Shown piece after piece: positions 1-18,742 of a stretch of 18,742 bases of DNA. Both the position numbers and the translations under genes were made by a program. The notes under the pieces are model-generated. The model saw nothing but the letters and a program-made list of their open reading frames with translations. It ran no database searches and had not been told where the DNA came from. Source of the DNA: an archaeon (GTDB lineage Archaea > Iainarchaeota > Iainarchaeia > Iainarchaeales > Iainarchaeaceae); the NCBI GenBank assembly GCA_038046625.1, contig JBBSVV010000031.1, forward strand, positions 1 through 18,742. Direction: 5' to 3'. How positions within the stretch are numbered: the first letter of the stretch is position 1; the number at the start of each line of letters is the position of its first letter.

Positions 1-3000
1 CAAATTGCTACTGTTTGCCATATCGCAGATGCGCCTTCTGTACCATTAGCCTGAACGTATAGAGCAGTGTTCATGTCATAAATGGCAAATTGTGTTGCTG
101 CTGGATTTCCATTTACATTAACGGTTACATTGAGCGTAGTATCAGCTGGAGTTCCCGTGGCAACTGTTGGAGCCGATGGAACGTTTGCGAGGGTGAATTT
201 ACAAATGCTTGATGTTGCCGAGGAATTGTTGTCCGCGTTGTCCGTTGCAAGCACAGTGAAGCAATAATACCCGTTCAAATCAAGGCTACTGAAACTGGTT
301 GTTGTTGCGCCTGCAACGACCTTGTCTTTCGCATCAGTGCCGCCGGCCGTGCACAGTGTGCCGATAACACAGTTCACGAAGTACTGCTTCAAACCGGAAG
401 AAACAGTTGCTGAAGAAATTTCCTGCACTTTCACATTATCTATCCACGCACTCCCGTTCGGCGAGCCGGCTCCAAAGGCACGCAATTCAAGCGAGGTTGC
501 ATTTGAAGGCACTTTCACAACTTCAGAATAATAAGTCCAAGGAGTTGTTCCAGACACTACAATTCCGCCAGTGTCAATTGTTCCAGATTGGAAAAGGTCA
601 ATGTTTACTTGCCCTGCTGTCAAGGCTGTTTTCATCCAGCCTGAAAGCAAGACTGTTTTTCCAGCCAGTGTGTTTCCAAAACTCTGCGAACGGCCGAATG
701 CCACAGTACCGCCATTTCCATTAAGCTTTAGCGAATACGTTCCCAAGTAAGCATCGTCGCTTGCCTGGCTTGTTCCGGTTGTGGTTGCCACCGCATTGGC
801 CCAGTCAATCAAGAAGTCATCTTCAAAACCAAAGCTTTTCACTAAATTGCTCTCGTTCCCGAAGCTGTCGAAAGCGGTAACCGTGTAGTTATAGTCATTT
901 CCGGAATCAGTTGAGGCGTTCCAGGCCACATTCAAAGTGGTGGTGGCAGGGCTGATGACTCCTGGATTTGGTGGGGTTGAGGGGGCTGTAGAATCTATGG
1001 CATTAGTGTCCGCGAAAGTGTTTGCATCAAGCAACGGAGTGATTTTCAAGTTGTCGACATACCAAGTCGTGTCGACAGTGCTGTAGCCAGCATTTGCAAA
1101 CCAGAGTTTCTTCAGGCCGGTTGTCCCGCTGTCAGTGTAAACAGTTCCTCCCACATTCACGTCATTAATGTAAACTGTGGTCTTCTTGTTGTATTGGTCA
1201 AATATTATTTTCATGTGGTATGTCTGGCCAATGGTAAGGGCTTTTGCGGTGACATATGCTGAACCGTTATAAATTTGATAATTTTCGTTATTGATTCTGG
1301 ACCAGAGGGAGGTATTGAAATCTGAGCTGATAGTCGAAGCAGAGCTTCCAGCCACAAACATGAAATCCCACCCAGTAGAGTCCGCAATATTCACATCAAA
1401 CTCCACTATTGCGTTGCCTTTTATTTCATTGGTTAAAGTAAACAACGCGTAATCTTGGGTACCGTCAGGCGCCGCAGCCGGATGGTACATTCTCAACTTG
1501 TTCTCCGCAATCGTGTAGGTTGAGCCATCAGCAACACCTTTTGTCCAGCCGCTGATGCTTGTGATGTCGGTTCCGTTTGCCGCGGTAAATGGCTGGAAGG
1601 TCCCGTTCATAGGATTCCAAGAGCCTCCGTTGTCCGCGCTTTTCTCCAAGCCGTATTTTCTCGCGCCGATGTGGTAAAGCGTGTTCACGTCGGTTGCGCT
1701 CAAAACCCTGTTGAAGACCGCAACCTCGTCAATCTGCCCATTGAAATAATACGCGGAGTTGGATTCTTTTCCGATGTTGAGCGACAGGCTTCCGGTAGTT
1801 ATGTCGGTTGTGAGTGCATTCGAGCCAATGAGGCTGCCGTCATCCCAATAAAGTTTTGAGCCCGCGGTTGAGCTCACCGTTGCCGTAACCATGTGCCAGC
1901 CGCTCGCAATTCCGGGTGCGGTTGCCGTAATATCGTAAGTCCCGACATTGGCGCCCCGCCTCGCCACCATGTATAGTTGCGACGCCGAAGGGTAACCCCA
2001 GATTATGTCGGCTCCGTAGAGGCCGGCGCTTCCGTCGGCGGCCCCGAAAGGCCTGTTCCCTATTCCGGAAGCCGAGGATTTTGCCCAAAAAGTGTACGAA
2101 AAATTCGTGGTCGGGAGAACATAAGTTGTCTGCACATAATTGCTGCTTCCGTTAAAGCTGAGCGCTTTCCCGATTTTTCCGTTCACATAAGCCGGAGAAC
2201 TTACCAAAGTCCCGTTTTTGTCTTGCTCGCTTGAGTCATAAGCTATTGTCCCCGAACCTTCCTCGAAGCGCCAGTAGCCAAGCATGTTCGGGGCAATGAA
2301 GGTTGTGTAGCTCGAGTTGTCATCAGAAGCGAGCCAGTTCAGGTCAGCATGCGCCAAAGAGCTTGATGCATTTCCGACGCTTGCCGTGAAGCTTGTGGGA
2401 ACCGAAGGGCCGGAACGGTCGTAAATCAATACAACCTTTTCGCCTGAATTGACAGAGCCCCCGCTTCCTTTAGTGGCAACCCGGTACCAGTAAGTAGAGT
2501 TATCGGCAATATCGCTGCCGGTATATGTAATGGTGTTCGCCGCCACCGAACTCAAAGTGCCCCAATTCGTTCCCGAATCGTTGCTGCGCTGCACGTCATA
2601 GCCTGTTTCCTCGTTTGCGTCTGTCCAGCCAAGAGTTACAGCTCCACGGGTTGAGTTAAGGGGATAAGATGTGGAAGTGGTCGCGGTCACAGTGCCGGGG
2701 GCGTTTGAAACATAAACAACAACAAGGACCGGCCAGAGGGACGCACCTGCTTCGTAGGCGTCCGCTTCGGCCCAATTGGCGCCGTTAACCGGTTCGGTGC
2801 TTTTCCTTATGCCTACATTAAAATACGCACCTGAAGAGAGCTGGTTGAACAGGTTCGTGGCCGCAGTTGAACCAAGGTCGCATGTCTTGTACGCCCCGGT
2901 CGGAAGAGCAGTGAAACAGGAGGTCGTTGTATAGATTTGTGCTCCGGGGCCAATTGCATTGTAAAGGATTGTGGGATCATCAGCACAATTATTGATTGCA

Positions 3001-4940
3001 TTATTCAAATCACGGACCTCATCAGTATAATCCGTGCCGGTAACAGTGGCATTGTAGAGCTTCAGGCTAACACTGGCAATCGGGGAACCAGCGGTAATTC
3101 CTGCTGTGGAGAAATTGAGCCAACTTCTGTATATTGTATTTACTGTGACAAAAGAATTTCCACGAAAAAATGAAGAGTTAAGGTTCCTGCAGGTGCCTAC
3201 ACCGGTTTCGAGATAAACATCCCCGTCATTGGCGCCCGCTGAAATAGTTATGTTTGTTGTCGGGTCAATCCTGACCGGGTAAACCCTGCTCCCATTGTCC
3301 AGCCAAGAATAAGGGATATTAGTGTAAAGGAAAACTTTGCCGCCCTGCTTTTCAATTGTGTAAGTCAGGCTTATTTCAAAGTTATTGCCGGACGGGTTTC
3401 CGGGGGCAAGCTCATTTGCCCTGTCGCTTGAAATGGCCCTTGCAACAGGGATGAACAGCTGCGCCGTCCCGCTTGCATCCCTTAGCTCGAGGTGCTGTGA
3501 AGTGGTTATGGTTGAGCCATCATAAGGCGAACCGTTTACATAAAGTGTCAGGTTATCCGGAATGCCAAGCTCTTCCTTGAACTTCAACATTAATGAACCG
3601 GAACCGGAATTTGGCGCAGGCAAAGAACCCCTGGAGTTTATTGTAAGTGTCTTTTGCAGGCCATCGAAACTATAGGCATACTCAAGGTCAATGCCGCCGG
3701 AGAAAACGTCCGCAAACTTTGACCTGTTCCTGAACACCGAATTGCTGCCCGGTTTTGTGGCAATTTTTCCAATATCCTGCACATTGCCGTTTCCATCATC
3801 ATACAAAAGCCCGCTGACGCTGAAGCTTAGTGTAAAGTCGCCCTTGTCAACCCTTACCGCATCAGGCTGTGAAAGGCTGTTTTTCCAGTACGCATTAAAT
3901 GCCCCCTGCTCTGCCTCATAATCATAATCCGCCCTTGCCTGCAATTTCTGCTTGAGCTTAACATCATTTTCCGCATTGGCTTTGGCGAGTTTACCGGCCT
4001 TGTCCAACGCTTTTATTCCCCTGTCAATTTTTTTGATGGAACCATTTTCATCGGCGTAATTGACCGGGGCCCCATAAATATAAGCGGTTCTATTGTCGCC
4101 GTCACAGTAAATGTTGGCGTTATCCTTCCTGTCGCATGGCTGCTCCCCCGGCCTCTCAATCTCATCAATAGTTTTGGTGTCAAATTCGGTTACATTGACA
4201 TCGATGGTTTTGCCATTGCCCGTGACAACTTTTATGGTTCCGGAGCCAGTGACTCCGGTTCCAGGGGAAACATTCTGGTCTGACGGGGGCTGTGAAACGG
4301 CACACTGCCCGTTCGAACAAATTTTTCCATTTGGATTGAAAGTTGAGTCACTCACGCCATCACAGGATTTTCCCTCGTTCAGCGCGGAACAAGCTATTTC
4401 AATCGCGCCGCATGCCTCGGGCTTTGATTCGTTGCCTGAGGAGCAGTACTCCGTGTAACACCGTTTGTCAAGGCAGACCCCATTGTATGAAACCCCTCCG
4501 GAAGAATTCGTTCCGCATGATGCCCCGTCTCCGCACGCATTGCATCCCGCAAAAGGCTTTGCAAGGACCGGATGTTCACAAACCGTTGATTCCTGGCATA
4601 TTTTATCATAAGTGCATACTCCGTCGGCGGTGTACGGGTTTACCGCATCATCGCTGCAAAGCTCGCCCGCGTTCGAGGCAGAACAGCTTCCGCACGCGCC
4701 ATTAACGCACACCAGCTTCGCTCCGCAATCAGCGGCAGTCGAACAACTCTCGCCCGCAAAAAGCGCGACCTGTTCCTGTGCGGCATCAGTATTTTTTGCG
4801 GCCCCAAAAACCTGCGCAAAAGAGGAAAGAACCGCAAAATCCGGGAAAACAGGCTGGCTCTGGAGGGTTCCAAAGGCTGCAAGAATAAGCAAAACGGCTA
4901 ACGCTGCTGCCGCTGTAAAAGCGAAACGTGGAAGCCCCAT
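1..4940 (-). CDS. Giant secreted multidomain surface/adhesin protein (>1,646 aa, 3' end outside window): signal peptide, Cys-rich region, PVNY...YPVRIDPT domain, DNRLRE-like domain, FN3 domains, LamG domain, two lectin/CBM-like beta-sandwiches
   Basis: Manual translation from ATG 4940 (MGLPRFAFTAAAALAVLLILAAFG) stays open to the window edge. Motifs: LamG GYWRFEEGSG...GKALSFNG...GWHMVTAT...FNGQIDEVAVFNRVLS; FN3 LGWTDANEETGYDVQRS...YWYRVAT; CBM4/9-like FGFE...AYLGTYSLKL...LSGWMKT...WIDNVKV. Absent from the ORF track because there is no stop codon in the window. Confidence 0.93.
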   Translation of the reverse strand, partial: MGLPRFAFTAAAALAVLLILAAFGTLQSQPVFPDFAVLSSFAQVFGAAKNTDAAQEQVALFAGESCSTAADCGAKLVCVNGACGSCSASNAGELCSDDAVNPYTADGVCTYDKICQESTVCEHPVLAKPFAGCNACGDGASCGTNSSGGVSYNGVCLDKRCYTEYCSSGNESKPEACGAIEIACSALNEGKSCDGVSDSTFNPNGKICSNGQCAVSQPPSDQNVSPGTGVTGSGTIKVVTGNGKTIDVNVTEFDTKTIDEIERPGEQPCDRKDNANIYCDGDNRTAYIYGAPVNYADENGSIKKIDRGIKALDKAGKLAKANAENDVKLKQKLQARADYDYEAEQGAFNAYWKNSLSQPDAVRVDKGDFTLSFSVSGLLYDDGNGNVQDIGKIATKPGSNSVFRNRSKFADVFSGGIDLEYAYSFDGLQKTLTINSRGSLPAPNSGSGSLMLKFKEELGIPDNLTLYVNGSPYDGSTITTSQHLELRDASGTAQLFIPVARAISSDRANELAPGNPSGNNFEISLTYTIEKQGGKVFLYTNIPYSWLDNGSRVYPVRIDPTTNITISAGANDGDVYLETGVGTCRNLNSSFFRGNSFVTVNTIYRSWLNFSTAGITAGSPIASVSLKLYNATVTGTDYTDEVRDLNNAINNCADDPTILYNAIGPGAQIYTTTSCFTALPTGAYKTCDLGSTAATNLFNQLSSGAYFNVGIRKSTEPVNGANWAEADAYEAGASLWPVLVVVYVSNAPGTVTATTSTSYPLNSTRGAVTLGWTDANEETGYDVQRSNDSGTNWGTLSSVAANTITYTGSDIADNSTYWYRVATKGSGGSVNSGEKVVLIYDRSGPSVPTSFTASVGNASSSLAHADLNWLASDDNSSYTTFIAPNMLGYWRFEEGSGTIAYDSSEQDKNGTLVSSPAYVNGKIGKALSFNGSSNYVQTTYVLPTTNFSYTFWAKSSASGIGNRPFGAADGSAGLYGADIIWGYPSASQLYMVARRGANVGTYDITATAPGIASGWHMVTATVSSTAGSKLYWDDGSLIGSNALTTDITTGSLSLNIGKESNSAYYFNGQIDEVAVFNRVLSATDVNTLYHIGARKYGLEKSADNGGSWNPMNGTFQPFTAANGTDITSISGWTKGVADGSTYTIAENKLRMYHPAAAPDGTQDYALFTLTNEIKGNAIVEFDVNIADSTGWDFMFVAGSSASTISSDFNTSLWSRINNENYQIYNGSAYVTAKALTIGQTYHMKIIFDQYNKKTTVYINDVNVGGTVYTDSGTTGLKKLWFANAGYSTVDTTWYVDNLKITPLLDANTFADTNAIDSTAPSTPPNPGVISPATTTLNVAWNASTDSGNDYNYTVTAFDSFGNESNLVKSFGFEDDFLIDWANAVATTTGTSQASDDAYLGTYSLKLNGNGGTVAFGRSQSFGNTLAGKTVLLSGWMKTALTAGQVNIDLFQSGTIDTGGIVVSGTTPWTYYSEVVKVPSNATSLELRAFGAGSPNGSAWIDNVKVQEISSATVSSGLKQYFVNCVIGTLCTAGGTDAKDKVVAGATTTSFSSLDLNGYYCFTVLATDNADNNSSATSSICKFTLANVPSAPTVATGTPADTTLNVTVNVNGNPAATQFAIYDMNTALYVQANGTEGASAIWQTVAI

Positions 4941-4968
4941 GAAATCGCTAACAATAAACGCTTATTCA

Positions 4969-4976
4969 AATATAAA
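4969..4976 (-). promoter_or_regulatory. Putative archaeal TATA box of the giant surface protein gene
   Basis: TTTATATT on the minus strand about 30 nt upstream of ATG 4940. Confidence 0.5.
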
Positions 4977-4995
4977 GGTTACATTTAAGGGCGCA

Positions 4996-5266
4996 GGCCG
5001 AGAGAAACCTCACAGCCTTCAGGCCATAGGTGAATCGAGGCCGTCGTGAAGGCGTTGTTAACCCTTTTAAATTCAAACTACAGAATTTTCTTTTATTAGC
5101 CACTTTTGCAGGCCGTATTTTTCAATTTTTACTTCGCCTATTGTTTCAGTCTCTTTTTTTCCTTTGCACAAAATTGTTGCTTTGGTTATTTTTTTTTTTT
5201 TTTGCAGAATTCAATCAGACCCCCGGTTTCTCTTTTTGGCGGGGTTTACCCCCCGAGCGGATGTCA
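4996..5266 (+). mobile_element. Decayed non-autonomous IS200/IS605-family derivative (left-end-like and right-end-like hairpins, no transposase)
   Basis: 4996-5042 GGCCGAGAGAAACCTCACAGCC-TTCA-GGCCATAGGTGAATCGAGGCC resembles archaeal IS605/IS1341 left ends. 5235-5266 TTTGG(C)GGGG-TTTA-CCCCCCGAG then CGGATGTCAC resembles a right end finishing in TCAC. The interior is T-rich and non-coding (T15 at 5189-5203). Confidence 0.5.
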
Positions 5267-5276
5267 CGCTACGGCA

Positions 5277-5576
5277 TTATTTTGCTATTATTTTTATTCC
5301 TTCTTTTTCCGGCAACAGGGAAACATCCTCATTCACTTTGAGGTTGTATTTTTTCGTGAGTTCTTTTGGTATCCTGAGACCCATGCTTTCCCCCCACTTA
5401 GAGAGCCTTGCCGTGTATTTTTTCATTTTCCTGTACTTGTCTGCTACGCTGTGGAGCTGCTTCATGTCAACTATTTCCTCGCCGCACTCCTTGCATTGGT
5501 AATAATTGTATTCAACGCCTTCAGGCGTGGTTCCTTTTTTTTGAATCATTTTTCCAGTGCATTTCACGCAATTCAT
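5277..5576 (-). CDS. Antitoxin: YgiT/MqsA-type zinc ribbon fused to an AbrB/MazE DNA-binding domain
   Basis: MNCVKC...YQCKECGEE (two CxxC) plus LSKWGESMGLRIPKEL...LKVNEDV (AbrB/MazE signature). ATGA overlap with the upstream gene. Confidence 0.88.
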   Translation of the reverse strand: MNCVKCTGKMIQKKGTTPEGVEYNYYQCKECGEEIVDMKQLHSVADKYRKMKKYTARLSKWGESMGLRIPKELTKKYNLKVNEDVSLLPEKEGIKIIAK

Positions 5577-5809
5577 TTTCCATGCCTCCTTGCTATGGTG
5601 ATTATTTTTATTGTGTCGCCGATTATTTCATCAACGCAAATTATGCTGCCATTCCTGAGTGTTTTCTCGAACCTTACCATGTTCTTGCCAAACCTCTTCA
5701 TTGTGCCTGTTTGCAGGGTTTCCTCAATCAGGTCTGGATGAACGCCCCTCTGCATAGCCCTGATGAGCGCGTGCCTCATTATCACAATCCTGTACTTTCC
5801 CTTCTGCAA
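5573..5809 (-). CDS. DUF4258-like (RelE-like fold) putative toxin
   Basis: IVIMRHALIRAMQRGVHPDLIEETL...IKIITI matches the DUF4258 pattern HA..RM..RGI. 78 aa, basic, translationally coupled to a zinc-ribbon gene. TTG start. Confidence 0.82.
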   Translation of the reverse strand: MQKGKYRIVIMRHALIRAMQRGVHPDLIEETLQTGTMKRFGKNMVRFEKTLRNGSIICVDEIIGDTIKIITIARRHGK

Positions 5810-5949
5810 ACAACCACATACAAAAATGGCGCACTAATAATATTTAAAGATATCTAATGATATTAATCGAAAAGGTGGTGTTAAATTTACCGCCACCTAC
5901 TATCTAAGCATGAGTGGTGTTAAAAATCAAAAATATGAACACCTCAAAA

Positions 5950-5981
5950 AAATCCCCCGCCTTTAGGCGTGGGTGATTCAC
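5950..5981 (+). mobile_element. IS200/IS605-type right-end hairpin (orphan)
   Basis: AAAT-CCCCCGCC-TTTA-GGCGTGGG-TGATTCAC: an imperfect subterminal palindrome followed by a TCAC terminus. Confidence 0.72.
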
Positions 5982-6174
5982 CAGCAAGAAAATGCGGTTT
6001 ATGTTCATTTGTTCAAACCGTTGCTTCGGCCCGCGGTGCCCAGAGAAACCGCGCCGTTTTTTTGCCATTGCAATTTTTCCGGGCCCACAAAGCGCCGGCT
6101 ACATAATGCGCGTTTTCCATGCCTGCGCAAAAACCGCGTTATACATAAAAGTTTTTTCCGCATTTTTTTTGCTG
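5982..6174. repeat. 193-bp segment bounded by imperfect inverted repeats with three internal hairpins
   Basis: CAGCAAGAAAATGCGG (5982-5997) vs CCGCATTTTTTTTGCTG (6158-6174); TTTATGT (5998-6004) vs ACATAAA (6143-6149). Inner stems at 6027-6056, 6079-6098 and 6107-6129. Confidence 0.55.
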
Positions 6175-6293
6175 CGAAGCAAACCCACCGCCAACGGAAT
6201 TCCAACGGGGGATTGGGTTGCCGCGAAGTGAATTACCCGCGCCCAAAGGCACGGGCTTCCCGTCAACGGAACCCCCTACACGGGGGTGGGTTG
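6169..6293 (+). repeat. Diverged tandem duplication; second copy contains the IS605-type end
   Basis: Copy 1 (6169-6217): TTGCTGCGAAG...CCGCCAACGGAA...ACGGGGGATTGGG. Copy 2 (6218-6290): TTGCCGCGAAG...CCGTCAACGGAA...ACGGGGGTGGG. Both are followed by TTG. Confidence 0.6.
6228..6259 (-). mobile_element. IS200/IS605-type right-end hairpin (orphan, inverted relative to 5950-5981)
   Basis: Minus strand reads GAAG-CCCGTGCC-TTTG-GGCGCGGG-TAATTCAC; 25 of 32 nt identical to the 5950-5981 copy. Confidence 0.75.
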
Positions 6294-6302
6294 TGTGATT
6301 CC

Positions 6303-6310
6303 TTTATTTA
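6303..6310 (+). promoter_or_regulatory. Putative TATA box for a leaderless pfkB-family transcript
   Basis: TTTATTTA ends 24 nt before ATG 6334; no ribosome-binding motif between them. Confidence 0.5.
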
Positions 6311-6333
6311 CCAGAACCGCAGTATTTTGAAGC

Positions 6334-7296
6334 ATGCTTGACGTCATTTCAATCGGCTCCGCAGCGCAGGATGTTTTCGTGCACATTCCGCAGGAATACT
6401 TTGCGGCAAAAACCTGCGTCTTTTACCCGGGCTCGAAAATCGAGATAAAGGACATGGATTACTTTTCAGGAGGGGGCGCAACAAACACAAGCGTTGCTTT
6501 CTCGCGCATGGGCCTCAAGGCAGGCATACTCTGCGCGCTCGGGGATGACAAGAGCGCCTCCGAGATTCTCGCGGAACTAAAGCGCGAAAAGGTTGATGCG
6601 CGTTTTATCCCGAGGATGAAGGGCATGAAAACCCCGTACTCGGTAATACTCACGGGCTTCTCGAGGGACAGGATAATCCTGTGCTACAGCGCAACCTCCG
6701 GAATGCTCTCGAAGGCAAAAATAGGCTGGAAGAATCTGCGCGCAAAATGGTTCCACATTTCCTCGCTGCACTCAAAGCCGGCCCTGCTCGGAAAAATCCT
6801 CGGGCACGCAAAAAAGACAGGCGCAAGGATTTCATTCAACCCGGGTTCCGAGGAACTCAAGTTAGGTGTCCAAGGGCTAAAAAGAATAGTCGGGAAGGCG
6901 GGCATCCTGTTTCTGAACAATGAGGAAGCATTGAAGCTTACGGGCTCCGCGGACGTGCACAGGAACCTCAAAAAGCTCCTTGAGCTTGCCGAAATAGTGG
7001 TTATCACCGAAGGAAAGCACGGTTCGCACGCAACAAACGGCACCTCAATATTCTCCGCAGGAATTTTTCCCGTGAAAATGATTGATGTTACCGGCGCGGG
7101 GGACGCGTTTGCCTCCGGATTCGCATCCGCAATCATCAAGGGCCGCGGAATAGAAGACGCGCTTGTTTACGGAACCGCCAACGCGAGCTCCATTGTAACT
7201 GCGCTCGGAACAAAAAACATCCTGCTCTCGGAAAAAGGAATCAAAAAATTCCTTTCAAAGCATGGCAAACTGAAAATAACAAAAGAGAAATTGTGA
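6334..7296 (+). CDS. PfkB/ribokinase-family carbohydrate kinase
   Basis: GGGATNTSVAFSRMG (signature 1), LNNEEA, ITEGKHGS and DVTGAGDAF (anion hole, catalytic Asp). Substrate cannot be determined from the sequence. Confidence 0.95.
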   Translation: MLDVISIGSAAQDVFVHIPQEYFAAKTCVFYPGSKIEIKDMDYFSGGGATNTSVAFSRMGLKAGILCALGDDKSASEILAELKREKVDARFIPRMKGMKTPYSVILTGFSRDRIILCYSATSGMLSKAKIGWKNLRAKWFHISSLHSKPALLGKILGHAKKTGARISFNPGSEELKLGVQGLKRIVGKAGILFLNNEEALKLTGSADVHRNLKKLLELAEIVVITEGKHGSHATNGTSIFSAGIFPVKMIDVTGAGDAFASGFASAIIKGRGIEDALVYGTANASSIVTALGTKNILLSEKGIKKFLSKHGKLKITKEKL

Positions 7297-7318
7297 GTTC
7301 CGCCGCCGGGCTGTTGCA

Positions 7319-7723
7319 TCAAGCTTCTTCGAGCCGAATGATTCTTGGCACCGAGTCAAAATCCCTGTCAAAGGAATAAATTTCCTTTATGCCCAAATCA
7401 AGCATTAATGCTACAGTAGTGCAGTCGGTAAAGCTGAGTTTCCCGTATTTTTTGAAGATTTCAAAAGCAACCGCCAGGTGTTTCTGCTCGATTTTCAGCT
7501 GCGTGATTTCAGAATCGAGGATTTCTTCCAGAATGTTTTTTGAGGCTTCTGTGCCTTTTTTTGCCCTTGCCAAAGTAAGCAGTTCGTCCAAAATATAGTC
7601 AGAATAAACAACGTTTTTTGCATTGCCATCAGTTATTGCTTCAACTATTTTTTTGGCTTTTGCGTGGTGTTTTTCGTCCGGAAAAAATGCCGCGAGCAAA
7701 GTAACCGTGTCAATGAACTGCAT
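7319..7723 (-). CDS. vapC: PIN-domain VapC-family toxin
   Basis: FIDT...ILDELLT...LSFTDC...IYSFDRDFD, with the acidic PIN residues intact. ATG 7723 overlaps the upstream stop (TGATG). Confidence 0.93.
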   Translation of the reverse strand: MQFIDTVTLLAAFFPDEKHHAKAKKIVEAITDGNAKNVVYSDYILDELLTLARAKKGTEASKNILEEILDSEITQLKIEQKHLAVAFEIFKKYGKLSFTDCTTVALMLDLGIKEIYSFDRDFDSVPRIIRLEEA

Positions 7724-7959
7724 CAATCAAAACCCGATACAATCAAGTCATGCTCTTCAACAGCGTCAAATTTCTTCCCGACCTTAAACTTTCCAACAAG
7801 ATTTTTCAAAGAGCCCTTCCTTTTAGGCCTCAGAATGATTTCCTTATCCAAATCAATCACCCGGATTTCCTGTCCGGGACGCAACCCGTGCTTGCGCCTG
7901 CTCTTCGCCTGAAGAGTGAACTGATACCCCTTGGACAACTTAACATCATACACATCCAT
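7723..7959 (-). CDS. AbrB/MazE-family antitoxin (VapB role)
   Basis: VKLSKGYQFTLQAKSRRKHGLRPGQEIRV...IILRP. GGTGG motif 6 nt before ATG 7959. Lies directly upstream of vapC. Confidence 0.9.
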   Translation of the reverse strand: MDVYDVKLSKGYQFTLQAKSRRKHGLRPGQEIRVIDLDKEIILRPKRKGSLKNLVGKFKVGKKFDAVEEHDLIVSGFD

Positions 7960-8046
7960 ATACAACCACCAACTATAATATGCGCCTCATTATATTTAAG
8001 CTTTTTCATTAAATTTGCCAATTCTAATGAATCGTTGCCTTTCGGC

Positions 8047-8922
8047 TCATTCGAACTGCTCGTAGTTCGCGCTGTTGAACCTGTACAAAAACCGCCTTAT
8101 ACGGGCGCCATTGCAGGAATATTTTTCGAGCACGCCCTTTTTTTCCCCGAGAAAATCACGGAACCCGCAACCCGGGCAGGGGTCAAGCAGCAAAAATTTC
8201 CCGAAAAATTCCGTGATTGCAAAAGCGTGGCTCGAGGCGCTCTCCATTTCCGCAATAACGACCTCGGCCTTTTCATCGCCAAGGGCATAGAGCAGCGAAC
8301 ACAAAAGAACCGCGCGGTCCTCGTCATCGCCGATTTTTTCGGAAATTATTTCCTTCGGCGAAAGCCAGAAAGAAATCCCCAAATCGGCCTTCACCAATGC
8401 TATTTCGTCGCGCACGTAATTGAACGCCTTTTCCGCGGCCCGCGCATAATGGTTTTCAAACACGTAATCCTCAGGCCCGAACAACTGGATAAGCGACTGT
8501 ATGTTGAGGTCGTCCCTTGTGACAAGGGCCTTTATCTCCCCTACTGTTTTGCGTTCGTTCTCGCTTATGAGTTTCGCGTACTTCCTGAACAATAATTCGT
8601 AAAGCTTCATCGAGGCCGCGTCATTCAAGCCGGATTCGCGCTGCTCCTTTGCCAAAACAGACCTTAATTGCGAAGCCTGCCTCTTGAGTTCCGCATTCTC
8701 GAGCTTCAATGACGTGTAGCTTTCGCCTGAAAGCCTGTCCAAAAGGGATTTAAGCTCGTCAAGCTGCGCCTTGAATTCACGTTTTTTTTCACGGTCCTTC
8801 TCATGGGAAAAGGCCGATTCGAGCGCGTGGATATTCCTGAGCAAAACCTTTTCGGCAGAAGTCCTCTTGAGTTCCGTGGCCTCCGAAGCTCCAAACACCA
8901 TACAAACTATACATAATTTCAT
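8047..8922 (-). CDS. Coiled-coil plus transglutaminase-like domain protein, catalytic Cys replaced by Asp
   Basis: Charged helical N-half, then AFNYVRDEI...FWLSPKEII...GDDEDRAVLLCSLL...HAF...FLLLDP. The true start may be ATG 8901. Confidence 0.8.
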   Translation of the reverse strand: MKLCIVCMVFGASEATELKRTSAEKVLLRNIHALESAFSHEKDREKKREFKAQLDELKSLLDRLSGESYTSLKLENAELKRQASQLRSVLAKEQRESGLNDAASMKLYELLFRKYAKLISENERKTVGEIKALVTRDDLNIQSLIQLFGPEDYVFENHYARAAEKAFNYVRDEIALVKADLGISFWLSPKEIISEKIGDDEDRAVLLCSLLYALGDEKAEVVIAEMESASSHAFAITEFFGKFLLLDPCPGCGFRDFLGEKKGVLEKYSCNGARIRRFLYRFNSANYEQFE

Positions 8923-8993
8923 TGAAAACCGCTAAAAACCTTTCCAAAACCCCGAAAACCCTTATACATAACTGTTTTTTGTGTTTCACAACC

Positions 8994-9016
8994 TTTAAAA
9001 ATATAGCCCGCTATAT
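8994..9016 (+). promoter_or_regulatory. TATA box and adjacent palindromic operator of the RHH-MazF pair
   Basis: TTTAAAAA (8994-9001) followed by a perfect inverted repeat ATATAGC-CC-GCTATAT (9001-9016), just before ATG 9024. Confidence 0.6.
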
Positions 9017-9023
9017 ATGCTGT

Positions 9024-9239
9024 ATGTCCACACTTAGTGCAGATGTGACCACAGAAATGGAAAAATGGGTAGATGGCAAGGTAAAGTCAGGACTCTATAA
9101 AAGCAGGAGCGAGGTCATAAGGGAACTCCTTCGCGAAAAAATGAGCCAGAACAAGTATGCCAAGGCTGCCCTGTCACAGAAGGCTCTTGAAAAAATCTGG
9201 GGAAATGACGAAGACGAAATCTGGAAAACCTACTTGTGA
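9024..9239 (+). CDS. Ribbon-helix-helix (CopG/ParD-like) antitoxin
   Basis: MSTLSADVTTEMEKWVDGKVKSGLYKSRSEVIRELLRE; C-terminal ALEKIWGNDEDEIW. Start reassigned from TTG 8922 to ATG 9024. Confidence 0.88.
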   Translation: MSTLSADVTTEMEKWVDGKVKSGLYKSRSEVIRELLREKMSQNKYAKAALSQKALEKIWGNDEDEIWKTYL

Positions 9240-9245
9240 CCGCAA

Positions 9246-9572
9246 ATGGACCAGCTTACAGTCGCCTTGGCAAGATTCCCTTTTACAAACCAGATTGACT
9301 ACAAAATACGGCCCGCACTAATCATTTCGAATGAGCGTTTCAACAAAACACATGCCTTTTACTGGACGTGCCCCCTGACAACCAAGACAACCCTAAAAGA
9401 ATTCGAACTTGAAATGGCTGAAAAGGATTTTTCAGGCGAACTCAAAACAAAAAGCTTTGTGAGGACGGACACAATCGCCTCAATGGAAAAAGGGCTGTTC
9501 CTCAAGGAGATTGGAAAGGTCACGCCGCAATTCTTTGAGAAAATAAAAAACGAAGTAACGAAAAACCTGTGA
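9246..9572 (+). CDS. mazF: MazF/PemK-family endoribonuclease toxin
   Basis: ARFPFTN...KIRPALIISN...CPLTT...SFVRTD...IGKV, the PemK signature. Confidence 0.92.
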   Translation: MDQLTVALARFPFTNQIDYKIRPALIISNERFNKTHAFYWTCPLTTKTTLKEFELEMAEKDFSGELKTKSFVRTDTIASMEKGLFLKEIGKVTPQFFEKIKNEVTKNL

Positions 9573-9598
9573 GACGAATTTTAGCGCAAAAAAATAAA

Positions 9599-9672
9599 TT
9601 ATATCGGAAACGATATAAGATTACTTGGCGTAATTGATTTTCAAAAGATAATTATATATATCAATTTGATAT
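9599..9672 (+). promoter_or_regulatory. Two palindromes sharing an ATATC/GATAT half-site around a TATA-like run, upstream of the RHH-RelE pair
   Basis: TTATATCG-GAAA-CGATATAA (9599-9618), TTATATAT (9652-9659) and ATATCAA-T-TTGATAT (9658-9672). AGGTGA ribosome-binding motif precedes GTG 9694. Confidence 0.55.
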
Positions 9673-9693
9673 GCATATTGTTAGGTGATTTAA

Positions 9694-9960
9694 GTGGGTG
9701 AAACCTTAGTGAGAATGGAAGGCGCACAGGAACTCATAGTTGATAAATTGACTAAAAATGGCTTCTACAAGACCCGCAGCGAAGCGATAAGGGCCGGAAT
9801 ACTCGAACTTGGCAGAAAGCACAAGGTTTTTGGCAGCGCAAAAGAAATAGAGGAAGAACTAGCACTAAGGAAAATGAAGAAAATATCCGAAGAAATAAAA
9901 CAGGGCAAGCGGAAAGAACTAACCGAAGCACAGGTAAAGGAAAAATATGGCTTCAAGTGA
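9694..9960 (+). CDS. Ribbon-helix-helix antitoxin
   Basis: TLVRMEG...IVDKLTKNGFYKTRSEAIRAGILEL; C-terminal ELTEAQVKEKYG is typical of RelE/ParE partners. Confidence 0.85.
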   Translation: MGETLVRMEGAQELIVDKLTKNGFYKTRSEAIRAGILELGRKHKVFGSAKEIEEELALRKMKKISEEIKQGKRKELTEAQVKEKYGFK

Positions 9961-10221
9961 TTGCCCTTGTTCGAACTCACTTACGCCGAAGGGTGGGACA
10001 GATACTTCTCAAAATTTGACAACTCACTCAAGCAAAAAATATGGAAAAAAATCCAGCAAATAAAAGTACTGACAAATCCGAGACACCTAAAGCACGGCGA
10101 ACCATTCTTTGTTGAAGAGACCGGCCAATATAGGCTATGTTTCAAACAGACGGCTAAAAACACGCGGCAGATAATATTTGTCGGGAACCACAAACAATAC
10201 GAGAAATGGTATAAAAGATAG
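9961..10221 (+). CDS. RelE/ParE-superfamily toxin
   Basis: FELTYAEGWDRYFSKFDNSLKQKIWKKIQQI...GQYRLCF...IIFVGNHKQYEKW. 86 aa, basic, abuts the antitoxin stop. Confidence 0.8.
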   Translation: MPLFELTYAEGWDRYFSKFDNSLKQKIWKKIQQIKVLTNPRHLKHGEPFFVEETGQYRLCFKQTAKNTRQIIFVGNHKQYEKWYKR

Positions 10222-10242
10222 AGGAACGGCAACAATATTCGC

Positions 10243-10316
10243 GCGCCATAATCCGATATCCTGCCCCCCCCAAAGAATATAAATCGGCACCATTATAGTG
10301 CTCCAAGGGGGGTGCA
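10243..10316. other. Intergenic stem-loop with possible loop-tail pseudoknot
   Basis: GCGCCATAAT/ATTATAGTGC (10243-10252 with 10292-10301) and CCGAT/ATCGG (10253-10257 with 10283-10287). The loop C8 (10264-10271) is complementary to downstream G6 (10307-10312). Confidence 0.3.
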
Positions 10317-10398
10317 TTGTTTATTCATTTGTGCCCTTCAAGGCTGCCCTATTCAAATAACGTTTTTATTCGCGTGGGGCGTCTTATTACTGACCACG

Positions 10399-10809
10399 AT
10401 GGCGAAGCGAAATGCGCAGGTTTCAGTGGAATACGTCGTCCTCACGGCTTTCCTCCTCCTTGTTACGGGAATTTTCTTCGGTTTTGCCCTGTTCTTCTTC
10501 AACGAGAACTCTGCAACCGCGCACGCACAGGACGCGGTAATAACATTCGTGAACGAGGCCGACCGCGCGGCCTCATACGGCGATGGCAGCAAGGTCTTCT
10601 TCACTGTGTACGTGCCTTTTGACGTGCAATCGCTAAGTGCCGGGAGAAAAACCATAAGCATGGTGATTTCGAATGCGGGCGGCTCAATGGACGTAATCGG
10701 CTACACCAAGGCAAACATCACTCCCGCTGCATTCAACCCCGCGAGCGGGCGCCGCTCGTTCTCCGCGGAATTCATTGACGGAAACGTACTGGTGGAAGAA
10801 CTTGCCTAA
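10399..10809 (+). CDS. Type IV pilin-like protein, class III signal peptide
   Basis: MAKRNA|QVSVEYVVLTAFLLLV: basic leader, Q+1, E+5, hydrophobic helix. Start reassigned to ATG 10399, with TTTTTATT about 30 nt upstream. Confidence 0.88.
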   Translation: MAKRNAQVSVEYVVLTAFLLLVTGIFFGFALFFFNENSATAHAQDAVITFVNEADRAASYGDGSKVFFTVYVPFDVQSLSAGRKTISMVISNAGGSMDVIGYTKANITPAAFNPASGRRSFSAEFIDGNVLVEELA

Positions 10810-11161
10810 AGCACAGGTTTCCCTGGAAGTTTTGGTTGCGGTAACAATCCTGCTCTTCACATTCATACTCATGCTGGTATTCGCAAACACCCAGCAGCAG
10901 GAAGCCGAGGCATTGCGCGCGCAGCTCCTCGAGAAAAACGACTGCGTCTCGCTCCAAAGCGCGATAAGCCTCGTGAATTCCGTTCCCGAAAACTCGCGCA
11001 CCCAAACAACGATTTTTTACGACGCAAACATCGGGAAAAACACGATAAGCCTTGCGGACTATTTCTGCACCTTTTCCGGGCAGGAAATCACGGCACAGCT
11101 TTTGCGCGGGGACGTGCTGGTAAAAAAAGAAGGGGGCATTGTTAGTGTCCGGAATATTTAA
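10802..11161 (+). CDS. Type IV pilin-like protein, class III signal peptide
   Basis: MPKA|QVSLEVLVAVTILLF. TTG 10802 is preceded by GGTGGA and overlaps the upstream stop. Confidence 0.87.
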   Translation: MPKAQVSLEVLVAVTILLFTFILMLVFANTQQQEAEALRAQLLEKNDCVSLQSAISLVNSVPENSRTQTTIFYDANIGKNTISLADYFCTFSGQEITAQLLRGDVLVKKEGGIVSVRNI

Positions 11162-11645
11162 CCAAAAAGGCCAAGCCGTTCTCCTTGATTTCGCCATGGC
11201 GCTTTTCCTTTTCATGATCATGTGGATATTCATCACCTCGGAATTCAATGTGCGCGAAGCCGAAGCCATCCGCGCAAACGATTTCGGCACAATGAGGGCG
11301 CGCGCCGATTACCTGCTCGAAGGGCTCGTGAAAACCAGGGGCATTCCGGAAAACTGGGAAACACTCACACTTGAAGACGCAAGCTCTTTTGGCCTAGCAA
11401 AAACCGACCGCGCCCTTTCAGAGGCAAAGCTCGCGGCATTCTCAAATTTTTCCTCGGACTACGAAGGGCTCAGGGAGAGGCTTCCGCTCGAGGAATACGA
11501 TTTTTTCTTCGAATTCAGCGGCATTGATGATGTGAATGTGGGCCTCGAGCCACAGGGAAACGCAGACAAAGTGGTTGTGCAGAGAATAGTGACTTACAAG
11601 GGAGGTGTCGGCATTGCAAAGCTCACGCTCTACAAGTTCGCCTGA
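11139..11645 (+). CDS. Minor pilin-like protein, class III signal peptide
   Basis: NQKG|QAVLLDFAMALFLFMIMWIF; LVKTRGIPENWE motif of archaeal minor pilin-like proteins. Start is TTG 11139 or GTG 11145. Confidence 0.85.
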   Translation: MLVSGIFNQKGQAVLLDFAMALFLFMIMWIFITSEFNVREAEAIRANDFGTMRARADYLLEGLVKTRGIPENWETLTLEDASSFGLAKTDRALSEAKLAAFSNFSSDYEGLRERLPLEEYDFFFEFSGIDDVNVGLEPQGNADKVVVQRIVTYKGGVGIAKLTLYKFA

Positions 11646-14406
11646 TTCGTTCTTCCTGAAATGCGCCTCCGGGACTCCGGGAGTAGCGCAGAAAGGATTC
11701 GTGTTCACGCTCGACTCCATAATAGCTGTCGCGCTCGTTGCCAGCGCGCTCTTCCTTCTCGCTGCTTTCCAGGGCAATTCCCCGCCGACAACACTCCAGA
11801 CCACAAGCATTGCGCAGGACGCATTTTTTTCGCTTGAGGAAACGGGCTTCATGATACAGACACTTGACTCGAACACAATGGTTCAGTCTGCCTCAACAAT
11901 AAGAAGTGCGCTGCTCTCATACCTCCCCAAAGGCTTTGACGCTAACGTAATTGTTTCGAGCTACATATTCGATTCGGGGGCTTGCGCCTTGGCACAGACA
12001 TTCAATGCGTGCTTCCCGGATTCGAACAAGCTCTCGGGCTCATCAGGAACCGTGGCTTCGGGCTCTTTCGCAACCGGAAGGAAATATTTTCTCAGGAAGC
12101 AGCCTCCCGGCGACTGCAACATTTCCTACGCGCAGTTCTCCGAACCAGAAAGCATAATCAACTGGCTCGTGCCGAAAAAAAATGCGGACGCGCTTTTCTC
12201 CGAGGCTTACTTCGCGGCACAGGACGCAAACGTAATATTTGACGTGAATGTGATGCCAAGCAGCTCAATAGTCTGCGACGGCAATGTCACGGTCACATTG
12301 AGCATCACTGTCCCCCAAAGCGTGAGGAAGCCGATTGACCTTGCGCTCGTGCTTGACAGGTCCGGTTCCATGAGCTGGAGCGGAAGGGTTGACACAAGCG
12401 ATGCGAGAGCGGTTTTCCTTGACGGGAGCAATGCTTACCTTGCCGATGGCAGCGGCGGAATAAGGAGCATAGGCATTTCCAACCCGCTTCTCCCCTCGCT
12501 TATTGGCCGGTATGACCCCGGCACAATAATTGATGTGCATGGCGAACCCGGAAACAGCCACGTTTTCATACTCGACACCTCCGACACGGATGAACTGATT
12601 TCAATCAACCGGAGCAACCCAAGCAATCTTACAGAATCAGGCCAGGTGAACTTTGATTTGGTTGTAGGCCTTTACGTTGCGGGAGGCTATGCTTATGTTG
12701 CCGGCGAAGCCGCAAACAGGGCCGATTCAGGCCTCGTAATAATGAACGTTTCCAATCCGGGCAACATGGCTGAAGTGAGGCGCGTCGACACCACAAACCC
12801 CCGCGGAGTTTTCGTTGACGGAAATTATGCTTACCTTGCGGACGGCAGCGCCGGCCTGAGGGTAATCAACGTTACAAACAAGGCAACCGCCTCTGTTGTC
12901 GGAACATACAATACTGCCGGAACCGCAGAAAATGTTTTCGTTTCCGGAAGCTATGCGTATGTTGCGGACGGCGCCAATGGCCTGGTCATTGTGAACGTTT
13001 CCAATCCAAGCGCACCCTCATTCGTCAGTTCCTACAATACTCCAGGGTACGCGTATAATGTGGAGGTTGCCGGGAACTACGCATACGTTGCGGACAACAC
13101 CGGCATCCAAATACTTGACGTTTCAAACCCAAACTCGATTTCTTTCTACAAGAGCTACGCAACGCCTTACACTTACAGGGACATCGACGTGAACAATGGC
13201 TATGCATACCTTCCTGCGGGTTCCATTGGGTTAATCACCGTAAAACTGGATGTAGGCCCGAGAATCAACGAAGCCAAAAACTCGGCGCAGAATTTTGTCG
13301 ACTTCAACGGCTGGACCTTTCCGCCGGACCAAATGGCGGTTGTTTCATTCAGCGACTCCGCAACAACAAACCAGCAGCTCACATCAACAGTTTCAATCGT
13401 CAAAACAGCCATAAACTCGCTGGTTGCCAGCGGCGGCACAAACATAGGCAGCGGAATCAGCGCTGCCACAACCGAGTTGAACAGCGTTCGCCATAACCCT
13501 AACGCGCTGAAATTCCAGGTCCTTTTAAGTGACGGACAGTCGAATTCCGGTGATTCAGCAACTGCAGCGCAAACAGCCGCGGCCAGTGGCATAATAATTT
13601 TCACAATCGGATTCGGAGCCGACGCGGATGAGGCCGAACTCACGAACATAGCCAACATCACCGACGGCAATTATTACTTTGCCAGCGACGAGAATGCGCT
13701 GCAGGCCGTGTTCGCGCTCATAGCAAAAAAAGTCGGCGAACTCGCGAACGACTCCAATGTTTCAGTGCCTGTGATAAGCGGCGCCATACTGGTTGATTCA
13801 GGCGGCGGCACTTTGATTGACGGGAACCTCATTTTTGATTCCGGCTCAATAACTCCGGACACGCCATGGACCGCCACTTACCTGATAAATTTCCCATGCT
13901 CTAACGCTTTGGTCTGCAGTGCCGACGCATTCAGCTTTCCCGGGCCGGGAACAAAATTCAATTACACTGATTCCGACGGCAACTTCCACTCTGTTGATTT
14001 CAACTCCTCGGTAACGCTTTCATTCGAGAAGCGAGACCTTGCTGTTGACATTACAGGCGGCGAAGTGCTCGGAAAGAACGACGTTTCCCTGGATGTGCTG
14101 GTGCAGAACACAGGTGATTTGGATGCTGACGCAACAACGATGCGCTTTTACCTGGGAAGCGCACAGGGAGCCCCGCTCGGCAATTACGTTGTCCCGGCCC
14201 TGTGTTCCGCACAGACGCCAAGCTGCACAGCATCCTCGCAGTCTTACTTATCGGTTCCGATTCCAGCCGAAGGCGTCATTTATTCCGTGATAAACGATTC
14301 GAACACGATAAGCGAGTGCCCCATAGGCAACATTGACGCAATCAACTGTTCAGGCGGGCCCGAAACACAGGTGTTCGTGGTCCGGTACACAATATGGAGG
14401 CCATAA
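11614..14406 (+). CDS. Large pilin-like adhesin: class III signal peptide, Ig-like domain, VWA domain with a 7-repeat LVIVD insertion, CARDB-like domain
   Basis: AQKG|FVFTLDSIIAVALV; MIDAS motif DLALVLDRSGSM...GGTNIG...LLSDG; seven (Y)AYVADG..GL.I.NVSNP-type repeats; DLAV...VLVQNTG...TMRFY. Start is uncertain: TTG 11614 follows GGAGGTG, the ORF track uses GTG 11605. Confidence 0.9.
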   Translation: MQSSRSTSSPDSFFLKCASGTPGVAQKGFVFTLDSIIAVALVASALFLLAAFQGNSPPTTLQTTSIAQDAFFSLEETGFMIQTLDSNTMVQSASTIRSALLSYLPKGFDANVIVSSYIFDSGACALAQTFNACFPDSNKLSGSSGTVASGSFATGRKYFLRKQPPGDCNISYAQFSEPESIINWLVPKKNADALFSEAYFAAQDANVIFDVNVMPSSSIVCDGNVTVTLSITVPQSVRKPIDLALVLDRSGSMSWSGRVDTSDARAVFLDGSNAYLADGSGGIRSIGISNPLLPSLIGRYDPGTIIDVHGEPGNSHVFILDTSDTDELISINRSNPSNLTESGQVNFDLVVGLYVAGGYAYVAGEAANRADSGLVIMNVSNPGNMAEVRRVDTTNPRGVFVDGNYAYLADGSAGLRVINVTNKATASVVGTYNTAGTAENVFVSGSYAYVADGANGLVIVNVSNPSAPSFVSSYNTPGYAYNVEVAGNYAYVADNTGIQILDVSNPNSISFYKSYATPYTYRDIDVNNGYAYLPAGSIGLITVKLDVGPRINEAKNSAQNFVDFNGWTFPPDQMAVVSFSDSATTNQQLTSTVSIVKTAINSLVASGGTNIGSGISAATTELNSVRHNPNALKFQVLLSDGQSNSGDSATAAQTAAASGIIIFTIGFGADADEAELTNIANITDGNYYFASDENALQAVFALIAKKVGELANDSNVSVPVISGAILVDSGGGTLIDGNLIFDSGSITPDTPWTATYLINFPCSNALVCSADAFSFPGPGTKFNYTDSDGNFHSVDFNSSVTLSFEKRDLAVDITGGEVLGKNDVSLDVLVQNTGDLDADATTMRFYLGSAQGAPLGNYVVPALCSAQTPSCTASSQSYLSVPIPAEGVIYSVINDSNTISECPIGNIDAINCSGGPETQVFVVRYTIWRP

Positions 14407-14408
14407 AA

Positions 14409-15365
14409 ATGAACATGCAAAAAGGGGTTTTCTTCACGCTAATGGTTTTCCTGCTGCTGATGCCGCTGCTCGCGCTCCACACGGCCACAAAATTACAGGG
14501 GTCCTCGCTCTCAACAGCCATTGCGGAAGCGGACGCATTCCGCGCGGTTTCAGACAAGTACTCAAACATACGCCGAAACGCCTCCGTGCTCGGCACCAAC
14601 ACAGCGGAGAGCGGCATTGACATGAGGATACTCCCTTTCACGTACTCCGTTGACGCGAATTCCTTTTCGCTTTCAACCAAGCTCCCTGTGAGGCAGGCCG
14701 ACGTTGATTCCTACCTTGGCATAATCAACGGCTTCAGGGTTTTTCTCGAGGACACAAACTATGTGAACGAATTCGATTCACTCAGAACCGACATAAACAC
14801 CCTCACCCCAGCCGAATGGGGCGGCACCGATACGGACGTTTCTTTCGTGCTCAGGCCGCAATGCGTGAAGTACTCCATACTTGACTCGAACACCATTTCC
14901 TTTGATTCGGGGAATTATTGTGCAGACTACAATTACTCCTCAATGCGCAAACAGGGCATAACAATCTCGCTTTCAAGCACGCATGACTTCAACGCGCTTT
15001 CATGCTCCTTCAACGGAACAAGCACCTGTTTCGCGGATCCCTTCAACCCCGCAAACCCACTGCCTTACATAAATGTGGCGCTACTTGATGCGAACTGCTC
15101 CAAATGCGCGCTCCCGCAGAAAACCATCAGCGGGCACTTCGACCCCGCGCAGGCAAGCGCCATGACCCTGAGCTGCTCCGGCACAGGATGCGTTACCCCG
15201 GCACTGCAAATGGATTTCACAGGAAAAACAACCCTGGCTTTTTCCGGCCAGCGCCTTGACATAACCTATGTTACCGGCTTTCCAAATGACATAGATGAGT
15301 TCGCGTTCAGCGACATAAACTTTTCAGTAGAAAACACTTACTTCAATGCAAAGCGGTGGGGCTGA
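14409..15365 (+). CDS. Pilin-like secreted protein, class III signal peptide, Cys-containing
   Basis: MNMQKG|VFFTLMVFLLLMPLLAL. GGAGG at 14396-14400 favours ATG 14409. Confidence 0.85.
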   Translation: MNMQKGVFFTLMVFLLLMPLLALHTATKLQGSSLSTAIAEADAFRAVSDKYSNIRRNASVLGTNTAESGIDMRILPFTYSVDANSFSLSTKLPVRQADVDSYLGIINGFRVFLEDTNYVNEFDSLRTDINTLTPAEWGGTDTDVSFVLRPQCVKYSILDSNTISFDSGNYCADYNYSSMRKQGITISLSSTHDFNALSCSFNGTSTCFADPFNPANPLPYINVALLDANCSKCALPQKTISGHFDPAQASAMTLSCSGTGCVTPALQMDFTGKTTLAFSGQRLDITYVTGFPNDIDEFAFSDINFSVENTYFNAKRWG

Positions 15366-16486
15366 TGGATTACAAGGCAACAGCCCTCATTGCCGCAACC
15401 CTCATTATTTTCTCCGCCGCATATTACTCAGTGGTTTCGGAACCAAAAAGCATGGTTCTCGCGGTTTCTGTGCAGGGCAAGGAGCATTATTCGTCGCAGC
15501 CAATTGAAGTTTCAGTGAGCGCAACCGGAACGCAACTGCGGCAGCTGACGCTCGAGCTCGGCACAGAGAAAAAAACATTCGAGTGCGGAAACAAAAACGA
15601 GTGTTCCGCCAGCGCAACCTTTTCCCCCGGCGCGGGAGTTTACCAGTTAATTGCGGCGGCAACAAACTCAACCGGCAAAAATGCCGAACAGAAGCAGAGG
15701 CTGGTTGTTTCGCAGATAAAGGAATCCTGCGTAAACGGAATACCTTTCTCGGGCTGCGCGCCCGAAAAGCCGCTCTACTGCAACAATGGAATCCTCGAAA
15801 ACAACTGCGGACAATGCGGATGCAGCGGGGGCTATTACTGCTCCGCGGGAATTTGCGCTGCAGAGGCTGCGGCACTTTCGCTCAAGGAAATAATTTACCC
15901 TGAAAAAGTGCAGTCCGGAAAAAAATTTTCGGTAAAGGTTGTGGCGCAGGCGGCTTCGGATTCCGCGCAGGGCGCGAAATATGTGCTTGAGCTGAAGCTC
16001 GGCAAAAACGATGTTTCCGCGGAATTCTCAATGGGGCAACTGGATGCGGGCGAAGAAACAACGATGGAGATTCCGGGAATAACACTTGAGGACGGCACCT
16101 ACGACCTCAATGCGAGTGTATTCTCCCTCAACGCGGAGAAAGCGCAGGTGATTTCATTCTACAGGGAAAATGCCGTTTCCGCGCTTACAGATGCGGACCC
16201 GCCGCAGGCGCCCCAAATAACGGGCATTTTTGTTGAAGGAATGGACGCCGTAATTTCATGGAGCAACGTTGGCGAGGCGTCCACCTACAATGTTTACAAG
16301 AGCTTTGACGCAAACCCCGCATTCATTTCCTACAGGCTCGAAAAAACATTTGACGGCACATCAACTTCCGGCGTGATACAAGGCCTCGGAAAAGGCGCGC
16401 ACTTTTTTGTCGTAACCGCCGTTGACGCGTTCGGCAACGAGAGCCGGTACAGCAACGTGGAAAGCGTTTCCGTGGGCGCACCATAA
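15365..16486 (+). CDS. Membrane-anchored/secreted protein with Ig-like, Cys-rich and C-terminal FN3 domains
   Basis: N-terminal hydrophobic segment; CVNG...C...KPLYC..G.LENNCGQCGC....C...IC; FN3 DPPQAP...ISWS...YNVYKS...FVVTAVDAFGNES. TGATG coupling to the upstream gene. Confidence 0.85.
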   Translation: MDYKATALIAATLIIFSAAYYSVVSEPKSMVLAVSVQGKEHYSSQPIEVSVSATGTQLRQLTLELGTEKKTFECGNKNECSASATFSPGAGVYQLIAAATNSTGKNAEQKQRLVVSQIKESCVNGIPFSGCAPEKPLYCNNGILENNCGQCGCSGGYYCSAGICAAEAAALSLKEIIYPEKVQSGKKFSVKVVAQAASDSAQGAKYVLELKLGKNDVSAEFSMGQLDAGEETTMEIPGITLEDGTYDLNASVFSLNAEKAQVISFYRENAVSALTDADPPQAPQITGIFVEGMDAVISWSNVGEASTYNVYKSFDANPAFISYRLEKTFDGTSTSGVIQGLGKGAHFFVVTAVDAFGNESRYSNVESVSVGAP

Positions 16487-16496
16487 AATAAAGTAA

Positions 16497-16528
16497 TATA
16501 TATACAAAAAAACATGGTTTAGGAGTGA
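16497..16528 (+). promoter_or_regulatory. Internal TATA box and ribosome-binding site
   Basis: TATATATA at 16497-16504 after a purine-rich stretch; AGGAGTGA at 16521-16528 before ATG 16535. Confidence 0.5.
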
Positions 16529-16534
16529 GAAGAA

Positions 16535-17929
16535 ATGGGCATCATAAGAGACTTCATTAACAGAATAAAGCGCGTTTTTGCGCGAAGGCCGGAGCAGGTG
16601 CACATTGAAAAGCAACCCGCACAGCCAAAAGAAGAGGCAAAGCCCGGCCAAAAATCCGCGCCCCGCACAATCGGCGAGGCCGAATTGCAGAGTTACAGGC
16701 GCACTATCCGCGAGCTCAGGAAGCAGATTGAGGAGCTCAAGAAAAAAGTTTCCGCCCAGAAAGTCGGGCCGGAAAAAGCCATTGGCGGGGTTCAGGTCAT
16801 TTACACGCGCATCAAGGATGAGGCCAAGAACATTGACGGGGAAATGAAGAAAGTCAAGTCCCTCATGGATTTCATGGAGCGCAGCTATCTCAAAAGGAAA
16901 ATTTCCGAACAATCATTCAGGGCCAAAATGCTCGAGTACAAGGAAAAACTGCATCTCCTCGCGCTCGAGAAAAAGGAACTCGGGAACCAGAAAACAGATT
17001 TGCGCAGCACCACAAAGCAGATTCCGGGGTTTTCCTCAATAAGCCTCGACCAGATTGCCAGGACACAGGACATAGAGAAACTGCTCATGAAGCAGCAGGA
17101 AACCCTTGACAAGCTGGCGGAACGCGAACCCGTTGTTCTCGTGCAGCAGGGCCGGGATTCACAGGAGCCGGATGAGGCTGAAAGTGCTGTTCCTTTGCCA
17201 AAGAAGAAGCAGGGCAAAAAAATTGTTCCGCGAAAAACCCAAAAGAAAAAACCTATTGCAGGGAAGGCACCAACCCAGGGGAAACAGGTTTTTGTTGCGC
17301 AGCCCGCAATTGTTTCGCAGAGCCCCCGGAAGCAGGTGCAGTTCGTGAAGCAGCAATTAAGCTCCGTTCCGGATTCCAAAAAAATAACCACGTTCCTCGA
17401 GCACAAGGCAGAGGGAAAGATAGACCACCAGAAGCTTGTCGAACTCGAAGCGAAAATGGGCCAGCTGATGGAGCGCTACAGCATCCCCGAGAAGCAGATT
17501 GAGGACTCACTGAAGGACACTTCCACGCAGAACCTCGTCGAATCCATAAACAAGCTGCTCAGCATTATAGAGCTCGAGAAAAAGGCGGATTCGAAACTCA
17601 AGGAGCCGGAACGCATCGAAACCGCGATGCGCTTTACAACCCCGATGAAGCAGATTGACGAGGTAAAGGGAATAGCCACTGAAATAAAGAAGCACCGTAT
17701 CGTGACGGATTTCGACAGGGTGCTCATGTACATACTGGAGAACGAAAGGGCAAGCTTCGGAAAAATTTCAAAGGAACTCAGCATTCCCGGAAAGCGCGTG
17801 GAGGAATGCTGCAAAATACTCAAGGATGAAAGCCAGATAGAAGTAATCTATCCTGTTGTGGGGGACCCGATTGCGCAAAAACTTGACTATTATGCGGGAA
17901 CAAAAAAGGATAAGAAACAAAAGAGGTGA
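16535..17929 (+). CDS. Cytoplasmic coiled-coil protein with K/Q/P-rich linker and C-terminal winged-helix-like domain
   Basis: 464 aa, charged heptad-like helices, no hydrophobic segment. C-terminal IVTDFDRVLMYILENERASFGKISKELSIPGKRVEECCKILKDESQIEVIYP. Confidence 0.82.
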   Translation: MGIIRDFINRIKRVFARRPEQVHIEKQPAQPKEEAKPGQKSAPRTIGEAELQSYRRTIRELRKQIEELKKKVSAQKVGPEKAIGGVQVIYTRIKDEAKNIDGEMKKVKSLMDFMERSYLKRKISEQSFRAKMLEYKEKLHLLALEKKELGNQKTDLRSTTKQIPGFSSISLDQIARTQDIEKLLMKQQETLDKLAEREPVVLVQQGRDSQEPDEAESAVPLPKKKQGKKIVPRKTQKKKPIAGKAPTQGKQVFVAQPAIVSQSPRKQVQFVKQQLSSVPDSKKITTFLEHKAEGKIDHQKLVELEAKMGQLMERYSIPEKQIEDSLKDTSTQNLVESINKLLSIIELEKKADSKLKEPERIETAMRFTTPMKQIDEVKGIATEIKKHRIVTDFDRVLMYILENERASFGKISKELSIPGKRVEECCKILKDESQIEVIYPVVGDPIAQKLDYYAGTKKDKKQKR

Positions 17930-17935
17930 GGCTGA

Positions 17936-18742
17936 ATGGCTGACAAACTGCTGAAGGAATACGAAATCGAGTCCGAGGGAGTAAAAATAGGCGTGAAGGT
18001 GGTCTTCCGTGAAGGCGAATTCGTGCGCAGCTACCTTCTCGACATCCCTGAATACGGTCCGGGCACAAAGGCGCTGCTCGAAAGCCTCAAGCAGAGCATA
18101 ATAATGGATTCCACCATAAAGGCCGAGCGCCTTCTTGACCCTAAATTCATAGGCTCTTTGAAACAGCAGTTCCGCGACAAGGCCGAAATAATACTCAAAA
18201 AGGAATTGCCGCAGATAGACGATGAAACGAAGAACGCGCTCACAGGAATACTGCTTCATGACGTGCTCGGATTGGGGAAAATAGAGTTCCTTCTCAGTGA
18301 CGGCAACCTCGAAGAAATTGTCATCAACAATTCCAAGGAACCGGTTTCGGTTTACCACAAGGAATTCGGCTGGCTCAGAACCAACATCCTCATTGAAACC
18401 GAGGAGGAAATCCAGAACTACGCGAACATAATCGCGAGGCGTGGCGGAAAGCAGATAACGATTCTCTCGCCGCTGCTGGACACTCATCTTGTCACAGGGG
18501 ACAGGGCAAACGCAACCTTGTTCCCGATAAGCAGCAAAGGAAACACGATTACAATAAGGCGCTTCCGCAGGGACCCTTGGACAGTAACCGATTTCATAAA
18601 GAACAAAACCGTGAACTCCGAAGTAATGGCCCTCATCTGGATGTGCATGCAGTACGAACTCAACATTGTGCTTTCAGGCGGAACGGCATCAGGAAAAACA
18701 AGCCTCCTGAATGTCTGCCTCGTGTTCATCCAGCCCAACCAC
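17936..18742 (+). CDS. Type II/IV secretion system (VirB11/CpaF/FlaI-like) pilus assembly ATPase, 3' end outside window
   Basis: Manual translation: MADKLLKEYEI...LGLGKIEFLLSDGNLEEIVINN...VYHKEFGW...SPLLD.HL..GDRANAT...TITIRRF...Walker A GGTASGKT. GAGGTGA precedes the ATG. Not in the ORF track. Confidence 0.95.
   Translation, partial: MADKLLKEYEIESEGVKIGVKVVFREGEFVRSYLLDIPEYGPGTKALLESLKQSIIMDSTIKAERLLDPKFIGSLKQQFRDKAEIILKKELPQIDDETKNALTGILLHDVLGLGKIEFLLSDGNLEEIVINNSKEPVSVYHKEFGWLRTNILIETEEEIQNYANIIARRGGKQITILSPLLDTHLVTGDRANATLFPISSKGNTITIRRFRRDPWTVTDFIKNKTVNSEVMALIWMCMQYELNIVLSGGTASGKTSLLNVCLVFIQPNH

Follow-up and report, generated by a model that had tools for sequence, protein, structure and literature searches.

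The tripeptide Asp-X-Asn (D-x-N) is strongly over-represented in a set of exported proteins of this archaeon, and the excess reflects a genuine short linear motif under strong selection. In the window, that is, the whole 18,742-nt stretch of DNA analysed here, the seven exported proteins (Table 1) together contain 49 D-x-N against 15.6 expected (observed/expected ratio, O/E, 3.15).

Table 1. Exported proteins encoded in the window that carry D-x-N.
Feature	Coordinates	Strand	Evidence
Giant exported protein, cut by the window edge (1646 aa visible)	3..4940	-	Laminin_G_3 (PF13385)
Small pilin-like protein 1, DGN near the C-terminus	10399..10809	+	Weak class III signal-peptide match (PF04021, below cut-off)
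Small pilin-like protein 2, DAN	10775..11161	+	ORF
Small pilin-like protein 3, DVN	11139..11645	+	ORF
Pilin-like VWA + LVIVD-propeller adhesin, 933 aa	11605..14406	+	Pfam; AF2 pLDDT 84.7
Pilin-like protein, 323 aa, uncharacterised family	14394..15365	+	AF2 pLDDT 89.7
Exported FN3/Ig-like protein, 376 aa	15356..16486	+	Pfam

The adhesin has 61 Asp, 17 of them in D-x-N (4.5 expected), and the 323-aa protein, in which 22 of 323 residues are Asn, has 23 Asp, eight of them in D-x-N (1.56 expected). The giant protein contains 19 against 8.0 expected (2000 shuffles), and each of the three small pilins has a single copy. The FN3/Ig-like protein has two against 0.57 expected, which is not significant alone. 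Positions 10399-16486 by themselves account for 30 D-x-N, where 7.6 were expected. The motif is absent from PfkB and from a 464-aa protein, and it occurs once each in VapC and in an ATPase fragment. The counts for these single proteins had been made by hand in the first-pass annotation, and every one was exact when we repeated it. A 291-aa protein that was missing from that list also has one D-x-N.

Block shuffles of 10, 20 and 40 residues gave a mean of 16.3-17.0 D-x-N in the window's exported proteins (standard deviation about 3.7, maximum 32 in 2000). Thus the enrichment survives correction for both overall and local composition, the failure of which the first-pass annotation had named as grounds for abandoning its idea. 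Local co-clustering of Asp and Asn was rejected, since shuffled blocks yield about 17 against the 49 observed and the other spacings are flat: Asp-to-Asn pairs at gaps 1 and 3-6 have O/E values of 0.5-1.2. The reversed order (NxD, 0.45) and the acidic substitute (ExN, 0.69) are under-represented in the same seven proteins. The excess is therefore peculiar to the spacing, order and residue identity of D-x-N, while D-N, DxxN, NxD and ExN stay at or below chance.

The pattern was then followed at the genome level. A D-x-N excess (Poisson p < 0.01) was found in six of 26 surface-like proteins, the S-layer protein among them, but in only one of 646 cytoplasmic proteins of the genome. D-x-N was the top outlier among all 400 gap-2 residue pairs of the surface-like set (116 vs 59.1 expected), and it is the strongest of the 400 pairs in each carrier family. 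Cytoplasmic O/E values in four genomes were 0.95 (G000), 1.06, 0.91 and 0.88. The surface-like sets of three of these genomes gave 1.96, 2.43 and 1.92, whereas the fourth, G006 (one family of the phylum), had 44 against 44.8 expected and hence no overall surface excess. Canonical N-X-S/T is barely enriched in surface proteins (207 vs 186.6, 1.11), and it stands at about 1.0 in the S-layer orthologues.

The proposal that D-x-N is enriched in exported proteins only holds in so far as cytoplasmic proteins are at chance; the excess, however, belongs to a subset of exported proteins and not to all of them. Two large surface proteins of G000 have 2 vs 5.9 and 1 vs 3.4 expected, and the big adhesins of related pilus loci have 4 vs 7.8, 5 vs 9.0 and 1 vs 5.1. 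The exported domain of the oligosaccharyltransferase AglB is not enriched (1 vs 0.9), and N-anchored proteins off this contig contain 138 against 134.5 expected, as far as crude ORF calling can tell. A related-locus search from protein P0207 alone found no relative.

Save in FN3- or Cys-rich pieces, the proteins rich in D-x-N do not resemble one another significantly, and one shared repeat domain is rejected as the source. Acidic low-complexity repeats, PDVNETEDEN for example, contain the motif as well. In a genome labelled Micrarchaeota, one protein has 57 of its 79 Asp in D-x-N; these sites lie in a beta-rich triple repeat and within about 830 residues, some of them 6-8 residues apart. Judging from these sequences, the motif is present in Iainarchaeota and, by record label, in Micrarchaeota.

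Conservation was analyzed in three orthologue sets, in which D-x-N reached O/E values of 3.64, 5.5 and 2.3, while ExN ranged from 0.49 to 0.80 in the window and the orthologues. The first value comes from 36 adhesin orthologues (719 vs 197.8 expected), whose counts, like those of the other sets, are not independent events. Orthologues at 25-65% identity hold D-x-N in the same alignment columns, with at least half of the sequences carrying it in 16 columns of the adhesin (38 relatives), 10 columns of the 323-aa family (28 sequences) and eight columns of the third family. The motif is thus ancient and fixed in place. Conserved columns account for most of the excess, and sporadic sites are near chance (1.57, 1.39 and 1.05). 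Sequences without a given conserved site have a D-x-N within eight columns 11-38% of the time, compared with 1-8% for the rest, a difference that site hopping and alignment slippage would both produce.

The folds that bear D-x-N do not require it: 62 LVIVD surface proteins of other organisms contain 222 against 251 expected (0.88), and the motif disappears from remote relatives in the 323-aa family. These distant members have O/E values of 1.3-1.6, compared with about 5 in near ones, and carry GxN, GxD, ExG, ExE or DxD at the corresponding columns. Equal enrichment in the homologous domains of other organisms, which the first-pass annotation had named as the mark of a simple beta-turn or Ca-binding preference, is thus not what is observed. 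The residues invariant in the 323-aa family are Gly, Arg, Pro, Trp and six Cys. A fold search with its AF2 model gave no PDB match at E ≤ 0.001, and the Atlas structure matches all had TM < 0.3.

What does the motif do? We tentatively regard D-x-N as a putative determinant of Asn modification, namely glycosylation, a reading that we favour without holding it to be probable. The tripeptide would be read as a linear signal on the unfolded, newly exported chain, whose Asn would thereby be marked. The likeliest modification would be N-glycosylation by the clade's own AglB; recognition would depend chiefly on the Asp at −2, in the manner of the bacterial PglB sequon, with Ser/Thr at +2 enhancing but not obligatory. 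The glycans would coat the pilus, the adhesins and the S-layer. Several observations agree with such a signal: cytoplasmic proteins are at chance, the identity of D and N is strict, the carriers are unrelated and the structural contexts are varied.

The residues around the motif point the same way. Pro follows the Asn of D-x-N in 1 of 719, 0 of 272 and 5 of 493 cases, compared with 10.7%, 5.8% and 3.5% for other Asn. It occupies the x position in 9 of 719, 2 of 272 and 2 of 493, well under the values for other Asn. Pro is thus excluded on either side of the Asn, although beta structure would give the same result. In the orthologue sets, S/T stands at N+2 after 28-35% of D-x-N Asn, whereas other Asn have the background 13-19%. 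Conversely, Asp precedes canonical sequon Asn at −2 in 18.0%, 22.9% and 14.5% of cases against 10.0%, 14.5% and 10.2% for other Asn, and cytoplasmic proteins show no such preference.

Other facts speak against Asn modification. Roughly two in three D-x-N have no S/T at +2 (33 of 49 in the window, with 16, or 33%, having it). ExN is depleted, though PglB accepts Glu. The motif is confined to a subset of exported proteins, G006 shows no surface excess, and the density can be extreme, as in the 57-site protein. The acid pairs (ExE, DxD) that relatives carry at these columns are also explicable by a cation site. Since most of the excess sits in conserved columns and sporadic sites are near chance, turnover is low for a floating sequon.

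The AglB/STT3 gene itself was found (PF02516 match at G000:C43), and AglB is present in all six genomes checked, G000 and five of five others. The first-pass annotation had suggested looking for altered motifs in this enzyme; WWD is kept, as WWDEG. The enzyme, an AglB of the T/S-V-G-E type, also has an EFD motif. Among solved structures it matches eukaryotic STT3 best (STT3A at 1e-17), and a phmmer search of its EL5 region against the PDB gave a chance match only. In solved oligosaccharyltransferases the WWD residues bind the +2 Ser/Thr, and with these residues retained it is less likely that the need for +2 has simply been lost. We know of no AglB shown to manage without +2 Ser/Thr. A Lys at catalytic Glu +11 is invariant in 120 of 120 AglBs of the clade, the only group covered by that count, and +12 is Tyr or Phe. 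According to PMC7226087, R331 of PglB, which binds the −2 acid, lies at catalytic Glu +12.

The first-pass annotation's wider claim, that the lineage may mark its surface proteins by D-X-N, fares unevenly: the enrichment withstands composition and outgroup tests, but AglB keeps WWD and only a subset of surface proteins is affected. A bolder reading would be that Iainarchaeota and Micrarchaeota modify, by N-glycosylation or otherwise, the Asn of a minimal and so far undescribed acceptor, Asp-X-Asn, with the −2 Asp read by the conserved AglB Lys and the +2 S/T optional, as a private code coating pilus, adhesins and S-layer. We consider this combination unlikely. No account of Asp-X-Asn in the surface proteins of archaea turned up in the literature searched. 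The co-culture of Ca. Micrarchaeum harzensis, whose S-layer is known to be glycosylated, is an available resource for such questions, and in a micrarchaeon the S-layer homologue runs too heavy by about 30 kDa and stains positive with PAS (bioRxiv 10.1101/2021.04.28.441871).

Comparison with known sequons is instructive. Campylobacter PglB uses D/E-X-N-X-S/T and archaeal AglB uses N-X-S/T; S-layer proteins, pilins and adhesins are the usual archaeal glycoproteins. The motif resembles the PglB sequon in its Asp at −2, in barring Pro at both X, in being restricted to exported proteins and in the enrichment of S/T at +2. It differs in the depletion of ExN and in the two thirds of sites that do without +2 S/T; moreover, the enzyme would here be an archaeal AglB, with its conserved Lys at +11 and not +12. 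With canonical N-X-S/T it shares an AglB that has WWD; however, such sequons are hardly enriched here, Asn without Asp at −2 are at background for +2 S/T, and the conserved residue lies at −2. Were D-x-N to prove a site of modification, it would stand as the first N-glycosylation code in archaea to rely on −2 and to be able to dispense with the +2 hydroxy residue. This would change glycosite prediction in DPANN archaea and bear on substrate choice in the STT3 family.

A structural role is a serious alternative that we judge possible but doubtful. At strand and helix boundaries, or on the exposed faces of strands, Asp(i) and Asn(i+2) would lie on the same side, hydrogen-bonded to each other or across strands, or chelating Ca2+ or Mg2+, and would stiffen beta-rich surface proteins and their lattice contacts with no enzyme involved. 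The deep positional conservation with sporadic sites near chance fits this, as do the restriction to some families, the 57 sites in one beta-rich triple repeat and the ExE, DxD or NxD of relatives at the same columns. Positions −1, x and +1 of D-x-N are 43-54% hydrophobic against a background of 33-37%, as expected for strands that alternate in and out. N+1 is mainly V, I, G or A (Y, C, I or T in the 323-aa family); counted from the first Asp, +4 is mainly T, S, L or W and +5 mainly F, V, Y or I. The AF2 models put most D-x-N at the boundaries of strands or helices, and pairs 6-8 residues apart show a modest excess (11 vs 4.2 and 11 vs 5.9). Paired hairpin motifs were nevertheless rejected as the main source, as only about 11 of about 100 gaps are of 6-8 residues.

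However, an intrinsically good cap or clamp should be enriched everywhere, whereas D-x-N stands at 0.88 in the 62 outgroup proteins and at 0.88-1.06 in cytoplasmic ones, and the same fold occurs without it. The predicted contexts are also heterogeneous: they comprise hairpin turns, strand interiors, strand starts and ends, and helix N- and C-caps, besides low-complexity repeats. The models place the sites at strand/helix boundaries and at polar alternating positions. DxD is unenriched (0.57-0.97), though it would be at least as good for Ca2+. Gly rarely stands in for Asn at D-x-N columns, and DxG is depleted in the clade (0.5-0.7); with DxG also unenriched in the outgroup (0.79), replacement of Gly by Asn at turns was rejected.

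Asx-turns, type I beta-turns, hairpins and helix caps occur universally, and Asn, Ser, Thr or Gly can serve in them. Many D-x-N share their positions at hairpin turns and strand or helix boundaries, as modelled by AF2, but here only D...N is enriched (NxD 0.45-0.73 across sets; SxN, TxN, NxN and GxN at most 1.03), and only in certain exported families of two DPANN groups. The outgroup value, the unenriched SxN, TxN, NxN and DxG, and the heterogeneous contexts do not agree with a generic Asx- or beta-turn preference. In EF-hand-like loops (D-x-[DN]-x-[DN]-G) and cadherins (DxNDN), a single Ca2+ can be bound by an Asp and an Asn spaced two residues apart. Neither continuation follows the motif here: an EF-hand-like or DxDxDG loop was rejected because Asp and Gly are not among the enriched residues at +4 and +5, and the cadherin motif because Asp-Asn does not come directly after D-x-N. 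Should the role be structural, D-x-N would be a lineage-restricted way to build exposed beta-rich surface proteins, of interest for protein design and DPANN surface modelling.

It is improbable that D-x-N has no single function, a few old lineage-restricted families having inherited many copies that purifying selection merely preserved. The excess does sit in conserved columns of a handful of families, and some instances are plainly ancestral, such as DFNHPLAG in an FKBP-domain lipoprotein (FKBP_C match), a stretch that we take to be a general FKBP motif. Yet D-x-N occurs in six or more proteins that have no detectable similarity to one another, it outranks the other pairs in each family, and it recurs in independent low-complexity repeats and in a genome labelled as another phylum. 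Inheritance leaves the 3-7 times expected number per family unexplained.

Less probable still is a chemistry of Asn or Asp apart from AglB, be it an exported enzyme that reads D-x-N, for example to deamidate, to cross-link or to attach sugar by a different transferase, or a spontaneous reaction of the Asn side chain assisted by Asp: it shares the sequence evidence for glycosylation (exported proteins only, strict D and N, many contexts) and does not conflict with the WWD kept in AglB, but no candidate enzyme was identified, the 323-aa family has no invariant Lys or other fitting partner for an isopeptide cross-link, and we know of no precedent. The window encodes a transglutaminase-like protein with an N-terminal hydrophobic stretch (8047-8922), which is a lead only.

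Whether modified or structural, D-x-N offers a sequence signature for the surface proteins in which these host-dependent archaea invest, and directs attention to particular residues when glycoproteomic or cryo-EM data are examined. In the loops of multi-pass membrane proteins, assigned by a crude positive-inside topology, G000 has 22 D-x-N outside against 14.1 expected and 11 inside against 13.6, and G001 shows the opposite trend.

We counted the Asp-x-Asn tripeptide (D-x-N) in the translated window genes and compared each count with its expectation (ratio O/E). The first-pass annotation had proposed D-x-N as a lineage-specific glycosylation or modification sequon, and its hand counts all proved exact. 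The observed counts of the three large proteins were matched in 0 of 2000 shuffles. When the seven exported proteins (giant protein, three small pilins, adhesin, 323-aa protein, FN3/Ig protein) were pooled, D-x-N occurred 49 times versus 15.6 expected. In the same pool, Asp-to-Asn pairs at gaps of 1 and 3-6 had O/E of 0.5-1.2, the reversed order NxD had 0.45, and ExN had 0.69. Block shuffles (10, 20 or 40 residues) gave a mean of only about 17 D-x-N (sd 3.7, maximum 32 in 2000). Therefore, composition or local composition was ruled out as the source of the signal, and the excess survives the correction that the annotation had named as a test.

Features with their coordinates and D-x-N counts
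Feature	Coordinates	Strand	Observed	Expected	Remark
Giant protein (Laminin_G_3)	3-4940	-	19	8.0	
Low-GC region	5000-6300				GC 0.41; no convincing ORF
PIN/VapC-like	7319-7726	-	1		named in the first pass, from translation
291-aa protein	8047-8922	-			adjoins pilus locus
Small-ORF pair	8922-9239; 9246-9572				
VWA + LVIVD-propeller adhesin	11605-14406	+	17	4.5	61 Asp
323-aa pilin-like protein	14394-15365	+	8	1.56	23 Asp; family also in loci L003-L031, L089-L105
Three small pilins			1 each		
FN3/Ig protein			2		
PfkB; 464-aa protein			0 each		
ATPase fragment			1		
S-layer protein (PF05124)	outside window		13	5.8	
541-aa Ig-domain protein	outside window		13	3.0	
456-aa protein without Pfam family	outside window		10	2.0	
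STT3/AglB, source genome	G000:C43, L001:552-2537	-			
Acidic repeat protein, second family	G001:C1:603378-604676 (in L064)				PDVNETEDEN-type tandem repeat
Pentad protein, third family	G006:C1:34891-35724 (in L035)				C-terminal run of DENIV-like pentads
1154-aa surface protein	G201:C16:10133-13597 (L129, L143)		57	8.1	three beta-rich repeats of ~280 residues

We then applied a simple codon-usage model to the 986-kb assembly, which yielded 958 ORFs, and classed these by hydrophobic segments, a crude scheme with uncertain start codons. Cytoplasmic proteins were at chance (302 versus 318, O/E 0.95). All N-anchored proteins together contained 186 D-x-N versus 149.8, and 138 versus 134.5 when the window contig was left out; therefore, D-x-N is not a mark of every exported protein. 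The earlier claim of enrichment in exported proteins only stands with respect to the cytoplasm, but is too wide, as N-anchored proteins off the contig are unenriched as a group and the excess is confined to a subset. Among 26 proteins of surface-like composition, D-x-N ranked first of all 400 gap-2 residue pairs (116 versus 59.1; 72 versus 45 excluding the window contig). Individually, 6 of these 26 proteins had a Poisson p-value < 0.01, versus 1 of 646 cytoplasmic proteins. Carriers outside the window include the three given in the table, and other large surface proteins of the genome were at or below chance (2 versus 5.9, 1 versus 3.4, 0 versus 2.2). No significant mutual similarity was found among the carriers, except for FN3- or Cys-rich pieces.

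The excess is conserved in orthologues, although the sequences are not independent events, so that Fisher values are overstated. D-x-N occurred 719 times versus 197.8 in 36 full-length adhesin orthologues, 406 versus 122 in 22 partial relatives, and 372 versus 161.9 in 32 S-layer orthologues, whose canonical NxS/T was at about 1.0. In 27 homologues of the 323-aa protein at 25-55% identity the count was 264 versus 47.9, and ten alignment columns carried D-x-N in 14-26 of 28 sequences. Most of the excess was due to conserved columns: in the 323-aa, adhesin and S-layer sets, respectively, 10, 16 and 8 columns had D-x-N in at least half of the sequences, and sporadic sites reached O/E of only 1.57, 1.39 and 1.05. 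The organism is a DPANN archaeon; the adhesin relatives are labelled Candidatus Iainarchaeum, and the 323-aa family is assigned to Iainarchaeota in the Atlas. Of the phylum's 201 genomes, 94 yielded a member of this family, which numbers no more than 162 representatives in 1.84 billion clustered proteins. It is thus a small family; its members are pilin-like, with a KG|VFFTL-type leader and six invariant Cys.

The annotation had considered that homologous domains elsewhere might be equally enriched, which was not so. The search that gave the adhesin orthologues also returned 62 LVIVD-repeat surface proteins of other organisms, in which D-x-N was not raised (222 versus 251, O/E 0.88), nor was DxG. 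In distant members of the 323-aa family O/E drops to 1.3-1.6, and the homologous columns hold GxN, GxD, ExG, ExE, DxD or ExT. Judged from these sequences, D-x-N is not demanded by the folds that bear it. Using the alignment of the distant members, we fetched related pilus loci, whose records are labelled Iainarchaeum, Micrarchaeota or, in several further cases, with names that look mis-binned. Their large adhesins were unenriched (4 versus 7.8, 5 versus 9.0, 2 versus 5.5, 1 versus 5.1); the first-gene paralogue of the 323-aa family retains D-x-N at the same sites (7 versus 1.7, 9 versus 2.1). These loci carry two such paralogues, a D-x-N-rich one at the start and a D-x-N-poor one after the adhesin.

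Three other genomes were sampled. In G001, from another family of the phylum (400 kb), surface-like proteins contained 129 D-x-N versus 53.1, with a cytoplasmic O/E of 1.06. In G006, from a further family (400 kb), the surface-like set was at expectation (44 versus 44.8), yet single proteins stood out, and the cytoplasmic O/E was 0.91. The Micrarchaeota-labelled G201 (637 kb) gave 198 versus 102.9 and 0.88, respectively; 57 of the 79 Asp (72%) in its 1154-aa surface protein lie in D-x-N.

AlphaFold models were obtained for the adhesin (pLDDT 84.7) and the 323-aa protein (pLDDT 89.7), and no solved fold matched the latter model. Its N-terminus forms a helix of 60 residues like that of type IV pilins, and its head is rich in beta structure. 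We mapped the 25 D-x-N sites of both models on DSSP strings. The predicted contexts vary, comprising two- and three-residue hairpin turns, strand interiors, first or last strand residues, and helix N- and C-caps. Positions -1, x and +1 were hydrophobic at 43-54% of sites versus 33-37% in the background, which suggests that the Asp and Asn side chains are directed away from the core. D-x-N also occurs in low-complexity stretches of G001 and G006, as PDVNETEDEN repeats and DENIV pentads.

The source genome has one STT3/AglB gene, and AglB was present in all 5 other genomes checked. The best solved-structure matches were to eukaryotic STT3A, not archaeal AglB. The source enzyme has EFD and WWDEG motifs, and WWDEG replaces WWDYG in 81 of the 114 motifs found in the clade (P0316-P0435). 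Inspection of the AglB motifs, as the annotation had suggested, revealed this change, but WWD itself is retained in 6 of 6 aligned enzymes, which gives no indication of a lost +2 Ser/Thr pocket. EL5 carries the motif [ST][VI]GEE, and 120 of 120 clade homologues have an invariant Lys 11 residues past the Glu of this motif. According to the available text of PMC7226087, the -2-binding R331 of PglB sits 12 residues past E319, and yeast Stt3 has D362 there; the Lys is only a lead to a possible counterpart of the -2-reading residue.

Asn preceded by Asp carried S/T at +2 in 28-35% of cases, versus the background level of 13-19% for other Asn. In the surface sets of the source genome, G001 and G201, Asp stood at -2 more often in front of a canonical sequon Asn than in front of any other Asn; G006 showed a non-significant trend (8.8% versus 5.0%, p = 0.09). 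No cytoplasmic set had this enrichment, and that of G006 was reversed. Pro was nearly absent at N+1 of D-x-N (1/719, 0/272, 5/493) and scarce at x. Canonical sequons overall were hardly enriched (O/E 1.11). The available text of bioRxiv 10.1101/2021.04.28.441871 describes a glycosylated micrarchaeon S-layer protein (about 30 kDa extra mass, PAS-positive), with sites unmapped. In the adhesin, read by eye in translation, the name-giving Asp of the LVIVD motif is Asn in 3 of the 4 repeats so read, which yields canonical N-V-S/N-V-T sequons (GLVIMNVSNP, GLRVINVTNK, GLVIVNVSNP).

D-x-N may be read as a linear motif on the exported chain. Such reading would fit its restriction to exported proteins, its strict residue and spacing specificity, its absence from homologous folds elsewhere, its presence in unrelated folds, many structural contexts and repeats, and the exclusion of Pro together with the association with +2 S/T. 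That D-x-N is a site of Asn modification, through AglB glycosylation, is the explanation we tentatively prefer, at somewhat less than an even chance. However, glycosylation of all sites by AglB is opposed by the retained WWD motif, the two thirds of D-x-N without +2 S/T, the depletion of Glu at -2, the low turnover, the limitation to a subset of proteins and the sometimes extreme site density. A structural clamp or cation site is slightly less probable; it would account for why the sites are conserved, lie at boundaries and have acid pairs in relatives, but it leaves unexplained why D-x-N does not exceed chance in either other organisms or cytoplasmic proteins and why DxD is not favoured. Pure inheritance, in which the sites have no single function, seems unlikely, and another chemistry on Asn or Asp is the least probable. 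In full-text literature searches, no account of Asp-X-Asn as a motif of archaeal surface proteins came up.

Some neighbouring features of the window were also recorded. The low-GC region lies upstream of the giant gene. In the 291-aa protein, a hydrophobic N-terminal stretch and a coiled-coil-like central part accompany a domain that is transglutaminase-like or CEP76-peptidase-like. The PIN/VapC-like gene and the small-ORF pair, which in translation looks like a ribbon-helix-helix antitoxin with a MazF/PemK-type toxin, are located between PfkB and the pilus operon.
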